Source: an uncultured archaeon
GTDB lineage: Archaea > Asgardarchaeota > Lokiarchaeia > Sigyniarchaeales > SOKP01
Assembly (NCBI GenBank): GCA_964632315.1
Contig: CAZWEM010000037.1
Coordinates: forward strand, 1-47,730
DNA: 47,730 nucleotides
Reading direction: 5' to 3'
The notes under the pieces were generated by a model that saw only the letters and a list, made by a program, of their open reading frames with translations, had not been told where the DNA came from and did no database searches. The position numbers and the translations under genes are program-made. Positions 1-47,730 of this stretch are shown in pieces (position 1 is the first letter of the stretch; the number at the start of each line of letters is the position of its first letter).

Positions 1-461
1 TGGTTCCCCCACACAATGATTTTTGTTGCATTTCCTTCGATAATTGTCCCTTTCAGGAAACGGAACTATGTAGACATTTATCCCAACAGTTAGAAACAGT
101 AGTATCGTTGATTGAAGTTTATGATTCCACCACTTGGTATCATAAGTTATTTCAAAAGGGGGAGTTAATTGATAAATTTTGCAATAATCCTATAGAATTT
201 GAAGATGAGAAAAAGGCAAGTGAATTCAAGGGTAATGTTGAAGTCTTATCTAAACTTTTTAATGTAGATGAACTTGAAATTCAAGAATATCTTTTTCAAT
301 TTACGCCTCATAACAGAAATTATAATTTTACAAGAAAAATCAACATCTCAGATAAGTATGCTCTTGGAAATGGATGGTTTTTCGTTGATTTTTGGAGGAA
401 ATTAGGGATAGAATATCCTAGAACAAGTCCTCAGCTTATTTTACTCCATGAAATTAAATAG
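1..461 (+). CDS. hypothetical protein, 5'-partial
   Basis: The frame of ORF 108..461 stays open back to position 3 (VPPHNDFCCISFDNCPFQETELCRHLSQQLETVVSL-IEVYDS...), so the true start probably lies upstream of the window. Confidence 0.65.
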   Translation, partial: VPPHNDFCCISFDNCPFQETELCRHLSQQLETVVSLIEVYDSTTWYHKLFQKGELIDKFCNNPIEFEDEKKASEFKGNVEVLSKLFNVDELEIQEYLFQFTPHNRNYNFTRKINISDKYALGNGWFFVDFWRKLGIEYPRTSPQLILLHEIK

Positions 462-750
462 GATGAATATCTGTAGATTATTCAAATAAATCTAATATCT
501 TAGATAATGTTTCACTAATTTCAATCAATAAATCAATCTGATCGCTGAGATTTTTAGAATTCTCGCGATATTTACTAGTTATAACAGACAATTTAGATGG
601 ATCCATTTCCCTATCAAGTAATTTTTGATACTCCATTTTTTTAGCTCAGATTAGATTTCAAATTAAAAAAAGATGGAAATCTATTTCAAGTTTCAAAAAT
701 TGTAATTCAAATAGATTATTAGATTAATATTAGAGTAAATTAAACCCATC

Positions 751-1155
751 ATGCTCGATATAATTTTAATTCAACATCCAAAAACTGGATTAAAGCTTTT
801 AGAATACAGGCAAGCGCATACAAAAATAACTTCAATACATGCAGATATATTTAGCGGGTTTATGTCCGCCATACAGAACATCTCAACGGAATTAGATATT
901 GGAACCTTAATTTTATTATCCACTGAAGGCTCAAAAGGCCATAATTGTATAATAGTTCCAAAACCACCAATAAATGTGATACTTTTGGTGGATCAAGAAG
1001 ACCCCGTCGATCTTTGGCGTGAACAAGGGCATCTTATAGCTGATAAATTTCTCAAGACATTTGGGAATCATTTTAATCCTAATGATGTTTCGAGATTTGA
1101 ATCATTTGCTTCGACTATTAAAGATTTATGTTCTACTCATGAATTTTGCGAATAA
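751..1155 (+). CDS. small longin/roadblock-like (profilin-type fold) protein of the Asgard type
   Basis: 134 aa; hydrophobic N-terminal strand plus TGL, and DIFSGFMSAIQNISTEL, the xxSGFxSAI pattern common in Asgard longin-like proteins. Confidence 0.55.
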   Translation: MLDIILIQHPKTGLKLLEYRQAHTKITSIHADIFSGFMSAIQNISTELDIGTLILLSTEGSKGHNCIIVPKPPINVILLVDQEDPVDLWREQGHLIADKFLKTFGNHFNPNDVSRFESFASTIKDLCSTHEFCE

Positions 1156-1169
1156 ATCTAATAACTCCC

Positions 1170-1190
1170 TAAAAAAATATTTAAATTAAT
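1170..1190 (+). promoter_or_regulatory. putative BRE/TATA promoter for the leuS leader transcript
   Basis: An A-run is followed by ATTTAAAT (1179-1186), about 25 nt upstream of the uORF1 ATG at 1208, which would give a near-leaderless transcript. The AT-rich background limits certainty. Confidence 0.4.
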
Positions 1191-1207
1191 AATCCTATTA
1201 AATAGTA

Positions 1208-1291
1208 ATGATCAATAATAACGCTACAAAATTAATTTTAAAGGAATCCATTGCTTTAGATGATTTGCTAGCTTTGTTATTATTGTTATGA
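1208..1291 (+). CDS. putative Leu-rich leader peptide uORF1 of leuS, MINNNATKLILKESIALDDLLALLLLL (27 aa)
   Basis: Translated by hand: 10 Leu in 27 aa; 7 of the last 8 codons are Leu, with 5 consecutive before TGA; located directly upstream of leucyl-tRNA synthetase. Confidence 0.7.
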   Translation: MINNNATKLILKESIALDDLLALLLLL

Positions 1292-1406
1292 AAGGGACAA
1301 ATCCGCTAATACTCTTTCTTTATAATCTGCTTGGATTTGTCCGTTTGGCATGAATGATTATTTAAAAGAGATTTTCGCGTATTTTTCCCTCAAAAATAAC
1401 GGAATC
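1213..1406 (+). promoter_or_regulatory. structured leuS leader with three tandem hairpins
   Basis: CAATAATAAC 1213-1222 pairs with GTTATTATTG 1276-1285 (plus GCTA/TAGC and CAAA/TTTG inside). GGACAAATCC 1295-1304 pairs with GGATTTGTCC 1333-1342. TATTTTT 1380-1386 pairs with AAAAATA 1392-1398, with flanking CG/CG and GATT/AATC. Confidence 0.7.
1288..1353 (+). CDS. putative uORF2, MKGTNPLILFLYNLLGFVRLA (21 aa)
   Basis: ATGA overlap with the uORF1 stop; 6 Leu encoded CTA, CTC, CTT, CTG, CTT, TTG. Confidence 0.5.
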   Translation: MKGTNPLILFLYNLLGFVRLA

Positions 1407-1427
1407 AGGAAAAAAAATTATGTATAA
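1350..1427 (+). CDS. putative uORF3, MNDYLKEIFAYFSLKNNGIRKKNYV (25 aa)
   Basis: ATGA overlap with the uORF2 stop; its TAA (1425-1427) lies just inside leuS (ATGTATAA overlap). Confidence 0.4.
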   Translation: MNDYLKEIFAYFSLKNNGIRKKNYV

Positions 1428-4314
1428 TGCTCATGAAATTGAAAATAAATGGCAGGGGAGATGGCAAAAGTCTAAGATATTTGAGGCTAATCCTAAACCA
1501 GGAACTCAAAAGAAATTCATAACAATCCCATATCCGTACGCTAGTGGTCCACAACACATTGGACATGGAAGGAGTTATGCAAATGGCGATATTTTTGCCC
1601 GATATTATCGAGCAAAAGGATATAACGTCTTACTTCCAATGGCTTTTCACATCACAGGAACTCCCGTATTAGCGATTTCCTCAGCAATCGAACGGCGTGA
1701 TAAGAAGATCATAAAGCGGATGCATCAATATGTCTCTCTTCACACATCAAGCAAGCAAAAAGTGAAAGAAATTGTAGATAGTTTTGTAGATCCTTGGAAT
1801 ATAGTTTATTATTTTTCTGATGCAATTAGAGAAGATTTTATTGCACTCGGAATGAGTATCGATTGGAGGAGACAATTTACCACGGGAGACCCTGTTTATA
1901 ACAAGTTTATAGAATGGCAATTCCAAAAATTAATGGAAAAAGGGTATATAGAAAAGGGAGCATATCCGATCTTGTACTGCCCACGGGATAAGAACGCAGT
2001 AGGGGAGGACGATATAGCGAGCGGAGATGAATTGGATTTAAACATTAATGAGTTTACCTGCATCAAATATCCGTATGAAGATGGATATTTAGTTGCGGCA
2101 ACCCTGAGACCTGAAACTATTTTTGGAGTTACAAATATTTGGATCAATCCTACAGGCACTTATGTTTACGTGAAGATAAAAGGAGAAAAATGGATAATTT
2201 CCGAAGAAGCCATTGCATTGTTTAGGAACCAAGGAAAAAATATCGAAATTTTAGAAAAGTTTCCAGGAAGTATATTAATTGGAAAACAGACGAGTTCTAT
2301 CAGGGGGAGTAGGAAAATGCCAATTCTTCCAGGCGATTTTGTTGATACTTCGACAGCTACTGGCGTAGTCTATTCGGTTCCAGCTCATGCTCCATATGAT
2401 TATATTGCTTTAATTGAATTACAAAAAAATGATAAAATCATTCAACAATATTCTCTTGATAAGGATAAAATCGAGTCAATAAAACCCATAAAAATAATTG
2501 AATTAAAAAATACTAAGGATTTTCCAGCTAAAGAATTCTGCGAAAAATATGGAGTAGAAAGTCAACTAGACAAAGAAAAATTAGATAATGCGACGGCTGA
2601 ATTGTATAAAAGTGAGTTTTACAATGGGATTTTGAATGAGAAATGTGGTAAGTATAGCAATAAACCTGTTAATGAAGCTGTACAAGAAGTAATTCAAGAT
2701 TTAACAGAAGAAGGCAGTGCTGATAGACTATATATCCCCGTGACTCGTGATTTAAGGTGCAGATGCGGTGAAAAAATTATAGTTACCATTTTAGAAGATC
2801 AATGGTTTCTGAATTTTAACGCAGCAGATTGGAAGAAGAAGGCGTTTGATTGCTTAGAGCAAATGCAAATTGTACCGAACAAGTATCGTCAAAACTTCGT
2901 GAATGTTTTTCATTGGTTGGAAAAACGACCCTGCGCAAGGAAAAGAGGATTAGGTACTAAGCTACCCTTTGATAAAAATTGGATAATAGAATCATTGAGT
3001 GACTCAACGATTTACATGAGTTTCTATACGATCATCCATATTATAAATGAGAAATCCATTCAACCAGAACAGCTAATTCCAGAATTTTTTGATTATGTTT
3101 TCCTGAGTATAGGAAAAATTGATGTGGTCTCGGATAAAACAGGTATAAAGAAGGATATTTTAGAAGAGATGCATTCTGAATTTATCTATTGGTATCCTGT
3201 TGATCATAGACACACTGCAATCATGCACATTTCGAACCACTTGAGCTTTTTTATCTTTCACCATGCCGCTATCTTTCAAAAAAAAGATTGGCCAAGATTG
3301 ATAACTCTCATAGAACCAGTTATAGTAGAAGGCCAGAAAATGGGAAAATCAAAAGGTAATCTCATCTCCTTAGCAGAGTTAAGAAAAAACTATTCTATCG
3401 ACCTTTTTAGATTTTATATATCTCATGGAGCAGACTTGGGGGTAAGTGTTGATTGGAGAGAATCAAAGATCAAATCTATTTCAAATCATATTGAGCGCTT
3501 TTATAGCTTTATTACAGATAATCTAAATCAAACTAATATGAAAGACCAAAAGGTCGAATTGGATAAGGAATATCCAAAAGCGATACTGTCTAAAATCTTA
3601 AGATTCTTCATTACCTCTGAAAATGCTTTAAAAGAGTATAACTTGAGGAAATACATCCAAATTGCTTTTTATGAAGTTTTCAACATGCTCCAAGAATTTA
3701 AAAAGTATTCTGATAATAAAGATTTTCAAAGTCTATTTGATATTATTGTATTTGATTGGCTAAAGCTACTCTCATTGGTTATCCCCCACGTTTGTGAAGA
3801 ATTATGGGAAAAAGCCCATAAGGGTAAACCTGGATTCATATCTAATGAAATCTGGGAGCCATTTGACACCAACCTCATAAATGATGATCTTGAATCTAAT
3901 TTTGATTACATTTCAGAGCTTATCGCCGATATCCTCAATATAAAAAAAGTTGTAACCGTACAAGATAACGACGCAATATTTATTTATACTGCTCCTAACT
4001 GGAAGTATGAAGTCCAAGAGAAAATAGTTTCAAATGAAGGAGAATTTAATAAAATTCTTTCAGAATTAAAGCAAGATCAAGAAATAATGAAGAAAAAAGG
4101 ACTCATGCCTTTTATCAAAATGCAAATAAAGAATAGAATATGGGAGAAGAATGGATTTAGTGATAAAGAAGATGAACTTTTATTGAAGTATAAAGAATTC
4201 ATCAAAAAGCGCATTAATCATCCAATAATTATCAATTCAGAACACGATCCTACCAATAAAAAGTCAAAAGCAATTCCCAATAAACCAGCTATATACATTG
4301 GAGAAAAAACATGA
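1420..4314 (+). CDS. leuS: leucyl-tRNA synthetase, archaeal type
   Basis: PYPYASGPQHIGH (HIGH motif), ATLRPET editing-domain motif, TGVVYSVPAHAPYD, KMGKS (KMSKS variant), C-terminal KAIPNKPAIYI. Confidence 0.97.
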   Translation: MYNAHEIENKWQGRWQKSKIFEANPKPGTQKKFITIPYPYASGPQHIGHGRSYANGDIFARYYRAKGYNVLLPMAFHITGTPVLAISSAIERRDKKIIKRMHQYVSLHTSSKQKVKEIVDSFVDPWNIVYYFSDAIREDFIALGMSIDWRRQFTTGDPVYNKFIEWQFQKLMEKGYIEKGAYPILYCPRDKNAVGEDDIASGDELDLNINEFTCIKYPYEDGYLVAATLRPETIFGVTNIWINPTGTYVYVKIKGEKWIISEEAIALFRNQGKNIEILEKFPGSILIGKQTSSIRGSRKMPILPGDFVDTSTATGVVYSVPAHAPYDYIALIELQKNDKIIQQYSLDKDKIESIKPIKIIELKNTKDFPAKEFCEKYGVESQLDKEKLDNATAELYKSEFYNGILNEKCGKYSNKPVNEAVQEVIQDLTEEGSADRLYIPVTRDLRCRCGEKIIVTILEDQWFLNFNAADWKKKAFDCLEQMQIVPNKYRQNFVNVFHWLEKRPCARKRGLGTKLPFDKNWIIESLSDSTIYMSFYTIIHIINEKSIQPEQLIPEFFDYVFLSIGKIDVVSDKTGIKKDILEEMHSEFIYWYPVDHRHTAIMHISNHLSFFIFHHAAIFQKKDWPRLITLIEPVIVEGQKMGKSKGNLISLAELRKNYSIDLFRFYISHGADLGVSVDWRESKIKSISNHIERFYSFITDNLNQTNMKDQKVELDKEYPKAILSKILRFFITSENALKEYNLRKYIQIAFYEVFNMLQEFKKYSDNKDFQSLFDIIVFDWLKLLSLVIPHVCEELWEKAHKGKPGFISNEIWEPFDTNLINDDLESNFDYISELIADILNIKKVVTVQDNDAIFIYTAPNWKYEVQEKIVSNEGEFNKILSELKQDQEIMKKKGLMPFIKMQIKNRIWEKNGFSDKEDELLLKYKEFIKKRINHPIIINSEHDPTNKKSKAIPNKPAIYIGEKT

Positions 4315-4442
4315 ATTTATTGTTTTTTAAATAATAACAAAGATACTTTAGAGCTTAAGAAACCAAATTAAACTCTAAAGCTTTAAAATTAGTCATAGCA
4401 TAATATATATCAAAAAAACATTTTTAATTTTTAACGTATATC

Positions 4443-5609
4443 ATGAGAAATTTTAACTATTTCCATCCAACCAGAATCTTATTCGGTAAAGATAGAGTTA
4501 ATGAAGTAGGAAAAATAGTTGCTAGGAATGGCAAAAGATGTTTATTAGTGACTGTCGAACCTTTTCCAGCAATGAAAGAATTATTCGAAAATGTTAAAGG
4601 TTTATGTGAAAAAGCAGGGATAGAAACTATTCATTATGATGGGGCTGTTCCTGAACCTAATAATGATTGTGTGAATAAAGGATCCAAAATTGCACGAGAA
4701 AATAATGTAGATGTAGTACTTGGAGTGGGAGGAGGTTCAACCATGGATACTGCGAAAGCAATTAGTGTAGGTGCAACACATGAAGGAGATATTTGGGATT
4801 ATAGATTAGGACAAAAAAGAGTAGGTAAAGATATTCTTCCAGTCATAGCTGTTCCAACCACTGGTGGTACTGGAGCAGAAGGTACCAACATGGCAGTGAT
4901 TAAAAATGCAAGAGATAAAACTAAGTCTGCAATAGCAAGTTGGGATCTTACACCTCGAGTAGCAATTGTCGATCCTGTTCTTACATTAACAGTTCCACCA
5001 AAAATTACTGCTTCTACTGGATTTGATGCATTTACTCACTCTTTTGAAACATTTATAAATATTCACTCCTCGAATTTTATTGATCTCTATGCTTTGGATG
5101 CGTTAAAGAAAATAATAAAATATTTACCCCTAGCTGTTGAAGATGGATCTAACCTTGAAGCACGAGAGGCTCTTTCATTTGCTGCAATGCTCGGTGGATT
5201 ATGTATTTCAAATATTGGTACAACGTTACCTCATGGAATGGCTATGGCTCTTGGAGGTCATGTCTCTGGAATAGCTCATGGAGAAACTCTTGCAATATTA
5301 TATCCTGAAGTCAATCGTTGGACATGGACAACCGCTATTGAGAAATTTGCAGAAGTTGGGCGATTATTTAACCAAAACTTATACGAGGTTTCTGACAACA
5401 CTGCAGCTGAAAAATGTTGTGATGAGATTGAGTCATTCATTAAAACAATTGGACTATGGAATGATTTATCTTCAAAGAATGTAATTAAAGATGATTTCGA
5501 GGCAATAACAGAAGATGCATTAAATCTGCGTAATTATGCTCTTCATCCAAAAATAGCAAATCATGATGATCTCATCGATCTGTTTGAAAAAAGTCATAAA
5601 AAGCAATAA
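4443..5609 (+). CDS. iron-containing alcohol dehydrogenase
   Basis: GGGSTMDTAK, PTTGGTGAE, metal ligands in DAFTH, PHG and AHG. Confidence 0.93.
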   Translation: MRNFNYFHPTRILFGKDRVNEVGKIVARNGKRCLLVTVEPFPAMKELFENVKGLCEKAGIETIHYDGAVPEPNNDCVNKGSKIARENNVDVVLGVGGGSTMDTAKAISVGATHEGDIWDYRLGQKRVGKDILPVIAVPTTGGTGAEGTNMAVIKNARDKTKSAIASWDLTPRVAIVDPVLTLTVPPKITASTGFDAFTHSFETFINIHSSNFIDLYALDALKKIIKYLPLAVEDGSNLEAREALSFAAMLGGLCISNIGTTLPHGMAMALGGHVSGIAHGETLAILYPEVNRWTWTTAIEKFAEVGRLFNQNLYEVSDNTAAEKCCDEIESFIKTIGLWNDLSSKNVIKDDFEAITEDALNLRNYALHPKIANHDDLIDLFEKSHKKQ

Positions 5610-5631
5610 TATGTGATTCTTCATTTAAAAT

Positions 5632-6543
5632 TTACTTGTTTTCAAGGCCATATACTTGTTTTGGACATAAATATTCTGGAAATTTATCAATTAACTTAAG
5701 TCGAAGTTCATAGCAAAAATGGCATTCATCAACATACGAATCCTCATGTTCAAGCCCATATTGATTAGCTAATTCTGCTGGGCCACCTTTTATTAATGAA
5801 GAGCAAATTGGATGATTATCCCCATTAAAATCAGCTATCAGTTTCGATAAAGGAGTTTTGAATGCATTTCCTATACTTAAACCTTGACAAACTTGAACAT
5901 TACCGAACGGGTCCACATGAACTCTCCCCAAATTTATTAAATCCTCATATGGACATGAATCTAATTCGTTCCAAGGTCTTGTGGGTAAACCTTCAATTAA
6001 CTTTTCGACTGCTCTTCCTCTAAACATCGCTCCACCACCAATCACGGGTTTTCCTTTTTCATGATCTTTATCAATACCTTCCTGAACTGTTGGAGTTTCA
6101 ATTGTAATCGAAGAAACAGGTACCCCCAAGTTTTCTGCCGCATTACGAGCATTTTTTGCAAGGTTATTAAATTTATCATCGAAATGGAATAAATCGTCGC
6201 TAACTTCCATGCTTTCTATCCCGATTTCAAGAATTGGTTTTAACCAGACTTCAGCGTCTTTAACATTAGTGGCCCAGTATGAATTGGTAACTAAGCCAAT
6301 CTTAAACTCCTTTTTCTTTGCATATCTCATCCCTTCAAGCATTATAGGATAAAATAGAAATGCCTCTCCCCCTTCAAAATAAATGCTTTCAATTGTTCCA
6401 ATTTCAGCGGCTTCATCCAATATTTGCTTTATATGATCTAAAGAAAATGTTCCTTGAGAATTAGGACTAGAATATAAAAAGCAGTGGTCGCAAGTATAAT
6501 TACACGAGTAAGTCAATAAAAAATGAATACCTTTAAGATTCAT
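5632..6543 (-). CDS. radical SAM protein
   Basis: CNYTCDHC motif, EGGE, extra C-terminal cysteines (CPY, QVC, PIC, ECHFC). Confidence 0.9.
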   Translation of the reverse strand: MNLKGIHFLLTYSCNYTCDHCFLYSSPNSQGTFSLDHIKQILDEAAEIGTIESIYFEGGEAFLFYPIMLEGMRYAKKKEFKIGLVTNSYWATNVKDAEVWLKPILEIGIESMEVSDDLFHFDDKFNNLAKNARNAAENLGVPVSSITIETPTVQEGIDKDHEKGKPVIGGGAMFRGRAVEKLIEGLPTRPWNELDSCPYEDLINLGRVHVDPFGNVQVCQGLSIGNAFKTPLSKLIADFNGDNHPICSSLIKGGPAELANQYGLEHEDSYVDECHFCYELRLKLIDKFPEYLCPKQVYGLENK

Positions 6544-6583
6544 TGTTTCTCAATAAAGTTGAAAGAAAATATGATTAATAATT

Positions 6584-7804
6584 TTAATCAACTTTTTCTA
6601 ATATTGTGGCTACTCCTTGTCCACCGCCTACACAAGCTGTTGCTAAACCAAACTGACTATCTTTATTATTTTGCATAATTCTCGCTAATGTTCCAACGAT
6701 TCTAACTCCAGTAGCACCTAAAGGATGACCTAAAGCGATTGCACCGCCATTGATGTTGATTAATTCTCTTTCAATTTTTAATTCTTTTATAGCAAATAGA
6801 GGTACAATCGCAAAAGCTTCATTTATTTCCCAAAAATCAATCTCTTTTGCATTTAAATTTGCTTTTTTTAAAGCTTTTTTACTTGCTGGTACTGGACCCG
6901 ATCCCATAATTCCTGGATTTACTCCTGCCCAAGCTATAGACCTTATTGCTGCTAAGGGTTTTATGCCTAAATCTTCTGCTCTATTTCGAGACATTAATAT
7001 GCAACATCCTGCTCCGGCATTTAGGGGTGAACTATTTCCTGCAGTGATTTGGGATTCTTCATTGATTCCCTTAGATACTGTCTTTAAATTTGCCATGGTT
7101 TCGAGGTTTGATCCCTCTCTTATTGATTGGTCATATTTAATCATTTTCTTAGATCCATCTGGATTAGCCCCCTCGACGGGAAGGATTTCTCCATTAAAAA
7201 AGCCTGAATCACGTGCATTTACAGCTTTTTGATGAGATTCTAGGCTAAATTGGTCCATATCAGTTCTCGTTATATCTTGATTTTGTTCCCATAATTTTTG
7301 TGCTGTTTGAAGCATTGAGAATCCCGTCCCCAAGTCATATTTAGCATGGTTTGGAAATTTGTTAGCATCGGTCAATTCGGTATGTTTCAACGTTAAATCA
7401 GTCCCTCGTGGAATGCGTGTCATGTGTTCCATTCCTCCCGCCAATACAATTTCAGCATTACCTGTCATTATTTCCATTGCTCCTATGTGTATACTTGACA
7501 TTGAAGATCCGCACTGGCGATCAACACCCATTGCGGCAATATTTACTGGCAATTCAGCTAAAAATAATGGTTGACGTCCTCCATAAAGAAAATTTTCTTT
7601 TACTTGGTTGGCACATCCGGTTATTAATTCATCAATTTCGGTAGGATCAAACTTGACTCTTCCCATTAATTCCTTTATGACTAATGCAAGGAGTCTATCT
7701 GCTGAAATTTGATGAAATACATCTCTCTCTGGCTGGTTAGGACGACTTCGAGAAAATGGGGATCTTAAATAATCAACTATAACTGCTTCTTGTAATTTAT
7801 CCAT
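6584..7804 (-). CDS. acetyl-CoA C-acyltransferase (3-ketoacyl-CoA thiolase)
   Basis: RQCGSS catalytic Cys, EINEAFA, GHPLGATG, CVGGGQG. Confidence 0.95.
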   Translation of the reverse strand: MDKLQEAVIVDYLRSPFSRSRPNQPERDVFHQISADRLLALVIKELMGRVKFDPTEIDELITGCANQVKENFLYGGRQPLFLAELPVNIAAMGVDRQCGSSMSSIHIGAMEIMTGNAEIVLAGGMEHMTRIPRGTDLTLKHTELTDANKFPNHAKYDLGTGFSMLQTAQKLWEQNQDITRTDMDQFSLESHQKAVNARDSGFFNGEILPVEGANPDGSKKMIKYDQSIREGSNLETMANLKTVSKGINEESQITAGNSSPLNAGAGCCILMSRNRAEDLGIKPLAAIRSIAWAGVNPGIMGSGPVPASKKALKKANLNAKEIDFWEINEAFAIVPLFAIKELKIERELININGGAIALGHPLGATGVRIVGTLARIMQNNKDSQFGLATACVGGGQGVATILEKVD

Positions 7805-7810
7805 TTCAAC

Positions 7811-8602
7811 TCACTTTCCTATAAATTCTGGATCTTTTTTTTCTAATAGGGCAGTCACTCCAATTTTATAATCTTCACTTTCTGCCGATTTAATTTGCAT
7901 CTGACGCTCTTTTTCAAGATGTTCGTCAAGTGGAGTACTTAAAGCTTCAAAAAATAATTCCTTAGTTCTAGCATATGCTAAAAGAGGACCCTTAGTAAAT
8001 TTTTCAGCCCAATGCATTGATACTTCTTCTAATTGGTCAGCAGGAGTAATAACATTGACAAATCCGAGTTTCTTCATCTCCTCAGCTGAATAAGTATCCC
8101 CAAAGAAAGCCATTTGGACAGCTTGTTGCCAAGTAAGTTGTCGACTAAGAAGTATTGTACCAGCAAATCCAGGAATCAAAGCAAGTTTGCAAAATGACTG
8201 TTTAAACTTTCCATGTTCCGAAGATATGATAAAATCACAAGAAAGGGCTAAGTTCATGCCCGCTCCAACTGCCCATCCATTAACAGCCGCAATTACCGGC
8301 TTTGGATACTGACGTAAAACAAAAGCTATTTTATATAAAACATTTGTTAAATCATCCATTACCTTGCCTGCTGTTCCATTATCCGCACTTTCCTTGAATT
8401 TCTTCACATCTCCTCCTGCAGAAAAAGCCTTTCCAGAGCCAGTAATGATTAAACATCGAATAGTAGAATCTTCACGCAGATTTTCAATTATGTCTAACAA
8501 TTGCGTTCCAGTTTCAAGATTCAATGGATTAAAATTGTCTGGATTTATAAGTTTAATAGTAGCTATATTCCCCTTTTTTTCAATTTCGACCATTTTTTCC
8601 AT
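7811..8602 (-). CDS. enoyl-CoA hydratase/isomerase family protein
   Basis: AFSAGGD, PKPVIAAVNGWAVGAG, C-terminal EKKDPEFIGK. Confidence 0.93.
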   Translation of the reverse strand: MEKMVEIEKKGNIATIKLINPDNFNPLNLETGTQLLDIIENLREDSTIRCLIITGSGKAFSAGGDVKKFKESADNGTAGKVMDDLTNVLYKIAFVLRQYPKPVIAAVNGWAVGAGMNLALSCDFIISSEHGKFKQSFCKLALIPGFAGTILLSRQLTWQQAVQMAFFGDTYSAEEMKKLGFVNVITPADQLEEVSMHWAEKFTKGPLLAYARTKELFFEALSTPLDEHLEKERQMQIKSAESEDYKIGVTALLEKKDPEFIGK

Positions 8603-8605
8603 TGG

Positions 8606-9832
8606 TCATTCACCCCACATTCTTCTCATTTCTCTCGTGATCAGATACCTCATTATTTCTGTGGTACCTGCTGAAATTTGCCCTATTTTTGCGTCTCTGT
8701 AATATCTCTCTAAAGGATATTCCTCGGAGTATCCAAGACCCCCTGCTACTTGTATGGCATCCTGAGTGATTCTAACTGTAGCATCAGCAATTCTAGCTTT
8801 AATGGCAGCCACAGTAGCTCTGACATTATGTCCTTCATCAAGTATTCGGGCTATCTGAGCAACAGCAATACGAGCTAATTCTATATCCATGTACATTTCA
8901 CTAATTTTGAAGGAAATCCCCTCAAATGAGTACAAGGGTTTTTTAAATTGAATTCGTTTCTGCGAATATTTATATGCGACTTCAAACGCACTTCGAGCTA
9001 ATCCTATATATTGAGATGCTGTGAATGTTCTTTCTCCATCAAGTCCGAATAAGAGAACGTCTAATCCTGAGTTCTCTCTGTGAAGCACATTTTCTGCTGG
9101 AACTTTACAATTGTTGAACCTCAAATGTGAATTTGGCATTCCTCTCCTTCCCATGTGTTTGAAATCCTTGACAACTTCAAAACCTGGAGTATCCGTTTCA
9201 AAGATAAACGCCGTCATTCCTTGATGTGCTTTAACTTCTGGATTTGTGATGGTATACAGGCAAATATAATCTGCTACACTTCCGTTTGTAATAAAGCATT
9301 TTTCTCCGTTCAATATATAATGATCTCCTTCTTTCTCAGCTCTTAATCTCATGCCTCCCACAGCATCAGATCCTCCAGTTGGTTCCGTTATTCCAATAGC
9401 TCCGATTTTAGTTCCATCTCCGATGCCCTTTAGATATTTCTTTTGCTGTTCAGGTGTACCAAATTCAATTACAGGTCCTGCAAATAGACAACTTGAGGCT
9501 CCAAAAATTCCCGCAATTGCGTAACTATAAGCTGTTAATTCCTCTCCCAGGATTGTGCGATAAAGTATCCCCTTTCCTTGTCCACCAGCTTCTTTTGGAA
9601 TAACCATGTCAAGATAGGGCATCTTCTTAAGAATTTCAACTGCTAAAGCCTTATCTCTATTTCGATCGATCTTTTCTGCATAGGGGCCAATATTTTTTGC
9701 ACACCAGTCACGAACCTCCATTCGAAATTCGTTTTCTTCTTTGGAGTAATAATGTAATCTATCGGGCATGCAAGAGTATCCAAATTCGATATTTAAATCT
9801 TCATAATTAATATGTCCATCCATTTTAATCAC
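8606..9832 (-). CDS. acyl-CoA dehydrogenase
   Basis: ITEPTGGSD, LNGEKCFITNG, RIQFKKPL, QVAGGLGY...YRDAKIGQISAGTTEI. Confidence 0.95.
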   Translation of the reverse strand: MIKMDGHINYEDLNIEFGYSCMPDRLHYYSKEENEFRMEVRDWCAKNIGPYAEKIDRNRDKALAVEILKKMPYLDMVIPKEAGGQGKGILYRTILGEELTAYSYAIAGIFGASSCLFAGPVIEFGTPEQQKKYLKGIGDGTKIGAIGITEPTGGSDAVGGMRLRAEKEGDHYILNGEKCFITNGSVADYICLYTITNPEVKAHQGMTAFIFETDTPGFEVVKDFKHMGRRGMPNSHLRFNNCKVPAENVLHRENSGLDVLLFGLDGERTFTASQYIGLARSAFEVAYKYSQKRIQFKKPLYSFEGISFKISEMYMDIELARIAVAQIARILDEGHNVRATVAAIKARIADATVRITQDAIQVAGGLGYSEEYPLERYYRDAKIGQISAGTTEIMRYLITREMRRMWGE

Positions 9833-9986
9833 ATTTGACTACAAATATTTTGATAAATAGTTTATTCTATTTAGATTGAATGGTTATTAACTCGTATTCT
9901 TATTTTACTCCCGTAATTGCCAATTAGTTTCTATTTAATAGATCGATCCTAATAGTTCATTTAGGGATTTCTTATGAAAGAAAAAG

Positions 9987-11177
9987 CTATTTTTCTAATA
10001 CTTTCTTAATTCTTGTCATGCAGTTCTCAAGAATAGTCTTAGGACATGCTACATTAACTCTTTGGAATCCTTCTCCTCCAGATCCGAACATCGGACCATC
10101 ATCAAGTACAACTTTTGCAATATTTAATATGCGGTTTTTTAGTTCTTCATCCCTTATTCCGGTAGGGTTAAAATCTAACCAAGCAAGATAAGTTCCTTCT
10201 GGTTCTATATATTTAACACTGGAGAGTTCTTCACTAACAAATTCCTTTAAAAATTGAAAATTCGTATTAATATAATTTAATACTTGCTCAAGCCATTCCT
10301 CTCCATCATTATAAGCCGCAACCATTGCTACAATACCAAAAGAATTTGGTATTGATATACCGTTCTTATGAGAAATGGTCTGAATAAATGATTCACGTAA
10401 TTTTAAATTAGGGATTATTATGTTAGAGATTTGTAAACCTGCTAGATTAAAAGTTTTACTTGGTGCAGTGCATAATATGGTATTCTGTTCAAATTCTTCA
10501 GATAATGTGGATAATAAAGTGTGTTTATTACCGGGAAGTATGAGATCATGGTGGATTTCATCTGAAATGATGAGAATGTCATTTTCTAAGCAAATATCAC
10601 CTATTTTTTTGAGTTCTTCTCTTTTCCAAACTCTTCCAACTGGATTGTGAGGACTACAAAGTATAAACAATTTAGATAGCGGATCTTTTGCCTTCATTTC
10701 AAAATCTTCAAAATCAAACCCGTAAGATTGATTCTCATATTTTAATTGATTTAGTGATAATATTCTACCATTCTGAGTAACTGCATCGAAAAACGGGTAA
10801 TAGACGGGTGGCTGGACGATTACTTTATCCCCTTCATTAGAAAATGTCTGAATCATCATGTTTATTGCTGGAACAATACCTGGACTATATACAATCCATT
10901 CAGGATGGATTCTCCATTGGTGTCTTCGACTCATCCAATTTATAACAGCATCAAGATACGTAGGTGTAATATGCCAGTTGTAACCATATACACCACCTTC
11001 AGCTTCCTTTTTAATAGCATCTATCACAGGCTTTGGGCACTCAAAGTCCATATCAGCAACCCATAACGGTAAAAGATCATCATCATCACTTCCGAAAAAC
11101 TTTTTGAGTGCTAAATTACTCCACTTTAGGGAAAACGAATTCTTTCGATTGATAATCCTATCAAAATTGTATATCAT
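9987..11177 (-). CDS. MalY/PatB family PLP-dependent enzyme (cystathionine beta-lyase-like)
   Basis: PLWVADMDF, CSPHNPVGRVW, SDEIHHD, APSKTFNLAG, EGTYLAWLD. Confidence 0.93.
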   Translation of the reverse strand: MIYNFDRIINRKNSFSLKWSNLALKKFFGSDDDDLLPLWVADMDFECPKPVIDAIKKEAEGGVYGYNWHITPTYLDAVINWMSRRHQWRIHPEWIVYSPGIVPAINMMIQTFSNEGDKVIVQPPVYYPFFDAVTQNGRILSLNQLKYENQSYGFDFEDFEMKAKDPLSKLFILCSPHNPVGRVWKREELKKIGDICLENDILIISDEIHHDLILPGNKHTLLSTLSEEFEQNTILCTAPSKTFNLAGLQISNIIIPNLKLRESFIQTISHKNGISIPNSFGIVAMVAAYNDGEEWLEQVLNYINTNFQFLKEFVSEELSSVKYIEPEGTYLAWLDFNPTGIRDEELKNRILNIAKVVLDDGPMFGSGGEGFQRVNVACPKTILENCMTRIKKVLEK

Positions 11178-11253
11178 TATTAATTAAAAGATCCTTACCT
11201 GTTTAACTATTTAATTTATTAATGAACAATATTTTTTTCGATAAAAAAAAATT

Positions 11254-11715
11254 CTATAATCTATTTAGAATAAAATGTGGCAATTTGCCTTCATTCACCA
11301 TAATATTTATCAAATTAGGTACGCTGTTCCATTGCTGAACACATAATTTGAATTCTTCTTCTGTGATCTCTTTAAATAGAGGTGATCTAAAAATTACCAT
11401 TCCTGCTGAACTAGTTATCAAATGCTTTATTTTATCACAAGGGAACTCATTACATTGAGCAAAACTTTCAAAGCCTTTATTTCGTGCACAAGGTCTAGCT
11501 TTACATTGTTTATCTGCAATTTTATCTCCCTCACTCTTACATCCTTCACATTTCACATTCTCAGCTGTATAATGTTCATGACCGAGATATTTTCGCCATG
11601 CTTCAATCATTTTCTGTCGAATATTTATATCCTCAGAGCGAGCAGCACATAAATAGCAATTATAACCACAATAGCCAATCATTTTATCTTTTTTATTATT
11701 CATAATTTTTAACAC
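11254..11715 (-). CDS. DUF3795-like Cys-rich protein
   Basis: YCGYNCYLC...CEGC...CKARPC...QCNEFPC. Confidence 0.8.
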   Translation of the reverse strand: MLKIMNNKKDKMIGYCGYNCYLCAARSEDINIRQKMIEAWRKYLGHEHYTAENVKCEGCKSEGDKIADKQCKARPCARNKGFESFAQCNEFPCDKIKHLITSSAGMVIFRSPLFKEITEEEFKLCVQQWNSVPNLINIMVNEGKLPHFILNRL

Positions 11716-11934
11716 TAAATAGAATTAAATTAATACCCCTAATAAATTAGTTTTTATTAGGTTGAATTAATTGGTATTAGATGAAGAATGATGAATAAAG
11801 TTGCCATTATCGGCTTTGAATACTTATTATTTTACATCATTTTTATTGGTTCGGTGATTTCAGAATGTTTCAATAATTTCAGATTGAAATAATAAAAAAA
11901 ATATTAATTAATCCCTTCTATGGGAAGAAAAATA

Positions 11935-12756
11935 TTATTTTGTATCAAAATTTTTATCAAATCCTTTAGAAGATAAGCTGAGCATGCGCTTTGCAACAAA
12001 AGTCTTCACTGGGTTCACCTTTGTTTCATAAAAGAAAAATTCCTTGTCCTTATAGAAATTATAATCCGCAGGAAAATAATGTTTGTTCCGTTCCGATGTG
12101 GTTTTAAACGCTTGAAACCACAAGACATTCCAAAACGCGGGTGGAAGCGGTTTGTCAGACTTGAGTGCTCTATAAAATTTAAGGGATACTTTTTGAATAT
12201 TTCGAGTAATCTTTTTTTCATATTTGGGCTTGTATTTAAACGGAGGTGTTTTTACGCCCAGTTTAGACACCAGATAACCACCTCCCATGGTATTAGAAAG
12301 GGCTTTAAGAGTTGGTTTAATCCCAACTTCACCAGCAGTTACTAGTAACATGAGCTTTTGATTGACGTATTTTGGACGGTGAAGTGTGTATGCAAACCTA
12401 TCCATAAAGTTTTTCATCAACCCGGTTACATTCATAGAATAAACAGGTGAAACAAGAATAATACCGTTAGAAGCAAGAATTCGATTCTCGATATCGGCTC
12501 GAGAATCCTTCAAGGGACATTTGTCCTCACCACGAGGAATACAAGTGAAAAATCCCCTACACATTTCTAGATTGGCATCCCTCAGGAAGATGTAATTGAA
12601 TTCTAAATCCACTTTTCCCTTTTTATCATTATTGGCAAAAGATTTTAGGTGATTTTCTACTTGTTGAGTAATTTTGTAACTATTTCCTTTTTTCGGACTG
12701 CCAATTATGGCAAGAACTTTAATTATCTTATTTCCTTTTTCATTTATTTTATTCAT
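11935..12756 (-). CDS. flavodoxin-family NAD(P)H-dependent FMN reductase (iron-sulfur flavoprotein-like)
   Basis: IIGSPKKGNS, CRGFFTC...CPLKD, SPVYSMNVTGLMKNFMDR. Confidence 0.88.
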   Translation of the reverse strand: MNKINEKGNKIIKVLAIIGSPKKGNSYKITQQVENHLKSFANNDKKGKVDLEFNYIFLRDANLEMCRGFFTCIPRGEDKCPLKDSRADIENRILASNGIILVSPVYSMNVTGLMKNFMDRFAYTLHRPKYVNQKLMLLVTAGEVGIKPTLKALSNTMGGGYLVSKLGVKTPPFKYKPKYEKKITRNIQKVSLKFYRALKSDKPLPPAFWNVLWFQAFKTTSERNKHYFPADYNFYKDKEFFFYETKVNPVKTFVAKRMLSLSSKGFDKNFDTK

Positions 12757-12832
12757 TTATATTCATCTTTTTTGTTTATTTAGGTATACTAGAGAAGGAT
12801 GTTCTGACACCTTTATGTAATGTAAATCATAT

Positions 12833-13030
12833 CTAGCCCGATTTATGTAAATCTATCATTAATTCTCCTCCAAATCCGGCGTTTTCAGGAGAATTCTCTT
12901 TTATAAATACTACATATGCACGTCGATCAAGTTTATAAGCATTCTCTAGAGCATCTGTAACTTCTTTAACTAAAGTTCTTTTAACTTCAATATCTTTTAT
13001 AACTGGTCCATCTATTACAACATTTGGCAT
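12833..13030 (-). CDS. 4-oxalocrotonate tautomerase family protein
   Basis: 65 aa; Pro after Met (catalytic Pro1); KRTLVKEVT...VFIKENSPENAGFGG; GAGGT upstream. Confidence 0.88.
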   Translation of the reverse strand: MPNVVIDGPVIKDIEVKRTLVKEVTDALENAYKLDRRAYVVFIKENSPENAGFGGELMIDLHKSG

Positions 13031-13217
13031 AACTTTAACCTCTTTTTTTTATTTTTGAATAATATTTTTATTTTTAAATTATATACAGATTGGGGCTCTA
13101 ATAAGAGCATGTTCGCTAGTAAGGAAATAGTTATTAAAAGGAGTAAATAGACCTTAGTTAAGAAGAGAGTAGATTTATTATGGGAATTATATAATCTAAA
13201 AACAAAAAAGAGACAAC

Positions 13218-13244
13218 TTTCCCATTTTTACACTAAATGGGAAA
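13218..13244. promoter_or_regulatory. 10-bp inverted repeat (possible operator or hairpin)
   Basis: TTTCCCATTT-N7-AAATGGGAAA between the Lrp-type regulator and the tautomerase gene. Confidence 0.45.
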
Positions 13245-13314
13245 TGAATGCAAACAACAACTATCTTATTTTTTTCTTGTTGGGTGAGAAATGGAAATAA
13301 ATTTTATAATTGTC

Positions 13315-14196
13315 TCATTTAGTTCGAAGTAATTGATCTATCCAACAATCATAGTAATATCCGTTTAAAAAAATATGTGGGATAACATCCTTGAAGTCCA
13401 TATCTTTTAGTTCTTCTTGAACTTTATGTGAGTCTTCAGCATTTTTTGCCCAACTAAGCATTGTAATTAAGTGAGGAATATTGGAATAACTATAGCAGTA
13501 AGCAATATTCTGAGCAAAGTTCTCGAGAAGATATTTAATTGTTGAGTTTATATCAGTTCCTTTGTTTAAAGTTAGGTGAAAAACCGTCACAAAACTCTCT
13601 TTATGTGGATACCATTGGATACGAAACGTGACCAATTGATTTTCAATCATGTAATCTAACCTTGTTCTAACAGTTTTAGCAGAAATCCCTACATCATCAG
13701 CGATATCCGTAATTGATTTTCTTGCATCTCTATTTAATGATTTTAATATTTTATAATCAATACTTGTTAATGATTCTGGGATTGTTATGTATGGAATATT
13801 GATAATTCCTATAGTTGGTTCACTTATCCAAGCAGTTTCTGAAACATAAGTACTAAGATCCTGAAGCTCTGATATGTTTCTTAAAAATGCAGAAATATAA
13901 ATAAACTTATCCCCTGTAATACCGATATATCTAACACTCTCATGTTGTCCAACCTCTTTACTTACTACATCCATCGATTTTGCTTTCGAAGTACCAAAAA
14001 TTAAAACAAAAATTGATTTTAATGCAATCAAACTAGGACGTGCTATATAAGCACCAATAATCCCATAATCTTCAAGTCTTCTTATACGTTTATGTATGCT
14101 GCTGACCGATAAATTACACATATCAGCTAGTTCTCTGTAAGTTATGCGAGAATTTTCTAATAAATTTCTAAAAATATATAGGTCAGTTTCATCCAT
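13315..14196 (-). CDS. Lrp/AsnC family regulator with two tandem HTH modules
   Basis: MDETD...NSRITYRELA...SIHKRIRRL and LTSIDYKIL...DARKSITDIADDVGISAKTVRTRL. Confidence 0.9.
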   Translation of the reverse strand: MDETDLYIFRNLLENSRITYRELADMCNLSVSSIHKRIRRLEDYGIIGAYIARPSLIALKSIFVLIFGTSKAKSMDVVSKEVGQHESVRYIGITGDKFIYISAFLRNISELQDLSTYVSETAWISEPTIGIINIPYITIPESLTSIDYKILKSLNRDARKSITDIADDVGISAKTVRTRLDYMIENQLVTFRIQWYPHKESFVTVFHLTLNKGTDINSTIKYLLENFAQNIAYCYSYSNIPHLITMLSWAKNAEDSHKVQEELKDMDFKDVIPHIFLNGYYYDCWIDQLLRTK

Positions 14197-14335
14197 AATA
14201 TCTATTTTTGATGTCTTGGTTTAAAAGATTTTAGCTAAAAGAGATAATTTAAACTTTATAGCTAAATAATTTTTATTAAAAATTGAGAATACTAATATTT
14301 ATACTCTTTTATGGTTAGAATTTAGGTGAAGATAT

Positions 14336-15559
14336 TTGAATAAAGTTGCTATCATTGGAGTCGGGCATACTAAATTTGGACGTTTACCCGACAAAAATCT
14401 CATGGATTTATTGTCAGAAGCATCCCTTCAAGTGATAAACGATTCCAATACTCAAGATGAGGTCTTTGATTCTGTTTACGTTGGTGCAATGAGCCCAAGT
14501 GTATATAATAATATGAATGGAATAGCTAGTGCCCTAGTTGATAAGATAGGCTTGATCCCGGCTGCTGCAGATCATATTAAAAATGGTCCCGCAAGTGGAG
14601 GATCTGCTATTAAAGCAGGTTTTCAAGCAATCAGCTCTGGTCTTGATGATCTAGTATTGGTATGCGGTGGTGAAAAGATGACACACATTGACACTCCTGG
14701 CTTCGTTACCTCAAATGTCGCAACTTTAACCCATCCTGATGCGGAAAGACGACATGGAATCTCTCTTCCAGCACTTGCAGGAATGCTGGCCACAGCATAT
14801 CTTGACAAATATGAAGCAAGCATTGATTGGATTTCTGATGTTTCAATTAAAAACCATGAGAATGGCACCTTAAATCCAAACGCACATTTTCAGAGAAGTA
14901 TTGAAGATTTCATGAAGAGTGCTATTAAGAAAGGAAAAGGTTCTTGGAAAAATGTTTATGAATTCTTGAGAGATGATAAAACTAATCCTATTATCGCTGA
15001 TCCGTTAAGATTATTTCATGTTTGCCCAATTTCAGATGGAGCTGCTGCTTTAGTAATGTGTAATGCGGAAAAGGCGAAAAGTTATACTGATAATCCAATC
15101 CTCATTTCTGGTATAGGACAAGCAACTGATACGCACATTGTTTTTGAACGTGAAGATTTAACAACCTTGACAGCATTAAAAACTGCATCCAAGAAAGCAT
15201 ATCATATGGCTAAAAAGACTCCTGAAGATATAGATGTAGCAGAACTTCATGATGCCTTCGAAATCCTTGAAGTGGTGCAAAGTGAAGATATTGGATTCTT
15301 CAGAAAAGGAGAGGGCGCCAAAGCGGCCCATGAAGGATTAACCAAAATCGGCGGAAAGATTCCCATCAATCCTTCAGGAGGACTGAAATCGCGTGGACAT
15401 CCTCTTGGTGCTACTGGAGTGGCTCAAGTAGTAGAACTATTTTGGCAGTTAAGAGAAGAAGCTGGAAAAAGACAAGTTGAAGGAGCAGAGACTGGAATTA
15501 CTTGCAACTTTGGTGGATTTGGTAACAACATAATATCAATTTTATTAGAGAGGATGTGA
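14336..15559 (+). CDS. thiolase-domain protein, SCP2/archaeal type
   Basis: VAIIGVGHTKFG, CPISDGAAA, ELHDAF, NPSGGLKSRGHPLGATG; TTG start after GGTGA. Confidence 0.9.
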   Translation: MNKVAIIGVGHTKFGRLPDKNLMDLLSEASLQVINDSNTQDEVFDSVYVGAMSPSVYNNMNGIASALVDKIGLIPAAADHIKNGPASGGSAIKAGFQAISSGLDDLVLVCGGEKMTHIDTPGFVTSNVATLTHPDAERRHGISLPALAGMLATAYLDKYEASIDWISDVSIKNHENGTLNPNAHFQRSIEDFMKSAIKKGKGSWKNVYEFLRDDKTNPIIADPLRLFHVCPISDGAAALVMCNAEKAKSYTDNPILISGIGQATDTHIVFEREDLTTLTALKTASKKAYHMAKKTPEDIDVAELHDAFEILEVVQSEDIGFFRKGEGAKAAHEGLTKIGGKIPINPSGGLKSRGHPLGATGVAQVVELFWQLREEAGKRQVEGAETGITCNFGGFGNNIISILLERM

Positions 15560-15603
15560 ATATTGTCACAAGCTTCTTACTCCTCTACACATGAGAGATA
15601 AAC

Positions 15604-16269
15604 TTAATCAATTATTTTATATTGAAGCTCAGTACCATTTCTATCAAAACATTTAATGTTAAATAGGCTGTAAGGATATCCTACTATAAAATTGAACCTA
15701 TATCCTTTAAAAACGCTATTTAAATCTTGCAAGGATGGAATGATAACTCCAGATGGATGTGAATGAATAGACCCTTGATATGATCGGTTAACTGGAATTC
15801 TTATCGGATTGAATATTCCCGAATTTCTATTAGTAACGGCACCTGGGGGTAGTATATATTCAGTAAATACATTTTTTTCCATTTTAAGGATTCCCAGGGA
15901 TTCACTTGGATGATGGTCTCGAGATAAGGCTAAAAAACCAAGTAATAACTCCCTTTTTACTTTAACAATATTTGATTGGAGATCCTTCAAAATAGATTGA
16001 ATTTCATTAATAACAGCTAAAATTGAGCTATTCCTATTCCTTTTCCAATTTTTTAAACCATCAATATCATTATTTAATTTCTTATAGACTTTTCCAGATT
16101 GATTAAAAAGCTTAACTTTAGGTTTTTTAGGATACTTGGTAAAATCTATTTCTAAGGTGATTCCTTTAATTAATTCGATTTTAATGTGTGAGATTTCATC
16201 ATTAACAAGTATCACGTTAGGAAAATTCTCGACTATTGATTTATATTGAGATAAAATCTCTTCACTCAT
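15604..16269 (-). CDS. JAMM/MPN+ metalloprotease with N-terminal UBC/RWD-like domain
   Basis: C-terminal E...GSIHSHPSG...PSLQD JAMM motif; N-terminal LEIDFTKYPKKPKV resembles the YPxxP motif of E2/UEV/RWD folds. Confidence 0.8.
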   Translation of the reverse strand: MSEEILSQYKSIVENFPNVILVNDEISHIKIELIKGITLEIDFTKYPKKPKVKLFNQSGKVYKKLNNDIDGLKNWKRNRNSSILAVINEIQSILKDLQSNIVKVKRELLLGFLALSRDHHPSESLGILKMEKNVFTEYILPPGAVTNRNSGIFNPIRIPVNRSYQGSIHSHPSGVIIPSLQDLNSVFKGYRFNFIVGYPYSLFNIKCFDRNGTELQYKIID

Positions 16270-16512
16270 CGGGGATTAAAAAGTTCAAGATTAAAATAAT
16301 TTTATGCTAATTTTTTTCCAATTAACAAGATAACATTTTATTTTATATCGAATGCTTCCAATTGAATTAATTTTTTTTGAATAAAATAAATAATTATTTG
16401 ACCTAAGTTATGTTTTAGCTAATCTTTAAATTTTTATTCACTATTTTTGTTTTAGATATTGTATAATTGAATCTTAATTTTTTAAATGGATTAATTTCAT
16501 TAGAATAAATTT

Positions 16513-17058
16513 ATGCTTGACCAAGATATATACAAGTTTAAAATCGTGTTAATTGGGAATGGTGGTGTAGGGAAAACCTCCTTAATTAGACGCTTTACTC
16601 AAGACACGTTTCAAAAACAATACATTAAAACTATTGGGGCTCAATTTTCTTTACATCACAAAGAAATTGAAAACGATCAAGTCTCTTTGATTCTTTGGGA
16701 CATTGCTGGCCAAGATAAATTCAATTTTATGCGAGCTTTATTTTATAAAGACACTAAGGCTGCTGTAATAGTTTACAGCCTAGAAATGAACAAGATGGGT
16801 AAAAAAAGTTTAGAAGATGTGAAGATCTGGTATGAAGATCTAACCAAACATTGTGGAAACATACCAATAGCGGTATTTGCCAATAAAGTGGATATTGCGT
16901 ATGAAAATGTCGTGGACATTGATATGGTAAAAAAAATCATTGATAATGGCAACAACGAATTTTTAGGTTATTTTGTCACCTCAGCAAAAACGGGGCAAGG
17001 TGTAAATTCTGCTTTTGGATCTATTTATGAGCAGATGTATTATAAATTTCGCTATTAA
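16513..17058 (+). CDS. Rab-like small GTPase
   Basis: GNGGVGKTS, YIKTIG, WDIAGQ, NKVD, TSAK. Confidence 0.95.
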   Translation: MLDQDIYKFKIVLIGNGGVGKTSLIRRFTQDTFQKQYIKTIGAQFSLHHKEIENDQVSLILWDIAGQDKFNFMRALFYKDTKAAVIVYSLEMNKMGKKSLEDVKIWYEDLTKHCGNIPIAVFANKVDIAYENVVDIDMVKKIIDNGNNEFLGYFVTSAKTGQGVNSAFGSIYEQMYYKFRY

Positions 17059-17082
17059 AAAATTAATTAAGAATTAAAAAAC

Positions 17083-19023
17083 TCAATTATCTTCTAATTC
17101 CTCTAATTCCTGTATGAAAGGAGCAGTAATCGCAAGCCACTTGGTTTTTTCATCTTTAATTATTTTACTTTCTTCAATTGCTTGCTTTCCCCTAATCAAG
17201 GCTTCCATTGCTATGGATTTATGTCCCAAATTTTTATGACAAATCCCATATTTTATATAAGTTTGGAATAAATACCATTCTTTTTTGCCCAGATTTATCA
17301 CTTTCTCAAAAGCATTCACTGCCATCTCATACTCGCCAAATGTCATCAAAATTTCCCCATAAGTATCATGTAAGGAAGGATTTTTCTCATCTTCATTGAT
17401 TAATTCCCTGATTACACTAATAGCTTCTTCTTTTCGATCTAAATATGAAAGCCAATATGCTTTATACTTGAGAAGATCTTGGTTTTCTGGGTCTTCGTCC
17501 AGCAAACTTTCAATTATTGCAAGACCACTTTCAATTTCTCTATTCTCCTTTAGAACGTATGCTTTTTTAATTAATAAATCTCTCTTTTCCACAGGAAATA
17601 ACTTCATCATTTGATCATACATGTTATTTAATTCACTAAATCTATTGAAATACAATAATAAATTTTCTTTAGAACGATACAATTCAATATTTTTTGGCTC
17701 TAATTTTATCTGTTCCTCGATTTGAACGATTTTATCTTCAAGATTTATATCTGCTTCAAGTTCTACTTCTAATACTTTAAGATTTTTAACTTCTCTCCAA
17801 ATTAATCCTTTAAGTTTATCTGAAGGCCCTCGATATTCTTTCTTACTTTCAAACTTATACGCTAAATGTTGAATATATGATGGTAATAATTTTTCTAAGG
17901 ACCTACGCAGGCCTTCATCAAAATTTATCCCACAAACATTATCTAATATTGATCTACTGATTGTATCTAGATTAAAGGAAAAATTTTGTTCCCTCTCATA
18001 GAGCCTGTTTAGATAAGTAAATTTAGCGATTTGTTCTTCTACAGTAGCTCTCAATATTTTTTCCAACTTATCATTTTCTTGAAAGAAATAACAAAATCCT
18101 TCATCTTCTAATTTAAAGAATTTTGTAGGATACCATGATTGTTCACTGAAACATTTATCCACAATTTGTAAAATAGAGAAATCTAATATAGCAGGTTCAA
18201 TATCATACTTTTTTGCAAACTCCTCTCTTGAGGTATGATTAGGAAATTGTTTTGGATGATTAAGTGAAAGGAATAATAGGATCTTATAAAAATCTATTTC
18301 ATCCTTTAGGATGGAATTTACCTTCCCATATGGTAATTTCAATATATTGTTTAAAAAACGAAACCGCAGCTCATCATCCTCGATATTATACCCATCAAAG
18401 AATTTAATTGTCTTTTCCGTTAAATCTTGAATACGTTCACTTTCAGAATCCAATATAGATTGGCGATCTAATTCATACTTTTTAAGCATTCTTGAGTATT
18501 CAGATTTTCCTAAGCGTGTAATGCTATAACGCTTTTTATCTTCATCTTTATGTATAAACTCATTTTCCGGAATCATTAAATCATTTAGAGCTTTTGATAA
18601 TGAAGATTGGTTTATGGAAACTGGTTCTTTCAGAAAATCACTCCATTGCAGAAAATTATTATTATATGCCATCCAGAGGATCCAATCTTCATAATTACGT
18701 CCCGATCGCAACATTTGGTAAGGGGGATAATTAACCTTTCTCTTCCTGCTTTTTAATTGCGATAATTCGTAGAAACGATCCCTTCCTTCTGAAGTAATAC
18801 GATATTCATTATATTCACTATGATCCACTTGTTCTTTTTCTGTAAGGTCTTTAAGATAAAGTGATAAAGTTGAGGGCTTGATCACTTTCTTAAGATCTGC
18901 CCAACTACAACTTTCATTGTTGTTAAGCATCCAGAGTATTATTAATTCAAAGTCAGGTTTTCCAAAAATTGGTTTTGATATTTCCTTAGGAGGATAATTT
19001 ATCGGCGAATCCATGAGTATCAT
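17083..19023 (-). CDS. tandem winged-helix-like N-terminus plus C-terminal TPR protein
   Basis: Two N-terminal repeats (NYPP...ILWM.NN....W.D...LS..L.DL...Y.IT..G) and TPR-like helices (HDTYGEILMTFGEYEMAVNAFEKVI). Confidence 0.75.
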   Translation of the reverse strand: MILMDSPINYPPKEISKPIFGKPDFELIILWMLNNNESCSWADLKKVIKPSTLSLYLKDLTEKEQVDHSEYNEYRITSEGRDRFYELSQLKSRKRKVNYPPYQMLRSGRNYEDWILWMAYNNNFLQWSDFLKEPVSINQSSLSKALNDLMIPENEFIHKDEDKKRYSITRLGKSEYSRMLKKYELDRQSILDSESERIQDLTEKTIKFFDGYNIEDDELRFRFLNNILKLPYGKVNSILKDEIDFYKILLFLSLNHPKQFPNHTSREEFAKKYDIEPAILDFSILQIVDKCFSEQSWYPTKFFKLEDEGFCYFFQENDKLEKILRATVEEQIAKFTYLNRLYEREQNFSFNLDTISRSILDNVCGINFDEGLRRSLEKLLPSYIQHLAYKFESKKEYRGPSDKLKGLIWREVKNLKVLEVELEADINLEDKIVQIEEQIKLEPKNIELYRSKENLLLYFNRFSELNNMYDQMMKLFPVEKRDLLIKKAYVLKENREIESGLAIIESLLDEDPENQDLLKYKAYWLSYLDRKEEAISVIRELINEDEKNPSLHDTYGEILMTFGEYEMAVNAFEKVINLGKKEWYLFQTYIKYGICHKNLGHKSIAMEALIRGKQAIEESKIIKDEKTKWLAITAPFIQELEELEDN

Positions 19024-19248
19024 CTAGTAATATTACATTTTAGTCCATATAAAAGTTCAACCATTGTACAATGAATAAACTATTGGACTCGTTTTGGATT
19101 ATTTTTACTTAAATATTAAACATTCTATTGTTTTAACAATAAAGAGAAGAATCATTCTCAAATTCTTAAAACCTAAATTTTTATATTAGAATGTATCTAA
19201 TCTTACATTAACGTAAATTTATAACTAATTGAATGTAAAATTAGGGAT

Positions 19249-19803
19249 ATGTCAGATTCTCATAGAAACCGTTATCAGTTCAAAGCATGTGTAATTGGAG
19301 ATCCAGCCGTAGGAAAAACCTCCCTAATTAGCAAATTTACGCAAAGCTCTTTCAAGGAGGAATATATTCGCACTATTGGGGCGCAGTTCACCACATTTGA
19401 GAGAGAAATTGATGGGGATCTGATTAAGCTTTTAATCTGGGACATTGCGGGTCAAAGGGATTTTGATTTCCTTCGACCTTCATTCTTTAATAATAGTAAA
19501 GCAGCAGTTATAGTTTTTAGTTTGGAAGAAAATGAACATGGGAGGAATAGTTTCGAAAATATCCTAAATTGGTATGGAGACGTTCAAAAATTTTGTGGGA
19601 ACATACCCATCATATTATTTGGTAATAAAGTTGATTTGATCGATGAATCAGGACTAAATAAATCTTCCATTGAAGAGATTGTGGATCAAAATAATTTTAT
19701 TGATTTTTTCATAACTTCTGCTAGAACTGGTCAAGGAGTAGAGAAAGCTTTCACAAAACTCATCAAACTACTTCATGATAAATATAAAGTTTTTGTAAAA
19801 TGA
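19249..19803 (+). CDS. Rab-like small GTPase (paralog of 16513..17058)
   Basis: GDPAVGKTS, YIRTIG, WDIAGQ, NKVD, TSAR. Confidence 0.95.
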   Translation: MSDSHRNRYQFKACVIGDPAVGKTSLISKFTQSSFKEEYIRTIGAQFTTFEREIDGDLIKLLIWDIAGQRDFDFLRPSFFNNSKAAVIVFSLEENEHGRNSFENILNWYGDVQKFCGNIPIILFGNKVDLIDESGLNKSSIEEIVDQNNFIDFFITSARTGQGVEKAFTKLIKLLHDKYKVFVK

Positions 19804-19947
19804 AACTTGACATAGTTCATTGATAATCCAATTTTTTATTTTGACTTTCGTGTTAAAAACTATTTATGTACTTTTAGCTCCTTTAGCATTGAAGATTGAA
19901 TGGATTTTTATAAATCCTACCAAATTTTCACAGGAGGGTGAAATATC

Positions 19948-20175
19948 TTGAAACAAGCAGTAATGACTAATGAGGAACTGGATGAAAAACTCTTGAATAG
20001 AACACCACATTCAGGATCTCATCATTATGATGGATTCATGTTTTTAGCTTCCTTTATTGCTTATCGAAGGAAGAAAAAACTTGAACGTCTAAAGAAGCTG
20101 AAAATTATGGGAAAACAAAAAATTGATCAGAGTATTGAATCTTCTAATTATGAAAAAAATATCCATCTAGTTTAA
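19948..20175 (+). CDS. small hypothetical protein, paralog of 20197..20406
   Basis: GGAGGGTGA RBS before TTG; shares LDxxLxxRxPxSGx4DxxM with the next ORF. Confidence 0.7.
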   Translation: MKQAVMTNEELDEKLLNRTPHSGSHHYDGFMFLASFIAYRRKKKLERLKKLKIMGKQKIDQSIESSNYEKNIHLV

Positions 20176-20196
20176 ATTTAAATTGAGGGCTGTATA

Positions 20197-20406
20197 ATGA
20201 GTGAAGAAAAATTTATCGAAGATGATTTAGATAGAATGCTTTTTTATAGAATTCCATCTTCAGGTGTTTGTTTTGAGGACATAGGAATGTTAAGTACTAT
20301 TTATACCCAATGGATGAAGAGACGTAAAGCAAGAAAGCAGGAAAGATCAAAAGTAGAAAATAAAATTGTTGTTACAGAGAATAAGGTAGAAACCATTAAA
20401 GTATAA
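20197..20406 (+). CDS. small hypothetical protein, paralog of 19948..20175
   Basis: GAGG upstream; shared motif; T-run directly after the stop. Confidence 0.7.
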   Translation: MSEEKFIEDDLDRMLFYRIPSSGVCFEDIGMLSTIYTQWMKRRKARKQERSKVENKIVVTENKVETIKV

Positions 20407-20591
20407 CTTTTTTTTATTTAATTTAATTTTAATCTATTCTATTTCCTAAAAATTTCATTTTTGTATTATATGTAAAATCTTTGAGTCCAAATTCGGTTCA
20501 ATAAAATGTTCTCAGTTTCCTTTTTTAAATTATATATGTACTGATGCAATCTTATCTATTAAGAAAATAATTTGTCAAAGATGTAAAATGT

Positions 20592-20864
20592 ATGGCCCAA
20601 ATAATGAATGTTGAATTGTCATCGAATAATAAGGGGGTAATCCATGATCTAATAAGATTACCTGAGAATGCTTCTAAGGAAGAATTTACTTGTGCTTTAT
20701 ACAAGTCAATCGAGAAAGCTTATAGGGTCTTTCTTTTGGAATTACACGAAAAACTTAACAGCGATAAAAGAAAAAATTGGAAAACTATAAATTTGGAATG
20801 CTTTGATGACATCGCGGAATTATTGCGTCAAAGAAACGCCTGGGTCAGTTGTGAATCACTCTAA
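20592..20864 (+). CDS. hypothetical protein (90 aa)
   Basis: ORF with protein-like composition; TTATATAT box upstream. Confidence 0.55.
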   Translation: MAQIMNVELSSNNKGVIHDLIRLPENASKEEFTCALYKSIEKAYRVFLLELHEKLNSDKRKNWKTINLECFDDIAELLRQRNAWVSCESL

Positions 20865-20948
20865 TTGAATTCTAAGAGGGAGAATTCTTTTAGATCTCAA
20901 GCGGGCGAAATCCGCAAGGGAGATGCAGGGGAGGAGGGCATCTTCCTT
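20865..20948 (+). ncRNA. candidate structured RNA element (three abutting hairpins; UTR or sRNA)
   Basis: TCTAAGAG/CTTTTAGA, GCGGG-CGAAA-TCCGC and AAGGGAGATGC/GCATCTTCCTT; locally GC-rich; the G-U pairs work on the + strand. Confidence 0.5.
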
Positions 20949-21028
20949 TAATATTAAATAAGTTAACCTATATTTAAATCACTTTAGAGAGTGAGAAAAG
21001 TAAAAAAATAATGGAGGAGGGATGTGAA

Positions 21029-21196
21029 ATGGTTGAAGATATTATAGAGCAGAGATATGATGAATTAATAGTTCCACTCACGCCAGAAGAACTCGATGAT
21101 ATTGATAAAAAGAGGGTTCTTAAAGAATGGAGGAAGACTTTATCCTATTATTCATTAAATCCTGAAGATTTCAAGTTTCGATTTTCGAGCTTGTGA
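21029..21196 (+). CDS. small acidic hypothetical protein (55 aa)
   Basis: GGAGGAGG lies just upstream of ATG 21029, favouring it over ATG 21011. Confidence 0.6.
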   Translation: MVEDIIEQRYDELIVPLTPEELDDIDKKRVLKEWRKTLSYYSLNPEDFKFRFSSL

Positions 21197-21303
21197 TTTT
21201 CTGGACTTTTATCACGATAATTTGACATTAATGCAAAATCTTTTTTAAGAGTAACATCAAATTTTACTATAACGTATAATTTGAAATCCATGGGTGATAA
21301 AAA

Positions 21304-21516
21304 ATGAGTCGCAATCTTGATGAAACTAATGTAAAGGACCAAGTAATTGAGAAATATGGAAAAGAAGCAGGGGAAAAAATATATCAAGTACTTAAAGAAT
21401 TAGACGAAAATGTAAGAATTAGCTTTGAAAAAGCGATTAAAGAGCAAATGGGAGAAGATGCCGCCGCAGAAATTGATTATGGATTACTCCGGCAATGGAT
21501 CTCCCTAGGAGGATAA
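21304..21516 (+). CDS. 70-aa peptide ending WISLGG; candidate precursor/substrate of the adjacent radical SAM enzyme
   Basis: GGTGA RBS; charged helical-looking body; 44 nt upstream of the radical SAM gene. Confidence 0.75.
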   Translation: MSRNLDETNVKDQVIEKYGKEAGEKIYQVLKELDENVRISFEKAIKEQMGEDAAAEIDYGLLRQWISLGG

Positions 21517-21524
21517 TTATAAAC

Positions 21525-21551
21525 TTCTTTTTTCTTTTTTTTTTGATCTTT
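21525..21551 (+). terminator. oligo-T archaeal terminator-like tract
   Basis: About 27 nt of nearly pure T/C, including long T runs, immediately after the peptide gene. Confidence 0.55.
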
Positions 21552-21560
21552 TGAGGTCAA

Positions 21561-23795
21561 ATGATGATTGAAGATCCACAATTAGATGTTTTGATGGTTT
21601 TTTCAGGAGGAGGTGACTTTGAGGATCCTAAATTCCGATTTGTTCTTGGAGCAGGATATATAATTGCATATTTAAGAGAACACGGTTTTACGGCACAGCA
21701 ATTTGTGTTTAATAGGATGCTTAATGTACAATCGTGTGTCAGAAAAATTCTCGCCCTAAAACCTAAAGTTGTTGGATTTACGGTCTATAATAGCAATATA
21801 ATGCAAAGTATTTTAATTGCTCGTGCGTTGAAATGTTTAAACTCAAATATAATCACTATATTTGGTGGTCCGACTTCGACAATTCAATCAGAAGATATTT
21901 TAAAGGATTACAATGGTGTTGACATATGTGTTAAAGGTGAAGGAGAGGAGGTACTGCTCGAGATATTAGAGTTTCTTTCTCTCAATGATTATGATCTAAA
22001 TAAAATCCCAATTGAGACAATAAAAGGAATCTCTTATAAAAAAGCAAATAGAGTATTTGTGAATCAAAACAGTGAAATTTTGTATTCACATCGATTTGAA
22101 AAAAATTATATTGATAAATATCCTTCACCTTATCTTAAGGAAGTGATTCCTGCTCCTGAAGCAGCTCGATTAGGCATCATAACTGCGCGGGGGTGCAATC
22201 AAAATTGCATATTCTGCAATTGCGCTCTATTAAGTAAAAGAAATATCTATTTTCATTCAATCGATCGAGTGATAGCAGAATTAAAGTATTTAAGCGATAA
22301 TGTAAATGTTAAAACTCCGATTCCGATAAATGATGATGCCTTCACGATAAATCCAGATAGAGCGAAGCTTATATGTGAGAGAATAATACAAAAAGGAATA
22401 AAGATTCCATTAGGGTGCATAACGCGAGCTGATAAAATAAATGAAGAATTACTCGATCTAATGAAATTAGCAGGATTTATCGCTATTGGTTTTTCACTGG
22501 AAAGTGGCGTACCTAAAATTCTAAGATCGTTAGGAAAAGTAATGCCTCCTAATAGTAGTGATAAAGAATATGTAAGAGAGAAAAATTTTATTCAAAAAGT
22601 TACAAAAATGAGTATCTATGCTAAAAAGATTGGTTTGAAATATGTTTTTTTGAGTATTATGATAGGTTTACCCAGAGAATCTGTAAGAAATGCAAAAGAG
22701 ACTTTAAAACTAGTAAAAAAGCTTGATCTTAACTTTTATACCCATAATCATCTTCATCTCTATAAAGGCACTCCAATTTACGAGATTCACGAAAATATTG
22801 GCTATAACATTACTCATATCGGAGAAAGAAACAAATTTTTTACGATTAATGACCATCCTTTTAATTTAAAGAAGGTTAGGATGAATTCTAGAGCAGCAGA
22901 TATACAAAAATTTAAGGTTATTGATTTTAATGCTTTGCAAACCTTTTCATTATCTCCTTTAAATACTAATCAAGAACATTTTTTTAACAACGTCATTATA
23001 GATAATGACCATCTCAAACCTTCGATGGTGCTTTGGATTCAAAAAAACCTTGCTATTAATGGTCATATATTTCATATTTATTCTAATCGGAGAAAATATA
23101 AAGAATTACATCTTAATAATGAAGGATTACTCTATGATGAATTATCCCCGACCAAATATTATGAAAATTACTATTGGCAAAGTAAAAATGGAAGGAAAAT
23201 ACTTAAATCTGGAAGAATATTGACCTATGGTGAGAATGGGGGATTTCCTATTGAATTTAAAGAAACAAAATTTGCTCTGAAGGATTATGTTAATAAGAAT
23301 AAAAATTTATCAAATGTCATCGCTTTTGATAATTCCTTAAATGACACACATGCATTTCTAAAGTTTTATGATACTTTATCCAATAAAAGTGATCCTGTTG
23401 ATTATTTATTTAACAAAAAACTCAATCCACAGTTCTTAAATTTATGTAAGTGGACATCTAATAAAGCTAATTGTCTTAGTTTAGAAACCGCAATTATTAC
23501 GAAGGATGGTATTAAGATTTGCTGGAATGCTGATATAATCAGTAAATTTGATAAAGATTTTTTCGATATAAAATATGAAATAGAATCATTGCGTAATAAT
23601 TTAGAAGAAGATATGAATTGTGGATCTTGTATTAATAAAAAGGATTGCCTAAAGTGCATTTACCCATATCCCTTAAATCATGAGCAATTTTGCGAAAATA
23701 GTTATAAACGAAATAAAAGTGTAGGAAATGTTTTATCTTCATTTAATACAATAAAGGAATTATTATATAAACCAATAAGTCTTTATGATTTTTAA
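21561..23795 (+). CDS. cobalamin-binding radical SAM enzyme with Cys-rich SPASM-like C-terminus
   Basis: B12-binding domain (VVGFTV, IFGGPTST, VKGEGE), TARGCNQNCIFC, C-terminal CKW..NC...KICW...CGSCINKKDCLKCIYP...FC. Confidence 0.9.
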   Translation: MMIEDPQLDVLMVFSGGGDFEDPKFRFVLGAGYIIAYLREHGFTAQQFVFNRMLNVQSCVRKILALKPKVVGFTVYNSNIMQSILIARALKCLNSNIITIFGGPTSTIQSEDILKDYNGVDICVKGEGEEVLLEILEFLSLNDYDLNKIPIETIKGISYKKANRVFVNQNSEILYSHRFEKNYIDKYPSPYLKEVIPAPEAARLGIITARGCNQNCIFCNCALLSKRNIYFHSIDRVIAELKYLSDNVNVKTPIPINDDAFTINPDRAKLICERIIQKGIKIPLGCITRADKINEELLDLMKLAGFIAIGFSLESGVPKILRSLGKVMPPNSSDKEYVREKNFIQKVTKMSIYAKKIGLKYVFLSIMIGLPRESVRNAKETLKLVKKLDLNFYTHNHLHLYKGTPIYEIHENIGYNITHIGERNKFFTINDHPFNLKKVRMNSRAADIQKFKVIDFNALQTFSLSPLNTNQEHFFNNVIIDNDHLKPSMVLWIQKNLAINGHIFHIYSNRRKYKELHLNNEGLLYDELSPTKYYENYYWQSKNGRKILKSGRILTYGENGGFPIEFKETKFALKDYVNKNKNLSNVIAFDNSLNDTHAFLKFYDTLSNKSDPVDYLFNKKLNPQFLNLCKWTSNKANCLSLETAIITKDGIKICWNADIISKFDKDFFDIKYEIESLRNNLEEDMNCGSCINKKDCLKCIYPYPLNHEQFCENSYKRNKSVGNVLSSFNTIKELLYKPISLYDF

Positions 23796-23894
23796 TGAGT
23801 CAATTAACCTAATGGAAGTTTAGAAAGTCTTTTAAGTATGATTTTCATTTTTTGAATTAAATTTTTAGAGATATGTTGAAAAAGAACTATTGAG

Positions 23895-25937
23895 TTGCCT
23901 AATATTACAGAATTAAAAGAAATTGAAACTTATATTTACCACGCTAATTTCGAAAAAGCACTTGAACTTATTTCGAGTTTGGAAGAAAAAGATACAGCAT
24001 CTAAATTCAATCTGTTACTTTTAATTTTAAAAGGTAGATTATTTTCTTATCAAGAGAAGTATAGGAAGGCAGTAGAATTTGGTGAGAAAGCGATTAGTCT
24101 CAGTCGAGAGTTGGTTCTTCCCGTACAATCCATTGATGCATTATTATTAAAATCAAATAGCGTATTTTTAGGAGATTTAGAATATTCCGTAGATTTTATC
24201 AATCAAGCAGAAAAATTAATTAATTTGACTTATGAAAATCCTGCATTAGATGCACCCAGACAATATTCTGATTTTTTAACAATGAAGTTTATCATTCTTC
24301 GTTATGCAAGTAATCTTAAGGAATCTTTTAAAATATTTAATGAGTGGCTTTCGCTATTTGAAGATTCCAGTGAAGAAATTGATAAGTCTAAGGTTTATAT
24401 ACAAATAAGTGAATCTTATTTATACGACAGTAAAGTAAATATCGCATTAGATTATGCTAAAAGAAGTCTTGATATACAGAAGAATTTAGAAAATAAAATT
24501 GGTATCGCATCAAGTTTATACAGCATTGGACAGAGTCATTTTGTTATGGGTGAAATTGAAGAGAGTTTAGATTACTTTAGAAAAGGCCTATCTTTTCCGG
24601 AAATAAGTGTTTTGACTAAACTTGAAGCAATGCATATGACTGGGGCAGTTTTCAAAGAAAAAGGTGAGATAAATCGGGCATTAAGATATTATAAACGATC
24701 AGTAGATTTAGCTAGAAAAGAAGGATATCGGGAAAAATTAGCTAGTCTTATGATGAGTATTGGAACAATATATCGAATGAAAGGGGAATCTAATATAGCA
24801 ACTGAATATTTAAATCAGAGTTTACATTTATGCAGGGAAATAAATTCTTTATATGGCATTTCAGTAAACCTATTTTATTTGATACTAATTTATCTCGAAA
24901 AAGATTTAATTACAGATGCTCAAGCATACTTGTTAAAATTAGAAAAAACAGTAAAACAAACTCAAAGTAGTCAATGGTTTTACTTATATGAGCTAGCTAG
25001 AGCTTTAATTTTTAAGAAAACAAAGAGATTAAAGGCTCATTCAGAAGCAGAAACTATCTTAAAAGAAATCATTGAAAATGGGCTTAATTTAACTCCACAA
25101 CTTCGTTTTTTAACCATTATAAATTTATGTGATTTACTTATAGAAGAGCTAGCAATCACTAATAACGATGAAATTTTAAAAGAATTGACACCTCTGATAA
25201 ATCAGTTGTTAAATTTAGTTAAAAATGCAAACTCTTATCTTTGGTTAGCAGAAACACGACTTCTTCAAGCAAAATTGGCATTAATTCAAATGAATATACG
25301 AGATGCTAAAAAATTGATGGTAGAAGCACAGATGATAGCAGATATCCACGGCCTTAATTTATTAGCAATAAAAATCTCAAATGAACACGACTCCCTTTTA
25401 GATCAATCGCGTTTATGGGATGAGTTGTTACAGACTGCTGCCCCTTACTCGGAAAGAATTAAACTGGCTTCGATAGATGGATTGATCTCTCAAATGCAAG
25501 GTAAAAAACCTCTAGAAGAATTACACGTTATTGATGAAACACCAATATTGTTGTTAATTATGAGCAAAGATGGAATACCCCATTTTACTCATTCATTTAG
25601 AAAAGACTGGGATTTTGAATTCCTATTTAGTTCATTCTTATCAGCATTTAATTCGTTTAGCTCTGAAATTTTTTCAAAAACAATTGATAGAATAAAAATT
25701 GGAGAAAATAAGATTCTTATTAATCCAATTAAAACTTACTTAATATGTTATGTCATTCAAGGGCAATCTTATCCAGCACAAAAGAAATTATATCAATTTA
25801 CTAGGGAAATTGAACAAAATCCTGATATTCTATTAGCTTTAAAACGATCTGTTAAAACATGTCGCTCTTTAGATCTAGATAATACTCCAATGTTAGGTTC
25901 TGTTGTTAGAAAGATTTTTCCTCAAGTAAAGATATAG
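23895..25937 (+). CDS. TPR-repeat protein with C-terminal longin-like domain
   Basis: TPR repeats (ALDYAKRSL..., SIGQSHFVMGEIEESLDYFRKGL); C-terminal LLLIMSKDG...LFSSFLSAFNSFSSEIF resembles the 751..1155 protein. Confidence 0.8.
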   Translation: MPNITELKEIETYIYHANFEKALELISSLEEKDTASKFNLLLLILKGRLFSYQEKYRKAVEFGEKAISLSRELVLPVQSIDALLLKSNSVFLGDLEYSVDFINQAEKLINLTYENPALDAPRQYSDFLTMKFIILRYASNLKESFKIFNEWLSLFEDSSEEIDKSKVYIQISESYLYDSKVNIALDYAKRSLDIQKNLENKIGIASSLYSIGQSHFVMGEIEESLDYFRKGLSFPEISVLTKLEAMHMTGAVFKEKGEINRALRYYKRSVDLARKEGYREKLASLMMSIGTIYRMKGESNIATEYLNQSLHLCREINSLYGISVNLFYLILIYLEKDLITDAQAYLLKLEKTVKQTQSSQWFYLYELARALIFKKTKRLKAHSEAETILKEIIENGLNLTPQLRFLTIINLCDLLIEELAITNNDEILKELTPLINQLLNLVKNANSYLWLAETRLLQAKLALIQMNIRDAKKLMVEAQMIADIHGLNLLAIKISNEHDSLLDQSRLWDELLQTAAPYSERIKLASIDGLISQMQGKKPLEELHVIDETPILLLIMSKDGIPHFTHSFRKDWDFEFLFSSFLSAFNSFSSEIFSKTIDRIKIGENKILINPIKTYLICYVIQGQSYPAQKKLYQFTREIEQNPDILLALKRSVKTCRSLDLDNTPMLGSVVRKIFPQVKI

Positions 25938-25999
25938 AAGATCATACATATTATCCTTTTATAATTCAAAATATTATATCAAGAATAGGAGGATCTAGC

Positions 26000-26344
26000 T
26001 TGATTATAGAATGGAAAAAGTGTGAAAAATGTGGATTTTTACAACATCCAACTCATCTTAGATGTTTAAGGTGCAAGAGTCAAAAATTTACACCCTTGAG
26101 AAATGAAGGTGAAGCTAAATTAATAACCTATACCATTTTAACTGCACCCCCAGCCGAATTTAGAAAGAAAAACTCCTATGCTTTAGGAGTAGTAGAGTTT
26201 GAGAATGGTATAAAAGCTTTAGGTCAAATAGAAAATGAAGGAAATTTAGTGCTTGGTATGAAAATGAGTGCATTTCAAAAGAAAATTTGTGAGAATTTAG
26301 ATGGCCAAGAAGTTATTGATTATGTTTTTAAACCAATCGAATAA
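26000..26344 (+). CDS. DUF35 family Zn-ribbon/OB-fold protein
   Basis: KCEKCG...RCLRC followed by an OB-fold pattern (TYT...YALGVVEFENG.KALGQ); GGAGG RBS. Confidence 0.88.
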   Translation: MIIEWKKCEKCGFLQHPTHLRCLRCKSQKFTPLRNEGEAKLITYTILTAPPAEFRKKNSYALGVVEFENGIKALGQIENEGNLVLGMKMSAFQKKICENLDGQEVIDYVFKPIE

Positions 26345-26361
26345 AATAGCTATAATATTGA

Positions 26362-28047
26362 GTGATTAAGATGTTTTCGAAAGAGAATATTAAAAAAATT
26401 GAAGAAGAACGTAAAAATTGGGAAAATAATGTCTTAAAACCCGCTACGGAGAATGGCGAACGAAAAAAACAATTCGAATCTCCCTCAGGAATTCCATTAA
26501 AACCATTATATGGACCAGAAGATGTTCAAGAAATGGATTATATTAATGACTTAGGATTTCCTGGATCACCTCCATTCACAAGAGGTGTATATCCTAACAT
26601 GTATCGAGGAAGAGTCTGGACGATGCGACAATATGCGGGATTTGCTGATGCTGAAAAAACTAATGAACGGTTCAAATATTTAATTTCACAAGGTCAAAAA
26701 GGACTTTCAATTGCTTTCGATTTACCTACTCAGATGGGATTTAATTCTGATAGTCAAATTTGTTTAGGAGAAGTGGGGAGAGTAGGGGTTACCGTTAATA
26801 CTTTATACGATTTTGAAAAAGTATTTGAAGGAATCCCTTTAAATAAAGTATCTACCAGTATGACTATTAATGCCCCTGCTTCAGTGCTTTTAGCTATGTA
26901 CATCGCAGTGGGAGAGAAACAGGGTGTAAAACCTGAATTATTGATGGGCACAGTTCAAAATGATATCCTAAAAGAATACGTGGCGCGAGGTACTTATATC
27001 TTTCCTCCAGGGCCTTCTTTGCGATTAGTCGCAGATGTTATTGAATATTGTTCAAATCACCTACCAAGATTTAATACAATCTCAATAAGTGGATATCACA
27101 TGAGAGAAGCGGGTTGTAGTGCAGTTCAAGAGATTGCTTTTACTATAGCTGATGGAATAGCATACGTACAAGAGGTTATCAAAAGAGGAATTGATATCGA
27201 TGATTTTGCTCTCCGATTATCATTCTTTTTTACAACCCATTCCAATTTTTTCGAAGAAATTGCGAAATTAAGAGCTGCAAGGCGTCTATGGGCAAAAATT
27301 ATGAAAGAAAGATTTAAAGCAAAAAATACTAATTCCCAACGCTTAAGATTCCATACTCAAACTGCAGGAGTAACGTTAACAGCCCAACAACCAAATGTGA
27401 ATATTATTAGAGTTACGGTAGAGGCTTTAGCTGCTATTTTAGGTGGAACTCAATCACTTCATACTTGTGGAGCTGATGAAGCTCTGTCTCTTCCAACAGA
27501 AGATTCCGTAAGAATTTCTTTAAGGACACAACAAGTATTAGCAAATGAATCTGGGGTTACTGACGTCGTGGATCCACTTGGAGGTTCATACTACATCGAA
27601 TATCTTACAACTCAACTTGAAGAAAAAGCTATGGAGTACATTAACAAAATTGATGATATGGGTGGTATAACAAGAGCAATAGAAACTGGATTCATTCAAC
27701 AAGAAGTTCTGAATAATGCATATAAAGAACAATTAAAAATTGAGAGTAGAGAAACCAACATTATAGGAGTGAATACCTATTGTACTGATGAAGAATGTAA
27801 GATCAACACATTCAAACACGATAAAGATGAAGAGAAACGAATTATTGACAATTTGAACAATTTCAAGCAAGAGAGAGATGAAAAATTAATAAAAGAAGCT
27901 TTAAATAAACTAGAAAAGGTCGCAAGAACTAACGATAACATAATGCCCGTGATGATTGAAACTGTAAAAGCATATGCAACTATACAAGAGATATGCGATG
28001 CTTTAAGAGAAGTGTATGGAGTTTATGAAAGTCCTCAGGTTTTTTAG
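26362..28047 (+). CDS. methylmalonyl-CoA mutase family, large (substrate-binding) subunit
   Basis: PFTRGVYPNMY, WTMRQYAGF, QNDILKEY, SISGYH; no B12-binding domain; the start may be ATG 26371. Confidence 0.95.
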   Translation: MIKMFSKENIKKIEEERKNWENNVLKPATENGERKKQFESPSGIPLKPLYGPEDVQEMDYINDLGFPGSPPFTRGVYPNMYRGRVWTMRQYAGFADAEKTNERFKYLISQGQKGLSIAFDLPTQMGFNSDSQICLGEVGRVGVTVNTLYDFEKVFEGIPLNKVSTSMTINAPASVLLAMYIAVGEKQGVKPELLMGTVQNDILKEYVARGTYIFPPGPSLRLVADVIEYCSNHLPRFNTISISGYHMREAGCSAVQEIAFTIADGIAYVQEVIKRGIDIDDFALRLSFFFTTHSNFFEEIAKLRAARRLWAKIMKERFKAKNTNSQRLRFHTQTAGVTLTAQQPNVNIIRVTVEALAAILGGTQSLHTCGADEALSLPTEDSVRISLRTQQVLANESGVTDVVDPLGGSYYIEYLTTQLEEKAMEYINKIDDMGGITRAIETGFIQQEVLNNAYKEQLKIESRETNIIGVNTYCTDEECKINTFKHDKDEEKRIIDNLNNFKQERDEKLIKEALNKLEKVARTNDNIMPVMIETVKAYATIQEICDALREVYGVYESPQVF

Positions 28048-29471
28048 CTTTTATTTCTGGCATATCTCGTGATGATTGGCAATAAGGGTATTATTTCCAA
28101 TGGTTCACCATAGATGGGAACCTTTCTTTTCGATAAGATGTTACCAATTTCTCTTCTAATTTCTGGAGTATGAGTCCTCTGAAGAATTGGGATTAATGGT
28201 TTTCCATATTTTTGTCCTAAGCACAAAGTTTCAATCATTATTTTCCTAAAATTGACGACTGGGCTAAAAAAGTAATTAGGGTCCAAATAATAACTTGGTA
28301 GATCCATTATTAAGAAATCTATTTTTTTATCATTCAAGGCAATTTCAATGATTTTTTGAATACTATCTCCTTGAAATAGTTGCGCTGCCACATCTAAAGG
28401 GTTTTTTGAACTAGTTCCATGAATAAAGAATTGTTTTTCAAGTTCTCTCTGAACCTTTAGAGAAAAATTTGGTAAATCAATACCTCGTTCCTGAAGAAGA
28501 TCAACTAACACTACCCCATAACCACCACTAATACTAAAAACTGCAGCATTTTCTAATTTTTTTATACCGTAACAATCGATAAAGTTTGCTAAATTCAATA
28601 GTTGTTCCAAAGAATTGACTTCCATCACATTTGCTTGTCTAAAAATTGATTTCCAGATCAACTTATTCCCCGAAATCGAAGCTGTGTGTGTTTTTGCGGC
28701 TTCAGCTCCCTTATTTGATTTACCGCCCTTTAGTATCGCAATAGGTTTTTTAGCATTCTCCAATTTTTTACGGAGTAAATCTCCTCGTCCTTTCTTCACA
28801 CCCTCTAAATAACATAAAATTATGTTTGTTTCTGGATCCTTTTCTAAAAACGAAATTAAGTCTACAACATCTATATCTGCTCCATTTCCAAAAGAAAAAA
28901 CCTTGGAAAAGTGAAATCCTAACTCTTTTGCTGTATAAATTGCGATATTACACATTCCACCCGATTGTGCTACAAAACCAATATTACCTGTTTCAGTTGG
29001 AAATTTAGACCTCCATTGAATACCAACTTTTGGATAGAATAACCCCATCCCATTAGGGCCTAGTATTCTTATTTTGTTGTTGGCTCTCCTAAGTAACTCT
29101 TTTTCAAGTTCAGTTCCTTCTTTTGTTCCTGCATCTGAAAACTCTGCTGTAAATATACTCACTAATTTTACTCTTTTTTGGATGCATTCATCAATTATTT
29201 TTAATACTTGATCTCTTGGAACGGCAATAAAAGCAAAATCAATGTCATTAGGAACATCCATTATTGAAGGATACACATTTTGTTTTGGAAAACCAGTTAT
29301 CTCTTTGACTTTAGGATGTATGGCATATAATGGGCCTTTAAATGCTTCATAATGGTTTCTTAAAAAGAAGAAATTTCTCTTTGCGGATGGTCCAATAACT
29401 GCCATGGATTTAATATCATTTATGAACATTAAATCCTTTATATCTAAGTCATTATCCTCGTGGTGTGTCAT
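28044..29471 (-). CDS. acyl-CoA synthetase (NDP-forming) alpha-subunit-like CoA-binding protein
   Basis: RILGPNGMG, VAQSGG, SFGNGAD, HTASISG (phospho-His), SISGG, NPLD. Confidence 0.88.
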   Translation of the reverse strand: MTHHEDNDLDIKDLMFINDIKSMAVIGPSAKRNFFFLRNHYEAFKGPLYAIHPKVKEITGFPKQNVYPSIMDVPNDIDFAFIAVPRDQVLKIIDECIQKRVKLVSIFTAEFSDAGTKEGTELEKELLRRANNKIRILGPNGMGLFYPKVGIQWRSKFPTETGNIGFVAQSGGMCNIAIYTAKELGFHFSKVFSFGNGADIDVVDLISFLEKDPETNIILCYLEGVKKGRGDLLRKKLENAKKPIAILKGGKSNKGAEAAKTHTASISGNKLIWKSIFRQANVMEVNSLEQLLNLANFIDCYGIKKLENAAVFSISGGYGVVLVDLLQERGIDLPNFSLKVQRELEKQFFIHGTSSKNPLDVAAQLFQGDSIQKIIEIALNDKKIDFLIMDLPSYYLDPNYFFSPVVNFRKIMIETLCLGQKYGKPLIPILQRTHTPEIRREIGNILSKRKVPIYGEPLEIIPLLPIITRYARNKS

Positions 29472-29602
29472 TCATATATGAAAAGTTGGGATAAGTTTAA
29501 TATTTTAATGAAAAAATCCTCTTTAAATACTGAGAAAATTCTTTAACTTAAAAGAAGTAACCTTAAATTTTTGAGAGATCTCACTCTAATAACTATATAT
29601 TT

Positions 29603-30130
29603 ATGATCTATCCAATGCCTGACTTAGAAAAGAAAAGAGAAAAGCGGTCGAAGAGGATCATTAAATTATTCAATGCATTTAAAGAAAAAGAATTAAAGGA
29701 TCTTCCCGTTCCACCCTTTACGAAATGGCTTAATGGGAAAATTATTAGAGCTGAATATGGTCAAATTGAATTAGAAATTGATATACGTCCTGAGATGTCT
29801 AACCCAACAGGCTTGTTACATGGTGGGATGCAAAGCGCTATGATGGATGACGTTCTTGGAATGACAACTGCTACACTCGGCTATGAGGGATTTCCAATTA
29901 GTATTGATTTTCATATTGATTTTTTGGGTAAAGTTAAGATTGGAGAATCAGTGCGGGTTATAGCAGAGGTAGTTCGTGAAGGTAAAAATATCATTCACAT
30001 GAGTATTGAAATATTAGATAAAAATGGAAATCTCGTTTCTACAGGTAATTCAAACCTATTAAAGACTAGTTTTGTACCTGATTACATAAAAATGGCGGAT
30101 AGCATTGAAAGAAAGCCAAGAGCTTCATAA
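29603..30130 (+). CDS. PaaI family thioesterase
   Basis: NPTGLLHGG...DD hotdog-fold motif. Confidence 0.9.
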   Translation: MIYPMPDLEKKREKRSKRIIKLFNAFKEKELKDLPVPPFTKWLNGKIIRAEYGQIELEIDIRPEMSNPTGLLHGGMQSAMMDDVLGMTTATLGYEGFPISIDFHIDFLGKVKIGESVRVIAEVVREGKNIIHMSIEILDKNGNLVSTGNSNLLKTSFVPDYIKMADSIERKPRAS

Positions 30131-30174
30131 TTAAATTCAAAAACAAGAAAACTTGAATTAACAGTTGAGTAACT

Positions 30175-31089
30175 ATGACACTGCCAAACACACTTAAGGT
30201 AGAAATAGAGAAATTAAGAAATGATAATGAATCTGGCGCAAGCGAATTATCATCAAAAGCAATTGAAATAATAAATATTTTCTCAAGAGAAATTAATTCA
30301 GACAAGAATTTAGAATCTCTTCTAATAGAGTTATTTAGCCAGATAATCAATGCCAGACCAAGCATGGCTCCCTTAATAAATACAATAGGTTATTTATACG
30401 ATAATTTGAAAGAGTATACCACAGATTCTATCATTAAGGTCATCGAAAAATTTAATGCACATCAATCAGAGATCAAGAAAAGATTAGATCGAAATTTTAA
30501 CGCATTTATTCGTAAATTAAATGAATCTAAACCGAGAATAATGTTAATTTCTTATAGTTCAACGATATTAGATTTACTTAATAAGCAAAACAATATCGAT
30601 TTCATCTTCTATATTTTAGAGTCAAGACCTCTTAATGAGGGACAGAGGACTGCAGAACTATTAGGAGATAAATTTGAAACTCATTTAATCATTGATGCGG
30701 CTGTTGGGAAATTTATGGATAATGTTGATGTAATCCTTATAGGGATTGATAGCGTTTTAGATAATGGAAATGTCATAAATAAAATAGGTACATACCCTCT
30801 TTCAGTTTTAGCCAAAAGTAAAAGAAAACCCGTTTATGCTATCGGAGATTCATTAAAATATAACTTAAGAAGTTACTTTGATCTTCCTGTAGAAATAATT
30901 AAAAAACCCTCTATTGAAGTTATTGGTAGAAAAGAACATAATTTTCTTATTGAAAATTTCTATTTTGATATTACTCCAGCAAAGTATATTCATAGAATCA
31001 TATCGGACTTAGGGATATTAATTCCTAAGAAATTTATAGAAGAAGTAAAAAAATCAATTCCATTAGATTGGTTTAAGAATTTCATATGA
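30175..31089 (+). CDS. eIF-2B alpha/beta/delta family protein
   Basis: SGAS, RPSMA, SYSSTI, ESRP..EG, GID, NKIGT, FDITP. Confidence 0.88.
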   Translation: MTLPNTLKVEIEKLRNDNESGASELSSKAIEIINIFSREINSDKNLESLLIELFSQIINARPSMAPLINTIGYLYDNLKEYTTDSIIKVIEKFNAHQSEIKKRLDRNFNAFIRKLNESKPRIMLISYSSTILDLLNKQNNIDFIFYILESRPLNEGQRTAELLGDKFETHLIIDAAVGKFMDNVDVILIGIDSVLDNGNVINKIGTYPLSVLAKSKRKPVYAIGDSLKYNLRSYFDLPVEIIKKPSIEVIGRKEHNFLIENFYFDITPAKYIHRIISDLGILIPKKFIEEVKKSIPLDWFKNFI

Positions 31090-31136
31090 GACTTGATCCA
31101 TAATCGAATTTGATTTATTTTATTACATAAGAAATA

Positions 31137-32324
31137 TTGGGTAGAAATATGCTTGATGAACAAAATGCCTATAGAATAACTGAACGATTGTCTTTTCCTA
31201 GAATCTCTGGATCTGAGGGAGAGAAGAGGGCAGTTGGTATTATTATGGAAGAATTTGAAAATGCAGGGTACTCTCAAATTAAGAGAGAGAAATTTAAAAC
31301 ATCTCTCTACAATTGGAAGTTAGCAGAATATTTCTTTTTGGCCTCATCTATAATGATTATTGTTCTTGCAATTTTATTTTATTTCTTATCAATCATTACT
31401 TTAGTACTTGCAGTTATAATGCTTGTAAGCATGATTAAATTCCTTAGTATTGTCAATACTCCAAAGATTAGGCTGTTTCATGATCAAGCGAAGAATATGG
31501 ATACTGAAAATCTTTATACTGAATTAAATAGTGAGGATTCTAAAATTAACATTATTATACTCGCGCATCACGACACCAAATCTCAAATTTTACCTTCGCA
31601 TATTAGGATGAACCTGATAATTTTTATGGTATTTGGTGGTTTCGTTCTTCTGATTGTTTATATTATATTTAGTTTGATCAAGATATTTGTAAATAGTGAC
31701 ATTATGCTTGTTAACAATATATTGTTAATATGTGCTTTAATTATATCATCTTTAGCGATGGTTAATTTTTTTAACAAAACGGGAAATGAATCTCCCGGAG
31801 CGATCGATAATGCGGCAAGTGTAGGAACCATTATCGAATTAGCGCGGTATTACAAACTTAATCCACAAAATAATATCAAATTTACATTTTTAATTACTGG
31901 ATCTGAAGAATTAAATCAGGGAGGGGCATATTATTTTATCACCAAGCATGAGGATGAATTTGATAGGACTAACTCATTTTTTATCGATTTTGATTTAGTT
32001 GGTGGAAAAGGGCCAATATTTATTGTTTCTGCAGATGGAATTCCGAAGAAAGTAAATGAGTCAAGATTAATTGAATATTATATTAAAGCTGGTCAAAAGT
32101 TAAACGTTGAAGTGGATAGTAAATACATTCCTACAGGTGCTTGGGGAGATCATACTCCTATTATCAACCAAGGATTTGAAGCATGTTTTGTAGGATCTTC
32201 GGGATCACAAAAAAAAGTTCATACCAAGAAAGATACGATGGATTTAGTTTCAAAACAAGGTTTAAAGAATATCTTACTCGTAACAAGAGAAGTTATAGAA
32301 ATGATTAAAAAGGATTTTCAATAA
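31137..32324 (+). CDS. M28 family peptidase with transmembrane segments
   Basis: FPRISGSEGE, AHHDT, GAIDNA, GSEE, GDH, VHT; two hydrophobic hairpins. Confidence 0.88.
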   Translation: MGRNMLDEQNAYRITERLSFPRISGSEGEKRAVGIIMEEFENAGYSQIKREKFKTSLYNWKLAEYFFLASSIMIIVLAILFYFLSIITLVLAVIMLVSMIKFLSIVNTPKIRLFHDQAKNMDTENLYTELNSEDSKINIIILAHHDTKSQILPSHIRMNLIIFMVFGGFVLLIVYIIFSLIKIFVNSDIMLVNNILLICALIISSLAMVNFFNKTGNESPGAIDNAASVGTIIELARYYKLNPQNNIKFTFLITGSEELNQGGAYYFITKHEDEFDRTNSFFIDFDLVGGKGPIFIVSADGIPKKVNESRLIEYYIKAGQKLNVEVDSKYIPTGAWGDHTPIINQGFEACFVGSSGSQKKVHTKKDTMDLVSKQGLKNILLVTREVIEMIKKDFQ

Positions 32325-32332
32325 AATTTTGT

Positions 32333-34786
32333 TTATAGTAATTCAAATGTCTTTATCTCCCACGGTTTCACCCTTCTGTTTCCTTGTTTTTGCTCTAAGT
32401 TCAGATCGAGCTCCTTTATTTCACCAGAGCATAATAATCCGTTAGATTTGAAGTTTATTTTTTCAATAGTGGGATTAAATATACGCATATACTGTCTTGA
32501 ATTTCTTATCCAGAGATTTATTAATCTGAGGGATGGAGAAATTCTGAGATAGGAATTAGATAATTCTAAAGTATTCAAGATTCCTTTAAATTCAACCCCG
32601 TAAAATTTGAAAAAACAATTCTCAACATATTCGCTTATTTTTCCAAATGAATCTTCTTTGGTAGGATATAAGAAAAATTTAAACACTCCATCTCCAGGTA
32701 ATTTATTTTTTAAAGTAAAGGTATCTCGATCAATCATAAACTTTTGTGATCCAATTTGAATAAAAAGCAACCCAAAATCATTTCCTTTTAACCATACAAA
32801 ATCCATAGATTGAAAAGAGTTTCTTTTAGTTTCTTCAATTCCAAAAGGATAATTTATATATGAATGTGTTGGGGAAAATTTCGGTTTAACAACAATTTCA
32901 TCTAATCCTACAGAATTTAAATTTATTTTTAGCCTATTTGAATTTCTATTTTGTTGAATTTCAAAATCAAATCTTTTTCCATTTAAATAACCCTCGACTA
33001 TATAATATTTTTGGATTAAATCTTCTTGGATTTTCAATTTACCAAAAATTAATTCTTGATTTTGATCAAACTTCAATTCACAAAAGGATTGTCCGTTAAA
33101 ATCAATTTCTAACGAATCCTTTTCCGAGGAAATTGAGATATCAAACAAAAATTTTTTGGAAAAATCATAATCCTCACTATTCTTGCTTTTAATGAGAGTA
33201 TAAACTGTAATTCCTAATGAGGGAACTTTTGCAATAAACTTTACTTTTTTATGATTTTTTTCAAAAGGGACTTTTTCTTCTTTAGCATTTATAAGATAAT
33301 ATTTTTCATTCAATTCAGAAGAAACTTCAATTTTTACAATATTTTCTCTATCAGAAATAGAGGAATTAAAAATAAGAAAATGAATTTGATTACCAGGTTT
33401 GTCATTTATAAAGGATTCAGCTAGCTTTCTTAAATCTTCCACTATGTATCTCTTACAATCTTCTTGGATGGATTTTTGGATATCTAGACTTAAACGCGAG
33501 ATTTGAACTTTATTTTTATTCAGCTCTAAAGAATTATAAACTTCTGGAGATAATTGAACTTCAGAATAATCTCCGTTCCGTATAAAAGGTACGGCATAAT
33601 TATCATGAGCTTGAGTTTCAAGTAATCTTTTCCATAAATTATCAAGAATGTCATCCTTGGTCGTTTTTTGATACAAAGAAATAATAGAGTTGACTCTCTC
33701 TGCAGTTAATAATAGTTTTTCACACTTTTTATTATTTAAAAATAATTCTGAAAGGATGAATACATTCTCACCTAAATAAAAGGAATCGCGATTAAATTTA
33801 TACTCTCCATCTAATTCAATCTTGTTGATTAAATCAGAGAATGTAACAAAAATTCCAATTATATCTAGATATTTTGAAACTCTCCATATTTCTTCATTAA
33901 GCGGTATATCCATCACGAAATCTTCAATCGAGGAATAAATAATACTTTGAAAGAATGGACGTGATACTGCTTGAAATAACATATGAGGAATTTCTTTAAA
34001 AAACCTTCCGTGCCATAATTCTCCATTAAAAACACCAGATTGATCAGTAATAGTCTGAATTGAAGAGTTATCTAAACCTCGCCAAACTATATGACCCGAA
34101 GGCGTAGTGGGATTAATTCCTAATAAGCGTGTCCTCAGAGAGCAATAATGAATACCAAAACTCTTAAGTAACTGTGGAATTTGCGGGTGCATTGAACTTT
34201 CTGAAGCATAATATGTGTTGCATTTTAAGCCAAGCTCTTTCAAGGTTTTTAAGCCAAATTCAAGTTGCTTGATATTTGATTCTTCCCCAATGATTAAATT
34301 ATATGGCTGAGAATATGATGGATTAATGATTTCAAAACGTCCCTTATGATATAATTCTTGAAATTGCTTATATTCTTTAGGTTGATTATTTTTTAGCCAA
34401 ATTAAACAAGAAATGGCTACTTCAATATTAAATGGCATTTCTGTTTTAATAGCTAGCTCCATTTTATCGATAAGCGACTTTAAAGCAAATTGTGGGGAGT
34501 CAAATTCACAAAATCCGATGTTATTTATGATAATACCACCATGCCCACCAAAAAAAAAATAGATTTTTGGAATTATCTCTTTTTTAACTTTAAGCTTGAT
34601 TTTGTTTAGAAAATTTATGAATTGAGGATAATTTTCAAGTTTTAGGATTTTATTTTTTAAACGTTTAGTATTAAATCTTCGCGTGTTAATTGATATTTTA
34701 TCAAAAAAGTCTCCGATTAAATCAACTAGTGCGGTAACGGCTTCTCTATCTTCAGTTTTAATTTCAATTTCCTTCAATAGGATCAC
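32333..34786 (-). CDS. divergent GH38 (alpha-mannosidase-like) protein
   Basis: GRFEII...GEESNIKQLEFG, HPQIPQLLKSFGI, WRGLDNS, LWKRLLETQAHD, C-terminal KPWEIKTF. Confidence 0.7.
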   Translation of the reverse strand: MILLKEIEIKTEDREAVTALVDLIGDFFDKISINTRRFNTKRLKNKILKLENYPQFINFLNKIKLKVKKEIIPKIYFFFGGHGGIIINNIGFCEFDSPQFALKSLIDKMELAIKTEMPFNIEVAISCLIWLKNNQPKEYKQFQELYHKGRFEIINPSYSQPYNLIIGEESNIKQLEFGLKTLKELGLKCNTYYASESSMHPQIPQLLKSFGIHYCSLRTRLLGINPTTPSGHIVWRGLDNSSIQTITDQSGVFNGELWHGRFFKEIPHMLFQAVSRPFFQSIIYSSIEDFVMDIPLNEEIWRVSKYLDIIGIFVTFSDLINKIELDGEYKFNRDSFYLGENVFILSELFLNNKKCEKLLLTAERVNSIISLYQKTTKDDILDNLWKRLLETQAHDNYAVPFIRNGDYSEVQLSPEVYNSLELNKNKVQISRLSLDIQKSIQEDCKRYIVEDLRKLAESFINDKPGNQIHFLIFNSSISDRENIVKIEVSSELNEKYYLINAKEEKVPFEKNHKKVKFIAKVPSLGITVYTLIKSKNSEDYDFSKKFLFDISISSEKDSLEIDFNGQSFCELKFDQNQELIFGKLKIQEDLIQKYYIVEGYLNGKRFDFEIQQNRNSNRLKINLNSVGLDEIVVKPKFSPTHSYINYPFGIEETKRNSFQSMDFVWLKGNDFGLLFIQIGSQKFMIDRDTFTLKNKLPGDGVFKFFLYPTKEDSFGKISEYVENCFFKFYGVEFKGILNTLELSNSYLRISPSLRLINLWIRNSRQYMRIFNPTIEKINFKSNGLLCSGEIKELDLNLEQKQGNRRVKPWEIKTFELL

Positions 34787-34804
34787 ATACGAAATTTATT
34801 TATT

Positions 34805-35476
34805 TTAAGGTAAAGGCCTCTCTTTCTCAATATCAGCGGGATCTCTCCCTTTTTCTAATTGCTCAAACCACCATGTATCAGTCGAAATCATTTCCTTAGC
34901 TTTCTCTAAGACTTCATTGATGTTTTTTTGCTTTATAATTACGACACCATTAATATCTCCAAAGACTAAATCTCCAACATTTACTATTCGACCTCCACAG
35001 TTAATCGGTTTCATAACATTATCAAAATCTATAACCATTCTTCCACGAACCGACGAGCATATTATCCCCCTCGCAAACATTGGAAACTTTAAATCAATTA
35101 CTTGAGCAATGTCTCGAACTGGACCATCCACTAAAGCACCTCTTACTCCTAACTGTTGTAGGATTCGACCAGTACTTTGCCCTAATCCTGCAGCAATCAT
35201 TTGATTACTCATATCTATACAAACAACTGGAAATTTAGGAAGTTTTCTTATGAATGGACCTAATTTAGCCATCACATCATCATCTAATTGTTCATCTGAT
35301 GGTATAAATTTGAGAGTACCTGCATATCCCACCATTCTTGCACCAGGATAGATCGGCCTGATTCCTGCGTCAACAAAACCGGGCTCTAATCCAAGTTCAT
35401 CAATCGCATCTGATATTGCACAGGTATAGAGTTTAGAATACTCATCAATTATTACTTTCATTTCTTTTTTAGACAT
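34805..35476 (-). CDS. RraA-like / HMG-CHA class II pyruvate aldolase family protein
   Basis: AISDA, GIRP, GALVDGPVRD, GDLVFGDINGVV. Confidence 0.88.
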   Translation of the reverse strand: MSKKEMKVIIDEYSKLYTCAISDAIDELGLEPGFVDAGIRPIYPGARMVGYAGTLKFIPSDEQLDDDVMAKLGPFIRKLPKFPVVCIDMSNQMIAAGLGQSTGRILQQLGVRGALVDGPVRDIAQVIDLKFPMFARGIICSSVRGRMVIDFDNVMKPINCGGRIVNVGDLVFGDINGVVIIKQKNINEVLEKAKEMISTDTWWFEQLEKGRDPADIEKERPLP

Positions 35477-35561
35477 ATAAATAAATCCTAGAATTAGTTT
35501 TATTATGCTATAAAATATATTTGCATTGAAGATAAATTAAAATTAATTATTAGTCAATCTA

Positions 35562-37241
35562 GTGTTTGACATGGATGATAAAAATATTAATTTAAAAAAG
35601 AGAAGTGATTCGCTTTTTGAATGGATAAAAACAACTCCGTTTAACTATGTAACTAGAGGAATAATTAAAGGAGTGGGTTTGGATGATAAAGATATTGAAA
35701 ATAAACCTTTTATAGGGGTAGTAAATACTTGGAATGAATTAAATCCCGGTCATAAACATTTGAATGCTCTTGCTGAAGCTGTAAAACATGGTATTTTAGA
35801 AGCAGGAGGTGTTCCTTTTGAATTTTGCACTGTTGGTCCATGTGATGGCTGGGCTAATGGAAATGAAGGCATGCGTTATATCCTCCCTCAAAGAGAAATA
35901 ATTGCAGATTCAATCGAATTAATGATACAGGCGCATCGATTAGATGCGATGGTTACCTTATCGACTTGTGATAAAATAAATCCTGCGGTTTTAATGGCAG
36001 CTATTCGATTAGATATTCCCACTATATGCGTACCAGGAGGCCCAAATTTTTGGGAGATTCGATTTTCAGCTGATTTCAAAGGAATAGATCAAGCTTTATA
36101 TGATGATTTCTCACATAAAGTTGAGTGCGTGCAGTGTTCAACTTATGGTGCTTGTGAAATGATGGGGACTGCAAACACGTTTCAATGCCTAATGGAAGCA
36201 TTTGGCATGACCCTTCCTAACGCAGCTACTACTCCCGCAATCTCTCAAATGAAATATGTTTTAGCTAGAGACTCTGGAAAACAAGTTATGGAATTGTTAA
36301 AAAATGGAATAACTCCCTCTCAAATAATTACAAAAGAATCTTTTGAAAACGCCATCATGATTGATGTTGCAATCGGAGGGTCAACAAATTCTACATTACA
36401 TCTTCCAGCGATCGCAAATGAAATGGGACTCGATATCGATTTAGATATTTTCAATGATTATAGCAAAAAAATTCCCACAATTGTAAACGTATACCCCTCT
36501 GGTGACTTTGGAATCGTTGATTTATATAAAGCAGGTGGAATTCCAGCAGTAATGAAAAGGCTAAGAGACTTTCTACACTTAGATTGCCTAACAGTATCCG
36601 GAAAAACTATTGAAAGAATCATCCGAAGGATTAAGGTTCTCGATGAAAACATCATACGATCATTAAATAACCCCATTTATCCAGAAGGTGGTACTGTTAT
36701 TTTGAAAGGCAACTTAGCTCCCGAAGGAGCAGTAATAAAACAATCGGCAATTAAGGAAACTGATATGTTTACATTTGAAGGTCCAGCGATCTGTTTCAAC
36801 ACGGAACTCGATGCTTTAGACGCACTTGCTCAAAATAAAATTGAGAATGGTGATGTTATAATTCTTAGGTATGAGGGCCCTAAAGGAGGCCCAGGTATGC
36901 CAGAATTATTAGCCACCACTGCTACATTGATGTTAAGGCGAAATCTAACTCGAGTGGCCTTAATCACGGATGGAAGATTTTCCGGTGCTACTTCTGGGCC
37001 ATGTATTGGACACGTGAGTCCTGAAGCATACGTGGGAGGTACAATTGCTGTTCTTCAAGATGGGGATATCATACAAATAGATATCCCAAATCGGAAATTA
37101 AATGTTAAGTTAACAGAAGAACAAATCCAAGAGCGGTTAGAAGATTGGAAACCATATGAAAAACCCGTATCAAGTAAAGCATTATTGAAATATAAAAAAT
37201 TAGTATCATCTGCGGCTAAAGGTGCAATTTTAGAGATTTAG
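35562..37241 (+). CDS. ilvD: IlvD/Edd family dehydratase
   Basis: PCDG, CDK, GACEMMGTAN, GGSTN, YEGPKGGPGM, TDGRFSG. The substrate (branched-chain dihydroxy acid versus sugar acid) is uncertain. Confidence 0.9.
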   Translation: MFDMDDKNINLKKRSDSLFEWIKTTPFNYVTRGIIKGVGLDDKDIENKPFIGVVNTWNELNPGHKHLNALAEAVKHGILEAGGVPFEFCTVGPCDGWANGNEGMRYILPQREIIADSIELMIQAHRLDAMVTLSTCDKINPAVLMAAIRLDIPTICVPGGPNFWEIRFSADFKGIDQALYDDFSHKVECVQCSTYGACEMMGTANTFQCLMEAFGMTLPNAATTPAISQMKYVLARDSGKQVMELLKNGITPSQIITKESFENAIMIDVAIGGSTNSTLHLPAIANEMGLDIDLDIFNDYSKKIPTIVNVYPSGDFGIVDLYKAGGIPAVMKRLRDFLHLDCLTVSGKTIERIIRRIKVLDENIIRSLNNPIYPEGGTVILKGNLAPEGAVIKQSAIKETDMFTFEGPAICFNTELDALDALAQNKIENGDVIILRYEGPKGGPGMPELLATTATLMLRRNLTRVALITDGRFSGATSGPCIGHVSPEAYVGGTIAVLQDGDIIQIDIPNRKLNVKLTEEQIQERLEDWKPYEKPVSSKALLKYKKLVSSAAKGAILEI

Positions 37242-37280
37242 TATGAAAAATAGTAAACAAAAATTCCTTGATATAAGAAA

Positions 37281-39704
37281 ATGAAAAGAGATACTCAATC
37301 AGAAAATACAATTCAAGAATCATATGGCTCCATATCATTAGAACCGAAAGGAGATTTCATCGCAGGATCATTTTCTACTATAATTCTTACCTATACTGCT
37401 GGAAAGTATGGAATGGATGATCTTGGCGGTCTAAAGATCTTTTTCCGTTTTGCTTGTGATCAAAGTCCTCTCCAAATGGAAGATCCAAAAGGACTTGGCT
37501 ATACAACCGCGACTGCTTCTAATGGAGCAAATGTTTTCTTATCGTATTCTTCTCGAGAAGGCAAACGTCCTTGGTATAAAATGCTTAGAGTAAGAATTGC
37601 TGGGAAAGGTCTAAAAGAAGGTGAGTTCATTAGGATTAAGATTGGCAATAAAGAATATGGATCTCTTAGTATTCGACTTCAAACTTTCTGTGAACCATCA
37701 TTCGAGTTTCCTACTCACGCTGATGTTTTTTCAACAAATGGCTTTATTCCTTTAAAAAGTCCTAAAATTTCTATTGTTAGCGGACCGGTTGAAAGATGGA
37801 AAGCTATTATCCCTACCTTAGGAATAGTGGGGGAGAAATTCGACCTAAAAATACGAGCTGAAGATAAATGGGGAAATCCCTCTGATAAAGCAGATTGTAA
37901 GTTGATATTTAAACCATCACATCTGATAAAGGGACTTCCAAATTTATATAAGGTCAACAAGGGACAATTAAGTCACATAATCAAGGGATTAGAAATCCAA
38001 AATCTCCAACCAGTACATTCTTTTAAAGATTTAATAGTTTCCATAGTAATTTATGATTCTAATTCAAATTTTCTTACCAAAACAAATCCTCTTATGATAA
38101 AAACAGAATCTCCATTCAAACATTTTTGGGGAGACATTCATGGACAATCAGAAGAAACTATCGGAACTAACACTGCTGAATCTTACTTTAAGTTTGGTCG
38201 AGATATTGCCTATTTAGATATAATAGGTCATCAAGCAAATGGTTTTCAAGTAACTAAACAGTTATGGGAGCATTTTAACTATCTATCAGAGAAATATTAT
38301 GAACCCCATAAATTTGTAACACTATTTGGGTATGAATATTCCGCAAATACTGCTTTGGGTGGGGATAGAAATGTCTATTTTCTTAAACCGCATCAGCAAA
38401 TCTACCGTTCATCACATGCCTTAATTCAGGGAGAGAACGACCAAGAATCTGATTGTATATCTGTATCAAAATTATTTTATGCACTTCATGAACATAATCC
38501 TAATGCTACTGAGACTGTTCTAGTAATTCCTCATGTAGGGGGAAGGTATGCAGATATCCGAAACTATCATGATGAAACACTTGAACATTCAATTGAAATC
38601 CATTCAGAATGGGGAACATTTGAATGGTTATTATTTGATGCATTTGAAATGGGTTATCGAATGGGTATTGTTGCTTCCAGTGATGATCATAAAGGAAGAC
38701 CAGGTGTTGCTTATCCTGGAGCATCAAAATTCGGGACATGTGGAGGATTAACTTGTTTTCTTTCTTCGGAGTTAACTCGCGAAAACATTTTCCAATCTTT
38801 AAAGCACCGGCATCATTATGCTACCACTGGTGAGAGAATATTTTTAGAATTAAATGGAAAATTAAACCATGATTGTATTTATTATGAGAAAGATCCTTCT
38901 ATTCATCCCATGTTAAAAAGAAAGAAAAATTTTGCACAAATGGGAGATATTTTTGGTATCCCTAATGATCTTGAAGTAATATTTACTTTATCTGCGGTAA
39001 TTGCTAGCTCATCTCCTATAGAACGATTGGAATTGTTTAATGGTACTCAACTCATTGCAACTATTAGACCTTATTTATATTCCTCACAAGAATTGGAAAA
39101 TGTTCCTATAGAAGTAACTCTGAATGATCATAAAGTTAAATTGGAGCCTAATTTAGGTTTTCCGATTGAAAAATTATCTCAAATAAGAGTTAGGTGGGAA
39201 GGAGCAGAATTTCGTGCTCGAATGAGGAATTCTTCTTGGAAGGGATATGCTGAATTTGAGAATAATAAAATAATTAAATATCGCTCATTCAATTTCTGGA
39301 ATGAGGATGCCCCTCTGTTGTACAAGCAAGAAAATAAATTGCTTTGGGATACTTATACTTCTGGAAATATTCAAGGTTTTGACGTTCAACTTTTAGATCC
39401 CTTTAATGGGAATTTAATCTTCCAAACATCACAAATTAATTTTAAAATTCCAATTTCTTCAATTGGAATTGAAGATACCCTTTTTGTAATCGGGGGTGTT
39501 GGGAAACAAGTTCAAGTTTATCGATATCCCCCTTATAATCCTCAAAATTCATTTAATTTCATAATTGATATTCCTTTAAAACCAGAAGCATCTAAAGATG
39601 AATCAATTTTTGTAAAAGTGACTTTAGAAAATGGCCATCAAGCATGGTCAAGTCCAATTTATTTTATAAAAGAAAATCCGAGTACAAAGAGTAAGATGCA
39701 ATAA
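37281..39704 (+). CDS. DUF3604-like PHP/amidohydrolase-fold protein
   Basis: WGDIHGQS, GYEYS, IPHVGG, SDDHKGRPG, YATTG, AWSSPI. Confidence 0.8.
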   Translation: MKRDTQSENTIQESYGSISLEPKGDFIAGSFSTIILTYTAGKYGMDDLGGLKIFFRFACDQSPLQMEDPKGLGYTTATASNGANVFLSYSSREGKRPWYKMLRVRIAGKGLKEGEFIRIKIGNKEYGSLSIRLQTFCEPSFEFPTHADVFSTNGFIPLKSPKISIVSGPVERWKAIIPTLGIVGEKFDLKIRAEDKWGNPSDKADCKLIFKPSHLIKGLPNLYKVNKGQLSHIIKGLEIQNLQPVHSFKDLIVSIVIYDSNSNFLTKTNPLMIKTESPFKHFWGDIHGQSEETIGTNTAESYFKFGRDIAYLDIIGHQANGFQVTKQLWEHFNYLSEKYYEPHKFVTLFGYEYSANTALGGDRNVYFLKPHQQIYRSSHALIQGENDQESDCISVSKLFYALHEHNPNATETVLVIPHVGGRYADIRNYHDETLEHSIEIHSEWGTFEWLLFDAFEMGYRMGIVASSDDHKGRPGVAYPGASKFGTCGGLTCFLSSELTRENIFQSLKHRHHYATTGERIFLELNGKLNHDCIYYEKDPSIHPMLKRKKNFAQMGDIFGIPNDLEVIFTLSAVIASSSPIERLELFNGTQLIATIRPYLYSSQELENVPIEVTLNDHKVKLEPNLGFPIEKLSQIRVRWEGAEFRARMRNSSWKGYAEFENNKIIKYRSFNFWNEDAPLLYKQENKLLWDTYTSGNIQGFDVQLLDPFNGNLIFQTSQINFKIPISSIGIEDTLFVIGGVGKQVQVYRYPPYNPQNSFNFIIDIPLKPEASKDESIFVKVTLENGHQAWSSPIYFIKENPSTKSKMQ

Positions 39705-39772
39705 AAGGTAATATATTTAAATTTTAAACTTTATTATGAGTAATTAAGTTTTCTTAAGGAGATTTTCACAAA

Positions 39773-41149
39773 ATGAGTGAGCAAGAAAAAGCTGTACCGT
39801 TAAAGATAAAAATTTCTTTTGCATTAGGAAACATTGGTGGATTAGCAATTGGGCAATCCTCGATCCTATTATTATACACCTATTACTTTTTATATATCGG
39901 TGTTCCACTTCATCCTATAATTTTGGGATTAATTTTGATGATATATGGGATATGGGACGCATTGAATGAACCAATAATCGGTCATCTTTCAGATATTACA
40001 AAATCTCGATGGGGTAGAAGAAAACCATTCATAATGGGAGGTATAATTCCATTAATTATCTTTGGGTTTCTAATATATACACCACCACTTTCAGACTCAA
40101 CTTGGGCTGCTATCTATCTAATTATAATGCTCTTCTTGTATGATACTTTCGTAACAATGGTAGTAACGATGTGGTTTTCGCTATTTCCTGAAATTTCATT
40201 GAAACAAGAAGAACGTTTATCAATTTCCAAATACTTACAAATCTTTGGAGTACTCGGACTAATTTTTGGGTTAGGTATTGCTCCATTGATAGCTGGTTCG
40301 TTTGCTGAACCAGGAATAGGTTATTCGATAATGGGGTTAGCTATTGGTATTATAACGGCGATATCCGTAATTCCTACTATACTTTTTGTAAAAGAGCGCA
40401 GAGAGTATCAAATTCAAGACGAAGTTAAGGTTCCATTTATAAAATCTCTGAAAATCGCATTTAAAAGTAAATCTTTTCTATATTACGTGATGGTTCAATT
40501 TCTCTTACAACTTGCTTATTCCTTGGTTCTTTCTAGTTTACCATTGTTTTTTGAAGGTGTTTTAGGTTTACAATCAATTGAATGGGCATTACAACTGCTT
40601 TCAGTATTTATTGTTGTCATTCCAAGTTTATATCTTTGGATCAAAATAGCGTCAAATAAAGGAACGAAATACGCCTTATTCTGGTCAATGATTTCATTTT
40701 CTGCTGTTTTTCCATTTATATTTATAGTATTCAATCCAATTACAATGTTAGTGTTGCTTTTGTTAGCAGGAATTGGTTTGGCAGGCGTGATGTTATTTCC
40801 AACCATTTTATTGAGCGATGTAATTGATGAAGATCAATTGACCACAAAAGCTAGGAGAGAAGGACTTTATAATGGTGTCTCTGGTGTAATAGTAAAACTT
40901 TCTAATTCTTTCAGTTGGTTACTTCTAGGATTCATGGTGACTTTTTTTCAGATAGATAGAAATAACCTAAATCCTCTACATATTACACCTCTAAATGATA
41001 TTGGTCTTCGAATCTCAGTAGGATTGCTACCCGTAATTGTAATCATTATTGGATTGATTTTCTTATATAAATATCCTTTAGCTGGAGATCGATTAAAAGA
41101 GGTAAAAGAACAAGTTAAATTAATAAATGAAGCATTATCGAAGAATTAA
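39773..41149 (+). CDS. MFS transporter, GPH (glycoside-pentoside-hexuronide) family
   Basis: WDALNEPIIGHLSD.TKSRWGRRKPF, DVIDED...RREGLYNG, about 12 TM segments. Confidence 0.9.
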   Translation: MSEQEKAVPLKIKISFALGNIGGLAIGQSSILLLYTYYFLYIGVPLHPIILGLILMIYGIWDALNEPIIGHLSDITKSRWGRRKPFIMGGIIPLIIFGFLIYTPPLSDSTWAAIYLIIMLFLYDTFVTMVVTMWFSLFPEISLKQEERLSISKYLQIFGVLGLIFGLGIAPLIAGSFAEPGIGYSIMGLAIGIITAISVIPTILFVKERREYQIQDEVKVPFIKSLKIAFKSKSFLYYVMVQFLLQLAYSLVLSSLPLFFEGVLGLQSIEWALQLLSVFIVVIPSLYLWIKIASNKGTKYALFWSMISFSAVFPFIFIVFNPITMLVLLLLAGIGLAGVMLFPTILLSDVIDEDQLTTKARREGLYNGVSGVIVKLSNSFSWLLLGFMVTFFQIDRNNLNPLHITPLNDIGLRISVGLLPVIVIIIGLIFLYKYPLAGDRLKEVKEQVKLINEALSKN

Positions 41150-41180
41150 AGATATTACTAAAATCCATTTTTTTTTAATT

Positions 41181-43037
41181 TTATCCAATATCCAATTCTA
41201 CTAACCTTTTAGTTGTAGGAATTCCATCTTCATTCCATCCCCTGATGTGATAATATTCATCAAGCATTTTATCAATTTTTACAATTTTGTTTTTTGTAAG
41301 TCCTTTCTCTAATGGAAACTGGAGTCTTGGAGGGATTTTATCGTCTTTGCGAGAAATTCCGCAGTATGTATTAAATAGTCGTTTTAAAGTAAATATGCGT
41401 TCTCCAATGTTGAGAATATGTTGAAGATCCATTCTAATTCCTGTAAGGTAATATATAGCGTCAAGTATCATTTCAAAAAGATCATCAACAATTTGAGAAC
41501 CTGAAGATATGGTTTGTCGACAAACTCCTAATGCATTATTAATTTCTGAAATGTTTTGCGTAATTACGACATCTTGAGCGAATTCTACCTTGTCAATTGT
41601 ACGCTCTCTAATGGGTATTGGAGGTGTAATATCAACATATTTCTCAAATCCAGTAAATCCAGAGTAAGTATCATTAGCAAAGCCTCTCAAATGGCAAGCT
41701 CCTCTGTTAGATGTGGCATATTGTAAACCTAATGGAAAAATCGCTCGAGGATCATGCATCGGTGCTTCTAAACCTTTAATTTCAGTTAAAAATTTTTCAG
41801 CCCCTTTACCGATAATTTTTGCAGCTTTTCTTGAACCTTGACCTAAAATTGTTCCAAATCCTTCATTTTTACAAATTAATTCAGTAAGCTTAATTACTGC
41901 TTCCGTATCACCCCATTCTAAAGGAAATCCTATATCATTCTGAGTTATGAGACCATTTTCATAACAATCCAAAGCAAAAGCTATGGTACAGCCAGTTGAT
42001 ATTGTATCAACGCCATAAATATTACATAAGTGATTTAAATAAGCAATTGCTTCAACATCTGAGATTAAGCACATTGAACCAAATGCAGCCGTGGTTTCAT
42101 ATTCGGATCCTGATGCGTTTTTTATCTGGTAAGGACCTTCTTTAATTTCAATTTCTCTCCCACACATAAAAGGACACATGTAGCATGGCTTATTTCGTAC
42201 GTGTAATTTTTCTAAAACCACTTCTCCCGAAATTTTCGCCACTTCTCGCCATTTATGTAATGTCCAATTTTTATGGGGTACATCGTATAGCCTTTCAAAA
42301 TATGAGATGTTGTTTGTACCATAATTTCTTAAAATTTCTGCCATTGGAGAATTTTTAAACGCTTTCATTAGAGTAGTTGATATCTTCCGAAATTCTTGTT
42401 CATCCTTGTATTCAAGTTTTTTGTTGTTTCTTACTATTATAGCTTTCAGCTTTTTATCTCCCATTACTGCTCCCATCCCCGTTCTTCCGACAGCTCTATG
42501 GTGATCATTCATAATAGATGCTAAGGTGACTTTTCTCTCTCCAGCAGGTCCAATACAAGCAACTTTATGATCTTTTCCGTGTTTAAGAGTCAATTCCTTG
42601 ATAGTCTTTTCAGTTGTGAGCCCCCAAATTTGAGAGGCATCTCTTATTTCAACGTGATCATCTTCAACAAGAAGATATTTTGGAGTATCAGCTTTCTTTT
42701 TAAATATCAATCCATTCAATGCTTTTCTTAATTCAGCTCCAAAAAAACCTCCAGACATGCCTTCTCCGTAGCCTATGGACAACGGAGAACGTGCTGAAAC
42801 AGAGTAAAATCCTGAACATGGAAATAAGGTACCAGTTAAGAGGCCTGTCATGAATATTAACTGATTTTCTTTATCAAATGGACCAAATTCAAAAGTTTTA
42901 TGTTTCATTAAGTAATCAATTGCAAATCCAGGGCCCCCAAGAAACTTTTCTACCTTTGATAGACTTAGATTTTGAAAATTTAATGAATCACTTTCTAAAT
43001 CAACTTCAAGAATTTTGCTAAAGATTTCGTTGGTCAA
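41181..43037 (-). CDS. aldehyde:ferredoxin oxidoreductase family (W/Mo-pterin)
   Basis: IGPAGE, GRTGMGAVMG.K.LKA, CYMCPFMC, EYET, DTIS, HDPR, RGACH, YYHIRGW. Confidence 0.93.
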   Translation of the reverse strand: MTNEIFSKILEVDLESDSLNFQNLSLSKVEKFLGGPGFAIDYLMKHKTFEFGPFDKENQLIFMTGLLTGTLFPCSGFYSVSARSPLSIGYGEGMSGGFFGAELRKALNGLIFKKKADTPKYLLVEDDHVEIRDASQIWGLTTEKTIKELTLKHGKDHKVACIGPAGERKVTLASIMNDHHRAVGRTGMGAVMGDKKLKAIIVRNNKKLEYKDEQEFRKISTTLMKAFKNSPMAEILRNYGTNNISYFERLYDVPHKNWTLHKWREVAKISGEVVLEKLHVRNKPCYMCPFMCGREIEIKEGPYQIKNASGSEYETTAAFGSMCLISDVEAIAYLNHLCNIYGVDTISTGCTIAFALDCYENGLITQNDIGFPLEWGDTEAVIKLTELICKNEGFGTILGQGSRKAAKIIGKGAEKFLTEIKGLEAPMHDPRAIFPLGLQYATSNRGACHLRGFANDTYSGFTGFEKYVDITPPIPIRERTIDKVEFAQDVVITQNISEINNALGVCRQTISSGSQIVDDLFEMILDAIYYLTGIRMDLQHILNIGERIFTLKRLFNTYCGISRKDDKIPPRLQFPLEKGLTKNKIVKIDKMLDEYYHIRGWNEDGIPTTKRLVELDIG

Positions 43038-43110
43038 TTAAGTTTATACCTCTTTGTTTTCTTAATAAGACTAAATAGAATTTTAGCATTAATAAAAATA
43101 TAGATTCTAT

Positions 43111-44451
43111 TCAATCAAACTTTTCTTCCATATGAGGCTTTAATAGTCTTATTGCAACCATATAAAGTGGAATTACAGATAATTCAACAAATATAGAAAT
43201 TATAAATGGAGCAGTAAACCCGATTTGTTCCAATGCAAAACCTCCAATAATTGGTCCAATTATCGCTCCAAAAAAGCTCATCCATCTCGACACCCCAAAC
43301 AATTTACCCCTATGATTTTTTGAAATTCGACTTAATACATTCTGAAGAATAACACTACCGGCCCAACCAAAAGTAGAATCCAAAAAAAGTATTATACTAA
43401 CCATGATTTCATTGCTACTATTAATAAATAACCACGTGACTAAAGAACCTAAAGCGCTAAAAACAGCAATTCCTATCATTGGATTGATGCGATCTGCCAT
43501 TTTTCCTAATCGAGGTGCTAATAATAATGAGAGTACTTGGCTTGGAAAATAAATTAGCATCACAATAATATTATTTGAATTTATAAAATCTCGAATATAA
43601 ACTTGATAGAAAGGAGGAGCGATAGTTTGGTTGATGTTACTTGTCATGAAAGCTAATATTAATACTATAAATCCACCCAAGAAAGTTAAAGATAACTTCG
43701 ACGTGTTTTTACTTTTACGTATATCGATAGTTTCTGATTGTTGAAAAGTATCATTGAAACTTGTATCTTCGTTATTAATTTCAGAAAAATGATCTTCATA
43801 TGTAAGAGATTCATCCACATCCTTCTTAAAGATGATTCCAGCATAAACGTTAGAAACTGTAAACAGAATGAGGGGACTATAAACTATAAAAGGATTATCA
43901 GGTACAAATACAAGGGCTAATGCGAAAATTAGAAATGCTATACATGATCCTACTAGATTACCAAGTCCCAGCATCCCTGCTTGTTTTCCAAATGCAGCGG
44001 ATCGATATGTTTTATGGGATTTTTGCGATACTAATGCATCCAGAGGGCTCCAGAAGAAACCAACAAAGAATCCTAAGGTAAATAACCCTATAACAAAAAT
44101 AATTAATGATGAGAATACAATTCCCACATACATTATTAAATATGCAGCACCTCTTCCAAAGCTACCAATCAGAACCAATAATTTTTTACTTACTTTATCA
44201 GTTAAATATCCTACAATTGGAGCGCTAATGAGACCCCCCAAAGTTTGTCCCGCAAATGATAGACCTAGATCGATACCTGTGCCATTAAAAAGAACCCATA
44301 CTACAAGGGGGATAAGATACCAAAAGAAAAAAAATCCTAAACTATTCCAAAACACGATGCGAATCATTGGTATGAAATCAGGGGTTATTTTATCAAGCTT
44401 TTTTACCTCTGATCCACTTGAGAATTGTTTTAAACGGGATTTTAATGTCAT
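43111..44451 (-). CDS. MFS transporter
   Basis: GYLTDKVSKK and GKMADRI motif-A variants; about 12 TM segments. Confidence 0.88.
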   Translation of the reverse strand: MTLKSRLKQFSSGSEVKKLDKITPDFIPMIRIVFWNSLGFFFFWYLIPLVVWVLFNGTGIDLGLSFAGQTLGGLISAPIVGYLTDKVSKKLLVLIGSFGRGAAYLIMYVGIVFSSLIIFVIGLFTLGFFVGFFWSPLDALVSQKSHKTYRSAAFGKQAGMLGLGNLVGSCIAFLIFALALVFVPDNPFIVYSPLILFTVSNVYAGIIFKKDVDESLTYEDHFSEINNEDTSFNDTFQQSETIDIRKSKNTSKLSLTFLGGFIVLILAFMTSNINQTIAPPFYQVYIRDFINSNNIIVMLIYFPSQVLSLLLAPRLGKMADRINPMIGIAVFSALGSLVTWLFINSSNEIMVSIILFLDSTFGWAGSVILQNVLSRISKNHRGKLFGVSRWMSFFGAIIGPIIGGFALEQIGFTAPFIISIFVELSVIPLYMVAIRLLKPHMEEKFD

Positions 44452-44636
44452 GATCAGATAATACTCATAAAAAAATCTCTAGAATTCCTTGAGAGATTTA
44501 AAACCTGTGATATTTTCAATGATCTGTATCCTATAAATTTAACCTTTTGAGGAATTGTATGTGCTCACGTCAAGAAGAATGAATTTTCAATATCGGTATG
44601 ACATCTTTTTAAGTCTGTTGCTTAATTTTTCTTTAG

Positions 44637-45404
44637 TCAAGGAGTAAAAATAGGATCCTGAGAAAATAAAACTCTCGTTACATCCTTTTTTCTTAACTCT
44701 TTTATCAAATTCTCTTCAGTTTTTTGCTTTAAATTCAATAGAGTCCACCCATGTACTCCACCGCTAGCTAGATTATAAGGATCGTGCATGTCAGTTCCCG
44801 TTAACATGCCAATATTTCCTCTATTCTTCAAACAAAATTCGTGAGATGCGTGATCAAAAACATTTTCGGGAAGAGAATCATCATTTACAATTTCAATGTA
44901 ATCTATTCCCCATTCAAGTAATTTTTCTTGCGATGGATGATTTTTATATTTAGCCTCGATTATACTCCATGGAATATGATTACAAACGACAATTCCTCCT
45001 TGGGCATGAACATTCTCAATTACTTCGATAATTTTTTCATCTTTAGGTTTATACGGTACCCGTTCTTCCCATTTTGAAATACCTAAAAAGTTCAAGTGAA
45101 TTCTTATTGTTGTCCATTCAAACCCACTAGATATGATTATTCCTTTTTGAGCATATTCTTCCTTGATATCTAATAAGTCATCTCGATGTCTCATGTTATT
45201 ATGGTCTGTAATTGCTAAAGCGTTATATCCCATGATTTTATGCCATTCAACATTTTGCCTCACTGTTAATGTTCCATCGCTATAAATGGTATGAGAGTGA
45301 TGATCAAATACCACATTGAATCTAGACTTTTCGTAATTAGGTGGATTATAAGTAGGAACATTTTTCCATGGGTTGTTTGGATATTCATATCGTTTTTTTG
45401 CCAT
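44637..45404 (-). CDS. PHP domain protein
   Basis: DHHSHTIYSDG, AITDHN, GFEWT, CNH, GTDMH. Confidence 0.88.
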   Translation of the reverse strand: MAKKRYEYPNNPWKNVPTYNPPNYEKSRFNVVFDHHSHTIYSDGTLTVRQNVEWHKIMGYNALAITDHNNMRHRDDLLDIKEEYAQKGIIISSGFEWTTIRIHLNFLGISKWEERVPYKPKDEKIIEVIENVHAQGGIVVCNHIPWSIIEAKYKNHPSQEKLLEWGIDYIEIVNDDSLPENVFDHASHEFCLKNRGNIGMLTGTDMHDPYNLASGGVHGWTLLNLKQKTEENLIKELRKKDVTRVLFSQDPIFTP

Positions 45405-45536
45405 TTTGGTTCAACATCTCATTTTTTAATATTTATTCAATTCATTATGAAAGGTTATAGATTATTTAGATAAAACTTAACTTCTTGAAATGATTTTTGT
45501 ATATGAAATTTTAACAATAAACAGAGAAGCAAAAAA

Positions 45537-46529
45537 ATGCTAACTCCAGAACAATTAAAGGAAATATTAAAGGAAAACGTTATCAATTTGAGATTTCACG
45601 CCCGAGGCGGTCAAGGAGGGGTCACTGCATCCAATCTCTGCGTTGAAGCTTTCTATGGTTTTGGTGTTTGCCAGCCCAAATTCGGTGCTGAAAGGATGGG
45701 TTCACCAACAGAAAGCTATGTTAGACTAAGTGCACATGATGAATTGGTTAGGAGTAATGAACAGGTTTATGCTCCACATGCAGTTGCGGTGCTTGATCCA
45801 TCACTTCTGGGAGAAATTGATGTCACTGCAGGTTTAGTACCTGGTGGATGGTTGATCGTTAATACAACCTTAGATCAGATCTCTTTGCAAACAATAGTAG
45901 GAAGAAAAGATATTAATATTGCTACTATAGATGCTTTAGGTATCGCGATGGAAATACTCGGTCGAAATATTACTAATACGATAATTTTAGGAGCCTTAAT
46001 CCGAGTAATCCCTATTTTCTCGATGGATGCTTTGGCTAATGCAATAATGCGTCGTTTTAAGGGTTCTATTGCTGCTAAAAATGTCGAAGCTATTAAACGA
46101 GCCCATGAGGAAACTTGTATCTATGAAACGAAAGGAGCCCCTCAGTTAGATTTCACAGTTGATACTAAAATACCATGGCAACAAGTAAGTCCCGGTTTAC
46201 CAGGTTTCAAAGAAATTGATGATGCTGGTGTATGGTACTGTGATGAGCAGGTGATTGAAATGGGAAGCGGACAGGTGAATACAGGCTCATGGGGGGAATA
46301 TGACATCATTTGGGATGAAGAAAAATGTACGGATTGTGGAATGTGCTGGTATATTTGCCCTGATTTTGCTATTGTTAGAGAAAAGGGAGATGACGGCCTG
46401 TGGCATATGACAGGTATTGACAGTTATCATTGCAAATCATGTCAGAATTGCCTTGAGATTTGTCCTGTGGATGCTATATCAAAAAAGCTAAAACAAGGTC
46501 CGGCTGCTTGTGCCGTACCAGAAGAATAG
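45537..46529 (+). CDS. 2-oxoacid:ferredoxin oxidoreductase gamma subunit fused to delta (2x[4Fe-4S])
   Basis: RGGQG, FGAERMG, NTIILGA; then CTDCGMCWYICP and CKSCQNCLEICP. Confidence 0.92.
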   Translation: MLTPEQLKEILKENVINLRFHARGGQGGVTASNLCVEAFYGFGVCQPKFGAERMGSPTESYVRLSAHDELVRSNEQVYAPHAVAVLDPSLLGEIDVTAGLVPGGWLIVNTTLDQISLQTIVGRKDINIATIDALGIAMEILGRNITNTIILGALIRVIPIFSMDALANAIMRRFKGSIAAKNVEAIKRAHEETCIYETKGAPQLDFTVDTKIPWQQVSPGLPGFKEIDDAGVWYCDEQVIEMGSGQVNTGSWGEYDIIWDEEKCTDCGMCWYICPDFAIVREKGDDGLWHMTGIDSYHCKSCQNCLEICPVDAISKKLKQGPAACAVPEE

Positions 46530-46540
46530 AGGTGACATAA

Positions 46541-47730
46541 ATGAGTATAGAACCAATGAAGATGTTTTTTAAGGAAATAAAAGAACCAATTGAAACTACA
46601 ATGATTGGTAATTATGCTGTGGCGGGAGCAGTAACTCAAACAGATCCAGATGTTATTTGTGCATTTCCAATTACCCCACAGACTCAATCAGTTGAAGGCT
46701 TGTCCGATGTAGTAAACCAAGGAAGACTCAAGGCAGCATTCGTTAATGTTGAATCAGAATTGGCTGCAATAAGTTATTCAACGGCTGCAAGTGCTGCAGG
46801 TGCCAGAGCATTTACTGCCACTGCGAGTCAAGGCTATTTATTGATGACAGAAGCACTTCCAATGGCAGTTGGATGGAGGTTACCATTAACCATGATGATC
46901 TCTGCTCGAGCGTTCAATTCACCAAATCTCTCAATATGGAACACTTGGGAGTATACTGAAGTGAATTCTGAACTTGGTTGGAATATAATCGTCTCTGAAA
47001 ACGTCCAAGAAACTTATGATGCCGCAATTCTTTCTGTAATGATTGCTGATGAAAGTTTATTCCCAACGATATTTGTTCACGATGGATTTATTATTTCTCA
47101 CTCCGTTCAAAAATTAACTCTAATACCTGATGAAATTGTACTTCGGATGACTCCAAAAAAACCTCGTCATACTATAGATCCCTCAAAACCAGGTACTTGG
47201 GGGGGAATTGTAACTCCCGATTATTTCATGGAAGGAAGAGCAAGATTAGAAGAAGCTAAAAAACCAGTATTGAATCAAATGACAGAAGCTTTTAAAAAGT
47301 TTAAGTCTGAAACGGGGAGAGAATACAACCTGATTGAAACGTACAATTTAGATAATTCCTCTAAAACAGCTTTTTGTACGATGGGTTCAATGGCGGGAAA
47401 TATCATTTCATGGATGTATAAAAATAAGGACGTTGGATTGATAAAAATCAGAGCATATCGCCCTTTTCCATATGAAGAGTTGAGAAGGATCGTAGAAGAA
47501 CACGGTATTGAGAAATTAATATTATTAGAAAAAAGCGATTCTCTTAATGGAATGTTACCACCATTTTCAATGTCTGTTGCAACAGCCCTTTATCCCTTAA
47601 AGACTATTTTTAGGAGTTTCATTGTAGGTTTAGGTGGACGAGACGTTACGAGAGATGAATTTGATGTTGCGAAAAAGAAAATGGAGTCTGTTAATGATAT
47701 GAAGGGAAAACTATATTCTTATCTCGGTGT
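46541..47730 (+). CDS. porA: 2-oxoacid (pyruvate-type):ferredoxin oxidoreductase alpha subunit, 3'-partial
   Basis: Not in the ORF track because it runs off the window. GAGGTGA RBS, ATG 46541, GNYAVA, AFPITPQT, VESE, TATASQG, GLGGRD. Confidence 0.9.
   Translation, partial: MSIEPMKMFFKEIKEPIETTMIGNYAVAGAVTQTDPDVICAFPITPQTQSVEGLSDVVNQGRLKAAFVNVESELAAISYSTAASAAGARAFTATASQGYLLMTEALPMAVGWRLPLTMMISARAFNSPNLSIWNTWEYTEVNSELGWNIIVSENVQETYDAAILSVMIADESLFPTIFVHDGFIISHSVQKLTLIPDEIVLRMTPKKPRHTIDPSKPGTWGGIVTPDYFMEGRARLEEAKKPVLNQMTEAFKKFKSETGREYNLIETYNLDNSSKTAFCTMGSMAGNIISWMYKNKDVGLIKIRAYRPFPYEELRRIVEEHGIEKLILLEKSDSLNGMLPPFSMSVATALYPLKTIFRSFIVGLGGRDVTRDEFDVAKKKMESVNDMKGKLYSYLG

Follow-up and report, generated by a model that had tools for sequence, protein, structure and literature searches.

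Organization of the leuS locus

The window, meaning the whole stretch of 47,730 nucleotides that was analyzed, carries close to its beginning an archaeal-type leucyl-tRNA synthetase gene (leuS). The initial annotation had ascribed the DNA to a probable Asgard archaeon, which is borne out by its close relatives, whose MAGs are deposited as Promethearchaeota. The locus is contained in 20 listed sequencing runs, which are DNA or unlabelled and stem mostly from salt-marsh and marsh metagenomes. The preceding gene (751-1155, plus strand, 134 aa) ends at 1155 and its product has no Pfam or NCBIfam match, and a tRNA scan of the window yielded no tRNA genes. Between the two genes lies an intergenic gap of 264 nt, which holds a leader with a short upstream ORF (uORF). 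The components of this leader and its gene are as follows.

1171-1187, plus strand: leader promoter, an A-run (BRE-like) and then the TATA box TTTAAATT at 1180-1187; conserved in alignment A1
1208-1291, plus strand: leader ORF (uORF), 27 sense codons and TGA, by direct reading
1265-1288, plus strand: putative regulatory Leu codons, TTG CTA (GCT) TTG TTA TTA TTG TTA
1420-4314, plus strand: leuS, archaeal-type leucyl-tRNA synthetase of 964 aa, the gene proposed as controlled

The 27-codon ORF described initially is confirmed with its ATG at 1208, its TGA at 1289-1291 and the peptide MINNNATKLILKESIALDDLLALLLLL, and direct reading returns the same codon tail, TTG CTA GCT TTG TTA TTA TTG TTA TGA, in which seven of the eight final sense codons encode Leu. 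The claimed spacing of 128 nt to leuS holds as well (uORF stop at 1291, leuS ATG at 1420), as does the TATA-like box, the center of which is located ~24.5 nt 5′ of the uORF ATG. In 17 leaders of relatives, this distance amounts to 21.5-30.5 nt. Such a distance would place the transcript start at or within a few nucleotides of the ATG; hence, the uORF is probably leaderless or nearly so.

The product of leuS matches the archaeal LeuRS equivalog TIGR00395 (931 bits) and PRK12300, and its N terminus, MYN..EIE.KW, is kept in orthologues. Archaeal-type leuS was not found in 6 of 24 genomes of the home genus and thus looks accessory. A second, bacterial-type LeuRS (TIGR00396, 856 bits) is encoded elsewhere in this genome, G000, at G000:C41:23710-26700 on the minus strand (locus L120:1211-4201). 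This gene contains an in-frame TAA after ~143 codons; one TAA inside the N-terminal LeuRS match is also present in the search table for G023, G006, and G009. The interruption may reflect a pseudogene, a split gene, or recoding. No leader was seen 5′ of it. The leader of leuS suggests that the archaeal-type LeuRS, accessory in the genus beside a bacterial-type LeuRS, may be an inducible enzyme.

One alternative to a functional leader is an ORF that arose by chance in AT-rich DNA, its TTA repeats being of microsatellite type. The genome has a GC content of 33% and TTA is its commonest Leu codon (44% of Leu codons), both of which favor such an origin. For a census of mini-ORFs, the long ORFs of the 4.45-Mb assembly were masked and ATG ORFs of 10-60 codons were collected from both strands of 622 kb of intergenic DNA. 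Among the resulting 5886 mini-ORFs, the uORF alone has seven Leu in its last eight residues, so that comparable Leu tails, which the initial annotation had considered as a possible chance feature of intergenic DNA, are not common in this genome. The runner-up is a single ORF with six Leu of eight, located 5′ of leuA. The two most Leu-tailed mini-ORFs of the genome, the leaders of leuS and leuA, hence precede the genes with the most direct link to leucine. Chance is refuted by this uniqueness and by the conservation of the uORF in three genera, where the nucleotides have diverged and Leu is written with several synonymous codons, and we give it virtually no weight.

Conservation of the leader among relatives

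LeuRS was searched in 40 relatives and in a species-representative collection, giving orthologous loci at 55-73% protein identity. A homologous Leu-run uORF is found 5′ of every orthologous leuS with enough upstream sequence, in line with the leader proposed initially. Altogether, 33 distinct leuS leaders from three genera were obtained, 23 of them in a first set and 10 more from genus g22. The uORFs of the 23 leaders comprise 26-32 codons, with LeuRS identity reaching down to about 55%, and share the peptide consensus M-I-S-N-N-T-A ... L-K ... L-x-D-L-L-A-V-L-L-L-L. The uORF stop is located 112-159 nt 5′ of leuS in all leaders with a placeable gene start. No uORF element is present at leuS loci with LeuRS below 50% identity.

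A covariance model, R1, was built on the RNA module downstream of the uORF. With this model, the element is detected as a single leuS-linked copy in 84 out of 135 family genomes, covering 7 of 13 genera, and no match was obtained in 16 genomes belonging to three further families of the order. Genomes of the home genus that lack a leuS-type R1 match coincide with those for which the search yielded no archaeal-type leuS.

Coding constraint on the uORF

All 23 distinct leaders keep the frame of the uORF open; for the other two frames of the plus strand, the counts are 0 and 3. Length differences between leaders are whole codons. This constancy bears on a rival explanation, according to which the element is a structured non-coding leader RNA, that is, a site for LeuRS, another protein, or tRNA, with the Leu codons and the open frame as by-products. 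Against such an RNA, every leader retains the ATG, the reading frame, and a stop in this frame at the base of the hairpin, with the other plus frames closed.

Over the final 10 codons of these 23 leaders, Leu accounts for 66% as compared with 10% genome-wide, and not one of these 230 tail codons encodes Ile, Phe, or Met. Leu is written with the synonymous variants TTG, CTA, CTT, CTC, and CTG. The one-step neighbors of TTA that occur in the tails are TTG (21 times), CTA (5), TCA (4), and GTA (3); ATA, TTC, and TTT never occur. At the two Leu codons 5′ of Ala-Val, variation is seen at the third base alone. Polar replacements by Ser and Gln do occur in the tails, and their tolerance, together with the absence of Ile, Phe, and Met, fits selection for Leu codons and not for a hydrophobic tail.

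The latter point counts against a second rival explanation, an independent small gene for a hydrophobic-tailed peptide that has its own promoter and a U-tract terminator. Herein, the TATA-like box at 1358-1367 would drive leuS, and both genes would be linked for historical reasons or through promoter interference. The TATA box of the uORF itself, the U-tracts after its stop, and a conserved TTTAATTG element 50-95 nt 5′ of leuS agree with this arrangement. Against it, the hydrophobic stretch spans just 9-10 residues, conservation is lacking in the middle of the peptide, and the element strictly co-occurs with archaeal-type leuS. Codon-position entropy is nearly flat with values of 0.92, 0.87, and 1.10. 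In leader peptides, drift outside the regulatory codons is usual.

Architecture of the leader RNA

The uORF and the sequence following it are predicted to fold into two stems and a pseudoknot.

1214-1224, plus strand: stem 1, 5′ arm, codons 3-6, AAUAAUAACGC; pairs with 1271-1281
1271-1281, plus strand: stem 1, 3′ arm, within the Leu run, GCUUUGUUAUU
1291-1304, plus strand: stem 2, 5′ arm, beginning at the last base of the stop codon, with the core GGACAAAUCC at 1295-1304; pairs with 1333-1346
1305-1332, plus strand: stem 2 loop of 28 nt with a conserved U-rich tract, family consensus AUCUUUUUCUUUUAAAUUUUU, and several invariant columns
1312-1318, plus strand: pseudoknot 5′ strand, CUCUUUC, in the stem 2 loop
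1333-1346, plus strand: stem 2, 3′ arm, with the core GGAUUUGUCC at 1333-1342
1358-1367, plus strand: TATA-like element TTTAA(T/A)T, conserved, 5′ of the purine box
1364-1370, plus strand: purine box, which is the pseudoknot 3′ strand, AAAAGAG here and GAAAGAG in most relatives
1382-1386, plus strand: second T5 tract, in a U-rich segment that shows weak conservation 3′ of the purine box (A2 consensus)

Stem 1 connects the beginning of the uORF with its Leu run. It is present in the MFE fold of nearly every species; over the 23 leaders, pairing holds in 83% of cells, with changes on both sides in 5 of 11 pairs, and a slid partner gives 37-60% paired. As the 3′ arm lies inside the Leu run, a ribosome on the Leu codons must melt stem 1. 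The Leu codons thereby form one strand of a conserved A/U-rich helix, so that part of their conservation is structural, and on the aligned leaders both coding and structural constraints appear visible in the uORF.

The non-coding RNA explanation draws its support from this overlap. The whole uORF lies within conserved helices, stem 1 pairs AAUAAU with AUUAUU, and a paired change in L039 alters both amino acids while the pair is kept. First-position U-to-C changes, by which TTA or TTG becomes CTA, CTG, or CTT, point the other way, since they keep Leu but would weaken A-U pairs. Rfam also offers no match for such an RNA: a cmscan of 1-6000 with E up to 10 gave weak, unrelated matches only, mostly of snoRNA type, and neither Leu_leader (RF00512) nor a T-box. 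The lone match touching the leader is snR75 on the minus strand, with 17 bits against a cut-off of 40. We regard a purely non-coding RNA as unlikely.

Stem 2 starts 0-5 nt from the uORF stop codon in all leaders. Its compensatory pairs number 6 of 11 in alignment A1, 6 of 12 in A3, and 8 of 12 in a set of 45 sequences. The purine box follows ~20-25 nt beyond the hairpin and pairs with the U-rich loop. The 7-bp core of this pseudoknot is paired to 94% in 22 leaders, and a 10-bp helix to 88% in the 45 sequences, with 5 pairs changed on both sides. One pseudoknot pair is split into A-U 11, G-C 11, and G-U 7 among the 45 sequences, and a change from A-U to C-G is found in L037. Combined, the double-changed pairs amount to 13 compared with 7.1 ± 1.4 in shuffles, of which 0 of 500 reach 13.

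The covariation of the stem 2 arms and the purine box means that the selected transcripts reach past the U-tract to at least 1370. This is difficult to reconcile with a small gene that ends at the U-tract, which we consider very unlikely. The TATA-like element at 1358-1367 could nevertheless be a second promoter that gives leuS its own transcript.

The conserved U-tract sits inside the stem 2 loop, not after a hairpin, and a bacterial promoter and terminator scan of 700-1700 found no terminator of hairpin and U-run type 5′ of leuS. The region just 5′ of leuS is not alignable among leaders. In the MFE fold of G000, the U-rich segment of the second T5 tract can pair with the A-rich start region of leuS; this pairing is not conserved.

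Two further arrangements were considered and rejected as family-wide features. The MFE folds of many species propose a long-range alternative helix, in which the stem 2 5′ arm and the U-tract pair with the purine box and AGGUGG. Family-wide, the extension is 63.5% paired with little covariation. No clear mutually exclusive alternative helix is conserved; the conserved fold is the hairpin plus the pseudoknot. A relay of three coupled uORFs was likewise rejected as a conserved feature: its uORF2 (1288-1353) is confined to the 8 of 23 leaders in which the stop reads ATGA, and its ORF over the leuS ATG occurs in 7 of 23 at variable position.

Paralogous copies of the leader scaffold

The scaffold of the leuS leader also occurs in front of other genes. 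The paralogue in this genome is located at G000:C62:18309-18489 on the plus strand (locus L189:1425-1605); its uORF at 18309-18395 encodes MVSNNTATRIMVRKLLSIIIIIVVVIII with an Ile/Val tail. Copies of this type with Ile-rich tails are present in G000 as well as in G002, G004, G008, G015, and G059, two genera in all, and keep the N terminus, stem 2, and the purine box. The gene after them encodes an FrhB/FdhB-like iron-sulfur protein with a TrmB-like C terminus. Copies with Val-rich tails, such as LLVVVLLL and VLGVVVLVVVL, are found in four other genera. Four Val-tailed loci were followed downstream (L249, L250, L251, and L252 from genera g21, g19, and g17), and an ORF of ~45 aa comes next in these, which ends with ..IAW and has a strong GGAGG Shine-Dalgarno site.

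Tails are thus group-specific: Leu only before leuS, Ile-rich, or Val-rich. Such tails fit sensors that may have been re-coded for other amino acids, and the restriction of Leu-only tails to leuS counts against a non-coding RNA. In favor of the latter, the paralogue on C62 reads a similar A/U-rich tract as AUU (Ile) and not UUA (Leu). The genes behind the Ile- and Val-tailed copies are not ilv, ileS, or valS and have no known tie to Ile or Val, which counts against the sensor reading; hydrophobic tails in front of unrelated genes also agree with an independent peptide gene.

Cognate leaders before other genes

Further cognate cases were sought by scanning all intergenic mini-ORFs for codon enrichment and annotating the genes located behind them. 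The question whether other genes of this genome carry cognate uORFs, raised in the initial annotation for synthetases, is answered positively with conserved cases at an extra ileS (Ile), leuA (Leu), trpB2 (Trp), and hisIE (His).

The leuA leader (G000:C2:154319-154429, plus strand; locus L116:120-230) has 36 codons ending with LNLFLLLL. It ends 129 nt 5′ of leuA, which encodes 2-isopropylmalate synthase, and a hairpin whose loop is U-rich comes after it. Conservation of this leader covers the genus and extends to other families of the order, with tails such as FLLLLLNLLLLLL and MLALLLLL, always ~125 nt 5′ of the aligned gene start.

The trpB2 leader (G000:C20:40871-40924, plus strand; locus L121:172-225) consists of 17 codons ending with GWQWQWCL, 143 nt upstream of a gene whose product matches NF009057 with 650 bits. 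Its WxWxW motif is kept in most genomes of the genus; other families have weaker Trp-containing uORFs farther upstream. UGGUUU in the 5′ UTR can pair with AAACCA after the stop.

The hisIE leader (G000:C55:12157-12303, plus strand; locus L123:58-204) ends with YLHHCQHHY, 60 nt upstream of its gene. It is conserved in four genomes with the same gene form, and the tails of three relatives include HHHLHYK and HLHHHQHHK. Two hairpins follow its stop, the second of which is succeeded by UUUU and a GGGGGA Shine-Dalgarno site.

The extra IleRS gene (TIGR00392, 821 bits) is found only in G000, G006, and G008. In this genome, its leader lies at G000:C30:50484-50558 on the minus strand, before ileS at C30:47478-50333. 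The uORF is conserved as ..IIS.III. and ends 126-150 nt 5′ of the gene. A pairing is possible herein between GGAUGUGG 5′ of the AUG and CCACAUCC 3′ of the uORF.

A uORF is also located before pheS (G000:C27:25582-25680, plus strand; locus L226:514-612). It has 32 codons with a Phe cluster F-K-F-F, begins 21 nt after TATATAAA, and lies ~200 nt 5′ of pheS; a 12-bp hairpin spans its stop codon. No convincing cognate uORF was found 5′ of two other class I synthetase genes (C42 and C47).

The cognate leaders are unrelated in sequence and alike in design, with cognate codons near the stop. Those read in detail have a hairpin with, or followed by, U-tracts soon after the stop. That unrelated leaders of leuA, trpB2, hisIE, and ileS show the same cognate logic speaks once more against Leu codons as by-products of an RNA fold.

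Proposed mechanism of leucine sensing

The comparison directly supports the ORF, its conservation, selection for Leu codons, three covarying helices, the position of these helices at the stop codon, and the parallel cognate leaders. It is on this basis likely that the leader is a cis-acting, ribosome-mediated leucine sensor for leuS. Control of leuS by ribosome stalling, as suggested initially, is supported insofar as every comparative test run came out in its favor, the response to leucine itself being deduced from sequence. We infer translation of the uORF, stalling, and an output step together with its direction, which would proceed as follows.

Transcription would begin at or next to the AUG of the uORF, and a ribosome would translate the 27-codon leader as RNA polymerase proceeds. 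With ample Leu-tRNA(Leu), the ribosome would pass the Leu codons and reach the stop codon. The 5′ arm of stem 2 would be covered by a ribosome that has reached the stop or the final 3-4 codons, and left free by one on earlier Leu codons. As the stop codon abuts this arm, the ribosome footprint would prevent stem 2 and leave the U-rich tract single-stranded. With scarce Leu-tRNA(Leu), the ribosome would stall within the Leu run, 5 or more codons short of the stop; stem 2 would fold, and its U-rich loop would then form the pseudoknot with the purine box.

For the output, termination at the exposed U-tract and read-through when it is buried is the version we prefer, albeit with somewhat less than even confidence. 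The exposed U-tract would act as a termination signal under ample Leu, either intrinsically or via aCPSF1/FttA, so that transcripts end before leuS; under scarce Leu, the U-tract would be buried in the pseudoknot and the polymerase would read into leuS. This termination model yields the expected regulatory sign and explains the position of the U-tract in the loop. The main alternative is a translational output, in which alternative pairings would free the start region of leuS. Against the sensor reading, plain loss of coupling on stalling predicts more termination and, thus, the opposite regulatory sign.

U-tracts are the archaeal termination signal, and aCPSF1, including the Lokiarchaeota orthologue, binds U-tract RNA via its KH domains (PMC8716108). 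Ribosome-polymerase coupling in archaea and its surveillance by FttA have been discussed (PMC11616081). Coupling together with U-tract termination by aCPSF1 makes the mechanism feasible in archaea.

More tentatively, and with rather less confidence than for the termination output, the family may run a ribosome-driven regulon, in which leaders for Leu, Ile, Trp, and His, and possibly Phe and Val, precede aminoacyl-tRNA synthetase and biosynthesis genes. The output would be specific to archaea, with a stop-adjacent hairpin plus pseudoknot that hides or exposes a U-tract read by aCPSF1/FttA. The leuS scaffold would herein be modular, with duplicates in which Ile or Val has replaced Leu in the tail and which bring new genes under amino-acid control.

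Comparison with known leader-peptide systems

Leader-peptide attenuation is a textbook bacterial mechanism that needs coupled transcription and translation as well as hairpin terminators. Like its bacterial counterparts, the leuS leader has a short ORF 5′ of the gene on the same strand, is enriched in cognate codons, conserves these codons while the peptide drifts, and contains RNA structures that would depend on ribosome position (stem 1 and stem 2). As it has no hairpin and U-run terminator, it falls outside the structural definition of the classical bacterial attenuator of trpL/leuL/pheM type. Functionally, it would nonetheless belong with the bacterial leader-peptide attenuators, of which pheM-pheST, the predicted Streptomyces leuS attenuators, the actinobacterial LEU element, and the mycobacterial poly-Cys ORFs come nearest.

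No published case of leader-peptide attenuation in archaea, Asgard archaea included, was found in the literature searched. The setting comprises several genes in the closest prokaryotic relatives of eukaryotes and an RNA module unlike bacterial attenuators. If confirmed, the mechanism would imply functional ribosome-polymerase coupling in Asgard archaea and provide a natural handle on the regulation of archaeal U-tract/aCPSF1 termination. It would also supply a defined element, the uORF plus a module of ~100 nt, that is usable in reporter systems.

Classical attenuators have been predicted 5′ of leuS in Streptomyces avermitilis and S. coelicolor (PMC1262725). With these and with Escherichia coli pheM-pheST, the archaeal leader shares a cognate-codon leader ORF before an aminoacyl-tRNA synthetase gene and ribosome position as the proposed sensor. 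The bacterial systems use a terminator hairpin and U-run with a competing antiterminator, whereas in the archaeal leuS leader the U-tract is located in the loop of the stop-codon hairpin and tied into a pseudoknot. The latter further differs by its apparently leaderless start behind a TATA box and by the different termination of archaea.

Enterobacterial leuL (RF00512) likewise has a Leu-codon run near the end of a leader peptide of ~28 codons that senses Leu-tRNA. The two systems are set apart by the gene under control, the domain of life, and the RNA module, and the Rfam scan gave no match in sequence or structure.

If the leuS leader starts and acts as proposed, the leaderless poly-Cys ORFs of mycobacteria resemble it in being cognate-run ORFs at the 5′ end of the transcript and in forming a multi-locus regulon that acts by ribosome pausing (bioRxiv 10.1101/834739). 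There, the stalled ribosome blocks structures that sequester the RBS, which amounts to translational control (bioRxiv 10.1101/834739), whereas no conserved pairing with the start region was found for the archaeal leuS leader.

The actinobacterial LEU element 5′ of leuA (PMC1262725) also combines a Leu-run uORF with a conserved pseudoknot and has no obvious terminator. The two are not homologous. The Leu run of the LEU element was proposed to pair with leuA's Shine-Dalgarno box (PMC1262725), whereas that of the archaeal leuS leader pairs with the 5′ codons of its own uORF, and the pseudoknot is built from the U-rich loop and the purine box.

Follow-up and report, generated by a model that had tools for sequence, protein, structure and literature searches.

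The window, that is, the complete stretch of 47,730 nucleotides that was analysed, belongs to an archaeal genome of 4.45 Mb with a G+C content of 33%. Close to its start, an intergenic region separates an ORF of 134 amino acids from the gene of an archaeal-type leucyl-tRNA synthetase, here designated LeuRS2. The annotation of LeuRS2 is based on Pfam, on the presence of HIGH and KMSKS-like motifs, and on a match to the NCBIfam model leuS_arch with 930.8 bits (cut-off 648.5). A second LeuRS, which is of bacterial type, is encoded on another contig of the same genome. The features preceding LeuRS2 are as follows.

1156–1419: intergenic region between the 134-aa ORF and the synthetase gene
1171–1186, + strand: promoter-like element, an A-rich BRE-like run followed by a TATA-like box (ATATTTAAAT)
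1208–1291, + strand: uORF1, a putative leader peptide of 27 codons (MINNNATKLILKESIALDDLLALLLLL), followed by TGA
1265–1288, + strand: candidate regulatory codon run within uORF1, TTG CTA GCT TTG TTA TTA TTG TTA, i.e. L L A L L L L L
1408–1422, + strand: weak Shine-Dalgarno-like GGAAAAA, then the ATG of leuS
1420–4314, + strand: LeuRS2, archaeal-type leucyl-tRNA synthetase, 964 aa

There is no tRNA gene in the intergenic region. Rfam families, among them Leu_leader (RF00512) and T-box (RF00230), gave no match at gathering score in the window, and only chance-level matches with E-values of up to 1 were obtained for positions 1150–1450. A bacterial-type terminator was not found between positions 1100 and 1500.

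Orthologues of LeuRS2 with 61–73% sequence identity occur in most genomes of the genus, and their upstream regions can be aligned over about 230 nt. The order of elements is conserved: a frame ending in Leu codons is adjoined by a hairpin with a T-rich loop, which is followed by a GAAAGAG box. The frame of uORF1 is open in all 37 leaders of the genus, where it comprises 27–32 codons, and at 39 of 40 further loci. Among 21 non-redundant leaders, not a single stop occurs in the 607 codons of this frame, compared to 85 and 40 stops in the two other frames. The length of the leader ORF differs by whole codons only. The type of the stop codon varies in the 37 leaders (TAA 19, TGA 14, TAG 4), and its distance to the first strong pair of the adjoining hairpin is 0–1 nt in 36 of them. 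The N-terminus M-I-S-N-N-T-A and a hydrophobic C-terminus are kept across leader types; the residues in between vary. The frame of uORF1 is therefore maintained, and it may also be translated.

Upstream of this frame, the motif TTTATA(A/T)A or TTTAAAT is present in all 37 aligned regions and starts approximately 35 nt before the ATG. In the window, the centre of the TATA-like box is located about 27 nt upstream of the uORF1 ATG, and this spacing is equal in the 37 leaders. Due to the spacing between box and start codon, the uORF1 transcript is probably leaderless and would start within a few nucleotides of the ATG.

According to the original prediction, which was made from this one sequence, the leader contains three uORFs, each of which folds into a hairpin of its own, with alternative pairings forming a switch that is set by the position of the ribosome and would act on translation, mRNA stability or FttA/aCPSF1-dependent termination. 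The two long stems are indeed present: positions 1213–1222 (CAATAATAAC) are the exact reverse complement of 1276–1285, and positions 1295–1304 (GGACAAATCC) are the exact reverse complement of 1333–1342. Two perfect 10-mer complements were thus counted in 223 nt, whereas 0.10 are expected in shuffled sequences; for complements of 6 bp, the numbers are 27 and 14, respectively. Both hairpins fold better than shuffled sequences. The uORF1 region has a folding energy of -20.6 kcal/mol (z -3.74) and the second hairpin one of -17.1 kcal/mol (z -4.09), and in each case this was reached by 0 of 200 shuffles. These two hairpins, the one of uORF1 (H1) and the one following its stop codon (P1), recur in every related leader that was sampled. 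Their components are given below.

1208–1289, + strand: hairpin H1, with the 5' strand at 1208–1226 (start and Asn codons) and the 3' strand at 1268–1289 (Leu run)
1295–1306, + strand: segment A, the 5' arm of P1 (GGACAAATCCGC), which starts 3 nt after the stop codon in this genome
1307–1328, + strand: T-rich loop of P1, including element U (CTCTTT, 1312–1317)
1329–1342, + strand: segment B, the 3' arm of P1 (GC..GGATTTGTCC)

The other parts of the original prediction are confined to this genome or a few relatives. The reading frames proposed to follow uORF1 are located at these positions.

1288–1353: frame of uORF2
1350–1427: frame of uORF3

The ATG of uORF2 exists in 10 of the 37 related leaders, exactly where the stop of uORF1 reads TTATGA, and a frame resembling uORF3 was found in this genome and in one relative only (2 of 37). 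The third stem (1380–1386/1392–1398) does form 7 bp, but these are exclusively A-T pairs and the region is not structured beyond chance: the uORF3 region has a z-score of +0.91, and the small stem itself has -3.6 kcal/mol with z -0.98. It follows that the scheme of one hairpin per uORF does not hold. Two competing pairings had been named as well. GATTTG (1262–1267) is complementary to CAAATC (1298–1303), and GTTATT (1276–1281) is complementary to AATAAC (1395–1400), but neither pairing co-varies among relatives (p=0.45 for the first, compared as S1up:A; p=0.69 and p=0.9 for the second, compared as S1:DE and tail:E2). The third hairpin, uORF2, uORF3 and both 6-bp pairings are therefore local chance features. 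Given the rarity of the uORF2 start and of the uORF3-like frame, the conserved unit consists of uORF1 and the RNA structure, and not of three uORFs.

Compensatory changes are evident in P1. This hairpin comprises 14 bp, which are paired in 88.8% of cases in the 37 sequences, and 7 of the 14 pairs are altered on both sides. RNAalifold, applied to the whole leader and also to the leaders with uORFs of equal length, reports P1 only, because the other helices shift their register between clades. On account of this shift, the helices were assessed in each sequence by means of duplex swap tests, in which the pairing energy of a segment with its own partner is compared to that with the partners from other leaders. 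For this purpose, 21 non-redundant leaders were used; both the swap tests and the shuffles correct for relatedness only in part. The pairing A:B yielded -18.1 kcal/mol with its own and -14.1 kcal/mol with swapped partners (p<0.0005). H1 is longer than had been described, and its pairing of codons 2–7 with the tail of uORF1 yielded -14.2 kcal/mol for cognate and -10.7 kcal/mol for non-cognate duplexes (p<0.0005). When counted in fixed alignment columns, H1 is 82% paired with weak covariation, and this count is not better than that of shuffles (53 of 500). It is also nearly unchanged if the strands are slid by one codon, which is due to the UUA repeats. An example of compensation is the replacement of AAU by AAA in one strand, which is accompanied by the replacement of GUG by GUU in the other. 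The codons for NNTA are thus conserved because they are paired with those for (L)AVLL. As a consequence, codon identity is not independent evidence for selection on the peptide, since both part of the Leu run and the NNTA codons are also constrained by the H1 pairing.

The loops of P1 in the 37 leaders consist of T to 65%, a run of at least five T occurs in 31 and two runs of at least four T occur in 28. The loop core CTTTTTCT is nearly invariant, and no letters of the whole leader vary less than the T-tracts. As had been predicted, no T-tract follows the second stem; the sequence after P1 is GTTTGG or variable, and the T-tracts are located within the loop instead. Downstream of P1, two further segments have partners in the hairpin.

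1365–1370, + strand: box C (AAAGAG; in relatives GAAAGAG), the pairing partner of loop element U
1377–1389, + strand: segment D (GCGTATTTTTCCC), the alternative partner of A, which overlaps the third hairpin of the original prediction

The helix U:C is paired in 84.5% of cases in the 37 sequences, and at one pair a series of C-G, U-G and U-A is observed, although its covariation consists mostly of one-sided changes. Once the 5' arm of P1 is blocked, U:C becomes the consensus helix. In swap tests with all leaders, its energy was -7.7 compared to -6.8 for swapped partners (p=0.002); for the Leu type alone, the p-value was 0.15. The pairing A:D gave -13.4 kcal/mol with own and -11.2 kcal/mol with swapped partners (p<0.001). 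Moreover, the T/C-rich 3' half of D can also pair with the Shine-Dalgarno-like GGAAAAA. For D and the ribosome binding site (RBS), the swap test yielded -7.75 compared to -5.92 (p=0.003), with weak energies and only 11 non-overlapping cases. The control pairs B:DE, S0:DE, S0:B, B:RBS and U:RBS were all non-significant in the swap tests. The same holds for S1:RBS, which indicates that the codon tract and the RBS are not paired with each other. The fold of positions 1289–1392 that contains A:D and U:C has an energy of -26.7 kcal/mol (z -3.17), compared to -17.1 kcal/mol for P1 alone. As judged from the swap tests and the folding energies, A:D stacked on U:C is the real competitor of P1. The two alternative helices A:B and A:D both co-evolve, and they are positioned such that the location of a ribosome on uORF1 would bear on the choice between them. 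The core idea of a switch set by the ribosome is therefore supported by comparative evidence, namely by an open frame whose stop codon adjoins a covarying hairpin, by a second co-evolving partner for the 5' arm of this hairpin, and, as detailed below, by a codon run that tracks the downstream gene. The list of parts, in contrast, has to be replaced; the competing structures are P1 (1295–1306/1329–1342) on the one hand, and on the other hand 1295–1306 paired with 1377–1389 together with CTCTTT (1312–1317) paired with AAAGAG (1365–1370).

Folding models of the 21 leaders are in line with a kinetic competition. In transcripts cut after B, the probability of P1 is 0.77. In the equilibrium of full-length transcripts, it is 0.20 with a median of 0.02, and A pairs downstream with a probability of 0.54. 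In two exceptions, L039 and L045, P1 is also the equilibrium fold. Because the free ensemble is approximately 6 kcal/mol more stable than the ensemble in which P1 is enforced, P1 would be a co-transcriptional trap in most, but not all leaders. If a ribosome with a footprint of 30 nt is modelled with its A site on the last sense codon, the probability of P1 drops to 0.00 and that of U:C is 0.68 (median 0.99). In the 21 leaders, the RBS window is unpaired with a probability of 0.48 if P1 is enforced and of 0.66 if A is free for D (Wilcoxon p=2e-5, uncorrected for relatedness). While the ribosome covers A, this value is 0.50, so that the RBS is about as accessible as in the P1 state. Masking of the RBS as the output of the switch has thus modest support from these models. 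A simple sequestration of the RBS that is relieved by a ribosome stalled in the run was considered and rejected, as the modelled accessibility of the RBS did not rise consistently.

In order to determine the distribution of the leader, a covariance model spanning the Leu run through the GAAAGAG box was used. The element was detected in 33 of 42 genomes of the genus and in 91 of 131 genomes of one Promethearchaeota family, where it is spread over eight genera. Three other families of the order, represented by 19 genomes, yielded no match, and distant LeuRS2 orthologues from two other genera (45% identity) do not possess such a leader. A scan of genome contigs with an exact pattern proved too unspecific and returned mostly chance matches in bacteria. 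A second copy of the element, which encodes MVSNNTATRIMVRKLLSIIIIIVVVIII, is located on another contig of the same genome, where it precedes a gene fusing 4Fe-4S, FrhB and TrmB-HTH domains. A survey of 77 loci, at 76 of which a leader ORF was called, yielded the following composition of the last eight residues of the leader peptide, sorted by the downstream gene.

LeuRS2, 37 loci: 69% Leu, 0% Ile
LeuRS3, archaeal, 39% identical to LeuRS2, 2 loci: 56% Leu
Bacterial-type LeuRS, 2 loci: ...KVLLLLL, 69% Leu, 0% Ile
FrhB-TrmB, 16 loci: 42–56% Ile, 23–38% Val
Acyl-CoA dehydrogenase, 2 loci: ...SVVVVDVVVVLL, 56% Val
45-aa ORF with a strong GGAGGT Shine-Dalgarno site, 10 loci: 56% Val, 39% Leu
ORF of about 60 aa, 3 loci: 62% Leu, 38% Val
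Weak family members, 4 loci: no clear codon run

At the LeuRS loci, which represent three lineages of the enzyme, all 41 tails are rich in Leu and devoid of Ile. A run that is cognate to the downstream gene was seen for the LeuRS genes; the neighbours of FrhB-TrmB (DsbA-like, AAA ATPase, TPR) offer no link to the metabolism of Ile or Val. That the codons are the part being read is suggested most strongly by the combination of both observations: the RNA core is constant in front of unrelated genes, and the run consists of Leu codons in front of three LeuRS lineages. Apart from this family, a separate sORF with a Leu run and a hairpin is located upstream of a leuA-like biosynthetic gene in the same genome.

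Taken together, it is probable that the leader is read by the ribosome in an amino acid-specific manner and switches between A:B and A:D, which makes it a leader-peptide attenuator in a broad sense. That uORF1 is translated, in which direction the system responds, and which step constitutes the output is what we infer from the arrangement of these parts. The mechanism may be envisaged as follows. Transcription would start within a few bases of the uORF1 ATG. As the mRNA would be leaderless, the first ribosome behind the polymerase would translate uORF1, and the 27-codon frame would be decoded while the polymerase is still making the leader. P1 should be the first structure to fold, because B is transcribed before D. 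As long as P1 persists, D would be available for masking the weak RBS of leuS, with the U-rich loop exposed. The stop codon after the terminal Leu codons directly adjoins the base of P1, and if charged tRNA-Leu is scarce, these codons would be decoded slowly. The slow ribosome would occupy the lower half of arm A and thereby keep P1 open. The loop could then pair with the GAAAGAG box, and A could pair with D after the ribosome has departed. This more stable long-range fold would hide the U-tract and free the RBS, such that the synthesis of LeuRS2 increases. In the sister copies, whose runs are Ile/Val or Val, the same device may serve other genes. To our knowledge, the charging-dependent controls of synthetase genes (T-box, pheST, and the attenuators predicted for leuS of Streptomyces, PMC1262725) induce on shortage without exception. 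Because of these controls and of the Leu-run leader in front of the leuA-like gene, induction upon shortage is, within the general model, clearly though not decisively the favoured direction.

The main alternative is that the same parts operate with reversed polarity and a transcriptional output, which we consider unlikely. In that case, the T5/T4 tracts of the P1 loop would act as a terminator for aCPSF1/FttA; a ribosome following closely to the stop of uORF1 would shield the RNA and allow read-through, an early stall on hungry Leu codons would uncouple the ribosome from the polymerase and lead to termination in the loop, and expression would rise with the supply of amino acids. The invariance of the T-tracts, with a run of at least five T in 31 of the 37 loops, agrees with such a role, as does the fact that P1 lacks a trailing T-tract, and archaeal termination by U-tract and aCPSF1/FttA needs no hairpin (PMC8716108, PMC11616081). 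Moreover, a stall at the early Leu codons would leave arm A uncovered and would not open P1, and Val-run leaders in front of acyl-CoA dehydrogenases suit a catabolism that is induced by supply. Yet the shortage-induced synthetase controls mentioned above all point in the opposite direction, induction by supply would make little sense for the leuA-like gene with its Leu-run leader, and neither the competition between A:B and A:D nor the D:RBS signal would have a role. An explanation without any sensing is that uORF1 encodes a functional small hydrophobic peptide, which is for example membrane-associated, and that the hairpins are ordinary elements of a 5'-UTR or regulate the synthesis of the peptide itself. 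The frame, the N-terminus and the hydrophobic C-terminus, which are conserved across leader types, would be accounted for. We nevertheless assign a low probability to this explanation: the N-terminal codons are complementary to and co-vary with the tail codons in H1, which argues for an RNA-level cause of the conservation, and the central residues vary. With its approximately 10–14 residues, broken up by an Asp in the Leu type, the hydrophobic stretch is not long enough to cross a membrane, and generic hydrophobicity does not fit the occurrence of 0% Ile at the 41 LeuRS loci alongside 42–56% Ile at the FrhB-TrmB loci.

Alternatively, P1, the pseudoknot-forming helix U:C and D might bind a protein or a small ligand, as a riboswitch or an autoregulatory operator of LeuRS, in which case the presence of uORF1 would be accidental. 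The nearly invariant loop, the conserved, pseudoknot-like helix between this loop and a downstream box, and the lack of a match to any known family agree with such an element. This is very improbable: a core found alike in front of LeuRS, FrhB-TrmB, acyl-CoA dehydrogenases and small ORFs speaks against an operator specific to LeuRS, and an incidental frame would neither stay open over 607 codons nor hold its stop at the foot of P1. The codon run is, in addition, the sole feature that varies with the downstream gene. We regard as extremely improbable that three coupled uORFs, each with its own hairpin, relay ribosomes to the start of leuS. In this genome the frames overlap by ATGA, ATGA and ATGTATAA, which agrees with such a relay, but the uORF2 start and the uORF3-like frame are as rare among the 37 leaders as stated above, and the uORF3 region is unstructured.

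If the attenuator-like reading is extended to the whole family, Archaea would have ribosome-mediated amino-acid sensing in the form of a modular leaderless switch, which would have been copied in one Asgard (Promethearchaeota) family to positions in front of at least seven kinds of genes and adapted to Leu, to Ile/Val or to Val. The copies would make up a "ribulon" for branched-chain amino acids that combines a kinetic-trap hairpin and a long-range fold with an archaeal output, i.e. masking of the RBS and/or a U-tract for aCPSF1/FttA, and not a bacterial intrinsic terminator. We lean slightly towards this wider interpretation. If it is true, archaeal leaderless mRNAs can carry regulatory first ORFs, and the device has been redeployed with an altered codon run in front of synthetases and of redox and catabolic genes. 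The start codon, the codon run and the segments A, B, C and D are mutable parts, with which the interplay of archaeal translation, RNA folding and termination factors can be probed.

Several known systems share part of this design. The T-box of Firmicutes reads uncharged tRNA directly and without translation, and in B. subtilis the backup synthetase gene thrZ is preceded by a T-box leader. LeuRS2 resembles such backup enzymes in being a second synthetase copy under a leader that would be able to report charging; unlike in those cases, no T-box was detected in the window. Attenuation by leader peptides, which requires coupled transcription and translation, is well established in bacteria and is exemplified by the pheM-pheST, leuL and ilvL leaders of E. 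coli. For leuS of Streptomyces, attenuators have been predicted (PMC1262725). As in bacterial attenuators, a short leader ORF contains a run of codons for the amino acid of the downstream gene, and it overlaps or abuts segments with mutually exclusive partners. An early local hairpin is likewise opposed to an alternative fold, and the device is reused with changed runs (Leu; Ile/Val; Val). In contrast to these attenuators, the host is an archaeon, the run makes up the last codons of the ORF, whose stop directly precedes the hairpin, and the mRNA appears to be leaderless. The GC-rich stem plus U-tract terminator of classical transcription attenuators of the trpL/leuL type does not follow the switch here; the T-tracts are located in the loop of the hairpin, and there is no relationship in sequence or according to Rfam.

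Among archaeal elements, the leader may be compared to terminators that rely on a U-tract and aCPSF1 (FttA) (PMC8716108, PMC11616081). The conserved T5/T4 tracts, which are found about 20–35 nt after the stop of uORF1, resemble these terminators, but differ from them in lying inside a covarying loop that pairs with a downstream box. We know of no description of a conditional use of such a terminator by ribosomes. In a literature search, an archaeal leader-peptide attenuator was not found; an archaeal ribosome-profiling paper mentions uORFs descriptively only.

The closest relatives in terms of design are the leaderless polycysteine sORFs of mycobacteria, which are translational attenuators in which stalled ribosomes are proposed to block an RBS-sequestering structure (bioRxiv 10.1101/834739). 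Unlike in the mycobacterial leaders, the codon tract does not pair with the RBS, and a three-way competition of A:B, A:D and D:RBS would take its place; the targets include synthetases instead of a biosynthetic pathway, and the present case is a computational one. What both would have in common is a leaderless first sORF, a tract of one amino acid and a stall that blocks a structure involving the RBS. As in mycobacteria, this design is shared by several loci and thus resembles a ribosome-directed regulon.

The leader of LeuRS2, the archaeal-type leucyl-tRNA synthetase, is preceded by a further reading frame:

Window 751-1155, plus strand: 134-aa ORF, immediately 5' of the leader

Its C-terminus, ..CSTHE(F/Y)C(E/D), is kept 5' of LeuRS2 in several relatives; a Pfam match to this ORF was not found. 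The same genome (G000) contains a second Leu-run leader, which is unrelated to the first and lies outside the window:

G000 contig C2, 154319-154429, plus strand: sORF of 36 codons

The C-terminal end of this sORF is LSILLLLGSLNLFLLLL. A hairpin, CCCTCTTCCC...GGGAAGAG, begins about 6 nt past the stop codon, and a 2-isopropylmalate-synthase-like gene with a DTTLRDGEQ motif is located 129 nt downstream of the sORF.

The target of the Ile/Val-type leader is a monocistronic gene, whose divergent neighbour is a DsbA-like gene:

L067, 1171-2595; in G000, L062, 1244-1834: FrhB-TrmB fusion gene

The encoded protein combines a 4Fe-4S ferredoxin domain, the N and C domains of FrhB and a C-terminal TrmB winged-helix domain, and may be a redox-sensing transcription regulator. 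Approximately 150 nt downstream of the Val-run leaders (loci L207-L221; genera g15, g16, g17, g18, g22 and g23), there is a conserved ORF of 45 aa, whose Shine-Dalgarno site, GGAGGT, is strong. The pattern of this ORF is M-T-x-I-...-F-x-x-PAE-...-IAW, for which no Pfam match was obtained, and at each of these loci a class I/II aminotransferase gene is convergent with it. Four weak members of the leader family (L224, L225, L229 and L205) lack a homo-amino-acid run (e.g. ..YKRAFIPDLVVL). They are followed by ORFs of 55-62 aa (..LDYYKDW..), which seem to have non-ATG start codons and to be preceded by a GGAGGTG site.

The second leucyl-tRNA synthetase of G000, which is of the bacterial type and encoded outside the window, carries an insertion:

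G000 contig C41, ~25,900-26,600, minus strand: insertion region of the bacterial-type LeuRS

The in-frame insertion of 30 nt includes a TAA stop codon and is conserved in three relatives (L232, L233 and L234); the context in all four is ..PMGYD-S/C-I/V-SQ*-V/G/E-KYHKS-FGLPAEN. In a fifth species (L235), the insertion is absent and the same stretch reads PMGYDSFGLPAEN. The gene could be split at this point, or the insertion could be a small intron or a site of read-through; the feature is relevant to the question of which LeuRS is the housekeeping enzyme.
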